A stretch of 64,000 bases of DNA, from positions 1,029 through 65,028 of the forward strand of contig CANQUS010000009.1 in NCBI GenBank assembly GCA_947627055.1, in the 5' to 3' direction. Numbering within the stretch: position 1 is the stretch's first letter; each line of letters starts with the position of its first letter. This stretch comes from an uncultured Clostridia bacterium. Its GTDB lineage: Bacteria; Bacillota; Clostridia; Oscillospirales; Acutalibacteraceae. Both the position numbers and the translations under genes were made by a program. A model generated the notes under the pieces. The model was not told where the DNA came from, ran no database searches, and worked only from the letters and a program-made list of their open reading frames with translations. This document shows positions 1-64,000 of the stretch, piece after piece.

Positions 1-2126
1 AGGGAAAACGCGCTTATACCGTAGACTATACCGAAATTTACCGCCTTTGCACGGCTTCTCATAGTCTTTGTGACCATTTCGGGCGGCAGGTTAAAAACCT
101 GAGACGCTGTTATAGCGTGAATATCGTCATTATTCTTAAACGCATCTATCATGGCGGGGTCATTAGCGACATGGGCGAGAACCCTAAGCTCTATTTGCGA
201 GTAGTCGGCATCAACGAGAACACAACCCTCCTTTGCTCGGAAAAACTTGCGAAGCTCTCTGCCAAGTTCGGTCCTGACGGGAATATTCTGGAGATTAGGC
301 TCGGTAGAGCTTATTCTGCCAGTTCGTGTCTCTGTCTGATTAAAGCTCGAATGTATCCTTCCGTCCTCTCCTATGACCTTTAAAAGTCCATCGCAGTATG
401 TGGACTTTAGCTTTGAATACGTCCTGTATTCCAATATCAGCGCAACTGCCGGATGCTCGTACCTTAAGCCCTCAAGCACTTCCGCGCTTGTGGAATAGCC
501 GCTCTTTGTTTTCTTACCCGCAGGCAGTCCGAGCTTCTCAAAGAGAGCTGTACCGAGCTGTTTGGGAGAATTGATATTAAACTCATAGCCGACAGCCTCA
601 TATACCTCTCTAGTTATCGAGTCAAGCTTTTCACTTATCAACCTGTCGTATTCGATTATACCGTCTTTGTCGACCATAAAGCCGCAGTTCTCCATATCGG
701 CGAGAACGACAGCAAGCGGGATCTCGATCTGCTCCAAAAGCCTCGTCTGCTCCTTATTGTCAATAAGTCTCATGAGACACGAAGCAAGCGAAGAGATCTC
801 GGCACATTCCCGAACGAGAGGAGTGCTGCCGCCGTCATCTGATTCAAAGCTGTCGGGAGCATACTCCTGCCACAGCCTTTCTATAGAATAATCGGACGAG
901 TTGGGATTTAGCAGGTACGACGCGAGCATAGTGTCACAGACTATCCCTTGAGCCTCTATATCCCGCTTCAACAGAGTTGATATGAGAGGTTTTATATTAT
1001 GGAGCTGTTTTTTTATTTCGGGATTTTCAAAAATATTTCTCACTATAATGCCAAATTCCGGCTTATCGGCTGAAAAAACATATATTCTGTCATCGCACAG
1101 CACCGCAAGCTCCGTCAATCCTTCATCGGAAAATCCATATGCTATTGAAACGGTTTTTCCGATGAAGCTGCCTATTGCTTCGTTACAGTCAAAATCGTGA
1201 ACGATGCTGAGCCTTTTGGCTTCGGTATTTTTCTTTTCGGCAGCTGGTACATCTTCCCCACTTAGTCCGAGCTTATCTATCAGCTTGAAAAGTTCAAGGC
1301 TTGCCATAAGCCGCGCCGCACCCGCAGCATCACGCTGACTTGGAATATAGCTGTTTATATCCGTGTCGATAGGTGCGTCCTCGCATATTTTTCCAAGCTC
1401 ATAGCTCATATAAGCGCTTTCCCTGCCTGCTATGAGCTTTTTCCTCATACCCTCCTTAATATCAATGGTTTCGATATTTTCATATATATTGTTAAGACTG
1501 CCAAAACGCGAAACAAGTTCTCCCGCACCTTTTTCGCCGATACCCGCGACTCCGGGAATATTGTCGGACGTATCACCCTGAATAGCCTTTATATCTATCA
1601 GCTGCTTGGGGGCCACTCCGTACTTTTCCTTGATAGCCGCCTCATCATAAAGCGTGACCTCAGGCTTTCCGCCCTTTGTTGCCGCTATTCTTACGGTCAC
1701 TGTCTTTGAGACGAGCTGTAGGCTGTCCCTGTCACCTGTTGCAATAACACATTCGTTTCCGTCTTTTGTACATGCCGCGGCAAGCGTTCCGAGAATATCG
1801 TCCGCCTCATAGCCTTCGCATTCAACGAGTTTATAGCCGAGAAGTGTCAAAAGCTCCTTCAGCGGCTTCAGCTGTGACGCCAGCTCCTCGGGCATACCCT
1901 TACGCTTTGCCTTATAACCGCCGTACAGCTTGTGTCGAAAGGTCGGAGCCTTCATATCAAATGCAATTGCGACCGCATCGGGATCAGTCTCTCCGAGAAC
2001 CTTTTCAAGCGTTGTCATAAATCCGAAAATTGCGTTTGTATACTGCCCGTCCTTGGTCGTTAGCAGTTTTATTCCGAAAAAGGCGCGGTTTAAAATACTG
2101 TTGCCGTCTATAACAAGCAGCTTCAT
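1..2126 (-). CDS. polA: DNA polymerase I (partial; C-terminal end runs off the left edge)
   Basis: Absent from the ORF track because there is no stop in the window. Reverse-strand ATG at 2124-2126 translates MKLLVIDGNSILNRAFFGIKLLTTKDGQYTNAIFGFMTTLEK (5'-3' exonuclease N-terminus). The same frame at bases 3-59 reads RSRAKAVNFGIVYGISAFSL (family A polymerase motif B). Confidence 0.9.
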   Translation of the reverse strand, partial: MKLLVIDGNSILNRAFFGIKLLTTKDGQYTNAIFGFMTTLEKVLGETDPDAVAIAFDMKAPTFRHKLYGGYKAKRKGMPEELASQLKPLKELLTLLGYKLVECEGYEADDILGTLAAACTKDGNECVIATGDRDSLQLVSKTVTVRIAATKGGKPEVTLYDEAAIKEKYGVAPKQLIDIKAIQGDTSDNIPGVAGIGEKGAGELVSRFGSLNNIYENIETIDIKEGMRKKLIAGRESAYMSYELGKICEDAPIDTDINSYIPSQRDAAGAARLMASLELFKLIDKLGLSGEDVPAAEKKNTEAKRLSIVHDFDCNEAIGSFIGKTVSIAYGFSDEGLTELAVLCDDRIYVFSADKPEFGIIVRNIFENPEIKKQLHNIKPLISTLLKRDIEAQGIVCDTMLASYLLNPNSSDYSIERLWQEYAPDSFESDDGGSTPLVRECAEISSLASCLMRLIDNKEQTRLLEQIEIPLAVVLADMENCGFMVDKDGIIEYDRLISEKLDSITREVYEAVGYEFNINSPKQLGTALFEKLGLPAGKKTKSGYSTSAEVLEGLRYEHPAVALILEYRTYSKLKSTYCDGLLKVIGEDGRIHSSFNQTETRTGRISSTEPNLQNIPVRTELGRELRKFFRAKEGCVLVDADYSQIELRVLAHVANDPAMIDAFKNNDDIHAITASQVFNLPPEMVTKTMRSRAKAVNFGIVYGISAFS

Positions 2127-2177
2127 GTAAAAATCCCCCTATTAAACAAGCTTTCGCGTTGCTCTGTCAAGCAGTAT

Positions 2178-3395
2178 TTACTTTTGTTCAAGCAAATTAC
2201 CCGGATAAATATAATCCATAGTTCCGACATTCTTGCCGTTTTTAAAATAAACTCTCGGGACACGCTTACCTATAATACATATTATCTCGTAATTTATTGT
2301 TCCTGCCAACGCCGCAGTCTCCTCAAAAGTCACGCGGCAGTTGCCGTCCGTACCTATAACAGTTATCTCGTCGCCTGTAGTAACGCTGTCGTTGTCGGTT
2401 ACATCGAGCATGAGCTGATCCATACACACCCTGCCGATAACAGGCGCGTACTTGCCGTTGACTATCATATGCGCCTTATTGCCAAGCGCGCGTGTATAGC
2501 CGTCAGCATATCCGATAGGAACGGTAGCTATGCGTGTACGTCTTGTCGTTTTGTATGTTCCGCCGTAGCTTACCCTGGTACCCGGCTCAACTGTTTTTAT
2601 CTGCGCGACGACGGATTTAAGCTGCATGGCGGGTATCAGATCCAGCCTGCCCTCAAGCTTTCCGGAGGGTGCAAGCCCGTAAAGGATTATTCCCGCTCTG
2701 ACCATATTTATGTGTGTATCGGGATAGTCGATGATCGCACCGCTGTTGGCACAATGTCTGAGCGGGAACTCTATCCCACGCGCAGAAAGTCTTTCTATCG
2801 CATCTGAAAAACATCTGTACTGGTATAGTGTATCTTTTCTGCCCTCGCCGCCCTCGTCAGATACAAAGAAGTGCGTAAATATCCCCTCGTGCTCAAGTCC
2901 CGAACGTCTGCAAACACGCTCGATGGTATCAAGGGATGGCTGATCCCTATCTGTATCCTGATACATAAATCCTATACGACTCATGCCGGTATCGAGCGCA
3001 ATATGTATTTTTACCGTCACGCCAGACTCGAGCGCGCATCTCGACAGGTCGGCGGCATATTCATCGGAAAAAACAGCCTGCGATATATTATTCTCAGCAA
3101 GTACACTCGCAAGATCGGCAGGCGTAAAGCCGAGTATCAGAATAGACGATTCTATACCGTGCTTGCGGAGCTGCATAGCCTCCTCAATATTCGAAACAGC
3201 GAAGCGCTTCACTCCCATTCTCTCATACTCACGGGCGAGAAATACCGCACCATGACCGTAAGCATCAGCTTTAATGACACACATTATTTCACTCTTGCCT
3301 TGAACATGATTTTTTATCTCGTTATAATTATGCTCAATAGCGTTCAAATCTATCTTAGCCCAAGTTCTTCGTAAATATGATCTCATTGAAGCCAA
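2178..3395 (-). CDS. alr: alanine racemase
   Basis: 405-aa ORF with PLP-lysine context VIKADAYGHG and overall alanine racemase layout. Confidence 0.9.
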   Translation of the reverse strand: MASMRSYLRRTWAKIDLNAIEHNYNEIKNHVQGKSEIMCVIKADAYGHGAVFLAREYERMGVKRFAVSNIEEAMQLRKHGIESSILILGFTPADLASVLAENNISQAVFSDEYAADLSRCALESGVTVKIHIALDTGMSRIGFMYQDTDRDQPSLDTIERVCRRSGLEHEGIFTHFFVSDEGGEGRKDTLYQYRCFSDAIERLSARGIEFPLRHCANSGAIIDYPDTHINMVRAGIILYGLAPSGKLEGRLDLIPAMQLKSVVAQIKTVEPGTRVSYGGTYKTTRRTRIATVPIGYADGYTRALGNKAHMIVNGKYAPVIGRVCMDQLMLDVTDNDSVTTGDEITVIGTDGNCRVTFEETAALAGTINYEIICIIGKRVPRVYFKNGKNVGTMDYIYPGNLLEQK

Positions 3396-3473
3396 CCCCT
3401 CGTATAGTAATTATAAGCTGATATTAAGGTGAGAACTAAGTCTTATTTTACCGCAAGGGAAATGTGTTGTCAA

Positions 3474-3512
3474 TTAAAACTAAAGGCGGCGAAGCATTTT
3501 CTGCCTCGCCGC
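3474..3512 (-). terminator. rho-independent terminator after the GH13 gene
   Basis: GC-rich stem ggcggcgaag/cctcgccgcc (3485-3512) followed on the minus strand by a T-rich run. Confidence 0.6.
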
Positions 3513-3533
3513 CGATATTGTAATGTGTTTGCT

Positions 3534-5216
3534 CTACTTCAATACTACAACACTGTTTGCAGGTATCGTGAGCTGATTGTCGTTTAGGGCGACCTTTTCA
3601 GTATTTGTGGTATCGCTTACAGCATATCCCCTTACTCCTGAGTATGCCATAGTATCCTTTGAAACTGTAACTGTCTGTGTATCATCGCTGATATTCATTA
3701 CGACCATAACCTTAGAGCCGTTGTATTCGCTGGTATACGCGCCGACCTTTACATTGTTTTCGTCGAGAACGACAGGGGTAAAAGTCCCTCTCGCAATCTC
3801 GGGATTCTGCAGCTTGAGTCTGATGATCTTCTTGTAGAAGTTGACAAGTGAGTTCTCGTTCTTCAATGCTTCCTCTATGCCCTCCGCAGGCTTATCTGTG
3901 TTGCTTGAGCCGGGGATCTTTGCGACATATCCGGTATTATCGGAAAGTGACCATACCATACCGGTCCTCTTTTCAGGGTCGTTGCTCGAGCCTGTCATGC
4001 CTATCTCCTCGCCGTAGTAGATGAACGGATTTCCGGGGACCATGAGATACAACATAGCCGCGTTCTTTTCACGCTGAGTATTTTTTGTGAGGAATCCCGC
4101 ACTGCGCGCTGTGTCATGGTTGGAAAGGAACGGAGCGCTGATAGCGTTTTTGTTATTTTCAGAGATGGAATCCTGCCATGTTTTGATATAGTTAAAATAG
4201 TCCTGGCAATTCCCCGTGTTGACAGCTTTAACGATTCTGCCTGAAGAGCCCTGCATATCGAAGTTAAAGAAGCTGTCAAGTCCGCTCTGATAGAACTCCG
4301 CGATAGTTCCGCCGCCCTGCCATACCTCGGCAACGATATATGCGTCCTCCTTTATGGATTTGCAGTAATCGTTGAGCCACTTTACATCCTTAATGGAATT
4401 TTTGTAGTTGGTATCATAATGATATGCTGCGTCAAGACGGAAACCATCGATCTTTATATCTGTAAGCCAATAATCGCAGATCTTCTTAATCTCTTCCTTG
4501 ACCTTTTCGTTATCCCAGTTAAGGTCAGGCATCTCCTTGTCAAAGGCTGACTCATAGTACCAGCCCTTGACACCGCTGTAATAGTATGTGGTGCCGGAAT
4601 CTACAGGCTTGGTGTCGGATTGCTTAAAGTGATAGTACTGTGCGTAGCCGTCAGTCTTGCCCTCCTTGAGCTCCTCCTTGGCTTTTTTAAACCACTCATT
4701 CGCATTTGATGTATGGTTTATTACAAGGTCAATGATAACATTGATCCCGCGCTTATGCGCTTCATCAAGGAAAGTTTTAAAATCGTCCATTGTTCCATAG
4801 GCCGGGTCAATGCTGTAGTAATCTCTGACATCATACTTATGATATGTGCCCGCCTTCATGATAGGCATGAGCCAAATACCGTCCACCCCGAGGTCGTCCG
4901 TAGTATTCGGGTCGCCGTCGTTAAGGTAATCGAGCTTAGAGGTAAGTCCCTTAAAATCGCCTATGCCGTCTCCGTCGGAATCACAGAACGAATAGACAAA
5001 GATCTCGTAGTAATTTCTATATTTATCGGATGACGGCGTGAACTCTACCGTTTTAAAGCCGCCGTCCTCGGGAACACTGCCCGTTGATCCTGATGTCGAA
5101 CTCTGTGTGCTGCCGTTGCCGCTGTCGTTGCTGTCGCTATTATTTTGACAGCCGGTAAATACCGCCGAGGCAAGCATAGCCGCGCACAGCATTATTGCCA
5201 AAAGTCGCTTTTTCAA
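3534..5216 (-). CDS. GH13 alpha-amylase family lipoprotein
   Basis: 560-aa ORF with lipoprotein signal ending FTGC. GH13 conserved regions are GFRLDAAYH, EVW and FLSNHD. It is the last gene of the maltodextrin transporter operon. Confidence 0.85.
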   Translation of the reverse strand: MKKRLLAIMLCAAMLASAVFTGCQNNSDSNDSGNGSTQSSTSGSTGSVPEDGGFKTVEFTPSSDKYRNYYEIFVYSFCDSDGDGIGDFKGLTSKLDYLNDGDPNTTDDLGVDGIWLMPIMKAGTYHKYDVRDYYSIDPAYGTMDDFKTFLDEAHKRGINVIIDLVINHTSNANEWFKKAKEELKEGKTDGYAQYYHFKQSDTKPVDSGTTYYYSGVKGWYYESAFDKEMPDLNWDNEKVKEEIKKICDYWLTDIKIDGFRLDAAYHYDTNYKNSIKDVKWLNDYCKSIKEDAYIVAEVWQGGGTIAEFYQSGLDSFFNFDMQGSSGRIVKAVNTGNCQDYFNYIKTWQDSISENNKNAISAPFLSNHDTARSAGFLTKNTQREKNAAMLYLMVPGNPFIYYGEEIGMTGSSNDPEKRTGMVWSLSDNTGYVAKIPGSSNTDKPAEGIEEALKNENSLVNFYKKIIRLKLQNPEIARGTFTPVVLDENNVKVGAYTSEYNGSKVMVVMNISDDTQTVTVSKDTMAYSGVRGYAVSDTTNTEKVALNDNQLTIPANSVVVLK

Positions 5217-5284
5217 TTAAATCTCTCCTTTACAAGAAGAAGCAGGGAGCGACAGAGGTCACCCCTTGCTTCATTTTTTGATGA

Positions 5285-6145
5285 TCAGCCCTTAACAGCG
5301 CCGCCTGTAACACCTTCGACATAATACTTCTGCATCTTGATAAACAAAAGTGTGATAGGTATCGCGACAACGACCGCGCCCGCAAAGAATGTAGTATAGT
5401 TTTCAACAAATGTTTCTCTTTCGAGCATTCTCTGCAAGCCGAGAGCAACAGTGTAGTTATCTCTGTTATCCTTCATGATATAACTTACAAAGATAAAGTC
5501 TACCCAAGGACCGATAAATGTTGTCAATGCCGTGTATACAAGTATCGGCTTTGAAAGCGGGAGGATGATCCTCCAGAAGATAGTATTTTTATTCGCCCCG
5601 TCGATAGTAGCCGCCTCATCAAGTGAATGAGAAATTGTATCAAAGAAGCCTTTGCTGATCTGATAGCCCATGCCCGCACCCGCGCTGTATACAAGTATTA
5701 AAGCGAAGAGCGACTGGCTGAGACCAATCCATTCGATGATGGCATATGTTGCAGCCATCGCCATGAAGCCCGGGAACATACCGAGAATAAGACCGATATT
5801 GAGGAATTTCTTACGCCATTTAAAGCGCAGACGGCTCAGCGTGTAGCTCGTCATGAGTACAAACAATGTTGAAATAACACATGATATGATGGCTACAAAT
5901 AATGTGTTAAAGAACCAACGCCAGTACGGGAAATTCTCATTTGCTAGATTCAGGTAGTTGTCAAACGTCCACTTCTGCGGTATGAAGTGTGACTGTGGAC
6001 CGCTTTCACCGCTGAAGGACGTCAGAATGATCCATACTATCGGCAGCAGCCAGATAATTGCCATGACCGTAAGAATAATATATACTACAATATTGACAGT
6101 CTTTTGTCTTTGAGAATAAGATTTTTCTCCGGCAACCTGTGTCAT
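5285..6145 (-). CDS. carbohydrate ABC transporter permease (MalG-like)
   Basis: 286-aa multi-TM ORF of the binding-protein-dependent permease type. It overlaps the upstream permease gene by 4 nt. Confidence 0.85.
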   Translation of the reverse strand: MTQVAGEKSYSQRQKTVNIVVYIILTVMAIIWLLPIVWIILTSFSGESGPQSHFIPQKWTFDNYLNLANENFPYWRWFFNTLFVAIISCVISTLFVLMTSYTLSRLRFKWRKKFLNIGLILGMFPGFMAMAATYAIIEWIGLSQSLFALILVYSAGAGMGYQISKGFFDTISHSLDEAATIDGANKNTIFWRIILPLSKPILVYTALTTFIGPWVDFIFVSYIMKDNRDNYTVALGLQRMLERETFVENYTTFFAGAVVVAIPITLLFIKMQKYYVEGVTGGAVKG

Positions 6146-7644
6146 CCGAATGCCTCCTCATCTTTAGCCGATTTTGACATATTATAGGTGATCAACGATG
6201 CTACCGCGCAAATGACGAAGATTATGATACCTATAACAGCCGCAAGGTTATAATCCTGGTTCGTGGCGGTCAGTTTATACAGCCATGTGACGAGCAGGTC
6301 TGTTTTACCTGCGCCGCTGTAGTAATCCGAGCTTTTCGGTTCGCCGCCAGTCAAGAGGTAAATAACGTTGAAATTGTTGATATTTCCGACGAATGTGGAA
6401 ATAAGATACGGGGTAGTGACAAAGAGCATATACGGGAGCGTGATCTTCATAAAGGTCTGGAATGCGTTAGCGCCGTCAATCTTAGCGCTTTCATAAAGAT
6501 CCTCGGGGATATTCATAAGAATACCGCTCGTAATAAGCATAGTATACGGAATACCTATCCACATATTGACAATGATGACAACTACTCTCGCCCAGTTTGC
6601 ATTGGAAAGGAACGGGAGCGTTTCATTGGTGACGCCCCAATTCTGAAGCGCTAGGTTAAGCGTACCTGCGTCAGCAAGAAGCTGCTTGATAGTGAGAAGC
6701 GTAACAAAGTTGGGGATAGCGATCGTGATAATGAAGAGTGTTCTCCACATCGCCTTAAACCTGATGCCCTTTTTGTTGATAAGGAGAGCAAGAATCATTC
6801 CGAAAATGTAGTTTGTAAACGTCGCGAATACAGCCCATATAAACGTCCATCCAAGTATCTTTCCAAATGTGTAGGATTTCTCCGGATTGTCATAGAAAAC
6901 ATCCGCAAAGTTCTGGAAACCTACCCATGTGAACAGATTAGGCTTTTGATGCAGATTATCATAGTTTGTAAACGCGAGGAAAATAGTGAATATTATTGGG
7001 AGAACCGTGAAACAGAGGATGAGAGCTACCGGAAGACCGAGAAGCGTTACATGAAAACGCTCGTCAAGGAACATAAGCGCTTCCTTCTTAAAGCTCATAG
7101 GCTTCTCGCCCGCGTTAAGCATATCCTCGACGGTCTTGGCAGATTTGATATTCATAATGTACATAACAAAGAATGCAATAGTAACTATAAATGTCATAAC
7201 GCTGACAAGAAGTATATCGAGGGATATATCGCGAGGAACTATTTTTGTACCCCAGCCGTCTGCGTCTATGACCTCAATAGGTCCTTCAGTTCCGAGAGTA
7301 ATGAACTTGCTGACATACTTAAACGCGAAGCCGAAAAGATATGCAAAATAAATTATCTCTACAGCCAGATAAAGAATACCTTTCATTATTTGACCTTTAA
7401 AGATATTGCCGGCACCCATGATGATGTATGACAGTTTGACGCCGATACCGCCCTTAACAAAGGTCGTTCCGTAGAAAATAAAGCCGTTGACTATAGTGTT
7501 GATGATTTTTAAAATTCCTTGCCCGATCGCCGTAAAAAACTTGCCGAGATAAGCGGGTATGTTTGTGAAGAAAGTCTTAATTCGGTAAGCTATTTTCTGC
7601 CCTGTGCTCAACTGCATATAATCAAGAAAATCCATACAATGCAC
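6142..7644 (-). CDS. carbohydrate ABC transporter permease (MalF-like, long N-terminal extension)
   Basis: 500-aa multi-TM ORF sitting between the binding-protein gene and the MalG-like gene. Confidence 0.85.
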   Translation of the reverse strand: MHCMDFLDYMQLSTGQKIAYRIKTFFTNIPAYLGKFFTAIGQGILKIINTIVNGFIFYGTTFVKGGIGVKLSYIIMGAGNIFKGQIMKGILYLAVEIIYFAYLFGFAFKYVSKFITLGTEGPIEVIDADGWGTKIVPRDISLDILLVSVMTFIVTIAFFVMYIMNIKSAKTVEDMLNAGEKPMSFKKEALMFLDERFHVTLLGLPVALILCFTVLPIIFTIFLAFTNYDNLHQKPNLFTWVGFQNFADVFYDNPEKSYTFGKILGWTFIWAVFATFTNYIFGMILALLINKKGIRFKAMWRTLFIITIAIPNFVTLLTIKQLLADAGTLNLALQNWGVTNETLPFLSNANWARVVVIIVNMWIGIPYTMLITSGILMNIPEDLYESAKIDGANAFQTFMKITLPYMLFVTTPYLISTFVGNINNFNVIYLLTGGEPKSSDYYSGAGKTDLLVTWLYKLTATNQDYNLAAVIGIIIFVICAVASLITYNMSKSAKDEEAFG

Positions 7645-7774
7645 CCTTTCTGAAAAATGATTATGTTTCGGCTTTATTTAAGCAGCCTGAATAGTCCTAT
7701 CCAAGCTGCTCTCATAAAGCTTACCGCATTTTAAATTACAGTTTGATTATCCTTATCAAAAGACAGGGTGCTGT

Positions 7775-9190
7775 TTATGCGTTCTCAACGCTCTTGACCT
7801 GAGTCTCGAGAGCCTTCTTGATGTCATCGTCACTCTTGAGATTGCCGTTGTTAAGGTCTGTACCGATAGAAGCGATCGGTTCCCAGAAAGCCTGTGTGCA
7901 TACGGACTGCGAATGAGCAAACTCCTGCTGAGCGTCAATAGCCTCAACAATAGGATTGGACTTGACCTCATCGCTCTCGCGAAGCTCTTTGTTTGTTGGG
8001 ATAAGGTTTCTGCCCTTATATCTCTGCTCCTGAACGTCCTTGCCTGTGAGGTAGGAGGCTATGATAGCGGAAGTATTGGGGTATTTGGACTGTGAGTTTA
8101 CACCGATAAGCTTATATCCGCCGAAGGAATGAACCTGTGTATCTGTTCCGCCCATCTTGACTGTCGGAAGCTTAGCGGCGCCTACATTATCCGCACCCCA
8201 TGTATTCTGGAGATTTGTGGTGTTCCATGTGCCTGTTACAACAGCTTTTAGCTTACCGTCAGCGAGACGTGTAGCTATAGCCGCGTCATCACCTGTGCCA
8301 ATAAAGACATTCTGGTAGTTATCTACGAGAGACTTCATGGCGTTAACGGCCTTTACACCCTCATCGCCGGAGAATTTCTCGAGAGTCATCTTGTTTGTGC
8401 TTGTGTCGAGTTTGATGTCGCAGCCGGCCGCATAGAAGAATCCGGCGTTGTACCACGCATTGTCGATAGACATGAGAACAGTTGCGCCCTTCTCCTTAGC
8501 CTTATCAAGAAGACCTTCAAATGTCTTGACATCGTCCTCGGAGAACGTGGCCTTGTCATAGAAGAGTATATAGCCGTTATCGGAGGTCATAGGATAAGCA
8601 TAAATCTTGCCGTCTATCTGAGTAGCCTCTACTGCCTTCTCCATATTTTCGCTCTTGATCTGTCCCTGAAGGAGCGAGGGAACCTCGGCGATAGCCTTTG
8701 CCTGTTGAGCTCTTAAAAGTGTGTCCGTAGGGAACTGGAATACGTCGGCAGCCTTTGTAGGATCCTCTGTCAGCTTACCGACAGCGTCGTTCTCACCGAC
8801 CTCAACGACCTTAAAGTCATACGTTACGCCATCAGCCTTGTAAATATCCTTGAAGCCCTTGCCTGTGAAGTCGTAGGCACCATTTTTGTCCTTATCTCCG
8901 TTAAGAGCAGCCTTGACAAAGTTCTTGTCGCCGCCGGGCGCCCAAACCTTGATCTCGACCTTACCGCCGTTTGCGCTTGCCTCCTCCTTGATTTTAGCAA
9001 CCATCTGCTCGGTCGTAGGAGCTGCCGCATCTGTTGAGCCGCTCTCCGCCGAAGGACCGCTCGCTGTTGAGGTGGTACCGCTAGCTGTTGAGTTTGTGTT
9101 GCTGCCATTGCCCGAGCAGCCTGCAAACGCGCCTGCGCACATGAGTGCCGCAAGCAATAATGCTGTAGTCTTTTTTGCTTTACTTACCAT
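7775..9190 (-). CDS. extracellular solute-binding lipoprotein (maltodextrin/sugar, family 1)
   Basis: 471-aa ORF with lipobox AFAGC followed by an S/T-rich linker. It is the first gene of the SBP-permease-permease-amylase operon. Confidence 0.85.
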   Translation of the reverse strand: MVSKAKKTTALLLAALMCAGAFAGCSGNGSNTNSTASGTTSTASGPSAESGSTDAAAPTTEQMVAKIKEEASANGGKVEIKVWAPGGDKNFVKAALNGDKDKNGAYDFTGKGFKDIYKADGVTYDFKVVEVGENDAVGKLTEDPTKAADVFQFPTDTLLRAQQAKAIAEVPSLLQGQIKSENMEKAVEATQIDGKIYAYPMTSDNGYILFYDKATFSEDDVKTFEGLLDKAKEKGATVLMSIDNAWYNAGFFYAAGCDIKLDTSTNKMTLEKFSGDEGVKAVNAMKSLVDNYQNVFIGTGDDAAIATRLADGKLKAVVTGTWNTTNLQNTWGADNVGAAKLPTVKMGGTDTQVHSFGGYKLIGVNSQSKYPNTSAIIASYLTGKDVQEQRYKGRNLIPTNKELRESDEVKSNPIVEAIDAQQEFAHSQSVCTQAFWEPIASIGTDLNNGNLKSDDDIKKALETQVKSVENA

Positions 9191-9725
9191 TGTAAAATCC
9201 TTCTCTCATTAAAATTTTTATTTTCGGATCTGCACATGAAGCGGACGCCCCATGCTCTCCGGCGCGGTTTTTACAGTACTGACAATTTTGTTCAAACTGC
9301 TCACATAGCCGTAAACCTGCACGCCTTCTGTAGTAATAATAGCATATGATTTTAAACTTTGCAACCATAAATTGTAATTTTTATTCAAGTAGATAGAAAT
9401 ATTGCCTAAATTTTGTTTAGTTTCACTCGTTTTTTAATGTTTTTTTACTTTTTGCATAAATTGGCTTTTGTTTTTTTGTACTGTTTTGCTATATTTTTAA
9501 TATAAAATTTTGAAAAAATTTTAACCGATTTATTAAAAAACTGAGTATATTTTTCTTTATAAAAAAATTACAGTCTTGTTTTTTTCTTTCGGCAAGTTTT
9601 TTAGGTGCATTTGACAGCAATTTGCACAAAACAGCTTTTTAAACATAATGCATATGCTTTTACAAGTCAAAAATATACATTTTTCTCTGTGTGCAGTCTT
9701 ACTGTTATCTGAATATATGCCGTAA

Positions 9726-10358
9726 TCATATAAACACTTTGATAACGGATACCAAGATAACTATCACCCCCGATACAGCCGTAAATAACCGCTGCGGAAT
9801 ATGCCTTATATTTTTGAGCCTTCCTCCTAAGCCCAGACCCGCACAGAGAAATATAAGCTGACACAACCCGCTCAAACCCGCGGCGGATAATGCGTTCACC
9901 CCACTGATGCCCATCGAGATCCCCGCTCCGACGGAATCTATCGAGAGCGCAGCGCCTATATAGCACGCCTCGAGCATATCTATCGAGTTCGATTGGTCAA
10001 TATCGCATGAGGTGGGATCCCTTATTATATTGACGGTTATGCCGAGAGGCTTCAGAACAAAAGTAACGTTCTTTTTTTCTCTGCGTTTTTTAGTTTTGCC
10101 AAACGAACCAAATATTATGTATATTCCGAACAGGCTGAGCATACCACAGCCTATCAGCTTAGATACATTTTCGTTTATCAGCCTTGCGAGCCACTCGCCG
10201 CTGACCACAGACACTCCCATGATCAAAACCGATATTAAGCAGATCATAATACGCGCCTGCCACGAGGTCTTTATACCTCCGAACGCACACGAAGCCCCGA
10301 TAGTAAACGCATCGACCGAGAGTGAAAGCGACAACAGCAGCAATCCGATAAATTCCAT
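9726..10358 (-). CDS. ytaF: sporulation membrane protein YtaF / MntP-family (DUF204) protein
   Basis: Two DUF204-like halves (SLSVDAFTIG ... ALSIDSVGAGIS). The likely start is the internal ATG at 10356-10358 (MEFIGLL), which is preceded by AAGGGGAG. The ORF track extends the ORF to 10493. Confidence 0.7.
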   Translation of the reverse strand: MEFIGLLLLSLSLSVDAFTIGASCAFGGIKTSWQARIMICLISVLIMGVSVVSGEWLARLINENVSKLIGCGMLSLFGIYIIFGSFGKTKKRREKKNVTFVLKPLGITVNIIRDPTSCDIDQSNSIDMLEACYIGAALSIDSVGAGISMGISGVNALSAAGLSGLCQLIFLCAGLGLGGRLKNIRHIPQRLFTAVSGVIVILVSVIKVFI

Positions 10359-10475
10359 AAAGCAACTCCCCTTAAACGGTGCTGTTATCATCTTATGTAA
10401 TATTGTCGTTTTTGGCATATCGTCCCAGCCGCGCGAGTATAATTTATTGTAAAAAACCAGAAGGGAGCTTAAAAA

Positions 10476-13136
10476 ATGGACTGGCACGCACAATCCTCAA
10501 CCGAAGTCATAAAAAGTCTTAAAACCGATGCAAAAAACGGTCTTACCTCCTCGGAAGCACGCCGCAGGCTTGAAAGGTACGGCGCTAACCGTCTGCACGA
10601 GCAAAAAAAGCCGTCCCTACTCGCAAAATTTATCGCGCAGTTTTCGGATTTTATGGTACTCATTCTCCTCATGGCAGCGGGTATTTCCTTTGTGACAGCT
10701 ATCATCGAGGGGACGGGAGATTTTATAGACCCTATAATGATCTTGCTTATCGTCATAATCAATGCTATAACAGGAGTTATTCAAGAGGATCGTGCCGAAA
10801 AGGCGATAGATGCCCTCAAAAAACTGAGCGCGCCCCACGCTCGCGTCATCCGCGACGGCAGAGAAATGAGTATTTTGTCCGAGGAGGTAGTTCCTGGCGA
10901 TATAGTAGTTGTCGAAACGGGGGACATACTGTGCTGTGATGCGAGGATCATCACCGACTCGGCTCTCAAGTCCGAGGAATCCTCTCTCACCGGCGAGGCA
11001 GTCCCTTCCGAGAAAAACGGCGGCATGATATGCGACTGTAACGCTCCGATAGGCGACCGCCGCAATATGCTTTTTTCAACAGGCATAATATCCTCAGGCA
11101 GTGCGACCGCCGTCGCCGTCGCAACGGGCATGAGAACTCAGGTAGGCAAAATAGCCGAGCTGATAAACGAGGAGGAAAGCCCGAAAACCCCGCTCCAGAA
11201 AAGTCTTGCGAAAACAGGAAAGCTGCTCGGAATAGGCGCGCTTGCGATATGCGCGGCTATATTTATCCTCGGCTTAATGCAGCAGATACCGCCGCTCAAT
11301 ATGTTCATGATCTCGATAAGCCTTGCTGTCGCGGCTATCCCCGAGGGCTTGCCTGCGGTAGTCACAATAGTCCTCGCACTCGGCGTCAAGCGCATGGCGT
11401 CGAAACGCGCGATAGTCCGCAGGATGCCAGCCGTCGAAACTCTCGGGAGAGCCAATGTTATATGCTCAGACAAGACAGGCACACTCACTCAAAACCGCAT
11501 GACCGTCACAAGGCTCGAAACCCAGTCCGGGGCAGTAAGCTTTAATTCATCGGATGGCGCGTTCGCTCTTTCGCTGTGTACGCTCTGCAACAACAGCAGG
11601 CTCAACGCGGATGGTACAGCCTATGGCGACCCCACAGAGGGAGCTCTGATAATAGCCGCATCAATAGCCGGACGCACGAAAGAAAAGTTAGAGTCGGAGC
11701 TTCCGCGTGTTAGGGAATTTCCGTTTGACTCGGTGCGCAAGCGTATGACGACGGTACATAAGCTGAAAACAGGCGGCTACCGCATCATCACGAAGGGTGC
11801 GCCCGATATGCTCCTGCCGCTGTGTACATCGACATCAAACGGTCACGGCATGAACAATGCTCTGCGCCGAGAGCTTTTGTCGAAAAACGAAAAAATGGCG
11901 TCCGACGCTCTTAGAGTGCTTGCCGTTGCTTACCGCGACACGGACAAAATCCCCACATCCGCTGATGACGCCGAGCGAGGACTGATATTTACGGCATTCG
12001 CGGGCATGATAGACCCTCCCCGCCCCGAGGCAAAGCTCGCTGTCGCACGTTGCAAAACAGCGGGTATCAAACCAGTAATGATAACGGGCGATCACATCGA
12101 AACAGCACGGGCTATCGCACGGGAGCTCGGCATATATACGAACGGCGACAAATCAATGACCGGCGCGGAGCTTGATAAGCTCTCCGACGACGATCTGAAG
12201 AAAAATATATTCTCATACTCTGTCTTTGCCCGTGTATCACCGGAGCATAAGGTGAGGATCGTCAAGGCGTTCCGTTCTGCATCGGCGGTCGTCGCAATGA
12301 CCGGCGACGGAGTGAACGACGCTCCCGCTCTCAAGGCTGCCGACATCGGCTGCGCCATGGGCATAACAGGTACAGACGTTGCAAAAGGCGCCGCCGATAT
12401 GGTGCTTACTGATGACAATTTTTCAACCATTGTTGACGCTGTTTCCGAGGGCAGAGGGATATACGAGAACATCAAAAAAACAGTCCACTTCCTGCTGTCT
12501 AGCAATATAGGAGAGATCATCACCGTTTTCACATCGTTTCTTCTGCGGCTGCCGTCGCCGCTGCTCGCCATACAGCTTTTGTGGGTAAATCTTGTCACTG
12601 ACAGCCTGCCCGCGCTCGCTCTCGGCGTCGAGCCTACTCCCGACGACATAATGGAAAGAAAGCCGAACGATTCAAAGAAAAGCCTTTTCGCTGACGGAAT
12701 GGTTTTCAATATAGCTGTCGAGGGCTGCTTTATCGGCGCGCTGTCATTCCTCGCTTTCACTATAGGGCGTGTTTTCTTCGACAAAGGCGGTGAACCGATA
12801 ATCGGACGTACAATGACCTTTGCTTCGCTCAGCCTTTGTCAGCTCGTACATTCGTTCAATATAAAAAGTGAACACTCCATCTTCAAGGGAGGTCTATTCA
12901 CAAATCCTAAGCTGATAATCGCATTCATTGTAGGCATTATCATGCAGGTCTCCGTAATATCTATACCGCCGCTTGCCGCTGTATTCAAGGCAACTCCACT
13001 TTCTCCGCTTCAATGGATGATAGTTGCGGGCTTATCACTCATTCCGCTGATAGTCGTAGAAACAGAAAAGCTCATATCATCCGTAAGAAAAGAGAGAAAT
13101 CGTTTATTGCCGATAGGCAGTATAGTCAGCCGTTGA
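10476..13136 (+). CDS. calcium-translocating P-type ATPase (PMCA/SERCA-like)
   Basis: 886-aa ORF with DKTGTLT phosphorylation motif, TGDGVNDAPAL hinge motif and an N-terminal cation-ATPase domain. Confidence 0.9.
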   Translation: MDWHAQSSTEVIKSLKTDAKNGLTSSEARRRLERYGANRLHEQKKPSLLAKFIAQFSDFMVLILLMAAGISFVTAIIEGTGDFIDPIMILLIVIINAITGVIQEDRAEKAIDALKKLSAPHARVIRDGREMSILSEEVVPGDIVVVETGDILCCDARIITDSALKSEESSLTGEAVPSEKNGGMICDCNAPIGDRRNMLFSTGIISSGSATAVAVATGMRTQVGKIAELINEEESPKTPLQKSLAKTGKLLGIGALAICAAIFILGLMQQIPPLNMFMISISLAVAAIPEGLPAVVTIVLALGVKRMASKRAIVRRMPAVETLGRANVICSDKTGTLTQNRMTVTRLETQSGAVSFNSSDGAFALSLCTLCNNSRLNADGTAYGDPTEGALIIAASIAGRTKEKLESELPRVREFPFDSVRKRMTTVHKLKTGGYRIITKGAPDMLLPLCTSTSNGHGMNNALRRELLSKNEKMASDALRVLAVAYRDTDKIPTSADDAERGLIFTAFAGMIDPPRPEAKLAVARCKTAGIKPVMITGDHIETARAIARELGIYTNGDKSMTGAELDKLSDDDLKKNIFSYSVFARVSPEHKVRIVKAFRSASAVVAMTGDGVNDAPALKAADIGCAMGITGTDVAKGAADMVLTDDNFSTIVDAVSEGRGIYENIKKTVHFLLSSNIGEIITVFTSFLLRLPSPLLAIQLLWVNLVTDSLPALALGVEPTPDDIMERKPNDSKKSLFADGMVFNIAVEGCFIGALSFLAFTIGRVFFDKGGEPIIGRTMTFASLSLCQLVHSFNIKSEHSIFKGGLFTNPKLIIAFIVGIIMQVSVISIPPLAAVFKATPLSPLQWMIVAGLSLIPLIVVETEKLISSVRKERNRLLPIGSIVSR

Positions 13137-13272
13137 TTTGTTATATATACAGAATTATACATTTTAAGGAGCTGTCGCACTAAGATTTGAGGAATAAACG
13201 TACTAAATTCGGTTAAAATTCAGTTTTAGACCAAGCCTTCTTCAAAAGGCTTGCGGTTTGTAATATATCACC

Positions 13273-13301
13273 TCGCCGCCCGTGGCGGCGATATTTATTT
13301 T
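13273..13301 (+). terminator. rho-independent terminator downstream of the P-type ATPase
   Basis: Stem tcgccgcc / ggcggcga with loop cgt, followed by tatttatttt. Confidence 0.75.
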
Positions 13302-13328
13302 GTGCAGTATTTTCAGAACTGAATAAAA

Positions 13329-13375
13329 GGGGTATCGCTTAAGTTTTTAAACCTTAATGCGACACCCTCTTTTCT
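13329..13375. terminator. second, bidirectional-looking hairpin
   Basis: Imperfect 14-bp stem ggggtatcgcttaag / cttaatgcgacaccc with an A-run before it and a T-run after it. Confidence 0.5.
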
Positions 13376-13533
13376 TAATATACGAGATTTTTAAAAATTT
13401 ATTTTAATTTTTTAAAGGGATTTTTATATTTTTAGCGTATATATTGATATGAGGTTTTGCAAACTTTTGTATGTTTTTTGATTTCGGCTGCCTTTTAAAC
13501 TGTCAGTCGGCTATATTATGAAGGTTATCGGAG

Positions 13534-14541
13534 ATGATGGCTTTGAATATACGAGAACAAACCGAAAAAATCGAGGAGCAAACGCTCTCTCCTCTTGCAG
13601 CTCTCGCAAAAAACAGTGTCGGCCGTGAAAAAGCTGAAATCGACTGTTCCGTCAGGACCTGCTTTCAGCGCGACAGGGACAGGATAATTCATTGCAAAGC
13701 CTTCAGAAGGCTGAAGCATAAAACTCAGGTATTTCTATCTCCTGAGGGCGACCATTACAGGACACGTCTTACACATACACTTGAGGTTTCGCAAATCGCG
13801 AGAACTATCGCGCGTGCCTTGCGACTTAACGAGGATTTGACGGAAGCTGTTTCCCTAGGTCACGACCTAGGTCACACTCCGTTCGGTCATGCAGGAGAAC
13901 GTGCCTTGAACGACATTTCTCCGAACGGCTTCCAACACTATGAGCAAAGCGTTCGCGTCGTCGATTATCTCGAAAAGGACGGCGTCGGGCTTAACCTGAC
14001 GTTTGAGACACGAAACGGGATACTCTGCCACACACGAGGTGAACAGGCAGTAACTCTCGAGGGCAGGATAGTTCGCTTAGCTGACAGGATAGCCTACATA
14101 AACCACGACATCGACGACGCTATACGAGGGGGTATAATATCCGAAAGCGATATTCCGTATCGCATTCAGAGCGTTCTCGGCAGCAAAACGAGCGATCGCA
14201 TAAACCGTCTTGTAATCTCAGTTATAGAGAACTCACAAAACGGAGAGATAACTATGTCGGAGAATGTCAAAAAATACTTTGACGAGCTTCACTCGTTTAT
14301 GTTTGAATCCGTTTACAAAAACGAATTTGCTAAGGGCGAGGAAAAAAAGATACCGAAGCTTATAGAAACACTGTACACATATTTTTACAAGCATCCGCAG
14401 AAAATCCCGCAGGAGATTATAAGGCTTTCGGACGGAGACCTTGACCGCGCAGTATGCGACTATATCGCGGGCATGACGGATCATTATGCCGTGGAACTGT
14501 TCAAGGAAATTTTGATACCTAAATCATGGAATAAACTTTAG
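13534..14541 (+). CDS. dgt: dGTPase-like HD-domain triphosphohydrolase
   Basis: 335-aa ORF with HD motif (LGHDLGHTPFGH) in the position upstream of dnaG-rpoD. Confidence 0.8.
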   Translation: MMALNIREQTEKIEEQTLSPLAALAKNSVGREKAEIDCSVRTCFQRDRDRIIHCKAFRRLKHKTQVFLSPEGDHYRTRLTHTLEVSQIARTIARALRLNEDLTEAVSLGHDLGHTPFGHAGERALNDISPNGFQHYEQSVRVVDYLEKDGVGLNLTFETRNGILCHTRGEQAVTLEGRIVRLADRIAYINHDIDDAIRGGIISESDIPYRIQSVLGSKTSDRINRLVISVIENSQNGEITMSENVKKYFDELHSFMFESVYKNEFAKGEEKKIPKLIETLYTYFYKHPQKIPQEIIRLSDGDLDRAVCDYIAGMTDHYAVELFKEILIPKSWNKL

Positions 14542-14567
14542 TATGTCTGATCTATATATAAAGGGGG

Positions 14568-16343
14568 TTGAGCATCATTCCGTTACCCGATGATTTTTTA
14601 CAGGAGCTCAAGCTCCGCACCGATATTGTAAGTGTTATCTCAGAATATGTCAATCTGAAAAGAAGCGGACGGAATCTCGTGGGACTTTGTCCGTTCCACA
14701 GTGAGAAAACTCCGTCCTTTAATGTTTCCCCCGAAAACGGCTTTTTTCATTGTTTCGGATGCGGTGCGGGCGGAGATGTTATAACATTTATAAGGAGGAT
14801 CGAAAACCTCGATTACATAGACGCCGTCAAACTGCTTGCATCACGAGCAGGGCTTGAAGTTCCGACCGACACGGCTTCAAACGGCATGGGTGAGCTGAGA
14901 AAGCGTATTTATGAAGCAAACCGAGAGGCGGCTCGTTTTTACCACAAGATGCTATACTCCTATGAAGGTGCGAAAGGGCTTTCATATCTGCGCGGGCGCT
15001 CGCTTTCGGAGGCAACAATAAAGCACTTCGGGCTCGGTTACTCGCCTCCGTCACGATATGCCCTTGTTGACTATCTCCGCTCAAAAGGCTTCAAGGATTC
15101 GGAGCTTGTCAGCGCTAATCTTGCGTTTATGTCTCGCAGCGGTCACGCGATCGACAGGTTCGCCGACAGGGTAATGTTTCCGATAATTGATGTGAGAGGA
15201 AATGTGATCGCTTTCGGAGGCAGAATAATGTCTGACGAAAAGCCCAAATATCTCAACACATCTGATACGCCTGTCTTCAAAAAAAGCTCTAACCTTTTTG
15301 CGCTTAATTTTGCGAAAAACGTCGGCGAGGGTATGTTGATTCTCTGTGAGGGCTATATGGATGTGATTGCTCTTCATCAGGCGGGCTTTCAGAATGCCGT
15401 CGCGACCCTAGGTACAGCTATCACAACAGAACAGGCTATGATAATCAAACGATATGCCGATGAAATCGCTATATGCTACGATGCCGATGAAGCGGGTCAA
15501 AAGGCAACGACGCGAGCAATCGGTATACTTCGTCCGACAGGCATCAAAATCAGGGTAGTCACTGTTCCGAGCGGAAAAGACCCCGACGAGTTCATACGCT
15601 CCTACGGCGAGCAGGGGACGGCGCGTTTCCGCAAGCTTCTTGACGTAAGCGGGAACGATATACGCTATCAAATCGAAAAGCTGCGCAAAAAGCACGATAC
15701 ACAAATTCCCGAGCAGCGCGTCACCTTTCTCACCGAATGCGCGAAGCTGCTTGCGAAGCTCGACAACAGCATCGAGCTTGATGTTTACGCTGGTGAGCTT
15801 GCCGAGGAACTCGCCGTCACTAAAAACTCCATAATATCGCAAATCGAAAAATACAAAAAGCAGTCATACAGAAAAGCTCGCAAGGAGGAAATGCGAAATA
15901 TCATGCTGACTACCTCTGCCGCCGCAGACAGGATAAATCCCGAAAAGCACAGAAATCTTCGGGCCGCAAGCGCCGAGGAAGCTATCATCGCGTTACTAAT
16001 AAATAACCCTGACTTAGCCGATACTATACTGTCACGGATCGATCCGGACAAATTCATCACATCATTTAACAGGCGTATATTTACGCTTCTTATAGACCGT
16101 ATAAACGATTCACGCCCCATATCGTTGATGGATATTTCAGGTGAGCTTTCAAACGAAGAGATCGGCAGCGTTGCTTCAATTTTAAACGCCAGACCGCGCG
16201 AAAACAATCCTAAACAGGCGGCAAACGATTATATAAATATTCTGCTTGACGAAAATGATAAGATGACGCCCGAAAAAGCGGTCTCCGCAAGCGCCGAGGA
16301 AATCATGGAACATATGAAAAAATTAAAGGAAAGAAAAAAATAG
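14568..16343 (+). CDS. dnaG: DNA primase
   Basis: 591-aa ORF with zinc finger CPFHSEKTPSF...FHCFGCGAGGD and TOPRIM motif EGYMDVIAL. TTG start after GGGGG. Confidence 0.92.
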   Translation: MSIIPLPDDFLQELKLRTDIVSVISEYVNLKRSGRNLVGLCPFHSEKTPSFNVSPENGFFHCFGCGAGGDVITFIRRIENLDYIDAVKLLASRAGLEVPTDTASNGMGELRKRIYEANREAARFYHKMLYSYEGAKGLSYLRGRSLSEATIKHFGLGYSPPSRYALVDYLRSKGFKDSELVSANLAFMSRSGHAIDRFADRVMFPIIDVRGNVIAFGGRIMSDEKPKYLNTSDTPVFKKSSNLFALNFAKNVGEGMLILCEGYMDVIALHQAGFQNAVATLGTAITTEQAMIIKRYADEIAICYDADEAGQKATTRAIGILRPTGIKIRVVTVPSGKDPDEFIRSYGEQGTARFRKLLDVSGNDIRYQIEKLRKKHDTQIPEQRVTFLTECAKLLAKLDNSIELDVYAGELAEELAVTKNSIISQIEKYKKQSYRKARKEEMRNIMLTTSAAADRINPEKHRNLRAASAEEAIIALLINNPDLADTILSRIDPDKFITSFNRRIFTLLIDRINDSRPISLMDISGELSNEEIGSVASILNARPRENNPKQAANDYINILLDENDKMTPEKAVSASAEEIMEHMKKLKERKK

Positions 16344-16355
16344 GAGGGCATAAAA

Positions 16356-17456
16356 ATGAACACAACGCCTCAACAGGAAAAGAAAACAGTAAATCCGCTG
16401 AAATTACTTCTTGATATAGGAAAAGCCAAGGGACAAATCTCAAGCAAGGAGATCCTTGACACTCTCGGCGATGATATCGAGCCTGAGCAGATCGAAAAAA
16501 TCTACGACACGCTCGAGTCAAACGGAATAGAGATCATAGAAGACATGGATGACATCGCCCTTGACACTTTCGACGTAAGCGACGGTGATAATGACGATAA
16601 TGATGCTGAGCCTGCTCCTGACGGAATAACGATCGACGATCCCGTCAAAATTTATCTCAAGGAAATCGGTCGTGTTCCCCTCCTCAGCCCCGATGAGGAA
16701 ATAGAACTCGCCATAAAAATTTCCGAGGGCGATACCGCGGCGAAACAGCGGCTTTCAGAGGCAAACCTCAGGCTTGTTGTCAGCATTGCAAAACGTTACT
16801 TGGGCAGAGGTATGCAGTTCCTTGATTTAATTCAGGAGGGCAATCTGGGACTTATGAAAGCCGTCGAGAAGTTCGACTGCACGAAGGGCTTTAAGTTCTC
16901 AACATATGCCACATGGTGGATCCGCCAAGCCATAACAAGGGCGATAGCCGACCAGGCGAGAACTATTCGCATACCCGTCCATATGGTGGAAACTATCAAC
17001 AAGGTCAAGAAGGTATCAAGCCAGCTTCTTCATCAAAACGGTCATGAGCCGTCTGCCGAGGAGATTGCTTGCGAGCTTGATATGTCGGTTGACAAGGTTC
17101 GAGAAATTATGCGTGTAGCCCAGGAACCTGTATCGCTCGAAACACCCATCGGCGAGGAGGAGGACAGTCATCTCGGCGACTTTATTCCCGACGACGACGC
17201 TCCCGCACCTCAGGACGCGGCGTCGCACACACTTCTCAAGGAGCAGCTTTCGGAGGTTCTCTCAACGCTCACTACGCGGGAGGAAAAGGTTCTCAGACTT
17301 CGTTTCGGTCTTGAGGACGGACGTTCACGCACGCTCGAGGAGGTCGGCAGGGAGTTTAATGTCACACGGGAGCGCATAAGGCAAATCGAGGCAAAAGCCC
17401 TCAGAAAGCTCCGTCACCCCAGCCGCAGCAAAAAGCTAAAGGATTTCCTCGACTAA
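16356..17456 (+). CDS. rpoD: primary RNA polymerase sigma factor
   Basis: 366-aa ORF with region 2 [13 protein letters not shown] and region 4.2 [28 protein letters not shown]. It has an acidic region 1 and follows dnaG. Confidence 0.93.
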
Positions 17457-17477
17457 CGGTCGAGTACCTCGACACGA

Positions 17478-17620
17478 AAGTCACGTTGGTCGTTTTTCGC
17501 CGTACGGCTAAAAACTTCGACACTGATAATGATCGCTTGTGTACCGCGATTGTAGGCAGTTAGCACTGAGCTTGCGTTAGCTGACGGCATTTCATTTGTA
17601 ACTTAGTCCCCACGCAGACA
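17478..17620. repeat. left copy of an intergenic repeat flanking the GNAT gene (inverted relative to the right copies)
   Basis: By eye, ggtcgtttttcgccgtacggctaaaaacttcgac ... gtaccgcg ... agttagcactgag ... ctgacg ... acttagtccccacgcagaca matches the reverse complement of 18247-18470. Confidence 0.7.
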
Positions 17621-17661
17621 AGAGCGTCCTCTATAAACACTATATTAAAAAACTGAGATTT

Positions 17662-18111
17662 ATGGGTGATGGCATGGTCAGAGAAATTAAAAATAATGAA
17701 TTATATGAACTATTAGAATTGTACTTATTTTTGCATGAGGAATCTGTTCCGAAGATGACAGAGCATTTAAAAAATACATGGAATGCAATCATGCAGGATG
17801 AGAATCATCACATTATTGTCGACGAGATAGAGGGTAAAATAGTATCCTCCTGCGTATGCGTGATTATTCCGAATCTTACAAGAAATATACAACCATATGC
17901 CTTTATAGAAAACCTCGTCACACATAGAGATTACAGAGGGAAAGGATATGCAACAGAATGTATGCGTTATGCGCAGAAAATAGCGGAGAAAGCTAACTGT
18001 TATAAAATGATGTTGTTGACAGGCTCAAAAAAAGAAGCAACACTGAAATTTTATCGTAATGCAGGATATAATTGCAGCGATAAGACAGCCTTCATTCAAT
18101 GGCTTAAATAA
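17662..18111 (+). CDS. GNAT family N-acetyltransferase
   Basis: 149-aa ORF with acetyl-CoA binding core VTHRDYRGKGYATECMRYA. It is visibly more AT-rich than its neighbours. Confidence 0.8.
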   Translation: MGDGMVREIKNNELYELLELYLFLHEESVPKMTEHLKNTWNAIMQDENHHIIVDEIEGKIVSSCVCVIIPNLTRNIQPYAFIENLVTHRDYRGKGYATECMRYAQKIAEKANCYKMMLLTGSKKEATLKFYRNAGYNCSDKTAFIQWLK

Positions 18112-18155
18112 TCTTTGCAAACCCTGATTATCTTAATACAGTTTTTCACATAAAA

Positions 18156-18193
18156 AATGGTGTAACACATAAAGGTGTTGCACCATTTTTATT
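18156..18193 (+). terminator. rho-independent terminator after the GNAT gene
   Basis: Stem aatggtgtaacac / ggtgttgcaccatt followed by ttttatt. Confidence 0.8.
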
Positions 18194-18246
18194 AAGATAG
18201 CGAATAGCTTACTTCGTGTGCTGATCTCTGCTGCCAATATTATACG

Positions 18247-18533
18247 TCAGCACACATTGTGCCACGCCACGCGAGTTCAGTGCTAACTAAGTCCTGCGCG
18301 GTACATCATAGTCCCCTGACGACGTCGAAATTTTTCGCCGTACGGCGAAAAATGACCTCGCGACTTGACTGCGGAGGCACTCCGCCGCATAATCGCTCGC
18401 TTACGCTCCGCTCGACATTAGCAAGAGCCGTTTATGTCCGCGTGGGGACTAAGTTTCCAATGAACGGCAATCAGCACACATTGTGCCACGCCACGCGAGT
18501 ACAGCGCTAAATACATACTGCGCGACGTCCCGC
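18247..18533. repeat. about 1.3 tandem units (period ~224 bp) of the same repeat, including a 22-nt perfect palindrome
   Basis: The 40-mer tcagcacacattgtgccacgccacgcgagt.cag.gctaa occurs at 18247-18286 and 18471-18510. The palindrome tttttcgccgtacggcgaaaaa lies at 18331-18352. Confidence 0.75.
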
Positions 18534-20416
18534 TATTCGAGTTCAAACGCGCCGGTGTATAGACGGTAATACTGCCCCCTTTGCTTGATAAGCTCTTCAT
18601 GACTTCCGCGCTCAATTATGCGTCCAAGCTCAAGAACCATGATAACATCGGAGTTACGAACGGTAGAAAGCCTGTGAGCTATAACAAATACCGTTCTGCC
18701 GTACATAAGTCCGTCCATTCCCCGCTGAACGATCTCCTCTGTTCTTGTATCGATCGAGCTTGTCGCCTCATCGAGTATCATTACGGGCGGATCCGCGACA
18801 GCCGCTCTCGCGATAGAGATAAGCTGACGCTGACCTTGTGAAAGCTCCGAGCCGCTGCCCGATATTACCGTGTTATAACCGTTCGGCAGGTGCTTTATAA
18901 AACCGTCGGCGTTCGCGAGCTTTGCGGCGGCTATGCACTCCTCATCGGTGGCATTCAGATTGCCATACCTGATGTTTTCCATAACAGTACCCGAAAACAG
19001 GTTTACATCCTGCAAAACTATACCGATAGAGCGGCGCAGATCACTTTTTTTGATTTTGTTGATGTTTATTCCATCATAACGCACCTTGCCGTCGGCAATA
19101 TCATAAAAGCGGTTAATTAGATTCGTAATAGTGGTCTTGCCCGCGCCTGTCGCACCGACAAATGCGACCTTCTGACCCGGCTTAGCATAGAGAGATACAT
19201 CATGCAGAACTATCTTATCCTCTACATATCCGAAATCAACGTCATAGAAACGAACCTCTCCCTTTAGCTGCGTGTATGTTACCGTACCGTCTGAGTGCGG
19301 ATGTTTCCATGCCCAAATTCCTGTGCGCTCCACACTTTCAACAAGCTCGTCATTTTCGCCGTACTTAGCATTGACAAGAGTGACATATCCATCGTCCACC
19401 TCCGGCTCCTCGTCCATCAGCTCGAAAATTCTCTCCGCACCTGCTAAAGCCATAATAACGGAGTTGAGCTGCTGCGAGATTTGTCCCATCGGGTTTGTAA
19501 ACGATTTTGAAAGGTTTAAAAACGAAGCTATTGAACCAAGCGTAACGCCGCCTATGTTGTTTATCGCAAATATACCGCCGACAATAGCTATAAGAATATA
19601 TTGAACGTTGCCGAGGTTCATCATTACAGGCATAAGTATGTTCGCAAATGTATTTGCCGACGCCGCATTATGGTAAAGCTCTTCGTTCTTCTCGTCAAAC
19701 AGTTCCTTCGCCTTTTCCTCGTGACAAAAGACCTTGATGACCTTCTGGCCGTTTATCATTTCCTCAATATAGCCGTTTACATCGCCCAAGGATTGCTGTT
19801 GACGAATAAAATACTTCGCGCTGTTTTTCGCTATTTTTCCGGTTATAAACAGCATAAAAGCAACAAACAAAAGAACAAGAAGCGTCATCCACAGATTCAT
19901 GGCTACCATTGTACAAAATACTGAAACAATAGTCACGAGCGATGCAAACATCTGAGGCAGACTCTGTGAGATCATCTGTCGGAGAGTATCCGTATCATTA
20001 GTATATCGGCTCATCAAATCGCCATGAGAGTGCGTGTCAAAATATTTTATCGGAAGCGTCTGCATATGATCAAACATCTCGTCACGGATGCTTTTGAGGA
20101 CGCCCTGCGATACAGTGACCATCAATCTGTTGTAAAGCAGCGTCGAAACGATCCCAACAATATAGATCCCCGCGACAAATAGTATGGCAGTCAAAAGTCC
20201 CGAAAAGTCCGGCTCCGCCTCTATAAGAAGCGGATTGATATAATTATCTATAAGCACCTTCAGGAAAATTGACGATACAACACCGGTAAGTGCGCTTAAA
20301 AGAATACATATAAGAACTATTAACAATCTTACCTTATATTTAAAAACGTATGAGAGAAGACGCTTAATGGTTTTTCCCATGTTTTTGCTCACAGGCTTTT
20401 TGTCAGGCTTGCTCAT
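18533..20416 (-). CDS. ABC exporter, fused permease/ATPase (heterodimer partner 2)
   Basis: 627-aa ORF with six N-terminal TM segments, Walker A GATGAGKTT and signature LSQGQRQ. Confidence 0.9.
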   Translation of the reverse strand: MSKPDKKPVSKNMGKTIKRLLSYVFKYKVRLLIVLICILLSALTGVVSSIFLKVLIDNYINPLLIEAEPDFSGLLTAILFVAGIYIVGIVSTLLYNRLMVTVSQGVLKSIRDEMFDHMQTLPIKYFDTHSHGDLMSRYTNDTDTLRQMISQSLPQMFASLVTIVSVFCTMVAMNLWMTLLVLLFVAFMLFITGKIAKNSAKYFIRQQQSLGDVNGYIEEMINGQKVIKVFCHEEKAKELFDEKNEELYHNAASANTFANILMPVMMNLGNVQYILIAIVGGIFAINNIGGVTLGSIASFLNLSKSFTNPMGQISQQLNSVIMALAGAERIFELMDEEPEVDDGYVTLVNAKYGENDELVESVERTGIWAWKHPHSDGTVTYTQLKGEVRFYDVDFGYVEDKIVLHDVSLYAKPGQKVAFVGATGAGKTTITNLINRFYDIADGKVRYDGININKIKKSDLRRSIGIVLQDVNLFSGTVMENIRYGNLNATDEECIAAAKLANADGFIKHLPNGYNTVISGSGSELSQGQRQLISIARAAVADPPVMILDEATSSIDTRTEEIVQRGMDGLMYGRTVFVIAHRLSTVRNSDVIMVLELGRIIERGSHEELIKQRGQYYRLYTGAFELE

Positions 20417-20450
20417 GGTATTCTGTCATTCCTTTCTCAATTATTATTAG

Positions 20451-22193
20451 TTATTCTTGCGAATTTTTTTGCTGTGAGGTATAAACCTCTCGGTAAATCT
20501 GATTCGACTTGAGAAGTTCCTCATGTGTACCTACCGCATTGATTCCGCCATCGTCCATAACAATGATCTTATCCGCGTGTTCAACGGATGAGATTCTCTG
20601 TGCGATAATTATCTTTGTTGTATTGGGTATCTCCTGTGCAAATGCCTGACGGATCATAGCGTCTGTTTTTGTATCTACAGCACTTGTTGAATCGTCAAGA
20701 ATAAGTATCTTGGGCTTTTTTAAGAGCGCTCTGGCAATACAAAGTCTCTGCTTCTGACCGCCCGAAACATTCGTGCCGCCCTGCTCAATATATGTATCGT
20801 ACCCCTTAGGGAATGTCGAGATGAAGCTGTCCGCCTGAGAAAGCTTACAGGCGTTTATAAGCTCCTCGTCAGCAGCGTTTTCGTTACCCCAGCGGAGGTT
20901 TTCCTTTATTGTGCCTGAGAACAAAACATTCTTTTGCAGAACTACCGCGACAGAGTTACGGAGAACCTCGAGGTCGTAATCACGGACGTCACGGCCACCC
21001 ACAAGCACCTTGCCATCCGTTGCGTCATAAAGGCGGGGTATAAGGTTTACAAGGCTTGTTTTGCCCGAGCCTGTGCCGCCTATTATGCCGACAGTCTCGC
21101 CCGAAGCGATAGAAACGGATATATTGCTGAGTGAAAGCTCTCCGCCCTTTTGATAACCGAAGCTTACGTTGTCAAAAACTACCGAGCCGTCCTTTACTTC
21201 CTTTACGGGGTTTTCGCCGTTTACTATGTCGCTCTCCTCGTCAAGTATCTCTGTGATTCTCTCCATGGATGCGCGCGAAATAATTATCATGACAAAAATC
21301 ATCGAGAGCATCATAAGGCTCATAAGTATCTGCATAGTGTATGTAATAAGGCTCATAAGCTGTCCCGTTGTCATACCGACATCGGGGTCGTTGCCGGATG
21401 CAACGATAAGCCTTGCGCCAAACCATGAAATAAAGATCATACAGCCATATACGCAAAACTGCATAAGAGGAGAGTTCCATGCTATTAGCTTTTCAGCCTT
21501 GCTGAAGTCATTGTATATGGATCTTGATATGTTGCCGAATTTTTTCTTTTCGTGATCCTCCCGTACAAAGGATTTTACTACTCTTATACCATACAGATTT
21601 TCTTGAACAACGTTGTTGAGCTTATCGTATGTCTTGAATACACGCTCAAAAACCGGGTGTGCCTTACTCATTATTAAGAATAAGCCGACGGCAAGTATCG
21701 GAACGCATAGCAGAAATATACACGCCATTGACGCGTTGACACTAAACGACATGACCATTGCAAAAATAAGCATTATCGGCGCGCGAACGGCGACACGAAT
21801 GATCATCATATAGGAGAGCTGGACGTTTGTAACGTCTGTCGTAAGCCTTGTAACGATACTTGCGGTTGAGAATTTGTCGATATTCGAAAACGAAAAATTC
21901 TGAACTCTGTAATACATATCCTTTCTGAGATTTTTAGCAAAGCCGGCGGACGCTATCGCCGCACTCCTGCCCGACAGTGCTCCGAACATAAGCGAAATAA
22001 CGGCAAATATAACAAGCAAAGCGCCTGTCTTGACTATATAATCCAGGTTGCCGTAGTCAATACCATAGTCTATGAGATCCGCCATAAAAAGAGGTATTAC
22101 TACTTCCATTACGACCTCAAGTATAACAAAAATCGGAGCAAGTATCGAGTGCTTTTTGTATTCTCTAACACTTGCCAAAAGCTTTTTTATCAT
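20451..22193 (-). CDS. ABC exporter, fused permease/ATPase (heterodimer partner 1)
   Basis: 580-aa ORF with Walker A GGTGSGKTS and signature VSGGQKQR. Confidence 0.9.
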   Translation of the reverse strand: MIKKLLASVREYKKHSILAPIFVILEVVMEVVIPLFMADLIDYGIDYGNLDYIVKTGALLVIFAVISLMFGALSGRSAAIASAGFAKNLRKDMYYRVQNFSFSNIDKFSTASIVTRLTTDVTNVQLSYMMIIRVAVRAPIMLIFAMVMSFSVNASMACIFLLCVPILAVGLFLIMSKAHPVFERVFKTYDKLNNVVQENLYGIRVVKSFVREDHEKKKFGNISRSIYNDFSKAEKLIAWNSPLMQFCVYGCMIFISWFGARLIVASGNDPDVGMTTGQLMSLITYTMQILMSLMMLSMIFVMIIISRASMERITEILDEESDIVNGENPVKEVKDGSVVFDNVSFGYQKGGELSLSNISVSIASGETVGIIGGTGSGKTSLVNLIPRLYDATDGKVLVGGRDVRDYDLEVLRNSVAVVLQKNVLFSGTIKENLRWGNENAADEELINACKLSQADSFISTFPKGYDTYIEQGGTNVSGGQKQRLCIARALLKKPKILILDDSTSAVDTKTDAMIRQAFAQEIPNTTKIIIAQRISSVEHADKIIVMDDGGINAVGTHEELLKSNQIYREVYTSQQKNSQE

Positions 22194-22233
22194 ATGTTCT
22201 ACCTCCAGTAAAAATGTGTATATTCTCTGAAAA

Positions 22234-22695
22234 CTATGAATGCACGTTATCCTTTGACAGATTATCCTTTATTTTTTTAATAACAGCGAAGAAAGCGGCT
22301 AACTCCTCCTCAGTCAAGCCCTCGGTTATCTCTGCTTCGATCTTCTGCATATCCTTTACTATCAACTCATTAAGCTCCTTCGCTCTTTCAGTCAAAACGA
22401 GTTTTTTAAGCCTTGCGTCATGGTTTACAGATTCGCGGACAAGCAGTCCCTTCTGCTCCATAAAGGTCAAGCACTTAGAAACAGTAGATCTCCTGATAGA
22501 AAACTCCCTTTCTATATCGCGCTGAAAAACATCCTCGCCACTGTGATGGACCAAATATCCTATTATCCAGCTTGTCGCGCCCGTCAGTTCATCTACATAT
22601 TTGATATTCTGGGAGCCTATTACCTTTCGATTTATCATATTGTTGACCCTGCGCAGCTCAAGACAGACCGCCATATCATCCCGCAACAAAACCAC
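22234..22695 (-). CDS. MarR family transcriptional regulator
   Basis: 153-aa ORF with a winged-helix core (FSIRRSTVSKCLTFMEQKGLLVRE). It is the first gene of the exporter operon. Confidence 0.85.
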   Translation of the reverse strand: MVLLRDDMAVCLELRRVNNMINRKVIGSQNIKYVDELTGATSWIIGYLVHHSGEDVFQRDIEREFSIRRSTVSKCLTFMEQKGLLVRESVNHDARLKKLVLTERAKELNELIVKDMQKIEAEITEGLTEEELAAFFAVIKKIKDNLSKDNVHS

Positions 22696-22705
22696 CCCCT
22701 AAAAT

Positions 22706-22740
22706 AATGTTAGATTTAAAACTGTTCCATATCTAACATT
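22706..22740. promoter_or_regulatory. candidate MarR operator (perfect 10-bp inverted repeat)
   Basis: aatgttagat (22706-22715) and atctaacatt (22731-22740) lie directly upstream of the marR start. Confidence 0.5.
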
Positions 22741-22850
22741 ATAGTGTAAAAGCTAACCAATGTCAAGGTATGGAATATCACTATTATCTCTTTAAATCCA
22801 CAAAAATTTATGTTAAAATTCTTTAGAAACTTAGTCTTTAGGTGACAGCT

Positions 22851-23378
22851 ATGAATGAATACAAATTGATACGTTCAAAGAGAAAAACCCTCTCATTAGA
22901 GATCTCCCGTGACATGACACTCGTCGTACGTGCGCCGATCAGGCTTCAAAAAAGCGAAATAGACAAGTTCGTATCATCACACAAGAAATGGATAGAAAAG
23001 CATATGGAGATAATGCGTCATAGATCCGAACTATACCCTGAGGAGTTATCTAACGAGGAGGTCAAGGATCTGATCGAAAAAGCGAAGCAGCTCATTCCGA
23101 AAAGGCTTGAATACTATTCCAATATGATGGAGCTGTACCCCACAGCCGTAAAAATAACGGGCGCCAAAACACGCTTTGGGAGCTGCAGCGGACGAGACAG
23201 CATCTGCTTTTCATACCGACTCATGCAATATCCCGATGAAGCTATAGATTATGTGATAGTCCACGAGCTTGCTCACATAATGCATAAAAATCACGGCAAA
23301 GAGTTTTACTCACTCATAGAAAGGTATATTCCCGATTACAAGAGAAGAGAGAAGCTGCTAAAAGGAATCAATCAATAA
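22851..23378 (+). CDS. YgjP-like (DUF45) zinc metallopeptidase
   Basis: HExxH motif HELAHIMHKNH. Likely ATG at 22851 (MNEYKLIRSKRKT). The track ORF starts at GTG 22842. Confidence 0.75.
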   Translation: MNEYKLIRSKRKTLSLEISRDMTLVVRAPIRLQKSEIDKFVSSHKKWIEKHMEIMRHRSELYPEELSNEEVKDLIEKAKQLIPKRLEYYSNMMELYPTAVKITGAKTRFGSCSGRDSICFSYRLMQYPDEAIDYVIVHELAHIMHKNHGKEFYSLIERYIPDYKRREKLLKGINQ

Positions 23379-23428
23379 AAGATACCGCCTCGCACTGTAA
23401 TCATGCGGCGGTATCTTTATATAAAGTA

Positions 23429-23989
23429 TCAGCTTTTCATATAGTTTGTTATAAATGCTATCCAGCCGTCCTCAATAATTTCCTTGAGATGACTCGTTAT
23501 ACATTCGGGACTTTCCTTCATTCCCGATGTTACCCAATCTATTATCATACCTGAAACACCGTAAGCAAAAAATTTAGAAATAAACAATCTTTCCTTATCG
23601 TCTATCGGCTGATTTCCCGACAAGGTTTCTACTGTATCATAAAACAGCTTTGTTGAAACATCAAGCAGATAATTTCTGAACTCTCCCCCGTATGATATAT
23701 TAAGAGCGTTTCTATAGAATTTCGAGTTGTTTTTTATCTTTTTTAGCATTTCAAGGAATTTTGTGTACCAGTTATAAACCGAAAGACCGTCAACAAGTTC
23801 CGATATAACTTCATTATAAAAAATCATATTCAAAAGCTCGTATTTATCATGGAAATGGTAATAAAACGTCTGACGGTTTATCCCGCATTCCTCGGATATA
23901 TCCGTGACTGTTATTTTATCAAACTGTTTTTTAGCCATAAGCCTTTTGAAGCCCTGACATATCAATCCCCTTGTATCCGACGACGGCAT
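23429..23989 (-). CDS. TetR/AcrR family transcriptional regulator (DhaS-like C-terminal domain)
   Basis: 186-aa ORF with N-terminal HTH ITVTDISEECGINRQTFYYHF. Confidence 0.8.
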   Translation of the reverse strand: MPSSDTRGLICQGFKRLMAKKQFDKITVTDISEECGINRQTFYYHFHDKYELLNMIFYNEVISELVDGLSVYNWYTKFLEMLKKIKNNSKFYRNALNISYGGEFRNYLLDVSTKLFYDTVETLSGNQPIDDKERLFISKFFAYGVSGMIIDWVTSGMKESPECITSHLKEIIEDGWIAFITNYMKS

Positions 23990-24138
23990 TTACCGAACCT
24001 CCTTTTTTGATCAATTTTGACGAAGATCATCAAAAATATTAAACGTTCGCTCAGCTCCTGATGGTACAATGGCATAGTGTAAAGGCGTACGGTTGTTTCA
24101 GCATAATAAAAAACACAACGGCAGGTTTTGAAAAATTG

Positions 24139-26184
24139 CTAATTCAATGTACCTCCAACATTAGAAAACAGCCTCTTGACCTCAAACGCAAGCGGACGGT
24201 AATCCTTTTTCGATAGCATAGGGTCGTCCGCTATTATCATTTCAGCGGCTTCCCTAGCGTCGTTTATCGACACCATGCTCGACATTCCCGCTATTTTAAG
24301 CTCAGGCAGACCGTGCTGGCGCGAGCCGAAGAAGTCGCCCGGTCCACGAATACGGAGATCCTCATCGGCAAGCTTGAAACCGTCGTTTGTATTGCACATG
24401 ATTTTCAATCGCTCAAGTGTAGCTTCATTCTGCGCGTCGGATACGAGTATGCAGTGACTTTTGACGCTCCCGCGTCCCACTCTGCCGCGCAGCTGATGAA
24501 GCTGCGAAAGCCCAAAGCGCTCCGCATTCTCTATCATCATAATAACAGCGTTGGGAACGTCCACACCGACCTCTATTACTGTCGTGGTCACGAGGACGTC
24601 GATCCTGCCGCCATTGAAATCGTTCATCACGGCATTTTTTTGCGCGGACTTCATTCGTCCGTGCAGAACGCCTATCCTGCAGTTCCCGAGAACAGTCGTC
24701 CTGAGCCTTTCGGCATACTCCTCGACACTCGCCATATTCATGTCGTTTTCCTCTACGAGAGGGCAGACTATATAGCACTGATACCCGTTGTCTATGTGCT
24801 TTTTTAGGAAGTTAAGCGCACGAGGTCTTATCGCAGAATCTATCAGATATGTAGATATCTTCTGCCTGCCCGGAGGCAACTCGTCCAGAACGGACAGGTC
24901 AAGGTCACCGAAAATCATCAGTGCAAGCGTTCTGGGAATAGGCGTCGCGGACATTACGAGCAGGTGCGGACTTTCGCCCTTTCCGAGCAGTTCCGCCCTC
25001 TGCGCCACCCCAAAGCGGTGCTGCTCGTCCGTTATCACAAGACCGAGCCTTTTAAACTCTACCCTCTGCGAAAACAGCGCATGAGTTCCGACTGCTATAT
25101 CGATCTCCCCGCATGACAGAGCCTCATAAACGGCACGTTTTTTTGATGCGGTAAGAGAACCCGTCAAAAGCGCAACGCTTATCCCGCAGCCGCCAAACAT
25201 CTCGCAGAGAGTGTTGTAATGCTGTGTCGCAAGAAGCTCTGTAGGTGCCATAAAGGCACATTGAAGCCCATTCCTTACGGCGGTATAGCAACAGGCGGCG
25301 CCTACCGCCGTCTTGCCGGAGCCTACGTCGCCCTGAACGAGGCGCGTCATAGGAGCCGGCGACATCATATCACCTATACATTCGGAAACAGCCCTCCGCT
25401 GTGCGTCTGTCGGTGAAAAGGCAAGCAGCCTGTAAAATTCCTCCGAAAAATCCTGTTTGATTCTATGGGAGGTCTCACTTTTAGCGGTTGATTTTCTGAA
25501 TGTCATACCGAGCTGCAAAACAAGAAGCTCCTCGAACGTAAGACGCATTTTTGCCGTCTCAAGTGCCTTGACATCACTCGGAAAGTGAATATTCCTTATT
25601 GCAAATTCAAGATCGCAAAGTCCGAATTTGTCCCGTATCGCTTTTGGGATAGGATCGTTAATACTGGGCGGGAGCATTTTCAGCGCGGCACGCATCGCCG
25701 CCTCTATCTTGCGCGAGGTAAGCGTCCCTGTCTGCTTGTATATCGGGTGGATTATCTCGTCACTTTCAGGCGAAAGCACAGCGGGAGACACCATCTCGAA
25801 GCTATTTATGTTGCGCTTGAACGCCCCGTAAAAAAGGAACTCGCCGCCGCACTTTAGTTTGTCATACATATAAGCCTGATTGAAAAACGTTATCTGCATC
25901 TGACTTTCATCATCACTGACGACGAGCTTATATATCGTCATGCCGCCGCGAACCCTGGCAGGCGGGTTGTTTCCGACGACATGAGCCCTTATACAGACGG
26001 ATTCGCCGGAGGGAGCGTCCGCAATTTTTACGGGCGCGCTCAGATCCTCATAGGTCCTCGGGTACATTCTGATAAGATCGCCAACAGTCGGCGCGCCCAG
26101 TCTTTCGTATAGTTCCGCTGTTTTAGGTCCGACCTTTGGCAAAGCGGTAATTTTCAAGTTGAACAGCGACATATCATACCTCAT
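24139..26184 (-). CDS. recG: ATP-dependent DNA helicase RecG
   Basis: 681-aa ORF with wedge domain, Walker A GDVGSGKT and DEQHRFG box. Confidence 0.92.
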   Translation of the reverse strand: MRYDMSLFNLKITALPKVGPKTAELYERLGAPTVGDLIRMYPRTYEDLSAPVKIADAPSGESVCIRAHVVGNNPPARVRGGMTIYKLVVSDDESQMQITFFNQAYMYDKLKCGGEFLFYGAFKRNINSFEMVSPAVLSPESDEIIHPIYKQTGTLTSRKIEAAMRAALKMLPPSINDPIPKAIRDKFGLCDLEFAIRNIHFPSDVKALETAKMRLTFEELLVLQLGMTFRKSTAKSETSHRIKQDFSEEFYRLLAFSPTDAQRRAVSECIGDMMSPAPMTRLVQGDVGSGKTAVGAACCYTAVRNGLQCAFMAPTELLATQHYNTLCEMFGGCGISVALLTGSLTASKKRAVYEALSCGEIDIAVGTHALFSQRVEFKRLGLVITDEQHRFGVAQRAELLGKGESPHLLVMSATPIPRTLALMIFGDLDLSVLDELPPGRQKISTYLIDSAIRPRALNFLKKHIDNGYQCYIVCPLVEENDMNMASVEEYAERLRTTVLGNCRIGVLHGRMKSAQKNAVMNDFNGGRIDVLVTTTVIEVGVDVPNAVIMMIENAERFGLSQLHQLRGRVGRGSVKSHCILVSDAQNEATLERLKIMCNTNDGFKLADEDLRIRGPGDFFGSRQHGLPELKIAGMSSMVSINDAREAAEMIIADDPMLSKKDYRPLAFEVKRLFSNVGGTLN

Positions 26185-26252
26185 TCAACAGGACATAGTT
26201 AAAACTGAAACCTCGTTAAATATTTGATTGCAGAGCCATTTCCGGAATGGAT

Positions 26253-26837
26253 CTACCTTTTGTATTTATCCTTATCCGCGTCCGTGATTTTCCTTATAAC
26301 TCTGCACGGGTTGCCGGCGGCGATCACTCCTGACGGAATATCCCCAGTCACAACGCTCCCGCCTCCGATAACCGTATTATCGCCTATTGTCACTCCGGGC
26401 ATAACGGCGACGCTTCCGCCTATCCACACATTATTTCCGATAATTATTGGCCAAGCTATTTCAAGTCCCCGATTTCGCTGCTCTACATCAATGGCGTGAC
26501 CCGCTGTATAGAAGCCGCAATTCGGCGCTACAAAGCAGTTGTCCCCAAATTTTACTTTTGCCGCGTCAAGTATCACAAGGTTGTGGTTAGAATAAAAATT
26601 TTCCCCAAGTTCTATATTATATCCGTAATCGCACCAAAACGTCTGCTCGATCCAAAAGCGTTTGCCCGTTTTACCAAGCAGCTTTCTTAAAATTTCCGTA
26701 CGCTCGTCAGTCTGTGACGGTTTGAGCCTATTGTATTCCGCGCACATATCCTTGCAGTACAAGCGTTCCCTAGCCATTTCCTCATCATAATTTCCGTCAT
26801 ACAGCATGCCCAACCGTGCCTTTTCCTTTTCAGTCAT
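26253..26837 (-). CDS. maa: maltose/galactoside O-acetyltransferase (hexapeptide repeat)
   Basis: 194-aa ORF with Mac N-terminal domain (MLYDGNYDEEM...) and left-handed beta-helix hexapeptide repeats. Confidence 0.8.
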   Translation of the reverse strand: MTEKEKARLGMLYDGNYDEEMARERLYCKDMCAEYNRLKPSQTDERTEILRKLLGKTGKRFWIEQTFWCDYGYNIELGENFYSNHNLVILDAAKVKFGDNCFVAPNCGFYTAGHAIDVEQRNRGLEIAWPIIIGNNVWIGGSVAVMPGVTIGDNTVIGGGSVVTGDIPSGVIAAGNPCRVIRKITDADKDKYKR

Positions 26838-26886
26838 GACCCTAACTTCCCTTCCGTTTACTCTGCTGTTTCTAAAAGTAATAATT

Positions 26887-27768
26887 TTAAATTTCGCTGC
26901 CGCAAATAATACCGTACATCTCAGGCCGTCTGTCTCTGAAGATCCCCCAACTCAGGCGCTCCCCCTCAATTTCGTGCAGGTCAAACTCCTCTGAAATGAC
27001 AGTCTCCGAGGTCCTGTCAGCGGACTGCATTATTTCTCCGAACTCATCTGTTATAAAGGACGAGCCGTAAAACGACAGCGATGAGGTCTGATGATTGTTT
27101 TCATATGACGGCTCGACTTTTTCAATTCCGACACGGTTTGCCGCAACGACGGGTATGACATTCGCGGCAGAATGTCCCTGCATACAGCGCCTCCAGTGCG
27201 GCATACTGTCAACCTCGAGTATCGGCTCGGAGCCTATCGCCGTCGGATAAAAGAGTATCTCCGCTCCCATAAGCGCCATACATCTCGCCGCCTCAGGAAA
27301 CCACTGATCCCAACATATGCCCACACCTATCCTGCCAAATGTCGTATGAAAAACCTTGAATCCCGTGTCTCCGGGAGAAAAATAGAATTTTTCCTGATAA
27401 AAATGGTCATCGGGAATGTGTGTCTTGCGGTATACACCGAGCAGTCTGCCGCAGTCAACCACCGCGACCGTGTTAAATCTCAGGTTGCGAGCGCTCTCAA
27501 AAAAGCTGACCGGTATGACGATATTGAGCTCCCGTGAAAGCTCAAGCATTTTTTTGACTCCGGGGTCGTTCCTCGTTTCATACGCGAGAGAATAGTACTC
27601 GTAGTTGCGTTCCTGACAAAAGTACGGTGTTTCAAAAAGCTCCGGAAGCAGAACGATATTCGCTCCCTGTGAAGCCGCCTGACAGACGAGGGCAGCCGCC
27701 CTCTCTATATTTTCCTCACGCGAACTGCCCATAGCCATCTGAACTGCTGAAACCTTGACCCTGTTCAT
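26887..27768 (-). CDS. aguB: N-carbamoylputrescine amidase / C-N hydrolase
   Basis: 293-aa ORF with LPELF, YRKTHIP and ICWDQWFPE motifs (nitrilase-superfamily Glu-Lys-Cys). Confidence 0.8.
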   Translation of the reverse strand: MNRVKVSAVQMAMGSSREENIERAAALVCQAASQGANIVLLPELFETPYFCQERNYEYYSLAYETRNDPGVKKMLELSRELNIVIPVSFFESARNLRFNTVAVVDCGRLLGVYRKTHIPDDHFYQEKFYFSPGDTGFKVFHTTFGRIGVGICWDQWFPEAARCMALMGAEILFYPTAIGSEPILEVDSMPHWRRCMQGHSAANVIPVVAANRVGIEKVEPSYENNHQTSSLSFYGSSFITDEFGEIMQSADRTSETVISEEFDLHEIEGERLSWGIFRDRRPEMYGIICGSEI

Positions 27769-27864
27769 ATCTGAGTTTCCCTTCCAATATTTTTATAAAA
27801 TAATAATTTTTCCAATATAACAATAATAGCATTTCAATTTATAAATTTCAATCGTCGATGCGCA

Positions 27865-29007
27865 TTATAGTGTAAAAACGGTCACAAAAAACAGAAGCAC
27901 TGCTAAAAACAAAATGTTCCACATCGTAAATCGGAAAAAATACTTCCCTTTGTTATCATTATGGTCCTGCACATAGAGCTTGTATGATATCAGGCTCGCC
28001 ATAGACGCTATGAGCGTTCCCAGACCGCCGATATTAACGCCGAGCAGCAACGCCCTGTAATCACTTGTAAAGCCGGACAGCATCAGTGCGGCAGGCACGT
28101 TGCTTATGACCTGGCTCGACAATATGCCTATCATGACCTCGTTTCCGCGCACGGTGTGCTCGAAAACGTTCCGTATAATATCTATATTCTCTATATTTCC
28201 AATAAAGATAAAAAAGCATACGAACGTAAGTATAAGACAGTAGTCTACCTTCAAAAAAGTCCTTTTATCGCATATAAAAACAGTGACTGCCACCATGGCA
28301 AGCAGAATATAATACGGCAGAACGCGGCACACCGAGAGTATCCCCAGCACAAAGAGGAATGTATATACCACCGTCAGTGCCTTAGCCTTTGGGCCGGGCT
28401 TATCACTTGTTTTCGCTGTTGAGAGAAGCTTTGTATCGACTGCTTCATTTTTGCGAAGCAGGACAGCTGTGGTCAGTATGACTAACGACACGCCGGTATA
28501 CGGGAGCATAAAGAAGATAAATTCGGTCAGGGACATACCCGAGAGATTATAAAGGTACAGATTCTGCGGATTGCCGGTAGGCGTGAGCATACTTCCGAGG
28601 TTTGCGGCTATGGTCTGCAAAACCACAACAAATATCAGATCGTCCTCCCTGTCGGCTTTTTTGAGTGTCATCAGGGCAAACGGCACGAACGTGATAAGCG
28701 CGACATCATTTGTTATCAGCATAGCTGAAAAAAAACAAAGCATCACAAGCGCGAGATAAAGCTGATGTGTGTTTTTGATATGCCACAGCATAGTTGTGCC
28801 TATCCTGTCGAAAATACCTATCCGCTGAAACGCCGACATGATCATCATAAGGCTCAAAAGTATCCCAAGCACACGAAAGTCTATGTAATCAAGGTATTTT
28901 TCACTCGGCGCGACAAAAAACGATGATATGACAGCCAGCATAAACGCAACTGTCAATATCACCTCCTTTTTTACAAAGCAAATCATTTTATGTACTGCCG
29001 TTTTCAT
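27865..29007 (-). CDS. anion permease of the ArsB/NhaD (YbiR/citrate-transporter-like) superfamily
   Basis: 380-aa polytopic membrane ORF. Confidence 0.65.
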   Translation of the reverse strand: MKTAVHKMICFVKKEVILTVAFMLAVISSFFVAPSEKYLDYIDFRVLGILLSLMMIMSAFQRIGIFDRIGTTMLWHIKNTHQLYLALVMLCFFSAMLITNDVALITFVPFALMTLKKADREDDLIFVVVLQTIAANLGSMLTPTGNPQNLYLYNLSGMSLTEFIFFMLPYTGVSLVILTTAVLLRKNEAVDTKLLSTAKTSDKPGPKAKALTVVYTFLFVLGILSVCRVLPYYILLAMVAVTVFICDKRTFLKVDYCLILTFVCFFIFIGNIENIDIIRNVFEHTVRGNEVMIGILSSQVISNVPAALMLSGFTSDYRALLLGVNIGGLGTLIASMASLISYKLYVQDHNDNKGKYFFRFTMWNILFLAVLLFFVTVFTL

Positions 29008-29032
29008 TATCCTATCACCTGACGATTCGTTT

Positions 29033-29069
29033 TCAGAAAAAAAGGACAGCGCTGCTGCGAGCGTTGTCC
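29033..29069 (-). terminator. rho-independent terminator after spoIIID
   Basis: Minus strand: ggacaacgct...agcgctgtcc followed by a T7 run. Confidence 0.7.
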
Positions 29070-29075
29070 CTTGCT

Positions 29076-29333
29076 TTAATCCTGTTTATCACCTTTATAT
29101 TTTCTTCGCGTCGCCATTCCGCCGCGGATATGGCGTTGAGCCTTATTTATTTCTAAAACGCTTTTTACCTCTCGATAAAGCTGAGGATTGACCTTTTTCA
29201 AGCGTTCGCTCACGTCCTTGTGAACGGTACTCTTGCTTATTCCGAACTTTTTGGCTGTCTTTCGTACAGTCGCCTTGCTCTGAATAATGTATTCACCCAG
29301 CTCGACGGCACGTTGCTCTACAAAGCCTTTCAC
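29076..29333 (-). CDS. spoIIID: sporulation transcriptional regulator SpoIIID
   Basis: 85-aa ORF with HTH ATVRKTAKKFGISKSTVHKDV and basic tail HIRGGMATRRKY. Confidence 0.9.
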   Translation of the reverse strand: MKGFVEQRAVELGEYIIQSKATVRKTAKKFGISKSTVHKDVSERLKKVNPQLYREVKSVLEINKAQRHIRGGMATRRKYKGDKQD

Positions 29334-29393
29334 ATAATTACCCTCCTATGGTTTAATGGTAATTTATATGAAAGTTATCGCAAAGGTATGCCT

Positions 29394-29888
29394 TTATCTT
29401 ATCATCACTCTTACGGTTTCTACCGAACCTATTATATCTTCATATGCGTCACTGTATGCCGCAAAATTTTCCTCATCGTTTTTGTCATAAACGGAAATAT
29501 CCTTCGTATCATATGCGCTCTGCGCCGTAGCCTTCGTCAGGGCTAACGACTCAAGCGCTGTATCGCAAAGGCTTTTCAACTCCTCATCCGTCTTACTTAG
29601 CAGCTCCGTTGCGTCAAGCCCTCTGATTTTTCCAAGGGACTCTTCAATTTCAGACAGCTTGTCAATATAATTCTTCGTTGATTTTTTATCCTTGTAGTCC
29701 CACTTTTCCTTGATTTTATTAAGCTCTCTATTCTGCATCAGGAGCGTATCCGTATATGAAGAAAGCTGTTCATAATACTCGCGACTCCTGCCCGCCTCCT
29801 CTGCCGAACAGGCGGAAAGTACAAACATCATAACAGAAAGAAGTATCATAAAGAACGATCTCCTTAAAAGAGAGGCTGCCAACTTCAT
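29394..29888 (-). CDS. hypothetical lipoprotein
   Basis: 164-aa ORF with signal peptide and lipobox LSAC. No recognisable domain. Confidence 0.6.
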   Translation of the reverse strand: MKLAASLLRRSFFMILLSVMMFVLSACSAEEAGRSREYYEQLSSYTDTLLMQNRELNKIKEKWDYKDKKSTKNYIDKLSEIEESLGKIRGLDATELLSKTDEELKSLCDTALESLALTKATAQSAYDTKDISVYDKNDEENFAAYSDAYEDIIGSVETVRVMIR

Positions 29889-29913
29889 CCAAGGACTCTC
29901 CTTTCAATGAAAA

Positions 29914-30651
29914 TCACTCATATGCCATTTCAAAGGTCCCGTCATTCTCGTACACCGTCTTGTAAAGCTCCATCGCATAGTCTCGGCAATATTGCTTGAT
30001 TTGTCCGGCGGCGTTTAGCTTGTATATCGTGCCGCTGCCGTTTAATTCCTTTTCATTTGAAAGTATCTCCCTATACTTTGCGTCTATGCCCGCTGCCCAC
30101 TCGTCGTATTCGCTTTGAATCGCTGCCTTTTTCTCATCTGAAATAGATGAGCCCTGAAGCTGTGTATTTGCGTTTGCCGCCTCCGTGACCCAATAATCCT
30201 TATATTTAAGCAAGGTATTTATCATATCCGAGTCATTCAAGGCAGTCTTTATTTCTTCCTCATAGTCAGCATCAAGCTTGTTGCCTGCGAACAGTTCGTC
30301 AAAGTCTGCGTTATCCGTGGAGCTTGAGCTTTCACTCGGGGTTTGCGCCCTGCTTGCGTTATCCATGTTCTGTGACTCATCTATGCTTTCCTCATCTGAG
30401 GGCTTCTCCTCTAAGGAAGTATCATGCAGACTTTCATCATAATCGGCGTCGGGATCCGAGTTGTCATTGTCATTAGGATCCATAGCCTCGGAGATTTCAG
30501 CGCTGCTGTCGCCGTCCGCACTGCCGTCCGCAGCCGAAGTGTCTGATACCGCCGATTTATAATCATCCACTTCCTCACCGCAGCCTGCGAATGACAGCGC
30601 ACAAATGGTCATCGCTGCAAATACAGCGGCAACTTTATAATTCCTTTTCAT
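29914..30651 (-). CDS. hypothetical acidic lipoprotein
   Basis: Likely start MKRNYKV (ATG 30649-30651, RBS AAAGGGGA) and lipobox FAGC, followed by a long D/E/S-rich linker and a helical C-terminal domain. Confidence 0.6.
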   Translation of the reverse strand: MKRNYKVAAVFAAMTICALSFAGCGEEVDDYKSAVSDTSAADGSADGDSSAEISEAMDPNDNDNSDPDADYDESLHDTSLEEKPSDEESIDESQNMDNASRAQTPSESSSSTDNADFDELFAGNKLDADYEEEIKTALNDSDMINTLLKYKDYWVTEAANANTQLQGSSISDEKKAAIQSEYDEWAAGIDAKYREILSNEKELNGSGTIYKLNAAGQIKQYCRDYAMELYKTVYENDGTFEMAYE

Positions 30652-30762
30652 ATTATGCATCCCCTTTAACAAGTCAAAACACATATATCTATATGATTAT
30701 ATTACCACAATTTTGCTATTTTTTCAAGCATAGTAAAATTACATTTTTGCCATAAATCGTTT

Positions 30763-31659
30763 TTACATAATTATCGAGATTATGAGCATTTGTTTAAGCC
30801 TTTCGTATATTCCGTCAAGCATTGATACCTGAAGCGGGTTTTCACCCCTTCCGATCTCAACAGTGAAACCGGGTCGGTTAAACGTCTCAACGAACCAATC
30901 CTTAAATCCTCCTCCTACCGCAAGTCCGTCAGGCTCACTGAGCTTATATCCGCTAAGCTCAGCCAAAAGCTCGCCCTGCAGCCTTGCGATCTCCGGCGAG
31001 TAATCCCCGAAGCTCCAGTATATCTCCTCGCCCTGACTGTGGAACGCAAGCGCACGGATAAAGCTCGTATTTCTGCAAAGTCTTGCCAGCGCTCTGCTTT
31101 CAGGCTCGCTCTCAGGACTCATCCCTCCGTATCTTGTCGGCGCGGGAGCGGTTATTCCGTTTTTCATCTCAAGGGATTTCAACGCTTTCCAGCCTGCATT
31201 AAAGTTATGATTTATATCTACTCCCGCCGCGTTTGCCTGCCATCGGCTTTCGCCGCCTATCCTACAAACACTTTCGCAGTATTCACCCGCGCTTTTCGCA
31301 CCGTGGATCGCAATTTCAACTCCATCAGGATTTATACATGGCACAACACACAGCATCCTGTCGCGAAATATCATATTGGCTCTAATCCCACAGAAAAAGC
31401 CTTTTTTGTACACCTTCTCTAAAAGCTCATCGAGGAATCTCAATATAACGAGCGTCGTAAGCCACTCCATGCCATGAAACGCACAGACAAACAGTACTTT
31501 CCTGCCCTCGCCTACGCTTACCATAGGTATCTCACGGCCGCAGAGGCTTTCTCCTATACAGCTTTTTCTCAAAAAGGGATACTTCAAAAAAAGCTCGCCC
31601 ATAAGCGCGCGCCTGTTTTCCTCGTCGGCAGGCGCGTACAGAATCCTTTTATCAAGCAC
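30763..31659 (-). CDS. M14 zinc carboxypeptidase (gamma-D-glutamyl-meso-diaminopimelate peptidase-like)
   Basis: 298-aa ORF with zinc motif FHGMEW (HxxE) and a later H in ALAFHSQG. Confidence 0.75.
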   Translation of the reverse strand: MLDKRILYAPADEENRRALMGELFLKYPFLRKSCIGESLCGREIPMVSVGEGRKVLFVCAFHGMEWLTTLVILRFLDELLEKVYKKGFFCGIRANMIFRDRMLCVVPCINPDGVEIAIHGAKSAGEYCESVCRIGGESRWQANAAGVDINHNFNAGWKALKSLEMKNGITAPAPTRYGGMSPESEPESRALARLCRNTSFIRALAFHSQGEEIYWSFGDYSPEIARLQGELLAELSGYKLSEPDGLAVGGGFKDWFVETFNRPGFTVEIGRGENPLQVSMLDGIYERLKQMLIISIIM

Positions 31660-31802
31660 AATATCACCCCAAAATCATTTCCGTATATTTTATGCCGAAA
31701 ATTTTTGTCATATGAGCTATTTAAATTAAAAGCAAATTTCGAGTGTATGAGTGTATTTTATTTTCCTTTTTTGCCAATCCTCATATCAGAGGTGATTATT
31801 TA

Positions 31803-32198
31803 ATGAGAGAAATGGTTAAAAAGTTTTCAACTGCAACAATTTTCGACAAAAAGCTTATAATAATTTACGCGCTGAACGTAAGCGACTACATCCTTACGCT
31901 TCTCCTGCTTAACAGCGGTCTGTTTGCCGAATTAAATCCTTTGCTCAGCATACCGATAAACAACTTCTGGGGATTTGTGCTGAAATGTATCGTTCCGCTT
32001 GGCTTACTGCTCGTGGTACGTCACAGACTGCGCGATATAAGTACAAAGCAAATAAAGCCCGTATGGTATATTCTTGATTTTACCATAGGACTTTATGCGA
32101 TAATAAATATATTTCATGTGTTTTGGTTAATAATGACGACCTTTTATCTCATACCGCTTACGGAGCAAATAATAGCTCGGCTTTCAAGCGGAGGCTGA
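31803..32198 (+). CDS. small membrane protein (DUF5658-like)
   Basis: Four predicted TM segments. Likely ATG at 31803 (MREMVKKF). The family call is tentative. Confidence 0.55.
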   Translation: MREMVKKFSTATIFDKKLIIIYALNVSDYILTLLLLNSGLFAELNPLLSIPINNFWGFVLKCIVPLGLLLVVRHRLRDISTKQIKPVWYILDFTIGLYAIINIFHVFWLIMTTFYLIPLTEQIIARLSSGG

Positions 32199-32245
32199 CC
32201 GAGCATATGTGATCTGCTCGATCTGTTTGTATTTACCTGATAGGT

Positions 32246-32353
32246 GAAATCAATATTTATGTCTGCGTTTGAGGCAAATATCCTAACAAGCAGTATGATA
32301 AAACAAAAAGGGTATGAAATCAATATTTATGTCTGCATTTGATGTAAATATCC
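32246..32353. repeat. 38-bp direct repeat (3 mismatches) spanning the 3' end of the DUF4097 gene
   Basis: Copies at 32246-32283 and 32316-32353, both starting gaaatcaatatttatgtctgc. Confidence 0.8.
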
Positions 32354-33323
32354 GAAGTGATTTATCAGCTTTGCTGTTTCCACGGCCGTATACATTGTTG
32401 TTTCCGTTGGAGGTGCCGCTCTCGATAGCATAATCCCCGTCATTCCCGACTACTGTCGCGTTTATTCCGCCGTTGCTTGAATACATCTCGATTTTATCTG
32501 ATTCGACAGACTTAATATATATTCCCGCGTTATGCGTTTCCGCGTAAAACGAATCATACGCAGCCACGCTTCCCGCTTCAATTCTTCCGTTCGAGGTATC
32601 AAGCTTGACGAGACCGGATTCAACATCCGCGCAATTTATTTGTCCGTTTGAGGTAATTATCTCTAAGCTGCCGCATCTGACGTCACCCGTATCACAGCCC
32701 CCGTTGCTCGTACCAAGCGTCACATTATCAGCAATAAGCCTCCCTGCCTTTATGCCCGCATTCGAGGTCGCGCACCTGACATCGCCGTTTATTTCTCCGC
32801 TGACCGATATTGAAGCGTTGGAGGTCGTAAGCTCCAGACTATCGGCATATATCCCCTCGGCGCTAATAGCGCCATTGCTTGTAATAATGCGGAGCTTCAG
32901 ATCCCTACATTCCTTTGGAAGCTCTACGACCGCCGTGAGACGACTCCTCTTGATCCCATGCATGATACCGTCAAGACCGAAAAGGCTGTTTAAAACCTCC
33001 CTGCCCGCGTCAGGCTTATCGCTAAACGTTAATACTCCGTTGTTATCGACTATAACCGCCTTGCTGTTTTCGCTTTCATAGTATGTTATTTTTATTTCAC
33101 CGCTGTCATCGTCACGATAACGAAGCTCTGCCTTCATATTTTCCGTATTAAGGTCAACAGCCGTGATCTTTTCCGCGCTTACGGAATACGATTTCTTAGT
33201 ATATTTACCGTCCAAGTCGAGCATCTCAATATCAAAGCCGACTGTGATAAGAGCCGTCAGCATTATAAGCAATCCGACCGCGCCGACGATTCCCGAGACC
33301 GTGAGCAACCTTTTAAGCTTCAT
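32283..33323 (-). CDS. DUF4097 beta-strand-repeat protein (putative adhesin family)
   Basis: 346-aa ORF with an N-terminal TM and repeated TSNG/TSNA-x-I strands. Confidence 0.75.
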   Translation of the reverse strand: MKLKRLLTVSGIVGAVGLLIMLTALITVGFDIEMLDLDGKYTKKSYSVSAEKITAVDLNTENMKAELRYRDDDSGEIKITYYESENSKAVIVDNNGVLTFSDKPDAGREVLNSLFGLDGIMHGIKRSRLTAVVELPKECRDLKLRIITSNGAISAEGIYADSLELTTSNASISVSGEINGDVRCATSNAGIKAGRLIADNVTLGTSNGGCDTGDVRCGSLEIITSNGQINCADVESGLVKLDTSNGRIEAGSVAAYDSFYAETHNAGIYIKSVESDKIEMYSSNGGINATVVGNDGDYAIESGTSNGNNNVYGRGNSKADKSLRIFTSNADINIDFIPFLFYHTAC

Positions 33324-33895
33324 ATCCTGACAGCCTCCTTCACATATGTTTGTTTATACGCTTTACAAATGCTGATGGTGATCTTTATACAAAGTCGGAT
33401 AAACTTCCACGCCCCGAACGCAATAAAAACTCCGAGCGCCATAGCGAATAAAGAAGCTCCAAGATTGAAAAGTCCGACCGCAAGATCCTTAGCAAGTACA
33501 AAAAACGAGCCAAGAAAGTAGAATACTCCTCCCAACTGGCACCCGACAGCAGCTAATGCAAACGACACAGCTAAAACATAAAGGACTGCCAACGCAATGA
33601 TAACAAAAGGAATTAAAATCGAGAACCCTATGATCCGTCCGACGCTCAGCTTCCCGTCGCTGTGCTCGGTATGCTTTTCATGATCATGCGATTCTGAGAG
33701 TATCTTTGCCGCAAGCTCCTTCGGCTCGCCAAACTGTTTCAGTACCTCCTGCTCTGTGATCCCGGACTCGAGCTTATCACTTATAAGTTCTGAATAATAC
33801 TCTATGATCTTGTTTCTTTCATCTCTTTCGAGAGGTGAAAGATGACGCTTAAGCTGTTTTAAATATTCAATCTGATCCATCCTGTACCTCCGCAA
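33320..33895 (-). CDS. DUF1700 membrane protein
   Basis: 191-aa ORF with N-terminal helical DUF1700 (YLKQLKRHLSPLERDERNKIIEYYSELI) plus C-terminal TM segments. It overlaps both neighbouring genes. Confidence 0.75.
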   Translation of the reverse strand: MRRYRMDQIEYLKQLKRHLSPLERDERNKIIEYYSELISDKLESGITEQEVLKQFGEPKELAAKILSESHDHEKHTEHSDGKLSVGRIIGFSILIPFVIIALAVLYVLAVSFALAAVGCQLGGVFYFLGSFFVLAKDLAVGLFNLGASLFAMALGVFIAFGAWKFIRLCIKITISICKAYKQTYVKEAVRI

Positions 33896-34187
33896 TAAAT
33901 CTGTAAATTTTGTCGATCTGTTCCCAATCTGTCAGAAATTCGTTTATTCGGCGTAATCCCAAATCGGTTATATTATAATACTTTCTCAATCTCCCGTTAT
34001 GCTCACGGGAATCCACCGTAAGGCATCCCGAGCTTTGCAGACGCCTTAAAATCGGATAAAGCGTCGATTCGGAAATTTCAACCTTTGGCGATAAGTCATT
34101 GATTATTTTATATCCGTAGCTCTCCCCCTTTGTGAGAACCTTTAAGACACAAACCTCAAGCATTCCCTTTTTTAACTGTGCATCCAA
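33867..34187 (-). CDS. PadR family transcriptional regulator
   Basis: 106-aa ORF with winged helix GYKIINDL...STLYPILRRL. Confidence 0.85.
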   Translation of the reverse strand: MDAQLKKGMLEVCVLKVLTKGESYGYKIINDLSPKVEISESTLYPILRRLQSSGCLTVDSREHNGRLRKYYNITDLGLRRINEFLTDWEQIDKIYRFIAEVQDGSD

Positions 34188-34228
34188 CCAAGCATCCCCT
34201 TTCCGCAGATCTATTTACCTCTTTATGT

Positions 34229-34255
34229 ATTATACTATATCATACATAGTATAAT
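34229..34255. promoter_or_regulatory. candidate PadR operator (perfect 10-bp inverted repeat, 7-bp spacer)
   Basis: attatactat (34229-34238) and atagtataat (34246-34255) lie upstream of padR. Confidence 0.5.
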
Positions 34256-34342
34256 GTGTCAAGAGGTATTTCTGTAAAAATATAAAAAATCCGACAAAGG
34301 ATACCAGCCGTTTCCCTGTCGGATCAATAATTTACATTATAT

Positions 34343-34579
34343 TTACTGTCTGCGTATAACAAATATCGTAACCCCTCGATTAAGTCCGAATATCTTCCGT
34401 TCAATTTTGGAGTTTGAATATCTGCTTACCATATCGCGCAAAGCAGTCCCCCCTCGGTATCCGTGAATGATCTCGACCTCCCGAACATCACACGGCAGAG
34501 TCTTTAACGTATTTGTAATAAGCGCCCTTGCACTATCGACGGTATGACCGTGCAGGTCTATCTCTATTGAGTACGGCAT
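34343..34579 (-). CDS. Smr-domain protein
   Basis: 78-aa ORF with IDLHGHTVDSA...IIHGYRGGTALR. Confidence 0.75.
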   Translation of the reverse strand: MPYSIEIDLHGHTVDSARALITNTLKTLPCDVREVEIIHGYRGGTALRDMVSRYSNSKIERKIFGLNRGVTIFVIRRQ

Positions 34580-34590
34580 ATTGTATTCCC

Positions 34591-35070
34591 CTAATCAAGT
34601 GTAATATCTTCCGTCTTTCCCCCGACAAAGCTTATCAGGTCGTTCGGCGCAAGCTCTATCTGACAGCCGATTCTGCCCGCGCTGACTATTATACTTTCTA
34701 TACTCTCGGCGCTCTTGTCAAAGACCGTTACAAACCGCTTTTTCATTCCGATCGGTGAACAGCCGCCTCTGATATATCCCGTGACCTTATTTATATCCTT
34801 TACCGGGATCATCTCGACGTGCTTTTCGCCTACAGATTTAGCCGCCTTTTTAAGATCGAGTTCTTTTAATACAGGAATCACAAAAACATAGTAGTCCCTT
34901 CCCGCTCCCTTTGTCACAAGCGTCTTAAAGACCTCATTGGGATTTTGCCCCATTTTTTTGGCCACGGACGCGCCGTCAATAGCTCCGTCACTGTGGTCAT
35001 ATGTATGGACCCGATATGGCAGCTTTGCCTTATCAATAATACGCATCGCGTTTGTTTTAAATTCAGCCAC
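34591..35070 (-). CDS. ybaK: Cys-tRNA(Pro)/Cys-tRNA(Cys) deacylase YbaK
   Basis: 159-aa ORF with YbaK/EbsC editing-domain features (KTLV...GGCSPIG). Confidence 0.8.
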   Translation of the reverse strand: MAEFKTNAMRIIDKAKLPYRVHTYDHSDGAIDGASVAKKMGQNPNEVFKTLVTKGAGRDYYVFVIPVLKELDLKKAAKSVGEKHVEMIPVKDINKVTGYIRGGCSPIGMKKRFVTVFDKSAESIESIIVSAGRIGCQIELAPNDLISFVGGKTEDITLD

Positions 35071-35342
35071 TTAAAATCAATCCCTTTTGTAATATCACGC
35101 AAAGCACCGTATAAACGCTTTCCGGGTATGTCAATATTGCATATGAATAATATAAATTTCTAACGCTGATTTGTCAATAATTAAATTGAGGCGGCAATAT
35201 GGACCGAACCCATAAAATCAGCAATATACAAACGCCTGACATGACAGAATAAACGAAGCTCCATTTTGTACTGTCAATACAAAATGGAGCGATCCATATT
35301 TCAAGTCTCTTTTGGCTTATATTCGCTTATAACATTGCGTAT

Positions 35343-36506
35343 TTATTTACAAAGTTCGTCTGCGAGAGTTTCGAGAGAGGATATTGTTTCGGGCTTTACC
35401 GTTGACCTGACGGTTACTACCGTATCGCAAAGAGTAATATCCTTCATAGTTTCAATTATGCCCTTCATTGTACGAGCGGCAGACGGTGCCCACGAGCCGT
35501 TTTCGATGATTGCTACTGTTCGGTTTTGGTAGTTCTTTGCTTTCAGATGGTGCAGGAAGTCCTGCATAACGGGAAATACTCCGCCGTCATATGATGAAGC
35601 GGCAAGAACAAGTCTGTCATATCTGAAGGCGTCCTCGACAGCCTCCGCCATGTCATCACGCGACAGGTCGGCTATCGCAACCTTGGGCGCACCCTTAGCC
35701 TTTAACATCTCGGCAAACTGCTTTGCCGCCGCCGCTGTGTTGCCGTGTATGGATGCGTAGGCGATAAATATGCCCTTGTCCTCGGGAGAATAGCTGCTCC
35801 ATGTATTATATTTATCAATATAGTAACCGAGGTTTTCTTTAAGTATAGGACCATGGAGCGGGCATATTACAGATATGTCGAGTGCGGCTGCTTTTTTGAG
35901 GAGAGACTGAACCTGTGCGCCGTATTTACCTACAATGTTAAAGTAATAGCGCCTTGCCTCGCACGTCCAGTCCTCGTCAACGCTCAATGCGCCGAATTTT
36001 CCGAAGCCGTCAGCAGAGAATAGGATCTTCTCGCTTTCCTCATATGTTACCATGACCTCAGGCCAGTGTATCATCGGAGCCATAATAAATTTGAGAGTAT
36101 GCGAACCGATATTAAGTGTATCGCCCTCTTTGACGGTAACGGTTCTGTCTGTAAGGTCTATATCAAAAAACTGAGGTATCATCGCAAAGGTCTTTGCGTT
36201 GCCGACAAGCTTCATTTCGGGAAATTTCCCGGCAAGGATTTGAATGCCTGCGGCGTGGTCAGGCTCCATGTGCTGAACCACAAGGTAGTCTACACTTCTG
36301 CCTCCGAGCGCCTCGTCGAGGTTTTTAAGCCATTCGTCGGTTTTACGACTGTCTATCGTATCCATTACGGTGACCTTCTCATCGAGAATGACGTAGGAGT
36401 TGTATGATATACCGTTCGGAACGATATACTGGCTCTCGAAAAGATCTATATCGAGATCGTCTGCTCCTATATATTTTACAGTATCCGTAATTTTTGTCTT
36501 TTCCAT
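35343..36506 (-). CDS. FprA-type flavodiiron protein
   Basis: 387-aa ORF with a metallo-beta-lactamase-like domain (HMEPDHAAG) followed by a flavodoxin-like domain. Confidence 0.85.
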   Translation of the reverse strand: MEKTKITDTVKYIGADDLDIDLFESQYIVPNGISYNSYVILDEKVTVMDTIDSRKTDEWLKNLDEALGGRSVDYLVVQHMEPDHAAGIQILAGKFPEMKLVGNAKTFAMIPQFFDIDLTDRTVTVKEGDTLNIGSHTLKFIMAPMIHWPEVMVTYEESEKILFSADGFGKFGALSVDEDWTCEARRYYFNIVGKYGAQVQSLLKKAAALDISVICPLHGPILKENLGYYIDKYNTWSSYSPEDKGIFIAYASIHGNTAAAAKQFAEMLKAKGAPKVAIADLSRDDMAEAVEDAFRYDRLVLAASSYDGGVFPVMQDFLHHLKAKNYQNRTVAIIENGSWAPSAARTMKGIIETMKDITLCDTVVTVRSTVKPETISSLETLADELCK

Positions 36507-36630
36507 TTTTCTTTTCCTCCTGATTTACAAATTTTACATAAATATAATACCACATTTTTTATGTAATACAAGGAATATAAAAAAATTCTATGAACACTTC
36601 GTAAAAAACTGAAAAAATTTTTAAAAAATA

Positions 36631-36659
36631 TTGACAGAGCTTTGCTTCTATGATATAAT
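36631..36659 (+). promoter_or_regulatory. sigma-A type promoter for the tRNA
   Basis: TTGACA (36631-36636), 17-nt spacer, TATAAT (36654-36659). Confidence 0.7.
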
Positions 36660-36698
36660 CCATAATGCACTGTTGAGGAACAGCGGTGTGTGATATAC

Positions 36699-36775
36699 GG
36701 GGCATTAGCTCAGTTGGTTAGAGCAACCGGCTCATAACCGGTCGGTCCGGGGTTCGAGTCCCTGATGCCCCACCA
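36699..36775 (+). tRNA. tRNA with anticodon CAT (elongator Met, or Ile2 if lysidine-modified)
   Basis: Cloverleaf read by eye: acceptor GGGGCAT/ATGCCCC, D-arm AGCTCAGTTGGTTAGAGC, anticodon stem-loop ACCGG-CTCATAA-CCGGT, T-arm GGGGTTCGAGTCCC, encoded CCA. The D-loop looks Ile-like, so identity is ambiguous. Confidence 0.9.
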
Positions 36776-36799
36776 GCGGCGAACAGCCGCACACTATTA

Positions 36800-36830
36800 C
36801 GCGTTCGAGATTTATCGAGCGCGTTTTTTT
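36800..36830 (+). terminator. rho-independent terminator after the tRNA
   Basis: cgcgttcga / tcgagcgcg followed by T7. Confidence 0.75.
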
Positions 36831-37009
36831 GTCCATGTTTTGAAAATATCCTTGATCAGCACTTGCCCGCAAAAATCTCTCATTTTATCCCGATAGACTT
36901 AATTCATTTGAACGAATAATGTGCTTTTGTATCGGCATTTTTATTTACATCAAGTCGAATATCACCTCATAAATAAGCAAATAATATTTTTGAAAGTGAG
37001 GTTTTGACT

Positions 37010-37678
37010 ATGTTTAAACATGAAAAAATGCTATTCCATCCGGTCGAGGTTGAAAGAGCGAATCCGCAATATGCAGTGCTTATGCAGGAACAGCTTGGAG
37101 GTGCGAACGGCGAGTTGAAAGCAGCCATGCAGTATATGTCGCAAAGCTTCAGAATAAAGGATCCCGAAATAAAGGATCTGTTTCTTGATATTGCGGCAGA
37201 AGAACTGGGACACATGGAAATGGTAGCGCAAACTATCAACTTGCTCAATGGTCATGATGTTGACGCACATTCGGTACCGAGCGGAGAGATCCAGACTCAC
37301 GTATTATTAGGTCTTAATCCGGGACTTATAAATGCCTCGGGTTACTCATGGACGGGAGATTATGTATCGGTGACCGGCGACCTGTGCGCCGATCTGCTTT
37401 CAAATATTGCGTCGGAGCAGAGAGCAAAGGTTGTTTATGAATATCTTTACAGACAAATAGACGATAAAAAGGTTAAAGAAACAATAGACTTTCTGCTGAA
37501 TCGCGAGGAAGCACACAACGCCATGTTCAGAGAGGCGTTCAATAAGGTACAGGATACCGGTTCAAACCGTGATTTCGGTACAACAAAAGCCGCCAAAATG
37601 TATTTCAGTATGTCCGAGCCGTCACCTTCGGATAATTCCTTTGCGGAAGCAGATGTCAAAGCTCCTGCTTTTAAATGA
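37010..37678 (+). CDS. manganese catalase family protein (full length)
   Basis: Begins MFKHEKMLFHPVEVERANPQY...GGANGELKAAMQYMSQSF...EELGHMEMV. ATG 37010 lies after AAGTGAGG. Confidence 0.85.
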   Translation: MFKHEKMLFHPVEVERANPQYAVLMQEQLGGANGELKAAMQYMSQSFRIKDPEIKDLFLDIAAEELGHMEMVAQTINLLNGHDVDAHSVPSGEIQTHVLLGLNPGLINASGYSWTGDYVSVTGDLCADLLSNIASEQRAKVVYEYLYRQIDDKKVKETIDFLLNREEAHNAMFREAFNKVQDTGSNRDFGTTKAAKMYFSMSEPSPSDNSFAEADVKAPAFK

Positions 37679-38116
37679 TTATTGACATTTGCTTTAAGCT
37701 AATCCGACATTTTTTTAATAAGCTTTAAAATAAGTGTTGAAGCAATCAAGCAGAGCCCGAAAGGAAAAATAAAAAAAGCAGAGCATATTTGACAAAAATC
37801 CGTAAAATGGAGATAAACAATAAACCATAAACGGAGGACGAATATGCTCTATTTTATATTATTTTTACCGAAAAATTTATTGGATTGCAAAAGTTAAATT
37901 CAAAATTGCCGCAAAGGAATCGTTAATTCTTTCTCCACACCTTCTGCAACAGATTTACAGAATGCCGTGGCAGCAAAATCAAGCTTTTACAAATAAACTC
38001 TTACGACTGTGGAAATTTCAGAAATCGCATTTTATATATTTTTTCTTGCCGACAACTAATCAAATAAAGCCTGTGCGGTGCAATGTCCCGCACAGGCTGA
38101 TTTATATTAAAGTCGA

Positions 38117-38686
38117 TTATTTCATAAGCTCCGCGCCGGCGTTCCATGCCTGACCGACTTTTTCGCCTATAGAGTAATATCCCGATTGGAACTGGTCGAA
38201 TACAAGGGCTTTCACTTTTCCGGGGTCGATTTTACCGTCATCCGAAAGTACCTTTTCATCAACGCTCACATTAACGATTTTTCCGACAACAGCGTGGAGG
38301 TTTTCGGTTTCGACTATCTCGGCAAGCTCACACTCGATAGTCACGGGAAATTCCTCGATCATCGGAGCGTTTACAAACTCGCTCTTTACAGCATGAAGAC
38401 CTGTACGTTCGAACTTATCGCTCATTTCGTTGCCTGTTGCAATGCCAAAGAAATCAGCAGCCTCCATATGTTCCGTATCCGCGATCGCTACGGTAAAAGC
38501 CTTTACCTTACGGATATTTTTTGTGGTCTTGTGACCCTCGTCGATAAAGAGGGCAATTTTATCCGTATCGCTTATCATTGCCCAAGCCGCGTTCATTGCG
38601 TTTACCTTGTTATTTTCGTCATATGCCGCGATAATTGTAACAGGCATAGGAAACAACGCTGGCTGTACGCCTAAGTTTTTTCTCAT
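38117..38686 (-). CDS. flavin reductase-like (FMN-binding split-barrel) protein
   Basis: Likely start MRKNLGV (38684-38686) after GGAGG. The track ORF extends to 38746. Confidence 0.7.
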   Translation of the reverse strand: MRKNLGVQPALFPMPVTIIAAYDENNKVNAMNAAWAMISDTDKIALFIDEGHKTTKNIRKVKAFTVAIADTEHMEAADFFGIATGNEMSDKFERTGLHAVKSEFVNAPMIEEFPVTIECELAEIVETENLHAVVGKIVNVSVDEKVLSDDGKIDPGKVKALVFDQFQSGYYSIGEKVGQAWNAGAELMK

Positions 38687-38735
38687 AGTTGATACCTCCG
38701 TAAAATTATTATATTTAAATCGTCCGCTTGCAGTT

Positions 38736-39236
38736 TTAACTGGCAAACAGCTTTTTTACAAGAAAAATGCCAATGTCGGTCGCGGTTATCGCGAGCCATA
38801 CTACAATAATAAAAAGCACTATTGAGCCTGCGCGAACCCAAAAGCGTTTTCGCGGACTCATTTCTTCGTCGGTGTTTTCTATTTTTATATCATCGGGTAC
38901 TGTGAGAGTGTTATCCTGCGGCTTCATAGCTCCTATTCCGATAAGGACATCGCAGGCGTGGTTATAGGCGGCGAGGGGGATCATAATAATATTCTCTCCA
39001 TTGTCTGCATTGTTGAGGATCTTCATGTTTACGTTGCCCCTTGCTTCCTGAACCGAGCATGGGATACCCTCGTCCTCAAGAGCGGCTTTAACGCGCTCAA
39101 GCTCAAAGCCGCCCGTGGTTATAATTGCAACGGGAGATTCGCCTGCGGGATGCTCGACGAGTTTTTTGCCGCATTCGGAACATATGTTATTTTCTGTATC
39201 ATAAATTTTCTTACATCTGAAACAATATTTGATCAT
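38736..39236 (-). CDS. zinc-ribbon / DUF2007-like membrane-anchored protein
   Basis: CFRCKK...CSECG zinc ribbon, a small alpha/beta domain and a C-terminal TM segment. Likely start MIKYCFRC. Confidence 0.5.
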   Translation of the reverse strand: MIKYCFRCKKIYDTENNICSECGKKLVEHPAGESPVAIITTGGFELERVKAALEDEGIPCSVQEARGNVNMKILNNADNGENIIMIPLAAYNHACDVLIGIGAMKPQDNTLTVPDDIKIENTDEEMSPRKRFWVRAGSIVLFIIVVWLAITATDIGIFLVKKLFAS

Positions 39237-39550
39237 AATCAGAGACGCGCAGGCTGACGTCGGAACCACCTTTCAAAGGTTAAATTGTTTGTAATATTAT
39301 AATACATTAACAGTAATTTTGTCAAATTAGCAACAATTTTTTAAAACGCTGTAAAAGTATACAAACCGCCGGCTAAAAGTTTGGTGAAATCAGCCTAAAA
39401 GTTTTTTAAGAATGAAAATAATTTTAATAAACCTTGCAAAGACGCGAAAAATGTGCTATATTTATCTCAAATTGAATATATGCTCTCGGTATTACATAAA
39501 TTTTACAGAGAACACATTCAATAAAATTAAATTCTTAGGAGGAAAACACA

Positions 39551-40663
39551 ATGTACAAGACAAAAAAAGTATTGAGCGTTGCTATTGCCGGCGCTACAGT
39601 CGCATCTCTTGTTGCTGCTTCCGCTGCTGTCGCTGACGCGGTATACGAAAACTTCAATAAGGAAGGCGCAACATATGGCGTTATCGGCGATTTGACAGAA
39701 TGGTCAACCGATATTCCTATGGCTGACGATGACGGTGACGGCATTTACACAGCTCAGGTTTCTGTTCCCGAGGCAGGCGGAAAATACAAGGTTCGTGCTA
39801 ACGCTGACTGGGCATACAGCTGGGGTGCTGTCAACGCGGACGGCGTAACGGCGAACAGCCAGGACAACTGTGTATTTGCAGAGGAAGAGTATGGCACTGA
39901 CGTAACAGTTTATTTCGACACACGCGGCAATGTTGACTATTGGACTGTCAGCACAACAGATCCGTCAGGTTCCGATCCTTATGCTCCTACAGAACCATCA
40001 GATCCTACTGACCCGTCCACAGAGCCTTCAAAAGAGCCTTCTGTTCCCGCAGGCAAGTACGCTGCAGAGCGTGAGGCTGCTATAGCACAGCTCGGCGGCG
40101 AGGATAAGCTTGCTAACTACTACTTCTTTGACAACAGTGAGACATTGTGGGGTCAGGTCGGCGCTTACTGGTGGACACCTGCCGAGAACGCTCCGTGGCC
40201 GGGTGCTGCAGCTACTCAGATCGAGGGTACAAACATCTGGGCTATCGAGTACAATCCCGAAACAACAGCTATCATCTTCAACAACCTCGTATCCGATGCT
40301 GATTACAGCACTCAGAATCCTAAGGCACAGACAGTTGACGCTGCCACTCCGGCTGAAGCGGGCATGATCTACGTTCCCGATATGTCAACAGAGGAAGTTA
40401 CCGAGGAGGGCGCTGTTAAGAAGTATGACGGCTCATGGGTAACATTCGAGGGTAAAGTTGTCGAAGAGCCTAGTTCTGAACCCAGCAACAACTCCAAGAA
40501 TCCCGAGAGCAGCAACAAGCCAGAGAGCAATCCTTCTAAAGGCAAAGATAACGGCAAGGGTGTCTCTACAGGTGACTCTGCTCCGATAGCTATCGCGGCA
40601 GTATTTGCGGCGGCAGCTCTCACAGCGGTTGTTCTCACAAAGAAGAAGGTTTCTTCTAAGTAA
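39551..40663 (+). CDS. secreted starch-binding surface protein (CBM25/26-like module plus N-terminal beta-sandwich)
   Basis: Signal peptide, then GDLTEWS...GKYKVRANADWAYSWG, then VGAYWWTP...PWPGAAATQIEG...AIIFNN...QT (CBM26-like pattern). The C-terminus is VSTGDS-TM-KKK. Confidence 0.7.
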   Translation: MYKTKKVLSVAIAGATVASLVAASAAVADAVYENFNKEGATYGVIGDLTEWSTDIPMADDDGDGIYTAQVSVPEAGGKYKVRANADWAYSWGAVNADGVTANSQDNCVFAEEEYGTDVTVYFDTRGNVDYWTVSTTDPSGSDPYAPTEPSDPTDPSTEPSKEPSVPAGKYAAEREAAIAQLGGEDKLANYYFFDNSETLWGQVGAYWWTPAENAPWPGAAATQIEGTNIWAIEYNPETTAIIFNNLVSDADYSTQNPKAQTVDAATPAEAGMIYVPDMSTEEVTEEGAVKKYDGSWVTFEGKVVEEPSSEPSNNSKNPESSNKPESNPSKGKDNGKGVSTGDSAPIAIAAVFAAAALTAVVLTKKKVSSK

Positions 40664-40696
40664 TTCTCTGGGCAATTTTTAATCAAAATAATTTTG

Positions 40697-40726
40697 AGCC
40701 TCCGCTTTTTTGCGGGGGCTTTTTTG
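40697..40726 (+). terminator. rho-independent terminator
   Basis: agcctccgc / gcgggggct followed by ttttt. Confidence 0.75.
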
Positions 40727-40862
40727 CGGATAGTGTCCGGGTCGAGTGCCTGCTAAAGTTCTTTAAAAAAACCTTCGCATGATTTGTATAAAATTGACAA
40801 TTAAATTTTGCGTTTTTTCACATCTTTTATAGCTATCAGATAATTTTTTTTTGATATACCTC

Positions 40863-40891
40863 TTGATTTTTCGATAATTTCATAGTATAAT
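40863..40891 (+). promoter_or_regulatory. sigma-A type promoter for the second starch-binding gene
   Basis: TTGATT, 17-nt spacer, TATAAT. The leader contains the palindrome ctcatatgag. Confidence 0.6.
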
Positions 40892-40955
40892 CTAATCAAT
40901 GAATTTCTCATATGAGGAATTACAAAATTTTTTAATACTTAGGAGGAAATCCACA

Positions 40956-41651
40956 ATGAAGAAAATTTTTAGCGTTATCTTCGCGGCAGCTATTGTAGCT
41001 ACAATGTTTGTAGTTGGCGCTGTCAGCACATCCGCAGCAGACAAGATCACAGTCTACTTTGAGATCCCCAGCACTGAGATAACAGACAAGCTCGAGTATG
41101 ACGAGTGGGGCGAGAATGTTTGCGTACACTACTGGAAGCCCGATGACGACAGCTGGTCAGAGGCTACAACATGGCCCGGCGTAGCTGCTGAAGTAACTGA
41201 TGGTGTAGCTAAGGCAACTATTCCTGCAGAGGCAGGCGGTCTTATCTTCAACAACGCTGCTGAGGGCGGTAGTGCAAGCGTTCAGACAGCTGACATCACA
41301 GAGATCGTTGACGGTGACATTTACAGACTCACAGGCGAGACTGCTGAAAACCCTGTAGACAGCGAAAAGACAGTTGCTGTTGTTGCTCATGAGCATTATG
41401 CAGCTGCTGACGCCACAGAAAGCACAGAAACTACAGAAAGCACAGAAAGCACAGAAACTACAGAAAGCACTGAAACTACAACAAGCACAGAAACTGCAGA
41501 AAGCACTGCCACAGGCACAGACAACGCTGCTTCCGATTCAGCTCCTGTTCAGACAGGTGACTCATCTGCAGCATGGGTTCTCATCGCTGTAGTTGCTGCT
41601 TCTCTCGGCACAGCTGTTGTTATGACAAAAAAAGCTTCTGCTAAGGACTAA
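40956..41651 (+). CDS. secreted starch-binding surface protein (single CBM25/26-like module)
   Basis: Start MKKIFSV after TAGGAGG, then VCVHYWKP...TTWPGVAAEV...GLIFNN...VQTADI. A TESTE-type linker follows, and the C-terminus is VQTGDS-TM-KK. Confidence 0.7.
   Translation: MKKIFSVIFAAAIVATMFVVGAVSTSAADKITVYFEIPSTEITDKLEYDEWGENVCVHYWKPDDDSWSEATTWPGVAAEVTDGVAKATIPAEAGGLIFNNAAEGGSASVQTADITEIVDGDIYRLTGETAENPVDSEKTVAVVAHEHYAAADATESTETTESTESTETTESTETTTSTETAESTATGTDNAASDSAPVQTGDSSAAWVLIAVVAASLGTAVVMTKKASAKD
41415..41508 (+). repeat. in-frame tandem 9/18-nt coding repeat (T-E-S-T-E-T linker)
   Basis: acagaaagc / acagaaact units repeated about 10 times. Confidence 0.8.
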
Positions 41652-41690
41652 TTTTTGAAGTCATCGCTTAATAGTTTAATTGAAACGATC

Positions 41691-41727
41691 AAGACCGTTC
41701 CTGCTTTTGGGCAGGACGGTCTTTTTA
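41691..41727 (+). terminator. rho-independent terminator
   Basis: aagaccgttcctgc / gcaggacggtctt followed by ttt. Confidence 0.8.
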
Positions 41728-41865
41728 TTACGATATTATATATATTTTTATATATTTTTTGTCTTTTGTAAAAGACTTTTTCCAAAAACACAAAAAAAGA
41801 CTATACAAAACTATTTTTTTTATGTATAATATAGAAGAAATACAATAGTTGCGGAGGTCGCGACA

Positions 41866-42225
41866 ATGACAGATGAGCAAAAAAAGCTTATGCAAGATAA
41901 GGGGATCAATGTAAATGACGCCATTGCACGTTTCGGAGGAAATGTGGATCTGTATTTGAAATATTTTCGTGCATTTCCTGATGATGATACATACAAAAAA
42001 TTTAAGGAATCATTCAAGGTCGATAAGCTGTGGCAATCGCGAAATTTTCTTGTTACATTAGTAGGCATTGTCGGTAATCTTGGGTTTACTCAAATGTATG
42101 AGGATACAAGGGATCTTATTAAAACGGTAAAAAACGGAAATGCAAGTGACGCGCTCTCCGCGATCGAAAGATTAGATACAAACTATAATGAAATCGTAGA
42201 CTTCATTCGGGGGTCAGGTATATAG
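41866..42225 (+). CDS. Hpt-like four-helix protein lacking any histidine
   Basis: 119-aa ORF with an Hpt-type pattern: ARFGGNVDLYLKYFRAF ... VTLVGIVGNLG, where Hpt domains have HxLKGxxxNLG. The protein has no His residue at all. Confidence 0.6.
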   Translation: MTDEQKKLMQDKGINVNDAIARFGGNVDLYLKYFRAFPDDDTYKKFKESFKVDKLWQSRNFLVTLVGIVGNLGFTQMYEDTRDLIKTVKNGNASDALSAIERLDTNYNEIVDFIRGSGI

Positions 42226-42237
42226 GAGGTGGAAACA

Positions 42238-45200
42238 ATGTCAAGTCGCAACACTGTTTTGATCGTTGACGATATAGAAATGAACAGGGCGATCCTTCGT
42301 GAGATTCTGAAGGATAAGTATGATATTATCGAGGCGGACAACGGGGATGACGCTATCGCACTCGCTGAGAAAAACATAGACAAAATAAACGTTATCCTGC
42401 TCGACGATCTGATGCCGCAAAAGGATGGTATAAAAACAATCAATGAGCTTAAAGAATTTGGGGTCACAAATATTATCCCTACTATTTTGATGAGCGCGGA
42501 TTTAGACGCCGACTATATTGCCAACAGCCATGAGCTTGGCGCGTCCGATATTATAGAGAAGCCATTTGACCCCAATGCGGTCATTCGCCGTGTCGACAAC
42601 CTCGTCGAACTATATGAGCAGAAATATAAACTTGAGCAGCTTCTCAAGAAGCAGGCTACCTTTCTGATGCAGCAAAGTGAAAAGATCAGCAGGCAGCAGG
42701 AGATCATCAGCAATATGAACAACACCATGCTCGATACCTTGAGCACGATCATTGAATACCGTGACGTAGAAAGCGGCAAACACGTTCATCGCATCAGGAA
42801 GTTTACCGAGATACTCTTGCGCGTAGTGGCGGAGAAATGCCCGGAGTATAATTTGACAGAGAGTAAAATAAACCTCATTGTTTCTGCCTCGTCGGTGCAT
42901 GATATAGGCAAGATAGCTATTCCCGACTCTATCCTGCTCGCTCCGAGGAGACTTACATATGATGAGTTCCGAATCATGAAGGAGCATACGACCAAGGGCA
43001 GCGAAATACTTAATCTTCTCGACCTGCCTGAGAAAAGCGAATATTTCCAGTATTGCTATGACATATGCCGCTATCATCATGAGAAGTGGGACGGTATGGG
43101 CTATCCCGATGGTTTGCGCGGCGATGATATTCCCATATGGGCGCAGGTCGTATCGGTTGCAGACTGCTATGATGCCCTGACAAGTGACCGACCGTATAAG
43201 GCGGGCATACCTCACGCAAAGGCTGCCGAAATGATAAAGACAGGCGCGTGCGGCTGCTTTTCCGATAAACTCATGGAGTGCTTTACGCTTGTCCTGCCAC
43301 AATTCGAGCTTCTTGCAAAGACGTATGCCGATACCGCCCATATTGACAAGGACAAACAGACGAAAAATTCGCTCAACGCAGCAAATAATATGGTCAAAAG
43401 AAATTTCACAGACACAGCCATGAGCATATATGCCAATATGAGCCGTGAGGAGCTTATAGGTGCGCTCGAGCGTCAGAAGCAGGTCGCAAAGGAAACTCAC
43501 GAACGTGACTGCCAGATCTTTTACAGAATAAATGACTTGGTGTTTGAGTGTGACTTAAAGCATGACAACTTTTATGTCAGAAAAGGCAACTGGGAAAACA
43601 TGTATAATTATTTTCCGAAGAATTATACCGAGGCTGTCTCTATGATAGCATCATCCTGTCACCCGGATGATGTAGTCGCCTTTAATAAGATGTTTAGATT
43701 GAGCAATGTCAAGAGGGCCGTCGAAACAGGCAAGGAAAAGCTCGAGTTTGACGGCAGGTTTATAAAAGGAAATAATGCCTACAAATGGTATCGCTGTATT
43801 TTAATACCCTTTTGTGAGGACGGAGTATTGAGAAAGCTATATTGCTGTGCGTCAAAAATCAGCGAGAAAAACGCCGAAAGCAGCGATGACAGATATAAAG
43901 ACCAGCATGACGGGCTTACAGGGCTGTGGAATGTTGATTATCTGAAAAAAGCAGTTGACGATTACCTCTTAAACGCCGGCAAGGACGGTATGCACGTCCT
44001 TATAAATATTGATGTTGACGACTTCAAGGCGCTCAGCTTCGCGACCAGCACTACATTTGGAGATGAGGTGCTGTGCAGGATCGCCGACAAACTGCGGACA
44101 CATTTCACAGGAGATTCGGTTATAGCGCGTACAGATTCCGACGGCTTCGCGGTGTTCGTTCGAGACTGCTTTGATGTGAGGAATGTCCTGTTATCTGTCG
44201 AAAGCCTGTATGAATCAATGCATATGTCGTTTGACTACCTGCTGACAAAGCACAATGTTTCTGTCAGCATGGGTGTTGCACAGTATCCCAAAGATGGCAC
44301 GAACTTCACTGAGCTTATGAATAACGCTGACTTTGCGACGGAAATGGCAAAGCTCCGCGGAAAGAATATGTACCTTTTCTACCATAATGATATGAGAAAA
44401 TTCTTTGACGAGAGGCCCGTACTTTCTCTCATTTCTGACAATGAAAAGGTAGATATATATAATTTTAAAAGGGTCTTTATTCCCGTTTTGGACGCGGGTA
44501 CCAATCGCATTGCATCATATGATTATCTTGAACTGCCAAACACCGACATTCAATATTCAGCAGAGGATCTGTGCGAGATGCTGAGTGTTGCAGATAATGC
44601 TACCGTACTCGGCATTAACTGCATTAAAAGGCTTTTTGCGGATCTATATGAGCTTGAGCAGGAGTGCGGAGAGCTGCCTGAAATTACGCTGTATACTCTG
44701 TTCAAGGGCGCCGACGTACCGACCATTCTGAAAACTATCTCCGACATATTAGAGGTGCATCCGATAGACTGCGGCAAAATAACTATAAATATAATTCAGA
44801 ATATGCTCAACACAATGAGCTACCGTCAGCTTACTAATTTTTCGGACGAGATACATATGTTCGGTTTCAAGCTGGGTATCTATTCTGTTGGGACAGAGTA
44901 TATGAACGTCAAATGCTTTGCCGATAAGCTCTTTGATTCTGTTGAACTGTCCGCCAACCTAATAAACAGCGTCATATACGGCTATTATCCGAACAGGCTT
45001 CTCCGCGATCTATTAAGGTACTTTAGCGCGAGCGGTATGACAGTTCGTCTCTCTAAGGATCTCTCGGCAACGACTGTTGAGTCGGTTCGCAAGTTCTGTA
45101 ATGAAGAATTTCACTATCACACATCTATGGCGCTCACGATCGACAAGCTTCGCACCGAAATGGAGTTGTCAAAGAATATCCCGACGACGCCAATATTGAG

Positions 45201-46155
45201 CCACGAGAAATATGAACTTGCACTTACCCATGATATGTACAACGAGATCATGATGGAAATGAAGTGCGTAGTATTTCGTTGGCAGATAAAGAATGACAAG
45301 ATATGGTTTTCGGGATCCTTTAAAGAAATATATGGATGCGAACCGCCGACGGAAAACCTCATAGAATTTGTCAAAACCACCGATCTGGTACATAACGAGG
45401 ACAGGGAAAAGTATATTGATCATCTGCTCGCGGCAAAGTCCGGATGCCGCAGCGGAGAGTGCTTCGTTAGACTCAAAAAACCAGGTGTTGACGATAATTA
45501 CCGATGGAGCAAGATAAGGCTTAACTGCGTTACGGATGAATACGGAGTACCCGATTCTATCGTTGGCTCTGACACCGATATTGACGATGAAAGGCGTGAG
45601 CATGAAAATTTAAAGGGCTTTGCACGTCATGACTTTTTGACACAGCTTTTGAATCGCCGTTCGCTAAAGGCGGAAATTGATGAATTTCTTCAAACAAGTG
45701 AGGCTGAGTGCGGAGTACACGCCTTTATGATAGTAGACATTGACAATTTCAAGAATGTGTACGATGAAATGGGGCAGGTTTTTGCCGACACGGTCCTAAA
45801 GGATATAACGGAAAGGCTCAAAAAGCTGTTCTGCGAGCGGGATATTATCGGCAGAGTAGGCAGAGATCAGTTTGTCATATTCATAAAGAATATTGAGAGC
45901 GACGGTATACTTCCCAAGCGCGCCGAAAGCATATGCGAAATTCTTAACCGCGAATATGAATCGGGCGAAAATCACGCGTCCGTGTCGGGCAGTGTGGGCA
46001 TCTCAATGTATCCGCAGGATGGAGCCTCCTATGACGAGCTTTACGCGAACTCAAGTCTGGCATTGTTTTCGATAAAGCACAAGGGCAAAAACAGTTGGCT
46101 CTTCTATAATCGTAAGCTTTTCCGCGATGATATAGAGGAAAATGACGATAAATAA
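42238..46155 (+). CDS. multidomain response regulator: REC, HD-GYP, PAS-like, degenerate GGDEF, degenerate EAL, PAS-like, degenerate GGDEF
   Basis: - REC: VDD...ILLDDLMP...EKP.
- HD-GYP: HVHRI...VHDIGK...HHEKWDGMGYPDGL.
- GGDEF motifs are replaced by DSDGF and GRDQF.
- EAL signature residues are not conserved.
- ATG 42238 lies after TAGGAGG; the track ORF starts at GTG 42229. Confidence 0.8.
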   Translation: MSSRNTVLIVDDIEMNRAILREILKDKYDIIEADNGDDAIALAEKNIDKINVILLDDLMPQKDGIKTINELKEFGVTNIIPTILMSADLDADYIANSHELGASDIIEKPFDPNAVIRRVDNLVELYEQKYKLEQLLKKQATFLMQQSEKISRQQEIISNMNNTMLDTLSTIIEYRDVESGKHVHRIRKFTEILLRVVAEKCPEYNLTESKINLIVSASSVHDIGKIAIPDSILLAPRRLTYDEFRIMKEHTTKGSEILNLLDLPEKSEYFQYCYDICRYHHEKWDGMGYPDGLRGDDIPIWAQVVSVADCYDALTSDRPYKAGIPHAKAAEMIKTGACGCFSDKLMECFTLVLPQFELLAKTYADTAHIDKDKQTKNSLNAANNMVKRNFTDTAMSIYANMSREELIGALERQKQVAKETHERDCQIFYRINDLVFECDLKHDNFYVRKGNWENMYNYFPKNYTEAVSMIASSCHPDDVVAFNKMFRLSNVKRAVETGKEKLEFDGRFIKGNNAYKWYRCILIPFCEDGVLRKLYCCASKISEKNAESSDDRYKDQHDGLTGLWNVDYLKKAVDDYLLNAGKDGMHVLINIDVDDFKALSFATSTTFGDEVLCRIADKLRTHFTGDSVIARTDSDGFAVFVRDCFDVRNVLLSVESLYESMHMSFDYLLTKHNVSVSMGVAQYPKDGTNFTELMNNADFATEMAKLRGKNMYLFYHNDMRKFFDERPVLSLISDNEKVDIYNFKRVFIPVLDAGTNRIASYDYLELPNTDIQYSAEDLCEMLSVADNATVLGINCIKRLFADLYELEQECGELPEITLYTLFKGADVPTILKTISDILEVHPIDCGKITINIIQNMLNTMSYRQLTNFSDEIHMFGFKLGIYSVGTEYMNVKCFADKLFDSVELSANLINSVIYGYYPNRLLRDLLRYFSASGMTVRLSKDLSATTVESVRKFCNEEFHYHTSMALTIDKLRTEMELSKNIPTTPILSHEKYELALTHDMYNEIMMEMKCVVFRWQIKNDKIWFSGSFKEIYGCEPPTENLIEFVKTTDLVHNEDREKYIDHLLAAKSGCRSGECFVRLKKPGVDDNYRWSKIRLNCVTDEYGVPDSIVGSDTDIDDERREHENLKGFARHDFLTQLLNRRSLKAEIDEFLQTSEAECGVHAFMIVDIDNFKNVYDEMGQVFADTVLKDITERLKKLFCERDIIGRVGRDQFVIFIKNIESDGILPKRAESICEILNREYESGENHASVSGSVGISMYPQDGASYDELYANSSLALFSIKHKGKNSWLFYNRKLFRDDIEENDDK

Positions 46156-46170
46156 TAAATTCAGTCTTAA

Positions 46171-46211
46171 AAAATGCTCCCTGACCTTTTCAGTCTTTGG
46201 GAGCATTTTTT
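46171..46211 (+). terminator. rho-independent terminator
   Basis: aaaatgctccc / gggagcatttt followed by tt. Confidence 0.75.
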
Positions 46212-46231
46212 AAGTAATTCTAATAAAATTC

Positions 46232-46260
46232 TTGACAAATTCGTTAAAGCATAATATAAT
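46232..46260 (+). promoter_or_regulatory. consensus sigma-A promoter for cysK
   Basis: TTGACA (46232-46237), 17-nt spacer, TATAAT (46255-46260). A leader of about 130 nt precedes the ATG. Confidence 0.7.
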
Positions 46261-46395
46261 GTAAGCATGGTAAACATATTAAATATATATGAAATATAGG
46301 ATAAGCTGTGTAGGAGTACCCTATGCGCGACACCCGCCAAATTTTAGATGTTGACCTTAAAACGAAATTACTTTATGAAAAGGAGATATTTTGAT

Positions 46396-47322
46396 ATGGC
46401 TAAAATAGCGCAAAAGCTTACAGACCTGATAGGAAACACACCGCTCCTTGAGATCACAAACTATGAGAAGAAAAATGGACTTGAAGCAAAGCTCATTGCA
46501 AAGCTCGAATACTTTAACCCCCTTGGAAGCGTCAAGGACAGAGTCGCTTTCGCAATGATAGAGCAGGGTATCGCCGACGGAAAGATTAACAAGGATACCG
46601 TTATCATCGAGCCTACAAGCGGAAATACGGGTATCGGGCTTGCTTTTGTTGCGGCGTCTAAGGGACTTCATCTTATTCTTACGATGCCCGACACCATGAG
46701 CATTGAAAGGAGAAAGATAGTTTCTGCTCTCGGCGCAGAGGTCGTCCTCACCCCAGGAGCAGAGGGAATGAAGGGCGCTATCGCTAAAGCAAATGCTCTA
46801 GTAGAAGAATACGGAAACGCTATCATTCCTCAGCAGTTTGAGAATACGGCTAATCCAGAAATTCACCGCAAAACTACTGCCGAGGAAATATGGGCTGATA
46901 CAGACGGAAAGGTTGACATTTTTGTTGCGGGCGTAGGCACAGGCGGCACTGTTACCGGCAACGGAGAGGTGCTGAAAGCGAGAAATCCTGAAATCAAGAT
47001 CGTTGCGGTAGAGCCCGAAAGCTCACCTGTCCTCTCCGGTGGAAAGCCCGGACCACATAAAATACAGGGTATAGGCGCGGGCTTTGTTCCGAGCGTCATG
47101 AATCTCGATATAGTTGATGAGATCATAAAGGTTGCGAACGAGGACGCCTTTGAGGGTGCGAGAGCTGTAGCCAAGAGCGACGGGCTTCTTGTCGGTATAT
47201 CATCGGGCGCGGCTATTCATGCCGCCACTGTTCTCGCAAAGCGTCCCGAAAACCATGGAAAGAATATAGTGGTGCTGCTCCCGGATACAGGTGAAAGGTA
47301 TCTCTCTACGGCATTGTTTTAA
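46396..47322 (+). CDS. cysK: cysteine synthase A (O-acetylserine sulfhydrylase)
   Basis: [23 protein letters not shown] lysine NPLGSVKDR and TSGNTG loop. ATG 46396 lies after AAAGGAG. Confidence 0.92.
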
Positions 47323-47363
47323 TATATAAATATGAATATTGATTCATATTTAGGATAAAAATA

Positions 47364-47414
47364 TCCCGACGGTTTTGAACTGCTCACAGTTTTATGCTCC
47401 GTCGGGACTTTTTA
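47364..47414. terminator. bidirectional terminator between convergent cysK and pyrF
   Basis: tcccgacgg / ccgtcggga with A/T runs on both sides. The loop is long, at about 26 nt. Confidence 0.55.
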
Positions 47415-47421
47415 TTATATA

Positions 47422-48354
47422 TCAAGCCTTGATTTCTCCAATATAGGAAACTATCTCATCTCTCATTCTGACAGCCTCACGTCTTGCGGCTGCGGCAAAA
47501 TCCTTTTCATCACAGCCTTCTCTCTTGTAGGCACACATAATTCCTCTTGACGAATTGATTATTGCGCCTAAGCCGTTTTTGTCAAATGCGGGTGCAACGT
47601 CCTTTGCACCGCCGCCCTGCGCACCATATCCGGGAACAAGGAAGAATGTGTGCGTGAGGGCTGCTCTTAACTCGCCGAGCTGTTCAGGATATGTTGCACC
47701 GACAACAGATCCGACAGCCGAGTAACCGTATTTTCCGAGAAGCTCATCTCCCCATTTTTCGCACATATTTCCCATTGTAAGATAAATAGTTTCCCCTCCC
47801 GCAAGTTCACGATCTTGAAGCTCTCCCGAGGATGGGTTTGAGGTCTTGACAAGAACGAATATGCCCTTGTCGTGTTCAGCACAAATATTAAGCAGCGGTT
47901 TAATACCGTCGGTACCGAGATAACCGTTCACTGTCAGAGCATCCGCGCCGAATGCTTCGAACTGCTCACCCTCAATATCAGTAGAGCCGAGATGTGCCTT
48001 CGCATACGCTTCCATTGTCGTACCGATGTCGTTACGTTTGCCGTCGGTTATGACGAACATACCCTTTTGTTTTGCGTACTCTATTGTCTGACAAAGTGCG
48101 CGTACTCCCTGCCAGCCGTACATTTCATAGTACGCCGCCTGTGGCTTAACTGCCGGAACTATATCACAGAGAGCGTCTATAAGCTCCCTGTTAAAGCTGA
48201 ACAGAGCCGCCGCCGCTCCATCAAGACCTTTGCCGTATTTTGAATACGCTTCATCCTTTATATATTGTGGGATGAAGTCAAGCTTTGGGTCAAGTCCCGC
48301 AACAGTAGGATTTTGTGTTTTTATGATCCCGTCAATTAGTCTGTCAAATGACAT
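47422..48354 (-). CDS. pyrF: orotidine 5'-phosphate decarboxylase (type 2)
   Basis: 310-aa ORF with VAGLDPK...KPQAAYYE...ITDGKRNDIGTT. Confidence 0.85.
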   Translation of the reverse strand: MSFDRLIDGIIKTQNPTVAGLDPKLDFIPQYIKDEAYSKYGKGLDGAAAALFSFNRELIDALCDIVPAVKPQAAYYEMYGWQGVRALCQTIEYAKQKGMFVITDGKRNDIGTTMEAYAKAHLGSTDIEGEQFEAFGADALTVNGYLGTDGIKPLLNICAEHDKGIFVLVKTSNPSSGELQDRELAGGETIYLTMGNMCEKWGDELLGKYGYSAVGSVVGATYPEQLGELRAALTHTFFLVPGYGAQGGGAKDVAPAFDKNGLGAIINSSRGIMCAYKREGCDEKDFAAAARREAVRMRDEIVSYIGEIKA

Positions 48355-48453
48355 CGTGATAACCTCCGTAAACTTTATTTTAAAAAGCGTTGATAAAATA
48401 TTACGCGCTGAACATATTAAGCCGTTGTGCGTTATTTATTCAGCGACTTCTTA

Positions 48454-49731
48454 TTACTTATCCTTATACACTATTTTTCCTCCGCAAATAGTGTATTTTA
48501 TGCGTGATTTAAGCATTTTTCCCTTAAACGGAGTATTTTTAGATTTTCCGTGCAGCTTGTTTTCGTCAACCGTCCATTCCTCGGTGGTATCAAAAAGTAC
48601 AATATCGGCTGGTGAACCTACAGAAAGCGTACCGCCGTTAATTCCGAGAATCTCTGCAGGAGCTGTTGACATAAGCCTTATGAGCTTATCAAGCGTCATA
48701 ATCCCCGTTTCCACAAGGGCGGTATAAGAGGCCGAAAAGGACGTTTCCATACCTATGCTCCCGTTCGGGGCTTTAACAAAGTCGGACTTTTCCTGCGGTG
48801 TATGTGGCGCGTGATCCGTGGCGATTGCGTCAATAGTCCCGTCAAGAAGCCCGTTTATTATCGCCCGCCTGTCATTTTCGTTCCTGAGCGGCGGGTTCAT
48901 TCTAAAGTCAGCGTCACGCTTCAGAAGGTCATCCTCCGTAAAGGTAAAGTAGTGAGGACAGGTTTCGGCGGTAACGTGAACTCCCCGTGCCTTAGCATCA
49001 CGAATCATTGCAGCTGAAACAGCCGTGCTTACATGGCATATATGTATGGGAACATTGTAGGCTTCAGAGAGTGCGATTTCTCTTGCTGTGCCTGTATCCT
49101 CTGCGGCTGCCGGAATACCTTTAATGCCAAGGAGTCTTGAAACCCTGCCCTCGTTGATTTTTCCGCCGTCAGCCAAAAATAAGTCCTCGCAGTGTGCCGT
49201 CACCGTAAGCCCAAGCTTGTCAGCCCTTTGCATAGCCTCCGCCATGAGCCTTGTGTTTACAACGGGTCTGCCGTCATCCGACAGTGCGACAGCTCCTGCC
49301 TCTTTAAGAGCGGCAATATCCGTTATTTCCTCGCTTTTAAGTCCCTTAGTTATTGCACCGACAACATAGACGCGGACATCGGCATCCTTAGCCTTATCGA
49401 GAATATATCTCACCGTCTCGGGCGAATCAGCGGCAGGTCTTGTATTCGGCATTGCAAGCAAGCTTGTTACACCGCCCGCAGCCGCGCTTTTACAGCCTGT
49501 AATGATGTCTTCCTTATCGGTAAACCCCGGATCGCGGAGGTGAACGTGCATATCCACGAGACCCGGCGCGGCATAGAGTCCCGCAGCATTGAGCATATCA
49601 CATTCGCACGATATATCCTTGCCGATTTCCGTGACAACACCGTTTTCAACAACAATATCGCATACCTCATCAAGCGATTGTGAGGGGTCAATTATATGGA
49701 CATTTTTAATGATCAGTTTATCCATAATCAT
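48454..49731 (-). CDS. pyrC: dihydroorotase
   Basis: 425-aa ORF with DMHVHLRDPG, HCED and ATDHAPH motifs. Confidence 0.9.
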   Translation of the reverse strand: MIMDKLIIKNVHIIDPSQSLDEVCDIVVENGVVTEIGKDISCECDMLNAAGLYAAPGLVDMHVHLRDPGFTDKEDIITGCKSAAAGGVTSLLAMPNTRPAADSPETVRYILDKAKDADVRVYVVGAITKGLKSEEITDIAALKEAGAVALSDDGRPVVNTRLMAEAMQRADKLGLTVTAHCEDLFLADGGKINEGRVSRLLGIKGIPAAAEDTGTAREIALSEAYNVPIHICHVSTAVSAAMIRDAKARGVHVTAETCPHYFTFTEDDLLKRDADFRMNPPLRNENDRRAIINGLLDGTIDAIATDHAPHTPQEKSDFVKAPNGSIGMETSFSASYTALVETGIMTLDKLIRLMSTAPAEILGINGGTLSVGSPADIVLFDTTEEWTVDENKLHGKSKNTPFKGKMLKSRIKYTICGGKIVYKDK

Positions 49732-49767
49732 AAATCAACCTTTCAGTAGTTTACTTGCAGATCATCG

Positions 49768-52323
49768 TTATTTTTTGCGGAGATTTTTCTTTTTGCCGCC
49801 GTTGCCGGTATGCAGCTTTACTGAGGATTCATCTCTCACGGACGGGTTTTTCTTTGCGGCATTAGTGGAACGCTGTGCCTGTGACTGACTTTGTGAGATA
49901 CTCTCCGGTGCGTTCTTGCCGAACAGCTTCTCGAATCGTGACTGCGGCTCCTCCGCTTTCGGCTTGCTATCGGAAACAGAGGCGTTGTCTGAAACGTCAT
50001 TCAGCTTAGGAATAGAGCTGCCGGGTTCTCTGTTATGAATATCCTGCTTATCACCTTGAATAGGCTTTTCAAATACAATACCCTCGTCAGTCTGTTCCTT
50101 TTGACTATTGTCAACGCCCTCAGCTTCGGCATAATTTTCCTCAGACGACTCGTTCCCTGCGTCTTTAGCAGTGTCGTTTTTAACTCCGAACAGCTTTTCA
50201 AATCGTGATTCGGATTTATCAGCATTTGCATTTACTTGAACTGTCAAAGGTACGTTTTCGTCACCGACGGTTGGAGAATTATTCCCAAATAGCTTTTCGT
50301 ATCTCGAAACTGACTGTTCGTCCTTATCCGATGCCTTTTGCGGAATAACTGGCGCAGACGCGGCAGGCGGAGTAACGTTCTTGGGAATAACAGGAACGGT
50401 TGTTCGAGTTTCCGCTTCGTCAGTTATGGAGACTGCGGCTTCCCCTTTTGCTTCAGACGGCTTTTGCTCGGTGGCAACTTCTTCCTCCGGTTCAAAAGCG
50501 TCCTCGTCGATCTCAGGAACTACGGCACGCTTTATCTTGCCTAAGAAAGATTTAAGGGAGCTTTCCTTTGTATCATGAGCATTATTCTGAGCGACAGGCT
50601 TTTCGGGTTTCGCTTTTGTAGGGATTTCCGTTGCCTGAATTTCCTCTGTTGCTTCTATTTCCGTCTGTTCAAAGGTGATCTGTCCCTCGATAGGTTGTCT
50701 TTCCCCCGACATCTCGTCCACATCGTTTGAGACAGCCTCTTTCTCAGCGGACAGCTCGTTCACAGCTTCTGCTTCTGAAGCTTCTTCATTCGATTCCAAA
50801 AGATTTTTTGTTTCATTGGGAACAGTAATAGTTTCTGTCGTCAGATTGATGCCTGCTTCCTCCGGAGTTATCATAACAGGCGCAGTCACATCGGCAGTCA
50901 TAAATTCAACCGAGCCGGGAGGTGTGTACCTAGGAGCCTTAGGAGCAGCAGTATCAGCAGACTTTTTGCTTTTTGCGGTCGAGCTGTATATCTCTGCCTT
51001 TTCCGTCAATGGTTGGGTTTCAAAAAGCTCAAAGTCCTCAGATGTATATTGGGAGGATTTTTGCGGTATTTCCTCATCCTTTTTTCCCCCCTGCTGTCCT
51101 TGCAGCGTGGCAGCCTTACTTTCCTCAAACTCCGTGGCAGCCTCTGAGAGCTTTTTGCTTACTTTGGAAATGTTTTCGTCCGCTTCCTCGGCAAGAAGTT
51201 TATTTTTCCTTGCACGTTTTGCGAGTAAAGCTATCAGAACAACAAAGAGAACTGCGCAAACCGCGGCAGTTGCGATAGTGATAATTTTAAGATCGGTTAT
51301 CTCCTTTGAGTTATCCTCATGTACTGCAGGCGGATCGACGTCGGTGAACGATACGCTTTTCATAACTGCCTCAATAATCGACATTTGATCGGCAGTAAGT
51401 TCCTTTCCGCGCGTCTGGAGCGTTATGGTAATTTTTTGTCCGTTGACAATAGTGTAATTCTGAATACCCGCTATTTCGTTATTGTCGTCATCAGTCGAAT
51501 GATAGTTAAGGCTGAGGTATAGAGCGTCACCGTACTTTTTCTGGGTACAGGAGGTATATTCATTCTGTTCAGTCAATGATTTTGTGATGTCGATCAGATC
51601 CTTGTCCTCAAGCTCTGTAAAGTTGTTGATGGTTTTACTGTCATCGTCCTCTGTCATGGTGACAGTTATATCATATGAAAAGTCCTCAGGAGACGCCTTG
51701 ATATACATATTAGATTTTCTTAATGACTCAACAGCCTCTTTTTCTGTCATATTGAATACCTTGAGCGCCTTTTCGTTCTGTTCCCCGCTCCTCAATATTG
51801 CGTAAACATCATTCGGGAGAGCAATGTTCATTTTGAGTTGTGTCAGCCTATAGTTTATCAGGGGGATCTCAGAGTTTTTATCATTCGATGAGGTCTTTGA
51901 ATTTTCTGAGGATCCCTCGGACCTGCTGCTCGACTCCTCGCTTGGTTCCTCACTCGGCTTCTCGCTTGATTCCTCACTCGGCTCCTCACTTGATTCCTCA
52001 CTCGATTCCTCACTCGATTCCTCACTCGATTCCTCACTCGGTTCCTCACTAGGCTCCTCACTTGATTCCTCACTTGGTTCCTCACTCGGTTCCTCACTGT
52101 ATGTTGTTTCAGTCGGTACAAAGTATCCATAGGAATTTAGGGTATAGTATGTTATATTGCCGTATTCGTCCTCTATATACGCATTACCCTTTGCGTCATA
52201 TTTTATGTTTTCCTCTACATACGGGTCATAGCCTGTAACGCTGTCGGGTTCGGCAAAAACCGTAAAGGACAGCACACTTGACGCAATAATAAGTGACGTT
52301 AAAATTGCCGTAAAACGCTTCAT
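49768..52323 (-). CDS. hypothetical single-pass membrane protein with SEEP repeats and a long disordered tail
   Basis: 851-aa ORF. In order: signal peptide, SEEP/SEES tract, ~200-aa globular region, TM (IITIATAAVCAVLFVVLIALLA-KRARK), ~470-aa low-complexity tail with three SR[FY]EKLFG motifs, and a basic C-terminus. Confidence 0.7.
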   Translation of the reverse strand: MKRFTAILTSLIIASSVLSFTVFAEPDSVTGYDPYVEENIKYDAKGNAYIEDEYGNITYYTLNSYGYFVPTETTYSEEPSEEPSEESSEEPSEEPSEESSEESSEESSEESSEEPSEESSEKPSEEPSEESSSRSEGSSENSKTSSNDKNSEIPLINYRLTQLKMNIALPNDVYAILRSGEQNEKALKVFNMTEKEAVESLRKSNMYIKASPEDFSYDITVTMTEDDDSKTINNFTELEDKDLIDITKSLTEQNEYTSCTQKKYGDALYLSLNYHSTDDDNNEIAGIQNYTIVNGQKITITLQTRGKELTADQMSIIEAVMKSVSFTDVDPPAVHEDNSKEITDLKIITIATAAVCAVLFVVLIALLAKRARKNKLLAEEADENISKVSKKLSEAATEFEESKAATLQGQQGGKKDEEIPQKSSQYTSEDFELFETQPLTEKAEIYSSTAKSKKSADTAAPKAPRYTPPGSVEFMTADVTAPVMITPEEAGINLTTETITVPNETKNLLESNEEASEAEAVNELSAEKEAVSNDVDEMSGERQPIEGQITFEQTEIEATEEIQATEIPTKAKPEKPVAQNNAHDTKESSLKSFLGKIKRAVVPEIDEDAFEPEEEVATEQKPSEAKGEAAVSITDEAETRTTVPVIPKNVTPPAASAPVIPQKASDKDEQSVSRYEKLFGNNSPTVGDENVPLTVQVNANADKSESRFEKLFGVKNDTAKDAGNESSEENYAEAEGVDNSQKEQTDEGIVFEKPIQGDKQDIHNREPGSSIPKLNDVSDNASVSDSKPKAEEPQSRFEKLFGKNAPESISQSQSQAQRSTNAAKKNPSVRDESSVKLHTGNGGKKKNLRKK
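51928..52098 (-). repeat. in-frame 12-nt tandem coding repeat (S-E-E-P/S)
   Basis: About 14 consecutive units of ttcctcactcg(a/g)-type sequence. Confidence 0.85.
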
Positions 52324-52709
52324 AATGATTACCTCCGTTTCTTCGGCTTATGGACTTATGTTTAATATTCATGTAATATTCATTATGTTATTATTATACT
52401 TTATGTTGTCGAAAAAGACAAGTCCTTGACGCTTTTAGTTTGTATCAAGTAATTTTTGGAGCATTATCTGGCGTTTTTAAGCGTCGCAAACGAGTGTAGG
52501 CTATATAGTTATGACGTCTAACGCTTGATGTATATATACACTAATTAAAGCAGCCAACCTCAAAAGAAGTAAATTTTAAATTTCCGCCAAGCCATTTTAA
52601 AAGGGTTTGAGGTTAATTTATACAATAGTAACAAGCTTGTAATTGAAAAAGTTGTTTAAAACATGTATACTATGTACGTAATTTAGCGTATAGAAGGACG
52701 GTGAAGCTT

Positions 52710-53252
52710 ATGGCTATAATAAATAAAAAGAAGATTTTAATTTCCGTTGTTTTTCTTTTCGCTGTTATTTCCGTCACCTCTGTTATTGTCATTATCCTTG
52801 TAAGAATGGGGTTTGGTATATCCCCATCGAAAAACGAATCTAAAAAAGATTTTACTACCGATGAGATTGTTTACACCATAATCGACAAGCTCGATTATAC
52901 GTCACTGTCAAAAGTAAGCTCGGATAATATTTCAAAATATTATGACATAGATGACATCCTGATCGCAGACGCTACGGTTTATATTTCAAGCAAAGACGAG
53001 TCCTTTTCTGAAATCTCCTGCTTTAAGCTGACAGACAGTTCCAAATATCAACAGGTTGAAACCGCTATTAAAAATCATCTCAGCTTCAGCAATGTAAATC
53101 TACAGGATTTTAACCCACAGGAAAGCAAAAAGCTTAACGAAAGTAAGATAGAATACTGTGAACCGTATGTCCTAGTAATTGTCTCGGATAACAGCAGCAG
53201 TGCCGCAGCAATATTCAAGGATTTAGTTACGGGAAAATCGGAGACCGCTTAA
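52710..53252 (+). CDS. hypothetical membrane-anchored protein (DUF4358-like, tentative)
   Basis: AT-rich ORF with an N-terminal TM. ATG 52710 (MAIINKKK); the track ORF starts at GTG 52701. Confidence 0.55.
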   Translation: MAIINKKKILISVVFLFAVISVTSVIVIILVRMGFGISPSKNESKKDFTTDEIVYTIIDKLDYTSLSKVSSDNISKYYDIDDILIADATVYISSKDESFSEISCFKLTDSSKYQQVETAIKNHLSFSNVNLQDFNPQESKKLNESKIEYCEPYVLVIVSDNSSSAAAIFKDLVTGKSETA

Positions 53253-53260
53253 AAACGATA

Positions 53261-53311
53261 ATACAACGTGCAATAGCAACTTTCAGTTTGATATTGCACG
53301 TTGTATATTTT
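53261..53311 (+). terminator. rho-independent terminator
   Basis: 15-bp stem atacaacgtgcaata / tattgcacgttgtat followed by atttt. Confidence 0.75.
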
Positions 53312-53410
53312 GCGTACCTGATAATAAATAAAAATTTTCGCTCTTTCTCGATGCTATGAAAGTACAGGTATTTTTTATCATAGATTTTAAGGAGATAGGA
53401 GTGATATTGA

Positions 53411-54841
53411 TTGAAAATTGCTGCCGCATATATACGAGTATCTACCGACGACCAGATCGAATATTCGCCCGCCTCTCAGCTTGAAAAGATAAGGGAATAC
53501 GCACAGCGCAACGGATATATTCTGCCGCAGGAATATATTTTTGCCGACGAGGGGCTGTCAGGCAGACACACCGAAAAGCGTCCGGAATTTAACAGAATGA
53601 TAGGCATCGCAAAGCAAAAGCCAAAGCCCTTTGACGCTATACTGCTATGGAAGTTCAGCCGTTTCGCGCGAAACCGCGAGGACAGCATCGTTTACAAATC
53701 CATGCTCCGCAAGCAATGCGGTATAGACGTTATTTCCATCTCCGAAAATATTGGTGATGACAAAATGTCCATACTCATCGAGGCAATGATTGAGGCAATG
53801 GACGAATATTACTCGATAAACCTCGCGGAGGAAGTAAAACGAGGCATGAATGAGAAGGTCAATCGCGGAGAAGCCATTACAATTCCCTCATTCGGTTACG
53901 ATATTAAAAACGGAATGTATGTACCGAACGCAGAAGCGACTCCTGTTGTGCAAGAGATTTTTAATGATTTTTTGGACGGTATAGGTATGAGAGCTATTGC
54001 CGCCAAGCTTAACGACAGGGGACTCCGCACAAGACGCGGAAACCTCTTTGAAAACAGAACCGTTGAATACATATTGAAAAATCCTGTTTATATCGGAAAG
54101 CTGCGCTGGACACCCGATAGAAAGTCCCGAGAAACCTTTGACATCTCCGACACAATGATAGTGGACGGCCGACACGAGGCAATTATTGACATGGCAACAT
54201 GGCAAGCGGTTCAAAGAAAGCTGTCATCATCACCAAAGGTCAAGTATATGCGCAGCAGCTCGCCCGTTGAGCCATTTATGCTTCAGGGTCTTGTAAGATG
54301 CAGTAATTGCGGCTCTACACTATGTATGTCTGCAAAGCATTCTTCATTGCAATGTCACGCTTATGCACACGGAAGGTGCAAAATATCGCACAGCATTACA
54401 ATAAAAAAAATCAATAAAATGCTTATAGAGTCGATTGAAAAGTCAGCTTTAACGGGTATCTGTAAAATCAATATAAACTTAAAATCAACTACGGTCAACA
54501 ACTCTCAAAGTATTATAAATACGATAGCTCGTGAACGCAAACGGTTAGAACGCATAAAGGATGCATACGAAAACGGCTTATATACTCTTGATGAGTTCAG
54601 GATAAAGCATTCCGAAATAGACAGTAAAATCGCTTTACTCGAGGGTGAATTAGCTGAAAAGCCCGACAAAGATCCGTACGCCGAACGCAGAAAGCTTAAT
54701 GATAAGAGCCTTGACATTATCCCCGCATTAAAATCCTCATCAACACCCGAGGAGGAAAAAAGCTGTTTAATCAAATCCTTTATTGAGAAGATAATATTTT
54801 ACAGAGCCGCTTGTGACTTGGACATATTTTTATACAGCTAA
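53411..54841 (+). CDS. large serine recombinase
   Basis: 476-aa ORF with catalytic-serine motif AAYIRVSTDDQ, a resolvase domain, a recombinase domain and a Cys-rich zinc ribbon (CSNCGSTLC...CHAYAHGRC), followed by a coiled-coil tail. Confidence 0.9.
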   Translation: MKIAAAYIRVSTDDQIEYSPASQLEKIREYAQRNGYILPQEYIFADEGLSGRHTEKRPEFNRMIGIAKQKPKPFDAILLWKFSRFARNREDSIVYKSMLRKQCGIDVISISENIGDDKMSILIEAMIEAMDEYYSINLAEEVKRGMNEKVNRGEAITIPSFGYDIKNGMYVPNAEATPVVQEIFNDFLDGIGMRAIAAKLNDRGLRTRRGNLFENRTVEYILKNPVYIGKLRWTPDRKSRETFDISDTMIVDGRHEAIIDMATWQAVQRKLSSSPKVKYMRSSSPVEPFMLQGLVRCSNCGSTLCMSAKHSSLQCHAYAHGRCKISHSITIKKINKMLIESIEKSALTGICKININLKSTTVNNSQSIINTIARERKRLERIKDAYENGLYTLDEFRIKHSEIDSKIALLEGELAEKPDKDPYAERRKLNDKSLDIIPALKSSSTPEEEKSCLIKSFIEKIIFYRAACDLDIFLYS

Positions 54842-55394
54842 AAAACATATCCTTTCACAGTACGGCGGTCCGGACGGAGAACTTGGCGCATCACTGCGCT
54901 ATCTCAGCCAGAGGTTTTCCATGCCTTATCCTGAGCTGAAAGCTATTTTAACGGATATAGGCACGGAAGAATTAGCCCACCTAGAGATGATAGGTGCGAT
55001 AGTCTATCAGCTCACGAGAAACCTGACGCCCGAGCAAATAGAAAAAGCGGGATTCAGCGATTATTTCGTTGACCATACTACGGGTGTTTATCCTCAATCT
55101 GCCGGAGGCTCTCCGTATACAGCAGCTTCAATGCAGGTAAAGGGCGATACTATAACCGATATACACGAGGATATGGCAGCAGAGCAAAAGGCTCGCAGCA
55201 CTTATGACAATATACTGCGATTCTGCGACGACCCCGATGTTATAGATCCTATACGCTTCTTGCGCGAAAGGGAAATAGTCCACTACCAACGCTTCGGCGA
55301 GGGTCTGCGAATTGCAACGGATAAGCTAGACAGCAAGAACTTCTACGCTTTCAACCCGAGCTTCGATAAATGTGAGGTCAAAAAGAAAAAGTAA
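54813..55394 (+). CDS. cotJC: CotJC-like manganese catalase family protein, N-terminally truncated relative to the family (possible pseudogene or split gene)
   Basis: QYGGPDGELGASLRYLSQRF...TEELAHLEM...REREIVH. The only available start is GTG 54813, which has no Shine-Dalgarno. An in-frame stop lies at 54792-54794. The usual MWxYEKKLxYPV N-terminus is missing. Confidence 0.7.
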   Translation: MTWTYFYTAKKHILSQYGGPDGELGASLRYLSQRFSMPYPELKAILTDIGTEELAHLEMIGAIVYQLTRNLTPEQIEKAGFSDYFVDHTTGVYPQSAGGSPYTAASMQVKGDTITDIHEDMAAEQKARSTYDNILRFCDDPDVIDPIRFLREREIVHYQRFGEGLRIATDKLDSKNFYAFNPSFDKCEVKKKK

Positions 55395-55416
55395 AATAAC
55401 AAGGGCTGCCCGCAGT

Positions 55417-55770
55417 TTGCACAGCTCCGTAAAAAGTAGACAATAGAAAAAAGGGACCTCCTATGGTAGAATTAAAGAAGCAACCATAGGAGGTTTTAAT
55501 ATGTCGAAAAAATATCAAAACATTAAACAGTATGAAAACATGATATTAGAGTTAAAAAGCCAAGGATCCACACACAGAGAAATCGGAGAAAAACTAGGGC
55601 TTAGATATATACAAGTAAAAAAATGTGTAGAACGATATAACAAAAGGCAACGCATGATAAAAGCAGGAAAAGAACTACACAAAAGAGGACATCCAAGTAC
55701 AAAAGAAGGAGAACTGCCACCGTCAATCCAGCGGTTGACAAATCTTACACAGATCTATATAATTTTATAA
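55417..55770 (+). mobile_element. IS3-family (IS150-like) remnant: putative left end plus a truncated OrfA
   Basis: The TG-initiated end tgcacagctccgtaaaaagtagacaat resembles IS150-group terminal repeats (recalled from memory, not checked). The 89-aa ORF has an HTH (STHREIGEKLGLRYIQVKKCV) and a KRGHP motif, then breaks off. No OrfB/DDE part is present. Confidence 0.55.
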
Positions 55771-55860
55771 GAGCAAAAAAACTGTATTCAAGCGGCACGG
55801 AAAGCATTATATTGATGAAATGAAACACTATCATTGAAGCAAAGGCAGGCAACGTCCGAT

Positions 55861-56646
55861 ATGAAGATTATTGATTTCCATACCCATATTTACCCTCAAA
55901 GCATAGCAACGAAAGCCACGCAGAGTACCTGCGATTTCTACAATCTAACAACAGATATTGTCGGCACGACACATGAGCTCCTTGCCGAAGGTCATAAAGC
56001 GGGTATCTCAGGTTTCGTATTATTGCCGATCGTTATAAAACCTGAGCAGACACGCCATATCAATCAGTTCATTATTGAGGAAACAAAATCACACTCGGAA
56101 TTTTATGGCTTTGGCACTGTTCATGCCGCTATGGATAATATCCTCGAAGAAATTGAATTTATTAAGAGGAGCGGTTTGAAAGGGGTTAAACTCCACCCGG
56201 ATATTCAACAAACAGACATTGACGACCCGAGGCTGTTTCCTATGTATGACTTGCTGCAGGATGATCTTCCTATTCTCATTCATTGTGGAGATCCCCGTCA
56301 TGATTATTCTCATCCCCGCCGCCTGCGGCGAATACTTGACACATTCCCAAGACTGCAAGTCATAGCCGCGCATTTGGGAGGATGGTCATTATTTGAGACA
56401 GCTTTAACATATCTGAAAGACACGAACTGCTTTTTCGACATATCGAGCTGCTCCCCTTTTATGACGTCCGAGCAATTGACAAGGTATATTTGCATTTATG
56501 GGTCAGATCGAGTATTATTTGGTTCTGATTTTCCACTCTGGTCGCCAAAGAAAGAGGTGGATACATTCCTTAAGCTTCCCTTAAATTTAGAGGACAAAGA
56601 AAAAATAGCCTGTCGCAACGCGCTTGAGATTTTAAAAGAGGTATAG
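55861..56646 (+). CDS. amidohydrolase-2 family metal-dependent hydrolase
   Basis: MKIIDFHTHIYP... TIM-barrel hydrolase signature. The track ORF starts at TTG 55834. Confidence 0.75.
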   Translation: MKIIDFHTHIYPQSIATKATQSTCDFYNLTTDIVGTTHELLAEGHKAGISGFVLLPIVIKPEQTRHINQFIIEETKSHSEFYGFGTVHAAMDNILEEIEFIKRSGLKGVKLHPDIQQTDIDDPRLFPMYDLLQDDLPILIHCGDPRHDYSHPRRLRRILDTFPRLQVIAAHLGGWSLFETALTYLKDTNCFFDISSCSPFMTSEQLTRYICIYGSDRVLFGSDFPLWSPKKEVDTFLKLPLNLEDKEKIACRNALEILKEV

Positions 56647-56856
56647 GCTGTTCATATATTATATTTGATTTTACCTGACGTCGGCTATGCTGCAGCGTGG
56701 CAGTCATTACATATACGTGAAATGATCAGACAGAGCCTTCCCGATCTCGTATATATTTTATACCTTATCCTGCTTTATATCATAGCACATTTGGCTTTAT
56801 CCGTAAATATACAGGCGAAAACGCAATGCCGTAACTCGGGTATTTACAGTATACGT

Positions 56857-57270
56857 TTATTCGTTTTCACTTAAAAGCTCTCTTATGCGGTCGATCTTCC
56901 CCGAAAGATACAAATATCCGAGCAGTGCTTCAAAAGCGGTCGCGGAATGATAGTCGGCGACGGTCGCGTTTTTGGGGACGTGTTGAGTGTGAGCATTTCT
57001 GCCTCGCTTCAATACGTCTCTTTCTTCCTCAGTGAGGTAAGGGAAAAGCTTTTCAACAAGCCTTGCCTGAGATGAGCAGCGTACAATGGACACCTTTTCC
57101 TCATTTAGCTTTTTTACGGGTCTGTTCGCCTCGCAGACAAGCCTTTCGCGCACAAAAAGGTCATAGACACCGTCACCCAAAAACGCCAGGGTGAGCGGAC
57201 TCATACTTTTAGGTTCGCAGGGCGAATTTTCAAGTCTTGACATCATAACGCTCCTATTTTGGAAACACAT
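56857..57270 (-). CDS. mrnC: mini-ribonuclease III
   Basis: 137-aa ORF with LAFLGDGVYDLFVRERL. Confidence 0.85.
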   Translation of the reverse strand: MCFQNRSVMMSRLENSPCEPKSMSPLTLAFLGDGVYDLFVRERLVCEANRPVKKLNEEKVSIVRCSSQARLVEKLFPYLTEEERDVLKRGRNAHTQHVPKNATVADYHSATAFEALLGYLYLSGKIDRIRELLSENE

Positions 57271-57382
57271 ATCATTAACAAGCGCTTCCCGAAAAATCTA
57301 TTGATATTATACCTCTGCCGCCGAATATTGTCAAACTGAGTGTACGACTATGCGGCAAATCCATCAAAGCTCTCAAAAATTG

Positions 57383-58258
57383 TTAAACTGATTTATTTAA
57401 GGTTTTCACACCTTTTTCAAGGACAAACGGTACTATCGCAAGAACAAAATATGTCCCATAAGCAACATATGCCAATGAACTGAAGCTCAGCTTTTCGTTA
57501 AGAGTACCCGACGCATAAAAATCGACAGACAACTTCCACATACATTGAATAACGATTATAAAACTGAAAAATATAATAGAAGCCGCGATGAGTATCGCGT
57601 CAGACTTTCTGAATTTAAATAATGAAAAGCTGCTGCGCCCGCTCAGATCACCTCCTCTGGCACGAAATGAATCCGCAGTATCGACCGAGGTCTCGAGCGA
57701 CCATGTTATGAGCGATGACAGAACCTTTATACCGCCCTTTATATCATCAATAATAGTATCCTTGTTATAGATTCCTATGGCTCGCTGGGTGTTGTTTATT
57801 TCAACTGCTCTGCGGCGGTATAGAGGTATAAACCTCAGAGACATCGACAAAAACAAAGCAAGACGGGGACTGAATCGCCCGAAAATATATGTAACCCTAT
57901 CCGAGGTCATTATCTCTGAAAAGGAAACGAACCAGATCATGACAGACAGTATCATTAAAGCGTTATCCGCTCCGTACATTAGAGCCTCAAGCGTTACAGC
58001 CCTGCCGTTGACGAAAAACAAAACCGTTTCACCGTTTCGGGAGAATATCGGGTTTATTACCGTTATCAATATAAAAATCATTATCCAAACGCAAATAGCT
58101 TTAAGGGGCATTTTCCGAAAAACGGAAACGTAAAACAGAACCGCTCCGACAAGAGAGAGCGCCTCGATAACCGGATTCTGAATAAACATAGCGATCATCA
58201 CGATCGACGCGAAATAAACAAAAACCGATATAGGATTATATTCCGAAAATGATCTCAT
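57383..58258 (-). CDS. energy-coupling factor transporter transmembrane (T) component, EcfT/CbiQ family
   Basis: Polytopic ORF with EcfT coupling-helix region (ARG-type motif FRARGGDL). The likely ATG at 58256-58258 overlaps the upstream stop as ATGA. Confidence 0.8.
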   Translation of the reverse strand: MRSFSEYNPISVFVYFASIVMIAMFIQNPVIEALSLVGAVLFYVSVFRKMPLKAICVWIMIFILITVINPIFSRNGETVLFFVNGRAVTLEALMYGADNALMILSVMIWFVSFSEIMTSDRVTYIFGRFSPRLALFLSMSLRFIPLYRRRAVEINNTQRAIGIYNKDTIIDDIKGGIKVLSSLITWSLETSVDTADSFRARGGDLSGRSSFSLFKFRKSDAILIAASIIFFSFIIVIQCMWKLSVDFYASGTLNEKLSFSSLAYVAYGTYFVLAIVPFVLEKGVKTLNKSV

Positions 58259-60210
58259 TCCGCCATACCCTTTCCAAGCGTCGTTGTATACACCCACTCC
58301 ACGACGTCGCCGTCCTCAAGCTCATAGCCCGAACAGCCCACGCTCGGTGTTTCGCCGTTTACCCTATATATCCAACCCGAAAGCTCTCCGCAGTCAAACT
58401 CATACAGATAGTTTATACCCTTTATGTAAACAGTTCCAAATTCATTATCGTCGCTGCCGTCATAGTCAAGCTGAATATGATTTTTCTTTGCCGCGCTCAG
58501 CAAAACATCGAAAACAGTGTCTCCTTCATTGATCGAAATTTCCGTATCGCTGAGAATAACTCCGTCTGACGGAATTTTATCGTTTTTGACATTTCCGACC
58601 GCTTCTTTGCATGATATTGACATAACAACCGCTGCGCTCTCGGCTTTACTCCCGCTTGAGGTTTCTCCGTAATATTGTTCCGCCGTTTCGATTCTGACAG
58701 TAAGAGCCGCGAAAACAAGAACAGCGAACATTACAACGAGCAGAATGAAATTTTTTCTGTTGAGCTTCCTTTTAATAATGAGAGCTGTAAGCGCCGCGAT
58801 AAATATTCCGACAATACAAAGTACAATAATCAGATTATAATCCGTATTGCTGTTATTATTGTTCATGCTGTTCTCGGCGGCTACTTCGCTCTTATCATCG
58901 CCTTTGGAAGATAATGATGCGGCAGATCGTAATGCCACTCCGCTTTCGTCGGACGTGATGCTTTTCGATGGCGCTGTTGACGAAATATCAGACAATGAAC
59001 TATCATCTATCGCTTTTGACGACGCTTGTGGCGATTTGCTTGATGCGCTTGAGCCTGCCGATGTTCCGTTAGAATTTGACGATGTTATATTTTGTTTGTC
59101 GGGGGCTTCTGTATCCCCGCTTGTTTGATTATAACTACTTTGTCCTGATGTGCCGTCCGATATTCTCGAAGCATTATCACTGCTCGGCTTCTCAGCGCTT
59201 GATTGCGGCGGCTTGTTTGTTGACGGTCTGCTTACAGTACCACTGACCTCACGCTCTATATTGTTGTCTACAAATTCAAAGAATGACGACTTCCCTTTTT
59301 CGTATCTCCATAGAGATATTAGTGAATAAAGCGATTGAACCGTAGCGAGATCGTTCTCAGCGCCGTCAAGCGTATGAGAAAAGCTCCCGTCGCTTTTGCG
59401 AAATCTCATAAGTCCGTCATACACCGTATTTCCGTTTTTTATAAAACGTCCGTCCGTTTTATAATTTATCTTCATAGTATTCAGCGCAAGCAGTACCTGA
59501 GCCGTGCTTTCAGCCGTTTCCGCACCGTAGCTTTTAAACGCGCCGCTTGTCTGCTGTCTTTGCGAGAGATACTCAATAGCCTTGTCCACAGCTGATTTAA
59601 CGTCGTTGTACTTATAATATCTCGCTAACGACTGTATCGCCGCAGCTGTAACATCGACATCGGAGCTTTGTGCCAATCCCCAGCCGCCGTCGGATAATTG
59701 GAGCGATAAAATCTCATTTATTATCTCATCACGCGTCATACTGCCGTAATATGAACCGCAGTCGAGCATTATCAGTCCGTAGATATAGCTCATCACACCG
59801 AGCTTACCTATCGTGCTGTTAAGCGCTGTATCTATATTGGGAGAAGTATAACCCATGGCAGTATATACTATTGCTATTCTTTGCTTATCCACAGCGCGGA
59901 GGTTACTCGTAGATGATGTAAAAGCATCGAGGGAACTCTTGCAGTTCGAGAAGTCAGGCTTATATTTATAGCGCGACAGGGAGATCGCATACCAGTCGGC
60001 AGCGCTGTTTCCCATATCAGCACTTATATCATCAACCAAGGATTGCACAGAGCCGTTATTCTTCCACCTTAATATATCGTCAATTACAGCCTCGACACTA
60101 TATGATCCTGCCTTAGCGGTCATGTAAAAATTGGCGGGAAGTATAAATCCCGCCAACATGATTGCAAGAAGTGTAATTGACAGCAATTTTCCTGCTGCAT
60201 TATTCTTCAT
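58255..60210 (-). CDS. surface protein: prenyltransferase-like alpha/alpha toroid, S/T linker, TM hairpin, DUF4430 (transcobalamin-like)
   Basis: 651-aa ORF. It has toroid repeats SDGGWG / TSGAFKSYG / SDGSFSH, two adjacent TM segments and a C-terminal DUF4430 pattern (GWIYRVNGE...Y.LEDGDVVEWVY). Confidence 0.7.
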   Translation of the reverse strand: MKNNAAGKLLSITLLAIMLAGFILPANFYMTAKAGSYSVEAVIDDILRWKNNGSVQSLVDDISADMGNSAADWYAISLSRYKYKPDFSNCKSSLDAFTSSTSNLRAVDKQRIAIVYTAMGYTSPNIDTALNSTIGKLGVMSYIYGLIMLDCGSYYGSMTRDEIINEILSLQLSDGGWGLAQSSDVDVTAAAIQSLARYYKYNDVKSAVDKAIEYLSQRQQTSGAFKSYGAETAESTAQVLLALNTMKINYKTDGRFIKNGNTVYDGLMRFRKSDGSFSHTLDGAENDLATVQSLYSLISLWRYEKGKSSFFEFVDNNIEREVSGTVSRPSTNKPPQSSAEKPSSDNASRISDGTSGQSSYNQTSGDTEAPDKQNITSSNSNGTSAGSSASSKSPQASSKAIDDSSLSDISSTAPSKSITSDESGVALRSAASLSSKGDDKSEVAAENSMNNNNSNTDYNLIIVLCIVGIFIAALTALIIKRKLNRKNFILLVVMFAVLVFAALTVRIETAEQYYGETSSGSKAESAAVVMSISCKEAVGNVKNDKIPSDGVILSDTEISINEGDTVFDVLLSAAKKNHIQLDYDGSDDNEFGTVYIKGINYLYEFDCGELSGWIYRVNGETPSVGCSGYELEDGDVVEWVYTTTLGKGMAE

Positions 60211-61183
60211 TTTTCTTCTTTCCTAAAACAAGAGCCGCGGCGAATATTACCGAGGTGAAAAATGCCGCAGCAAATATCGCTTTTTCGGAATCCCCCGTTG
60301 CGACCGCCTTACCGTCATTTCGGCTGTTTGCTTCGCTTGTCGACTCAACATTATCAGGCTTACTCCCCTGCGAAGCTGAGGGTACTTCGCTCTCGGGCTT
60401 ATCTGACGGTTCTCCGCTCTCGGGTACACTTGACGAGCTTTCAGACAAATCTGATGCGGTTATCTCTACAGAATAATCAGGTTCAAGACGAAGTATGAGC
60501 GGCATACCCTCATCACTTACTTTCTCTGCGGCAACACCATGACTGCCCTCGGTTATGTACTTATCATCGATCTTGACCGAGCCGTTATCATCGGTAATAT
60601 AATCCACCGTACCTCCATCATAGCTCCATGTTACCGTCATATCAGCTACGGGGTTTACAACCGTTGTCGGATCATAGTTGGAATCGTAAACAGTATCCTC
60701 GCTTGTAAACGTGAGAACGCCCTCGGATATTTTTGACCTATCGACAGTAGGGTACTGCATTCCCGCGCCGTACGGGTCGCCATAATAGAGGACTATGCTG
60801 TCACCATCGGAGAGGTTGTATCCGCTGACAGCATCGTTCGGCTCTATACCGTTTACCCTATACAGCCAACCATCCCAGCCGCCGAACGTTCCCTGAACAT
60901 CATTGTTGACCGCTGTTATCCATCCGTTTTCAACGCCGGTTATTGTTATATCGTCGCTCTGCTCGTCAAAATACATAAGCGCGTCCTGAACCGTAAGGCT
61001 TTCAGTGCTGTACGGAACAACGGCGGTATTATAGAAGAGATTCTCCTTTATCCCCTCTATTCTCAGGGTAATTTGCATCTCCTTTTCGTCAGCGGCAAAT
61101 GCGCTGACGCTCAACGTTCCCGCCGCGACCGCCGCCGCGAGTACCAAGCATAAAATTTTTCCCGCTTTTTTCTTTTCTTTCAT
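60200..61183 (-). CDS. secreted DUF4430 (transcobalamin-like) protein with C-terminal sorting signal
   Basis: 327-aa ORF with signal peptide, DUF4430 pattern (GWLYRVNG...YNLSDGDSIVLYY), a beta-rich domain, an S/E/P linker and VATGDS-TM-KKK. Confidence 0.7.
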   Translation of the reverse strand: MKEKKKAGKILCLVLAAAVAAGTLSVSAFAADEKEMQITLRIEGIKENLFYNTAVVPYSTESLTVQDALMYFDEQSDDITITGVENGWITAVNNDVQGTFGGWDGWLYRVNGIEPNDAVSGYNLSDGDSIVLYYGDPYGAGMQYPTVDRSKISEGVLTFTSEDTVYDSNYDPTTVVNPVADMTVTWSYDGGTVDYITDDNGSVKIDDKYITEGSHGVAAEKVSDEGMPLILRLEPDYSVEITASDLSESSSSVPESGEPSDKPESEVPSASQGSKPDNVESTSEANSRNDGKAVATGDSEKAIFAAAFFTSVIFAAALVLGKKKNEE

Positions 61184-61334
61184 TGTTTACATTCTCCTTC
61201 TTGAAACGACCAGTAAGAGAATGTTCATTCCCTATTATTACCGATCATTTCATAAATTTATAGATTCGGAAAATAGGGAAAACAAATAAAACCGATCGGC
61301 AAAACGCAAATCGGCACAGCATAAACAAGCGAAG

Positions 61335-61510
61335 TCCAGACCTCGCCCATTGCACTCTGTACTCTCCCACAAGCCCGAAAGTATCACAATACGGCTAATC
61401 AAGCGGCGAGCGACCCGACTTGACATCGGCGGTGTGCCGAAGCATACGGTAATGGCGGTTGCGCCGGATTCTCACCGGACTTCCCTCAGTTCCGCTTGAA
61501 GTTATTAACT
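61335..61510 (-). promoter_or_regulatory. cobalamin (B12) riboswitch
   Basis: The minus strand reads GAGGGAAGTCCGGTGAGAATCCGGCGCAACCGCCA...GT, the conserved core. A B12-box-like AAGTCGGGTCGCTCGCC lies at about 61404-61423. It sits between a TTGACC-17-TATACT promoter and the DUF4430 gene. Matched to the consensus by eye only. Confidence 0.7.
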
Positions 61511-61521
61511 TTTACAGTTCG

Positions 61522-61550
61522 AGTATAACATATTATATCAATGCGGTCAA
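61522..61550 (-). promoter_or_regulatory. sigma-A type promoter for the riboswitch operon
   Basis: Minus strand: TTGACC (61545-61550), 17-nt spacer, TATACT (61522-61527). Confidence 0.6.
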
Positions 61551-61570
61551 TATTAAGGAACAATTTTTTC

Positions 61571-62026
61571 TCATGCTTCGGGCGGCAGCTCCGCTAATTC
61601 TATTGACGCTCTGCGCTGTACATATTCATTTTTGTCGCTTGCATATCTTTTCAGAAATTCTTCAGCCGTGTTTCTATCATGTATATACTTTATTCTGACG
61701 GCAAGCTGCCATTTCACATCATTCTCACCCGAAAAAAACGACTCCTCACAAAAGCAGATGAGCCACTCCTCGTTTTCCGCTGTTATGTCAGCTAAACCTT
61801 CAGCTTCATTATCCCGAGCCAATATATAAAGCAATTCGTGAAGTTCTTCCTCCGTATATTCATCGTGGGACGAGGAGTGTATCATATTTTTAAACTCGCC
61901 GCATATTGCTTCCCAATCGTCATATTCGGACTCCCACTCTCCGCGTCCGTATTCATAGCCCTGCCGCATGAGCTTTTCAGCCCAATCCTTATATTTCGTT
62001 ATTTCCGAAAATATCTGCCAATATTT
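61571..62026 (-). CDS. hypothetical acidic protein (HEAT-like C-terminus)
   Basis: Likely start MKYWQIF (62024-62026) after AAGGAG. The track ORF extends to GTG 62098. No confident family. Confidence 0.5.
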   Translation of the reverse strand, partial: KYWQIFSEITKYKDWAEKLMRQGYEYGRGEWESEYDDWEAICGEFKNMIHSSSHDEYTEEELHELLYILARDNEAEGLADITAENEEWLICFCEESFFSGENDVKWQLAVRIKYIHDRNTAEEFLKRYASDKNEYVQRRASIELAELPPEA

Positions 62027-62376
62027 CATAGCATTCAAAACTCCTTTTAAAAAAATAATATCATCAATATAATATTTTGTAAAGCGGACGCACTTCACAA
62101 GCAGTTGTCTTTAATCATGTAATTTCTAACTACTATTTCCTATGATCATAGGCATAGCAGCAATCGACACGGGGCGGCGGAGGTTCTGTAACTATGAAAC
62201 GGCATTCGCGGTGGAAAAGCAAAAGAATCTCTTGATAAAATGAAGTATACTGCGCCGTGGCGGGAGCAGTAGAATTTTTGAAACCGTATCATCAGTAATG
62301 CTAATAATATATTTGCTTTAGCCGAGTGCAAAGCCCGACATACGATTTGAACCATGTTTCACGCTAAAATTTACGA

Positions 62377-62405
62377 TTCACATTTGCTTAACAATATGAT
62401 ATAAT
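62377..62405 (+). promoter_or_regulatory. sigma-A type promoter for panBC
   Basis: TTCACA, 17-nt spacer, TATAAT (62400-62405). A leader of about 125 nt follows. Confidence 0.6.
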
Positions 62406-62533
62406 ATTTGCACTGAATGTCGATACCCGAAGCCTGTATTACACCGCAAACAGGACTTCGCGACGGGCAGCGAAAGCACTCAACCAAAGGACTTTCACTT
62501 AAATTTTTTGGAAAGAATCGGAGGAATCATGTC

Positions 62534-63328
62534 ATGAAAAATACTGCCGCTACTTTTAAAAAAGCTAAGGCAACAGGAGAAAAGCTGAGTATGCTTACAG
62601 CATACGACTATACTACCGCACGTCTTGTTGACGGCGCGGGTATCAACGCGATACTCGTAGGCGATTCACTCGGAATGGTCATGCTCGGCTATGACGATAC
62701 TATATCCGTTACTATGGAAGATATGATACATCACAGCGCCGCTGTCGCCAGAGGAGCAAAAAATGCTTTGGTCGTTACAGATATGCCGTTTATGTCGTAT
62801 CAAACAAGCGTTTACGATGCTGTCGTGAACGCGGGCAGACTTATGAAGGATGGACGCGCCGGCGCGGTCAAGCTTGAGGGAGGATCGGAATTTATCGAGC
62901 ATATCTCCGCCATAGTAAAAGCTTCTATCCCCGTTATGGGGCATATAGGACTGACACCGCAATCAGTAAACGCCTTCGGCGGGTTTAAGGTTCAGGGAAA
63001 AACGGACGCGGCGGCACAAAAGCTCATAGACGACGCTAAAGCGCTCGAGGATGCGGGAGCGTTCTCAATAGTCGTTGAGTGCGTACCCGCTGAGCTTGGA
63101 AAAAAAATAACCGAAGCGGTCGGTATTCCCGTTATCGGCATAGGCGCGGGCAGAGACTGCGACGGTCAGGTACTCGTGTATCAGGATATGCTCGCTATGT
63201 ATGATAAAGTAAAGCCTAAATTTGTAAAGGTTTATTCAAATATCGGGGAACAGATGACAGCGGCTTTCAAAGCGTATGACGAAGAGGTCAAAAAAGGGCT
63301 CTTCCCCGCTGACCAAAATACATTTTGA
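62534..63328 (+). CDS. panB: 3-methyl-2-oxobutanoate hydroxymethyltransferase
   Basis: [26 protein letters not shown]...VGDSLGMV...KLEGG. ATG 62534 lies after GGAGGA. Confidence 0.92.
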
Positions 63329-63343
63329 TAGGGGAGAATAAAA

Positions 63344-64000
63344 ATGAGAATTGTTAAAACAATAGATGAGGTCCGCAAGGCGGTAAAGGAATGGAAAAGC
63401 ACCGGTTTGTCCGTCGGATTAGTCCCGACTATGGGATATCTTCACGAGGGACACCAAAGCCTTATCGCAAACTCCGTTTCTCAAAACGATAAAACGGTCG
63501 TGAGCATATTCCTCAATCCGATACAGTTCGCCCCGAATGAGGATCTCGAGAGCTATCCGCGCGACCCCGAACGCGACGCGAAGCTTTGTGAGGATACAGG
63601 AGCGGATATTGTTTTTCGACCCGAAGTAAGCGAAATGTACCACGACGACTTCTGTACATATGTGGATATGGACATTCTAACAAAAAATCTGTGCGGCAAA
63701 AGCAGACCTACTCACTTCCGAGGCGTCTGTACTGTCGTTTTGAAGCTTTTTAATATAGTAAAGCCCGACAGGGCATATTTCGGGCAAAAGGACGCACAGC
63801 AGTTAGCGGTCATCAAGCGTATGGTCAGGGATCTCAACCTTGATATAGAAATCGTCGGCTGTCCTATCGTGAGGGAATCCGATGGTCTGGCGAAAAGCTC
63901 ACGAAATACATACCTCAATGAAAAAGAGAGACAAGCGGCGCTTGTGCTTGACCGCTCGCTTAAAAATGGTATAGAGCTAATAGATGCAGGCGAACGAAAC
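63344..64000 (+). CDS. panC: pantoate--beta-alanine ligase (partial; runs off the right edge)
   Basis: ATG 63344. [40 protein letters not shown] (HIGH-type motif). Not in the ORF track because there is no stop in the window. Confidence 0.9.

What the first reader, a model, noticed from the sequence alone, without database searches (positions are those of the whole stretch)
53411..55394. Large serine recombinase whose stop codon sits on the first conserved codons of a beheaded cotJC-type gene (skin-like intervening element or its scar)
**Seen in the sequence**
- The 476-aa serine recombinase ORF ends with TAA at 54839-54841.
- The following ORF is recognisably Mn-catalase/CotJC only from about 54837 onward (AKKHILSQYGGPDGELGASLRYLSQRF...).
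- Its only possible start is a GTG at 54813, inside the recombinase gene. That start has no Shine-Dalgarno.
- An in-frame stop lies at 54792-54794.
- Compared with B. subtilis CotJC (recalled N-terminus MWVYEKKLQYPVKVSTCNPTLAKYLIEQYGG), roughly 12-20 N-terminal residues are missing.

**Established knowledge**
- Mother-cell sporulation genes such as sigK (skin) and spsM (SPbeta) are split by elements that carry a large serine recombinase near one end.
- These elements are excised during sporulation to rebuild the gene.
- spoIIID and ytaF in this window suggest the organism is a sporeformer.

**Inference**
- This may be one junction (attR-like) of such an element interrupting cotJC.

**Caveats**
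- I could not find the missing 5' cotJC piece, or cotJA/cotJB, anywhere in the window.
- Only about 2.5 kb separates the junction from a block of core-looking genes on the other strand.
- The partner site must therefore be elsewhere (rearranged) or lost.
Basis: partly seen in the sequence, partly recalled or inferred. Interest (0 to 1): 0.75.

Follow-up and report, generated by a model that had tools for sequence, protein, structure and literature searches.

The report
Integrase-split spore-coat gene cotJC
A phage-type serine integrase sits at one of two intact recombination sites that split the spore-coat gene cotJC, but the DNA on the inner side of both sites is ordinary housekeeping chromosome, not a prophage, so rebuilding the gene during sporulation would need a large chromosomal inversion or excision.

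Summary
A 476-aa large serine recombinase (53411-54841) ends 26 nt before the point where a cotJC 3' segment begins. This is an attR junction.

The missing partner exists. In the same metagenome samples, cotJA-cotJB-cotJC(codons 1-30) ends in an attL that shares a 12-bp core (CAGTACGGCGGT, window 54858-54869). Joining attL to attR restores an in-frame 205-aa CotJC. The reciprocal product is a symmetric attP centred on GG (54867-54868).

Relatives of the recombinase (47-64% identity) are phage integrases. They occur next to free attP sites or integrated at this same cotJC position.

Here there is no prophage. The DNA on the recombinase side is housekeeping chromosome for at least 54 kb (alr, dnaG, sigA, recG, pyrC, pyrF). 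tRNA-Ala follows attL.

A sister species carries the same split with the same four flanks. Between the two species every part is under purifying selection (dN/dS: recombinase 0.11, cotJC 3' 0.03, cotJA 0, cotJB 0.03). It is therefore not a scar.

Most likely this is a domesticated integrase that rebuilds cotJC in the mother cell. Not determined:
- whether rebuilding is by inversion or by large excision
- the directionality factor
- the timing

Interrupted cotJC has been listed in surveys. The element-less arrangement is a new variant.

The parts
53355..53401 (+). Promoter-like block and ribosome-binding site upstream of the recombinase: TATGAAAGTACAG (53355-53367), variable spacer, TCATAGATT (53378-53386), GGAG (53398-53401).
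   Evidence: The two boxes are conserved with the sister species while the spacer between them varies (alignment A3). The CATA-type -10 resembles mother-cell sigma-E/K promoters, but the spacing to any -35 element is atypical. This is my reading and was not tested.
53411..54841 (+). Large serine recombinase (phage-type integrase), 476 aa. The catalytic serine lies in the N-terminal motif YIRVSTDDQ.
   Evidence: Pfam Resolvase + Recombinase (+ sub-threshold Zn ribbon). PHROG 95 'integrase' 1.9e-111. PDB matches: A118 integrase C-terminal domains and TP901-1 integrase catalytic domain. dN/dS 0.106 against the sister species.
54838..54898 (+). attR, about 60 bp. Phage-side arm with the block ATATCCTTTCACAGT (54847-54861); 12-bp core shared with attL, CAGTACGGCGGT (54858-54869); inferred crossover dinucleotide GG (54867-54868); gene-side arm to the right.
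   Evidence: Comparison with attL in L080. In the reconstructed attP the same 15-nt block lies at -20..-6 on both sides of GG. Free-phage attP sites of relatives have the same design. The crossover position is inferred from symmetry, not mapped.
54867..55394 (+). cotJC 3' segment: from the crossover in codon 31 to the stop codon.
   Evidence: Pfam Mn_catalase 4.2e-41. 97% amino-acid but only 83% nucleotide identity to an intact orthologue, dN/dS 0.009. dN/dS 0.028 against the split sister species.
54813..54866 (+). Spurious 5' extension of the called 193-aa 'Mn catalase' ORF. It is the recombinase 3' end and the att arm read in another frame.
   Evidence: No RBS. The junction ORFs of other split species show the same out-of-frame reading (P0003 and P0088 in alignment A1).

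Best explanation
A temperate-phage large serine integrase that targets the conserved 'QYGGPDGE' coding stretch of cotJC has been retained by the host after the prophage was lost.

In the germ-line chromosome cotJC is kept in two pieces:
- cotJA-cotJB-cotJC(1-30)-attL, at one locus.
- DUF4358-integrase-attR-cotJC(31-205), in this window.

Proposed mechanism (inferred): in the mother cell the integrase, together with an unidentified recombination directionality factor, recombines attL with attR at the central GG. This rebuilds an in-frame cotJABC operon and leaves an attP next to the integrase gene. Without the factor, attL and attR are inert, which would explain why every assembled contig shows the split state.

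The DNA on the inner side of both sites is housekeeping chromosome. The rearrangement must therefore be either an inversion of a large chromosomal segment (sites inverted) or excision of a large circle that carries essential genes (sites direct).

Shown: the two att sites, their shared core, in-frame reconstitution, attP symmetry, the phage ancestry of the enzyme, absence of phage genes, and purifying selection on all parts.

Inferred: sporulation timing, the directionality factor, and the topology.
For: - attL was found in the same three samples as the window-species contigs. Its sequence is ...ATCATAACG[CAGTACGGCGGT]ACTGACTGTGAAAGGATAT....
- attL-left joined to attR-right gives a 205-aa CotJC that is collinear with intact orthologues.
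- The reconstructed attP is symmetric about GG, with 20/30 arm matches including a perfect 15-nt block in register.
- Sister-species assembly GCA_964385235.1 carries attL on contig 27 and DUF4358-integrase(85% identity)-attR-cotJC3'-mrnC on contig 9. All four flanks are shared with this species.
- dN/dS between the two split species: integrase 0.106, cotJC3' 0.028, cotJC5' 0.08, cotJA 0.0, cotJB 0.028. For comparison, mrnC is 0.155.
- Relatives of the integrase sit in phages next to free attP sites (L034, with tail and lysis genes), or are integrated at the same cotJC position (11 IMG/VR contigs).
- The window left of the integrase encodes alr, dnaG, sigA, recG, pyrF and pyrC, with no phage genes. 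This is confirmed for 10 kb by an independent contig.
Against: - No directionality factor was identified near either site. The 71-aa ORF next to the integrase in another species has no counterpart here.
- No reconstituted attB or attP form of this species was found. The exact rebuilt CotJC is absent from a 15-billion-protein collection. JGI metagenome scans found nothing, but the attR/attP-arm pattern also found nothing, so the species is probably absent there.
- The orientation and distance of attL relative to attR are unknown, because they lie on different contigs.
- The promoter assignment is weak.
- Assigning attL to the window's genome rests on sample co-occurrence and on exact-protein records, not on one closed assembly.
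Confidence: 0.65

Rival explanations
1. Dead scar. A prophage integrated in cotJC and was later destroyed by rearrangement. cotJC is permanently inactivated and the recombinase is a relic.
For: No prophage genes are adjacent. No directionality factor was found. No rebuilt form was seen.
Against: Between two species that share the split, dS is 0.5-0.8 yet dN/dS is 0.0-0.11 for the integrase, both cotJC pieces, cotJA and cotJB. The att arms are conserved with one mismatch. There are no frameshifts or stops in any part.
Confidence: 0.1
2. An ordinary, still discrete mobile element (large prophage or ICE longer than 55 kb) lies between attL and attR in direct orientation, and the window's left part belongs to it.
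For: The integrase sits at the edge next to attR, as in skin and SPbeta. Relatives are phage-borne.
Against: The 54 kb to the left hold dnaG, sigA, recG, alr, pyrC and pyrF, and no phage-family hits. attL is followed by tRNA-Ala, or by que genes in the sister species. Intact relatives have none of these genes within 10 kb of cotJ.
Confidence: 0.05
3. The 3' fragment is expressed on its own (from GTG 54813 or another start) as a shortened Mn-catalase-like protein, and the recombinase plays no part in its expression.
For: An ORF is callable. The fragment is under strong purifying selection.
Against: There is no RBS. The start lies inside the integrase gene, and the first 18 codons are integrase and att sequence read out of frame. 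This reading does not explain selection on the 31-codon 5' piece, on the att arms or on the integrase. The 30 missing residues are conserved in all intact orthologues.
Confidence: 0.05
4. A reversible DNA switch that is not tied to sporulation. The integrase plus a cofactor toggles cotJC ON and OFF in a subpopulation by inversion, as a form of phase variation.
For: If the sites are inverted, the system is formally an integrase/RDF latch. All observed contigs are in one state.
Against: The target is a spore-coat operon that, by established knowledge from Bacillus subtilis, is needed only in the mother cell. All characterised split sporulation genes rearrange in the mother cell (PMC5595907, PMC4191935, PMC5025042). 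No ON-state contig was found.
Confidence: 0.1

Closest known systems
skin element / SpoIVCA splitting sigK (Bacillus subtilis, Clostridioides difficile)
   Same: A large serine recombinase at the edge next to the 3' gene fragment. A mother-cell gene held in two pieces. In-frame reconstitution across a short shared core. A directionality factor is required in C. difficile (PMC5025042).
   Different: skin is a discrete 14-48 kb defective prophage that is excised. Here no element is recognisable and housekeeping genes lie on the inner side of both sites. The target gene is cotJC rather than sigK.
SPbeta prophage / SprA-SprB splitting spsM (PMC4191935, PMC5499854)
   Same: A phage integrase reused for developmental gene reconstitution. 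The att sites have a shared core. Excision needs an RDF under sporulation control.
   Different: SPbeta is an active 134-kb phage. Sequence identity to SprA was not measured here. All deposited phage integrases are below 60% identical, and the best is 48%.
gin element in gerE of Bacillus cereus ATCC 10987 (GirC/GirX; PMC5595907)
   Same: The precedent that the intervening DNA need not be a prophage. A serine recombinase plus a small cofactor suffices.
   Different: gin is still a bounded 28.6-kb foreign element that is excised. Here the intervening DNA looks like native core chromosome, and its size and orientation are unknown.
Reported cotJC interruptions
   Same: The same target gene. Interruption of cotJC by integrative elements is on record: Abe et al. 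2013 as cited in bioRxiv 10.1101/2021.11.22.469490, and Laceyella sacchari in bioRxiv 10.1101/2022.02.25.481979.
   Different: Those are survey mentions in Bacilli, without att sites or mechanism as far as the texts I could read show. This case is in Oscillospirales (the Pseudoruminococcus group), has defined att sites and a phage family that targets the site, and is an element-less derivative.
XisF / fdxN element of Anabaena heterocysts
   Same: A large serine recombinase rebuilding a gene in a terminally differentiated cell.
   Different: It is not an equivalog (NCBIfam XisF 102 bits against a cutoff of 375), it excises a 55-kb element, and it belongs to a different phylum.
IMG/VR siphophages with a cotJC-targeting integrase (for example L034, L043)
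   Same: 47-64% identical integrases. The attP design is identical: AT-rich 14-16-nt inverted arms around TACGGnGG with a central GG. They integrate at the same cotJC position.
   Different: These are complete phages or prophages. The window copy has lost every phage gene.

Membership tests
Large serine recombinase (phage-type serine integrase) | N-terminal resolvase catalytic domain with the serine nucleophile | tested here: met
   Pfam PF00239 9.4e-27, residues 4-154. The motif YIRVSTDDQ is read from the translation.
Large serine recombinase (phage-type serine integrase) | Recombinase domain plus zinc-ribbon domain C-terminal to the catalytic domain | tested here: met
   PF07508 2.2e-25. PF13408 scores 22.4 bits, just below its 25.3 cutoff. 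Residues 160-462 align to the A118 integrase C-terminal domains 4KIS. PHROG 95 'integrase' 1.9e-111.
Large serine recombinase (phage-type serine integrase) | About 40-50-bp att sites, a symmetric attP, and exchange at a central dinucleotide | tested here: met
   attL and attR share CAGTACGGCGGT. The reconstructed attP has a perfect 15-nt block at -20..-6 on both arms around GG. The crossover itself was not mapped experimentally.
Sporulation gene-intervening systems (skin, SPbeta, vfbin, gin) | Interrupts a gene expressed in the mother cell during sporulation | tested here: met
   The target is cotJC, directly downstream of cotJA and cotJB (Pfam CotJA and CotJB on the called genes). Mother-cell expression is known for the B. 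subtilis cotJ operon (established knowledge) and was not tested in this organism.
Sporulation gene-intervening systems (skin, SPbeta, vfbin, gin) | Both gene halves are present in one genome and join in frame across the att core | tested here: met
   for this species (same samples). for both halves in one assembly of the sister species.
Sporulation gene-intervening systems (skin, SPbeta, vfbin, gin) | A discrete foreign element lies between the halves and is excised as a circle | tested here: not met
   At least 54 kb on the recombinase side is housekeeping chromosome. tRNA-Ala or que genes follow attL. The orientation and distance of the sites are unknown.
Sporulation gene-intervening systems (skin, SPbeta, vfbin, gin) | A recombination directionality factor expressed in the mother cell | tested here: inconclusive
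   No candidate small gene is conserved next to either site. RDFs share no common sequence family (PMC11795197), so absence by homology means little.
Sporulation gene-intervening systems (skin, SPbeta, vfbin, gin) | Rearrangement occurs during sporulation only | not testable with these tools
   Needs a culture or time-resolved reads. No attB or attP form was found in assembled data.
CotJC / Mn-catalase family (PF05067) | Full-length match to the family, including the N-terminal segment | tested here: not met
   The window ORF covers profile positions 22-217 only. The in-silico rebuilt 205-aa protein aligns from position 1 (NCBIfam ManCatBAC 1-199) and is collinear with intact orthologues.
XisF equivalog (NCBIfam NF041201) | Score above the curated cutoff | tested here: not met
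   102 bits against a cutoff of 375.

The most novel reading that the evidence does not exclude
In this lineage the two att sites are in inverted orientation, far apart on the chromosome. The mother cell would then rebuild cotJC by an integrase-driven inversion of a large housekeeping segment that includes dnaG and sigA. That would be a developmentally programmed chromosomal inversion run by a domesticated phage integrase with no mobile element left. A single ancient inversion with one breakpoint inside the prophage is the simplest way to produce the observed flanks.
Probability: 0.3. Interest if true: 0.85.

Novelty: new variant of a known kind. Interest (0 to 1): 0.62.

Why it matters
Split sporulation genes have so far been described as prophages or foreign elements that the mother cell excises. 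Here the enzyme and both att sites have outlived the element, and they are kept under selection in at least two gut species.

That implies the host itself depends on a site-specific rearrangement of native chromosome to make a spore-coat protein. Two consequences follow:
- It is a clean natural example of integrase domestication.
- It may be the first programmed large inversion, or excision of essential genes, in sporulation.

The data also show that cotJC is a recurrent integration hot spot in gut Oscillospirales, with at least three sites and several integrase families. This matters for annotating metagenome-assembled genomes, where the halves are called as pseudogenes or as odd short 'Mn catalases'. 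The hot spot also supplies new att/integrase pairs.

Tried and rejected
- Searched the window for the missing 5' piece by tblastn and motif search. The only hit is an unrelated intact Mn-catalase paralogue at 37004-37678. Searches for the att arm in the window gave chance-level hits.
- Two JGI metagenome scans, for the attL/attP right-arm pattern and the attR/attP left-arm pattern, returned nothing. The species is probably absent there, so the scans are uninformative.
- A viral-contig scan for the att arm gave one unrelated high-GC hit.
- An exact look-up of the rebuilt CotJC was negative.
- The 50-kb NCBI contig carrying attL could not be fetched.
- GC skew across the junction and in the partner loci follows gene orientation and shows no polarity break. 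It does not settle the topology.
- Considered DUF4358 as a cofactor because it neighbours the integrase in three species. Rejected because it has an N-terminal membrane anchor and no phage-family hit.
- Considered an integrase-CotJC frameshift fusion. No support.
- The P0176 species (attL, L084) and the P0003 species (attR, L004) may be one species, but this could not be shown.
Full report
**1. What is in the window**

The + strand carries a 476-aa ORF at 53411-54841 (TTG start, GGAG 9 nt upstream, TAA at 54839-54841). It is followed by an overlapping 193-aa ORF at 54813-55394, whose only start is a GTG inside the first gene. An in-frame TAA lies at 54792-54794.

Pfam calls the first ORF a large serine recombinase: Resolvase 9.4e-27, Recombinase 2.2e-25, and a zinc ribbon just under threshold. 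Pfam calls the second ORF a Mn-catalase/CotJC-type protein, but only profile positions 22-217 are matched.

PHROGs places the recombinase in the 'integrase' family 95 (1.9e-111). Its C-terminal half aligns to the A118 integrase structure 4KIS.

**2. Where the gene really breaks**

Intact orthologues (93-96% identical, 205-208 aa) begin MWVYEKKLEYPVRIKNPNPKLAKIIITQYGGPDGELG. DNA homology between the window and an intact relative (L010, 83% identity) starts at 54856.

It is the phage-side arm of the attachment site, which resembles the gene-side arm (19/30 identical). Thirty codons are missing, not 12-20.

**3. The partner site exists**

The window holds no 5' piece; the only similar sequence is a separate, intact Mn-catalase paralogue at 37004-37678.

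A CotJB search led to variant P0182. This variant occurs in three of the samples that hold contigs of the window species: ERZ27249588, ERR14656751 and ERR14656748. Its contigs read LysM-cotJA-cotJB-cotJC(1-30), followed by foreign sequence (L080).

The two sites are:
- attL: ...ATCATAACG[CAGTACGGCGGT]ACTGACTGTGAAAGGATATTATTTTC...
- attR (window): ...AAACATATCCTTTCA[CAGTACGGCGGT]CCGGACGGAGAAC...

The 12-bp core lies at window 54858-54869. Some strains carry A instead of G at 54860, which leaves a 9-bp core.

Joining attL-left to attR-right gives an uninterrupted 205-aa CotJC. Joining attR-left to attL-right gives an attP with the block ATATCCTTTCACAGT at exactly -20..-6 on both sides of a central GG (54867-54868). 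That is the expected design of a serine-integrase attP, and it is the basis for placing the crossover there. This placement is inferred, not mapped.

Exact-sequence look-up lists the attL mini-ORF on a 50,263-nt NCBI contig and the recombinase on a 67,721-nt NCBI contig. This fits one assembly with the two sites on different contigs, but that was not verified.

**4. The enzyme is a phage integrase that targets cotJC**

A scan of IMG/VR found 39 relatives.
- Eleven of them (47-56% identity) are immediately followed by cotJC from residue 18-30 onward, most from residue 25-30.
- Others carry free attP sites of the same design. One is L034: ATATCTTTTTGGAGTACGGTGGTACTTACTGTAAAAAGATAT. Another is L043.
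- L034 is a tailed phage with endolysin, Dit, minor tail and tape-measure genes beside the integrase.
- Sister phages have the core flipped relative to the integrase gene (L035, L036, L057). Matching genomes have the integrase convergent with the cotJC 5' piece (L023, L024).

The target is DNA coding for the invariant QYGGPDGELG motif.

**5. There is no prophage here**

Left of the integrase the window encodes, going leftward:
- a membrane-anchored DUF4358 protein and an 851-aa repeat protein
- pyrC, pyrF and a PLP enzyme
- further left, recG, sigA, dnaG, a P-type ATPase, sugar-transport genes, an amylase and alanine racemase

None of the three integrase-proximal products tested hits a phage family other than the integrase itself. 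An independent 18.7-kb contig confirms the first 10 kb.

On the other side, attL is followed after 130 bp by a terminator and tRNA-Ala(GGC). In the sister species attL is followed by four genes that I read as queF, queC, queE and queD from their motifs (not run through a family search), then a P-type ATPase and the same tRNA.

A third lineage has ferredoxin, maf and rsmI-like (TP_methylase) genes and coaBC after attL.

Intact relatives (P. massiliensis-type closed genomes, L010, L002) have cotJABC uninterrupted. L010 shows the window's right flank (mrnC, cbiQ and the 651-aa gene) directly after cotJC.

**6. It is maintained, not decaying**

Assembly GCA_964385235.1 (CAYLOD01) carries both sites:
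- attL on contig 27 (L017).
- DUF4358-integrase(85% identity)-attR-cotJC3'-mrnC-cbiQ on contig 9 (L091).

All four flanks match the window species, so the split predates their divergence. Between the two species synonymous divergence is unsaturated (dS 0.34-0.81). The dN/dS values are:

| Part | dN/dS |
|---|---|
| integrase | 0.106 |
| cotJC 3' | 0.028 |
| cotJC 5' | 0.08 |
| cotJA | 0.0 |
| cotJB | 0.028 |
| mrnC (comparison) | 0.155 |
| DUF4358 (comparison) | 0.19 |

The att arms differ by a single base. A promoter-like pair of boxes upstream of the integrase is conserved while the spacer between them varies.

Against an intact relative, the window's 3' fragment has dN 0.018 and dN/dS 0.009. 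That is no higher than between intact genes. A dead scar would not behave like this.

**7. Mechanism proposed**

- Shown: two compatible att sites, in-frame restoration, a conserved integrase, and no element.
- Inferred from the characterised systems (PMC4191935, PMC5499854, PMC5025042, PMC5595907): the integrase is inert on attL and attR until a directionality factor is made in the mother cell. Recombination at GG then yields an intact cotJABC operon. The forespore keeps the split arrangement.
- Unresolved: the topology. attL is not within 54.8 kb to the left or 9 kb to the right of attR.

A single inversion with one breakpoint inside the ancestral prophage would give exactly these flanks and leave the sites inverted. 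In that case the developmental reaction is an inversion. Direct sites would mean excision of a large circle carrying essential genes, which a terminal cell can tolerate. GC skew does not decide between the two.

**8. Comparison and novelty**

Gene-intervening elements with serine recombinases are well known: skin, SPbeta, vfbin and gin. cotJC is already listed as a target in surveys. One listing is Abe 2013 as cited in 10.1101/2021.11.22.469490. The other is Laceyella sacchari in 10.1101/2022.02.25.481979.

Three things are new here:
- Defined att sites and a phage family dedicated to this site in gut Oscillospirales.
- Retention of the integrase and both sites after complete loss of the element, with native housekeeping DNA in between, conserved across species.
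- The resulting possibility of a programmed large inversion.

I found no paper describing an inversion-type or element-less sporulation rearrangement in the library searched. That is not proof of absence.

**9. Limits**

- No directionality factor was identified.
- No attB or attP form was observed.
- attL is assigned to this genome through sample co-occurrence, exact-protein records and the sister assembly, not through a closed genome.
- Sporulation timing is untested.

Noticed in passing
window 37004-37678 (+), with tRNA-Met at 36699-36775: A second, intact Mn-catalase paralogue (224 aa, 36% identical to B. subtilis CotJC as recalled). It is not the missing piece.
   Followed up: partly
window 55501-55770 (+): An 89-aa helix-turn-helix ORF that looks like the N-terminal part of an IS transposase OrfA (Pfam HTH_29, weak). 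Every metagenome contig of this species stops at about window 55496, so a repeated element probably starts here. It and the amidohydrolase at 55834-56646 are inserted between cotJC and mrnC relative to L010.
   Followed up: partly
window 49768-52323 (-): An 851-aa protein with SEEPSEE-type tandem repeats and a central membrane segment. It has no Pfam or PHROG family.
   Followed up: no
L019, L022, L037, L078/L079, L092 (cotJC codons ~61-83); L021 and L032 (codons ~170-178): cotJC has at least two further insertion sites used by other large serine recombinases (495-606 aa, about 30% identical to this one). L037 has two elements in one cotJC. In Clostridium leptum DSM 753 (L021) the 4.2-kb insert holds only an Amt-PII ammonium transporter and the recombinase.
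   Followed up: partly
L023, L024 and L035, L036, L057: Sister integrases (62-64% identical) have the att core flipped relative to the integrase gene. They integrate in the opposite orientation, with the integrase convergent with the cotJC 5' piece. L024 has an ImmA-like (HELGH motif) gene next to the integrase.
   Followed up: partly
window 54860: An A/G polymorphism inside the att core among strains (A in L012, L013 and L015). attL has G in all four contigs seen.
   Followed up: yes
window 52701-53252 (+); L091 161-745; L004 6540-7085 (-): A DUF4358 membrane-anchored protein neighbours the integrase in three species (50-78% identical). It is inverted in one of them and is absent from the phage relatives. 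It is probably an ancestral chromosomal neighbour of the breakpoint.
   Followed up: partly
cluster of P0195: Eighteen different 33-57-aa 'Mn catalase' mini-ORFs of the attL type, from Ruminococcus sp., Clostridiales and Defluviitaleaceae assemblies. Split cotJC is widespread and is routinely mis-annotated.
   Followed up: no
L018/L073-L077 vs L010 vs L084 vs window 56857-61506: The mrnC-cbiQ-DUF4430 cluster sits downstream of cotJC in L010 and the window, upstream in P. massiliensis, and upstream but inverted in the P0176 species. The cotJ neighbourhood is rearranged repeatedly in this genus.
   Followed up: partly

What the first reader, a model, noticed from the sequence alone, without database searches (positions are those of the whole stretch)
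57383..61550. B12-riboswitch operon: two transcobalamin-like (DUF4430) surface proteins, one split by a TM hairpin, plus a lone EcfT
**Seen in the sequence**
- A promoter and a cobalamin-riboswitch-like leader (GAGGGAAGTCCGGTGAGAATCCGG...CCGCCA plus a B12-box-like element) precede three co-oriented, overlapping genes.
- Gene 1 is a secreted DUF4430 protein with a sortase-like tail.
- Gene 2 is a 651-aa protein. Its prenyltransferase-like alpha/alpha toroid (SDGGWG repeats) and its C-terminal DUF4430 domain are separated by an S/T-rich linker and two adjacent TM helices.
- Gene 3 is an EcfT/CbiQ-type T component that starts in an ATGA overlap with gene 2.
- No S component or EcfA ATPases are present in the operon.

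**Established knowledge**
- Mammalian transcobalamin and intrinsic factor are built from an alpha6/alpha6 barrel plus a beta domain.
- As I recall, the DUF4430 family is related to that beta domain.
- ECF transporters need S, T and two A components.

**Inference**
- This is a Gram-positive cell-surface corrinoid capture module, a two-piece bacterial transcobalamin.
- It would feed an ECF-type importer whose other parts are encoded elsewhere.
- I have not seen the domain split across the membrane or the orphan T component described.
Basis: partly seen in the sequence, partly recalled or inferred. Interest (0 to 1): 0.7.

Follow-up and report, generated by a model that had tools for sequence, protein, structure and literature searches.

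The report
Split B12-uptake operon with transcobalamin-like proteins
This gut Clostridia operon, controlled by a divergent vitamin B12 riboswitch, encodes two cell-surface transcobalamin-like proteins and one membrane part of an ECF vitamin importer; the system was predicted in 2007, and what is unusual here is that the importer's motor and substrate subunit have left the operon.

Summary
A promoter, a structured leader with a terminator, and three overlapping minus-strand genes lie at 57383-61550.

- **Leader.** It fails Rfam's curated thresholds (RF01482: 42 bits against 50). It is nevertheless a divergent cobalamin riboswitch. Six independent copies of this subtype all give cobalamin-clan best hits, five helices covary, and 12 of 16 related operons carry threshold-passing cobalamin riboswitches at the same position.
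- **Gene 2.** Its model matches transcobalamin, intrinsic factor and haptocorrin across both domains.
- **Gene 1.** It matches the transcobalamin beta domain.
- **TM hairpin.** It does not split a domain across the membrane. Both domains face outward, and the hairpin is the junction of two anchored ectoproteins that are separate genes in other species.
- **Operon form.** In 59 of 62 related loci the operon continues with a fused double ATPase and a CbrT-like S component. The window's clade alone stops after T. All three genes are under purifying selection (dN/dS 0.08-0.20). Stand-alone ATPase-S pairs without T occur in closely related low-G+C organisms.
- **Prior art.** Burroughs et al. (2007) predicted the general system, and a Lactobacillus sakei homologue was linked experimentally to heme uptake.

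New here are the split operon, the fused topology and the riboswitch subtype. Interest is moderate.

The parts
61522..61550 (-). Operon promoter: -35 TTGACC, 17-nt spacer, extended TG, -10 TATACT.
   Evidence: 10 of 12 matches, TG present. It is conserved in L082, L084 and L086 (alignment).
61359..61513 (-). Divergent cobalamin riboswitch aptamer. It has P1, P2 and P3 with a GGUGAGAAUCC loop, an inner hairpin, the AAGUCGGGUC B12-box region, and a P13-like hairpin at 61359-61384.
   Evidence: RF01482 at 42 bits, E = 3.3e-6, positions 1-149 of 149, below the gathering score of 50. Five other copies of the subtype score 20-41 bits to cobalamin-clan models at the same position. Helices covary.
61278..61314 (-). 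Intrinsic terminator of the expression platform: stem CCGAUUU...GAUCGG followed by UUUUAUUUGUUUU.
   Evidence: Fold. Compensatory change to CCAAUU/AAUUGG in L082 and L084.
60200..61183 (-). Gene 1 (327 aa). Signal peptide; transcobalamin-beta-like (SLBB/DUF4430) domain at about aa 34-135; Ig-like all-beta domain at about aa 145-250; low-complexity stalk; degenerate sorting signal (AVATGD, hydrophobic helix, KKKNEE).
   Evidence: Pfam. AF2 model with pLDDT about 90 over residues 31-250. Foldseek 5np4 TM 0.76, 2bb5 E = 1.9e-4, 3u7z TM 0.70. Tail comparison. dN/dS 0.08-0.13.
59296..60105 (-). Gene 2 alpha/alpha toroid domain (aa 36-305). It follows a signal peptide and faces outward.
   Evidence: Pfam Prenyltrans and SQHop_cyclase_C. 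pLDDT about 90. Aligned with the transcobalamin alpha domain in full-length Foldseek hits.
58699..58851 (-). Gene 2 TM hairpin (aa about 454-504) with the cytoplasmic loop KRKLNRKN. It is preceded by a disordered S/T-rich stalk (aa 324-455).
   Evidence: Conserved in all 23 aligned homologues. Split-gene relatives are cut in this loop.
58285..58635 (-). Gene 2 C-terminal transcobalamin-beta-like (SLBB/DUF4430) domain (aa 526-642), facing outward.
   Evidence: DUF4430 at 67.9 bits. Foldseek 5no0 TM 0.69.
58255..60210 (-). Gene 2 as a whole (651 aa). It overlaps the end of gene 1 by 11 nt.
   Evidence: dN/dS 0.12-0.17.
57383..58258 (-). Gene 3 (291 aa): ECF T component (EcfT/CbiQ type) with an ATGA overlap with gene 2. 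It is the last gene of the operon.
   Evidence: CbiQ at 23.7 bits against 25. 37 of 48 family-conserved positions are kept, including TADS..ARG. dN/dS 0.14-0.20. A separate perfect promoter for the next gene follows at 57306-57334.

Best explanation
This is the B12-regulated half of a split ECF-CbrT-type corrinoid importer, together with its extracellular capture module.

**Regulation.** When corrinoid is plentiful, the leader binds it and transcription stops at the terminator. When corrinoid is scarce, three proteins are made.

**Gene 1.** A beta-only transcobalamin-like binder held away from the membrane on a long flexible stalk. It is membrane-tethered here and wall- or dockerin-tethered in relatives.

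**Gene 2.** A complete transcobalamin-like clamp, with a toroid and a beta domain that both face outward. It is pinned to the membrane by a central TM hairpin.

**Gene 3.** The T (scaffold) subunit of an ECF transporter.

**Proposed path.** Captured corrinoid passes from the distal binder to the membrane-proximal clamp, then to a CbrT-like S component. That component is driven by a fused EcfA-A' ATPase docked on T. In most relatives these last two genes follow T in the same operon. In the window's clade they have been separated from it and are most likely encoded as a stand-alone pair elsewhere in the genome.

**Shown:**
- the gene content and domain folds;
- the riboswitch class;
- conservation of the truncated form, and selection acting on it;
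- the existence of complementary ATPase-S units in close relatives.

**Inferred:**
- corrinoid binding and the order of hand-over;
- that the window's own genome carries the ATPase-S pair.
For: **Riboswitch**
- A full-length RF01482 alignment at E = 3.3e-6.
- All six copies of this leader subtype hit cobalamin-clan models at the leader position, with only one unrelated hit at E <= 1 in 53 kb.
- Compensatory changes occur in P1, P2, P3, the inner hairpin and the P13-like hairpin, and in the terminator.
- 12 of 16 related operons have threshold-passing RF00174 or RF01689 riboswitches upstream on the same strand.

**Surface proteins**
- For gene 2, the top PDB fold matches are transcobalamin (4zrp, E = 6e-6), intrinsic factor (2pmv) and haptocorrin (4kki). 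They align across both domains and rank ahead of the terpene cyclases, which match the toroid only.
- Gene 1 matches the cobalamin-bound transcobalamin beta domain 5np4 (TM 0.76, rmsd 3.1 A).
- A gene-1-like protein precedes gene 2 throughout the family (hhalign probability 99.4%, E = 3e-21).
- Gene-1-like and gene-2-like modules are fused in P0073.

**Link to a B12 importer**
- 59 of 62 loci with enough sequence have T plus the double ATPase.
- The S component's best PDB match is 6FNP chain A, from ECF-CbrT (E = 3e-8). ECF-CbrT transports cobalamin and cobinamide (PMC5997447).
- L086's full operon lies beside metH.

**The truncated form is maintained**
- The same three genes followed by mrnC occur in the window, L087, L082/L083, L084/L085, L156 and L161, at 57-67% amino-acid identity to the window's gene 2.
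- dN/dS is 0.08-0.20 for all three genes.
- The T motifs are retained.

**Complementary half**
- L157-L160 carry the double ATPase and S with no T.
- Their G+C is 32-35%, like L082 and L084.
- L086 is their nearest full-operon relative, as it is for the truncated T proteins.
- The adjacent CotJC is 93-95% identical to the CotJC next to the truncated operons.
Against: - No cobalamin-clan model reaches its curated Rfam threshold on this leader.
- No ligand binding was measured for the RNA or for either protein.
- The toroid is closer in sequence to squalene-hopene-type cyclases than to transcobalamin. Neither Pfam nor a family profile reaches transcobalamin by sequence.
- The full-length fold matches have modest TM scores (0.42-0.48) and large rmsd, because the domains are oriented differently in the model.
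- The only experimental study of a homologous operon reports heme uptake, not cobalamin uptake.
- I could not show that any single genome holds both halves.
- The stand-alone ATPase-S loci have much lower G+C (32-35%) than the window (45%), so they come from sister species and not from the window's organism.
Confidence: 0.7

Rival explanations
1. The ligand is heme or another tetrapyrrole, not a corrinoid, as reported for the homologous L. sakei lsa1836-1840 system.
For: Deleting the L. sakei five-gene cluster (S, AA', T, beta-like, alpha-like) impaired heme accumulation, and complementation restored it (10.1101/864751). No binding data exist for any bacterial member of this family.
Against: - The leader belongs to the cobalamin riboswitch clan.
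- 12 of 16 related operons carry threshold-passing cobalamin riboswitches.
- The partner S component is closest to CbrT.
- One full operon lies beside metH.
- The L. sakei authors themselves leave cobalamin versus heme specificity open.
Confidence: 0.1
2. The operon is a decaying remnant. After the ATPase and S genes were lost, the remaining three genes no longer function in transport.
For: - An ECF T component cannot work alone.
- The window's CbiQ score, sortase motif and riboswitch score are all slightly sub-threshold.
Against: - All three ORFs are intact in at least six lineages that have diverged to 57-67% identity.
- dN/dS is 0.08-0.20.
- 37 of 48 conserved T positions are kept, and most of the differences are already present in the full-operon relative L086.
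- The leader keeps its helices through compensatory changes.
Confidence: 0.07
3. The surface proteins act only as an extracellular B12 store or competitive sink. The co-encoded T works with the housekeeping EcfA-A' module and an unrelated S component, with no dedicated ATPase-S pair.
For: - No ATPase-S pair could be placed in the same genome as a truncated operon.
- Group II ECF systems share one module among many S components (PMC5997447).
- Surface reservoirs of B12 are known in Bacteroides (10.1101/2025.07.01.662609, listed).
Against: - Stand-alone ATPase-S units that lack their own T occur in the same low-G+C lineage, and they need a T from somewhere.
- T stays translationally coupled to gene 2 through the ATGA overlap, which argues for a joint function.
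Confidence: 0.1
4. The toroid of gene 2 is an enzyme (terpene cyclase or prenyltransferase-like) acting on an envelope lipid, and the DUF4430 domains bind something unrelated to B12.
For: - Sequence similarity of the toroid is to SQHop cyclase-type proteins (E = 9e-11 by profile).
- A D-V-D-V-T-A motif is invariant at D184, D186 and T188. It resembles the DxDDTA motif of squalene-hopene cyclase (from memory).
Against: - The position corresponding to the last aspartate of DxDD is V, A or I throughout the family (pattern).
- The domain is extracellular.
- The two-domain order matches transcobalamin better than any cyclase.
- The riboswitch and ECF-CbrT context points to corrinoids.
Confidence: 0.03

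Closest known systems
Bacterial transcobalamin-like SLBB proteins and their CbiO/CbiQ operons (Burroughs, Balaji, Iyer and Aravind 2007, Biol Direct 2:4, PMC1796856)
   Same: - Secreted or anchored beta-grasp proteins of the transcobalamin clade.
- Fusion to an alpha/alpha toroid, and Ig-fold fusions.
- A second paralogous extracellular protein in the same operon.
- Linkage to CbiQ-like and CbiO-like genes.
- A predicted role in B12 scavenging in Firmicutes that lack B12 synthesis.
   Different: - That paper mentions no riboswitch, no TM hairpin between the toroid and the beta domain, and no S component.
- It describes operons that contain the ATPase. Here the ATPase and S genes are absent from the operon.
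[quoted passage not shown]
   Same: The same gene set in full form: S, fused AA', T, a transcobalamin-beta-like protein and a transcobalamin-alpha-like protein.
   Different: - The alpha and beta parts are separate proteins there.
- The function shown experimentally is heme uptake.
- All five genes form one unit, whereas the window has three.
ECF-CbrT cobalamin transporter of Lactobacillus delbrueckii (Santos et al. 2018, PMC5997447; PDB 6FNP)
   Same: The S component of the full operons in this family is CbrT-like (E = 3e-8 to 6FNP chain A). The T component is of the EcfT/CbiQ type.
   Different: - L. delbrueckii uses a shared group II module, with cbrT in an nrdJ-cbrS-cbrT-pduO cluster.
- No transcobalamin-like toroid protein is described for it.
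- The window has T but not S.
Mammalian transcobalamin, intrinsic factor and haptocorrin
   Same: [quoted passage not shown] These are the top fold matches for gene 2, and their beta domain is the top match for gene 1.
   Different: - About 10% sequence identity, and the toroid is not recognisable as transcobalamin by sequence.
- The short interdomain linker is replaced by about 220 residues of disordered stalk plus a TM hairpin.
- The bacterial protein is membrane-anchored, not soluble.
Bacteroides surface B12-capture lipoproteins BtuG, BtuH and BtuJ
   Same: A functional analogy only: several surface-exposed binders encoded with a riboswitch-controlled B12 transporter, proposed to relay cobamides to the transporter (PMC6143338 and PMC13616437).
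   Different: - Unrelated folds.
- Outer-membrane lipoproteins that feed a TonB-dependent transporter.
- Binding has been shown experimentally, which it has not been here.

Membership tests
Cobalamin riboswitch (Rfam clan CL00101: RF00174, RF01482, RF01689) | Bit score at or above the curated gathering score of a clan model. | tested here: not met
   RF01482 scores 42.0 against 50. Nothing is reported at gathering threshold on the whole window or on the leader alone. Orthologous leaders in L082, L084 and L086 also fail.
Cobalamin riboswitch (Rfam clan CL00101: RF00174, RF01482, RF01689) | Full-length alignment to the aptamer consensus, including the GGUGA-AAUCC loop region and the B12-box region. 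| tested here: met
   Model positions 1-149 of 149 are aligned at E = 3.3e-6. Five further copies of the subtype hit clan models at the same place with 20-41 bits.
Cobalamin riboswitch (Rfam clan CL00101: RF00174, RF01482, RF01689) | Helices supported by compensatory base changes. | tested here: met
   P1, P2, P3, the inner hairpin and the P13-like hairpin all keep pairing with changed sequences across seven leaders. The helices were extracted by hand, not from an unbiased alignment.
Cobalamin riboswitch (Rfam clan CL00101: RF00174, RF01482, RF01689) | An expression platform upstream of B12-related genes. | tested here: met
   A terminator hairpin with a U-run, with compensatory changes in relatives. 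Related operons have threshold-passing riboswitches at the same position in 12 of 16 loci.
Cobalamin riboswitch (Rfam clan CL00101: RF00174, RF01482, RF01689) | Direct binding of a corrinoid. | not testable with these tools
   Needs in-line probing, ITC or a transcription termination assay.
Transcobalamin-like SLBB / DUF4430 (PF14478) | Pfam score above the gathering cut-off. | tested here: met
   Gene 1 scores 35.2 bits and gene 2 scores 67.9 bits, against a cut-off of 23.8.
Transcobalamin-like SLBB / DUF4430 (PF14478) | A beta-grasp fold matching the transcobalamin beta domain. | tested here: met
   Gene 1 against 5np4: TM 0.76, rmsd 3.1 A; against 3u7z: TM 0.70. Gene 2 against 5no0: TM 0.69. 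These are predicted models, not solved structures.
Transcobalamin-like SLBB / DUF4430 (PF14478) | Corrinoid binding. | not testable with these tools
   Needs purified ectodomains.
Transcobalamin / intrinsic factor / haptocorrin two-domain family | [quoted passage not shown] | tested here: met
   Full-length Foldseek alignments to 4zrp, 2bb5, 2pmv and 4kki (E = 6e-6 to 2e-3).
Transcobalamin / intrinsic factor / haptocorrin two-domain family | The alpha domain is recognisable by sequence as a eukaryotic cobalamin-binding protein. | tested here: not met
   No such Pfam family appears at E <= 0.01. Single-sequence and profile searches of PDB sequences find only SQHop-type cyclases and prenyltransferases.
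Transcobalamin / intrinsic factor / haptocorrin two-domain family | A soluble protein with a short interdomain linker. | tested here: not met
   The linker is about 220 residues long, with a disordered stalk and a conserved TM hairpin.
ECF transporter T component (EcfT/CbiQ, PF02361) | Pfam score above the gathering cut-off. | tested here: inconclusive
   The window protein scores 23.7 bits against 25. The L008 orthologue scores 33.5 bits, and precomputed CbiQ hits are on record for L082, L084, L086 and L156.
ECF transporter T component (EcfT/CbiQ, PF02361) | The conserved C-terminal coupling motif ending in Arg-Gly. | tested here: met
   The window has TADSFRARGG where the full-operon consensus is TADSM.ARGyG. 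37 of 48 positions that are at least 90% conserved are kept.
Dedicated (group I) ECF-CbrT-type operon | ATPase gene(s) in the same operon as T. | tested here: not met
   Absent from the window. Present in 59 of 62 related loci, and in the three contig-end cases checked.
Dedicated (group I) ECF-CbrT-type operon | A CbrT-like S component in the same operon. | tested here: not met
   No homologue anywhere in the 64-kb window. Present in relatives.
Sortase-anchored (LPXTG-type) surface protein | An xPxTG motif before the hydrophobic helix and basic tail. | tested here: not met
   The window reads AVATGD, with the proline lost. Orthologues read APSTGD, EPNTGD or SPKTG, and some pass Pfam Gram_pos_anchor. 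The hydrophobic helix and KKKNEE tail are present.

The most novel reading that the evidence does not exclude
The T component stayed with the two surface proteins, under the same riboswitch, when the operon split because gene 2's TM hairpin docks on T. On this reading the system is an ECF transporter that depends on an extracytoplasmic substrate-binding protein. The transcobalamin-like clamp would deliver corrinoid directly to the S component at the T scaffold. That would contradict the textbook distinction that ECF importers do not use such binding proteins, and it would give a bacterial model for the origin of the animal B12 carriers.
Probability: 0.3. Interest if true: 0.7.

Novelty: new variant of a known kind. 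Interest (0 to 1): 0.45.

Why it matters
**Open question it bears on.** A September 2026 review says that how Gram-positive gut bacteria capture cobamides outside the cell "remains entirely uncharacterized" (PMC13616437). This family is widespread in gut and rumen Clostridia, with at least 580 matching stretches among species-representative genomes. It is the obvious candidate for that role, yet no member has been shown to bind B12.

**What the window's clade adds.** It is a natural dissection of the system. The binder-plus-T half is kept under B12 control, while the ATPase-S half is separate. This suggests that T and the surface proteins form a functional unit. It also shows a possible intermediate between dedicated (group I) and modular (group II) ECF organisation.

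**Annotation gap.** A conserved cobalamin riboswitch subtype escapes Rfam's thresholds, so B12 regulons in these abundant gut organisms are under-annotated.

Tried and rejected
**Literature searches**
- Two searches were too loosely framed and returned nothing useful.
- Rodionov et al. 2009 (PMC2612444), which defined CbrT, is not held. I therefore could not confirm that 'CbrS' is the DUF4430 partner.

**Leader analysis**
- The MAFFT alignment of the leaders (A2) put P1 out of register. I did not use it for fold_alignment or a covariance model, and I checked the helices explicitly instead.
- The metagenome pattern scan returned mostly chance matches and identical copies. Only three new distinct leaders emerged. 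All precede the same operon type, so they give no independent link to other B12 genes.

**Search for an orphan cbrT in the truncated clade**
- The abundant S homologue P0165 lies in a full split-form operon.
- P0134 and P0128 lie on short contigs that begin inside the ATPase gene.
- The matching contig length of P0128 and P0023 was a coincidence.

**Rejected idea: degenerate first coupling motif in T**
- I suspected that the window's T had lost its first coupling motif (QRAIG).
- Full-operon T proteins have the same Q-K-A-x-G there, so it is a family trait.

**Not resolved**
- A simple inversion model linking T-mrnC-cotJ (L087) to A-S-cotJ (L157) does not fit the observed flanks.

Full report
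**What is in the sequence**

On the minus strand, a sigma-70-type promoter lies at 61550-61522 (TTGACC, 17 nt, extended TG, TATACT). A leader of about 330 nt follows, then three genes.
- Gene 1: 60200-61183, 327 aa.
- Gene 2: 58255-60210, 651 aa, overlapping gene 1 by 11 nt.
- Gene 3: 57383-58258, 291 aa, with an ATGA overlap with gene 2.

Pfam gives these domains.
- Gene 1: DUF4430 at 35.2 bits.
- Gene 2: Prenyltrans and SQHop_cyclase_C, plus DUF4430 at 67.9 bits.
- Gene 3: CbiQ at 23.7 bits, just under the 25-bit cut-off.

The next gene downstream, a mini-RNase III, has its own perfect TTGACA-17-TATAAT promoter at 57334-57306. The operon therefore ends with gene 3. No second T component, no ATPase of the operon type and no CbrT-like S component exist anywhere in the 64-kb window. 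The only ABC hits are a generic exporter pair at 18.5-22.2 kb.

**The leader**

Rfam reports no cobalamin riboswitch at its curated thresholds, either on the whole window or on the leader alone. A permissive scan aligns 61378-61513 end to end with RF01482 (AdoCbl) at 42.0 bits against a threshold of 50, E = 3.3e-6.

The same leader type is conserved in the closest relatives (L082, L084), in the nearest full-operon relative (L086), and in three further metagenome loci (L095, L109, L121). In every case it precedes the same operon type. None of the three orthologous leaders scanned at threshold (L082, L084, L086) passes Rfam's cut-offs. However, every one of these leaders gives its locus-best hit to a cobalamin-clan model at the leader position (40.8, 36.5, 29.0, 28.2 and 20.2 bits). 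Only one unrelated hit reached E <= 1 in 53 kb.

Explicit extraction of the helices shows that pairing is kept through changed sequences.
- P1: TCAAGCGG/CCGCTTGA, TCAGACGG/CTGTTTGA, TCGGACAG/CTGTCTGA and CTCTTCCGG/CCGGAAGAG.
- P2: TGAG/CTCG against TCAG/CTGG.
- P3: CCGG/CCGG, TCAG/CTGA and GCGG/CCGC.
- The inner hairpin and a P13-like hairpin also covary.

A terminator hairpin with a U-run follows. It has compensatory changes in relatives (CCGAT/ATCGG against CCAATT/AATTGG). Among more distant relatives of the operon, 12 of 16 loci tested carry a threshold-passing RF00174 or RF01689 riboswitch upstream on the operon strand.

I conclude that the leader is a divergent cobalamin riboswitch acting by transcription termination. 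Ligand binding itself is untested.

**The two surface proteins**

Gene 2 belongs to a large family.
- It has at least 282 protein clusters.
- At least 580 matching stretches occur among species-representative genomes of Oscillospiraceae, Ruminococcus, Acutalibacteraceae and Lachnospiraceae.

All 23 aligned members share the same layout: signal peptide, toroid, variable low-complexity linker, two TM helices separated by a basic loop, and DUF4430.

An AlphaFold2 model is confident for the toroid (residues 36-305, pLDDT about 90), the TM hairpin (458-504) and the beta domain (526-642). The linker (324-455) is disordered.

The best solved-structure matches are transcobalamin (4zrp, E = 6e-6), intrinsic factor (2pmv) and haptocorrin (4kki). 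They align across both domains. Terpene cyclases rank lower and match the toroid only. The isolated transcobalamin beta domain 5no0 matches at TM 0.69. By sequence alone the toroid reaches only SQHop-type cyclases.

The gene 1 model (pLDDT about 90 over residues 31-250) matches the transcobalamin beta domain. This includes the form solved with cyanocobalamin bound (5np4, TM 0.76, rmsd 3.1 A) and the uncharacterized R. gnavus DUF4430 structure 3u7z. An all-beta Ig-like domain, a low-complexity stalk and a C-terminal anchor follow.

Orthologues of gene 1 carry APSTGD, EPNTGD or SPKTG sortase-type motifs. The window's copy reads AVATGD, so it may stay membrane-tethered. In an abundant gut Ruminococcus the gene 1 counterpart carries a dockerin and sits beside a cohesin-like gene.

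In most relatives Pfam does not recognise the protein encoded upstream of gene 2. A profile-profile comparison shows that it is a distant gene 1 homologue with the same layout (probability 99.4%, E = 3e-21). P0073 fuses such a module to a gene-2-like protein.

**The TM hairpin**

It is not.

With a cleavable N-terminal signal and the basic loop KRKLNRKN between the helices, both domains are extracellular. In relatives where gene 2 is two genes (L151, L071, L077, L078), the toroid protein ends with a TM helix and a basic tail. The beta protein begins with its own N-terminal TM or signal helix. The hairpin is therefore the joint between two membrane-anchored ectoproteins.

**The transporter context**

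Among 62 related genome loci with enough downstream sequence, 59 have T followed by a fused double ABC ATPase of about 545 aa, and 3 have neither. In the three contig-end cases checked, the ATPase gene begins right after T.

A membrane protein of about 228 aa follows the ATPase. It scores as an ECF S component in Pfam. Its best PDB match is chain A of 6FNP, the ECF-CbrT cobalamin transporter (E = 3e-8). ECF-CbrT transports cobalamin and cobinamide (PMC5997447).

The usual form is therefore a complete dedicated ECF-CbrT-type importer plus two surface proteins.

**The lone T component**

The three-gene form followed by mini-RNase III is confined to the window's clade. It occurs in the window, L087 (64% identity in gene 2 by BLASTP), the Candidatus Pseudoruminococcus group (L082-L085, L156, L161; 57%), and nowhere else in the sample. 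The next clade out (L086, 47%) has the full five genes and lies beside metH.

The truncated form is maintained, not decaying.
- dN/dS is 0.08-0.13 for gene 1, 0.12-0.17 for gene 2 and 0.14-0.20 for gene 3 on unsaturated pairs.
- 37 of the 48 positions that are at least 90% conserved in full-operon T proteins are unchanged, including NP..SHNG, TLEA and TADS..ARG.
- Several of the differences are already present in L086.

Searching with L086's S component uncovered the complementary half. L157/L158 and L159/L160 carry the double ATPase and S with no T and no surface-protein genes. Three observations tie these loci to the truncated lineage.
- Their G+C is 32-35%, like L082 and L084.
- L086 is their nearest full-operon relative (A 57-58% identity, S 58-61%), as it is for the truncated T proteins (47-52%).
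- In L157 the pair lies beside a cotJABC operon whose CotJC is 93-95% identical to the CotJC next to the truncated operons. That is the range the truncated loci show among themselves.

The upstream gap (40-116 nt) leaves no room for a riboswitch, so B12 control would rest on the binder-plus-T half.

I could not place both halves in one genome. The window's own G+C (45%) shows that these loci come from sister species.

**Comparison with what is known**

Burroughs, Balaji, Iyer and Aravind (2007, PMC1796856) defined the transcobalamin-like clade of the SLBB beta-grasp superfamily. They noted:
- signal peptides and Gram-positive anchors;
- N- or C-terminal toroid fusions, and Ig-fold fusions;
- a second paralogous extracellular protein in the same operon;
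- linkage to CbiO-like and CbiQ-like genes;
- the usual absence of B12 synthesis in the hosts, and a predicted scavenging role;
- a proposal that animals acquired transcobalamin from low-G+C Gram-positives.

Verplaetse et al. (10.1101/864751) deleted the homologous L. sakei lsa1836-1840 cluster and found impaired heme uptake. They left cobalamin versus heme specificity open.

No paper in the library reports B12 binding by a bacterial member. Every other mention of DUF4430 is incidental. A 2026 review calls Gram-positive extracellular cobamide capture entirely uncharacterized.

**Verdict**

The functional reading is supported in outline, but it was anticipated in 2007.

What appears new:
- the split of the operon, with T retained beside the binders;
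- the explanation of the fused topology;
- a riboswitch subtype that Rfam misses.

I rate it a new variant of a known kind, of moderate interest.

Noticed in passing
window 53411-55394 (+): A large serine recombinase gene (Resolvase + Recombinase domains, 53411-54841) ends exactly where homology to the spore-coat Mn catalase CotJC begins. The window's cotJC (54843-55391) lacks its first 22 codons compared with the intact genes in L087 and L157 (94-96% identity). cotJA and cotJB are absent from the whole window. This looks like a recombinase-bearing element, or a rearrangement, interrupting a sporulation gene.
   Followed up: partly
window 36699-37678 (+): A second, distant Mn-catalase paralogue (33% identity to CotJC) lies directly after the only tRNA gene in the window (36699-36772).
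   Followed up: no
L157 7316-9681; L159 7391-9669 (also L158, L160): Stand-alone units of a fused double ECF ATPase plus a CbrT-like S component, with no T component and no room for a riboswitch upstream. In L157 and L158 they are directly followed by cotJA-cotJB-cotJC.
   Followed up: partly
window 59638-59664 (-), gene 2 residues 183-191: The toroid carries an invariant D-x-D-x-T-A motif (SDVDVTAAA). It resembles the DxDDTA catalytic motif of squalene-hopene cyclases (from memory), but the position of the last aspartate of DxDD is V, A or I across the family. This suggests descent from a class II cyclase-like fold with the catalytic acid lost.
   Followed up: no
L151 1166-5565; L121 (minus strand; gene 1 homologue of 572 aa): Anchoring of the gene 1 homologue varies. 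In an abundant gut Ruminococcus it carries a dockerin and sits next to a cohesin-like gene. In L121 the beta-grasp-plus-Ig module is duplicated in tandem before a dockerin-like C-terminus. In P0073 a gene-1-like module is fused to a gene-2-like protein.
   Followed up: partly
L078 5497-5680 and 5818-5967 (+): Two cobalamin riboswitch aptamers in tandem (115 and 45 bits) lie upstream of the Ligaoa zhengdingensis version of the operon.
   Followed up: no
window 61571-62098 (-): A 175-aa ORF with no Pfam or NCBIfam match ends about 20 nt upstream of the operon's -35 box on the same strand. In the Ca. Pseudoruminococcus loci the 153-aa gene called at that position is on the opposite strand.
   Followed up: no
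window 57306-57334 (-): A perfect consensus promoter (TTGACA, 17 nt, TATAAT) for the mini-RNase III gene sits 49 nt after the stop codon of gene 3. No recognisable terminator lies between them.
   Followed up: no
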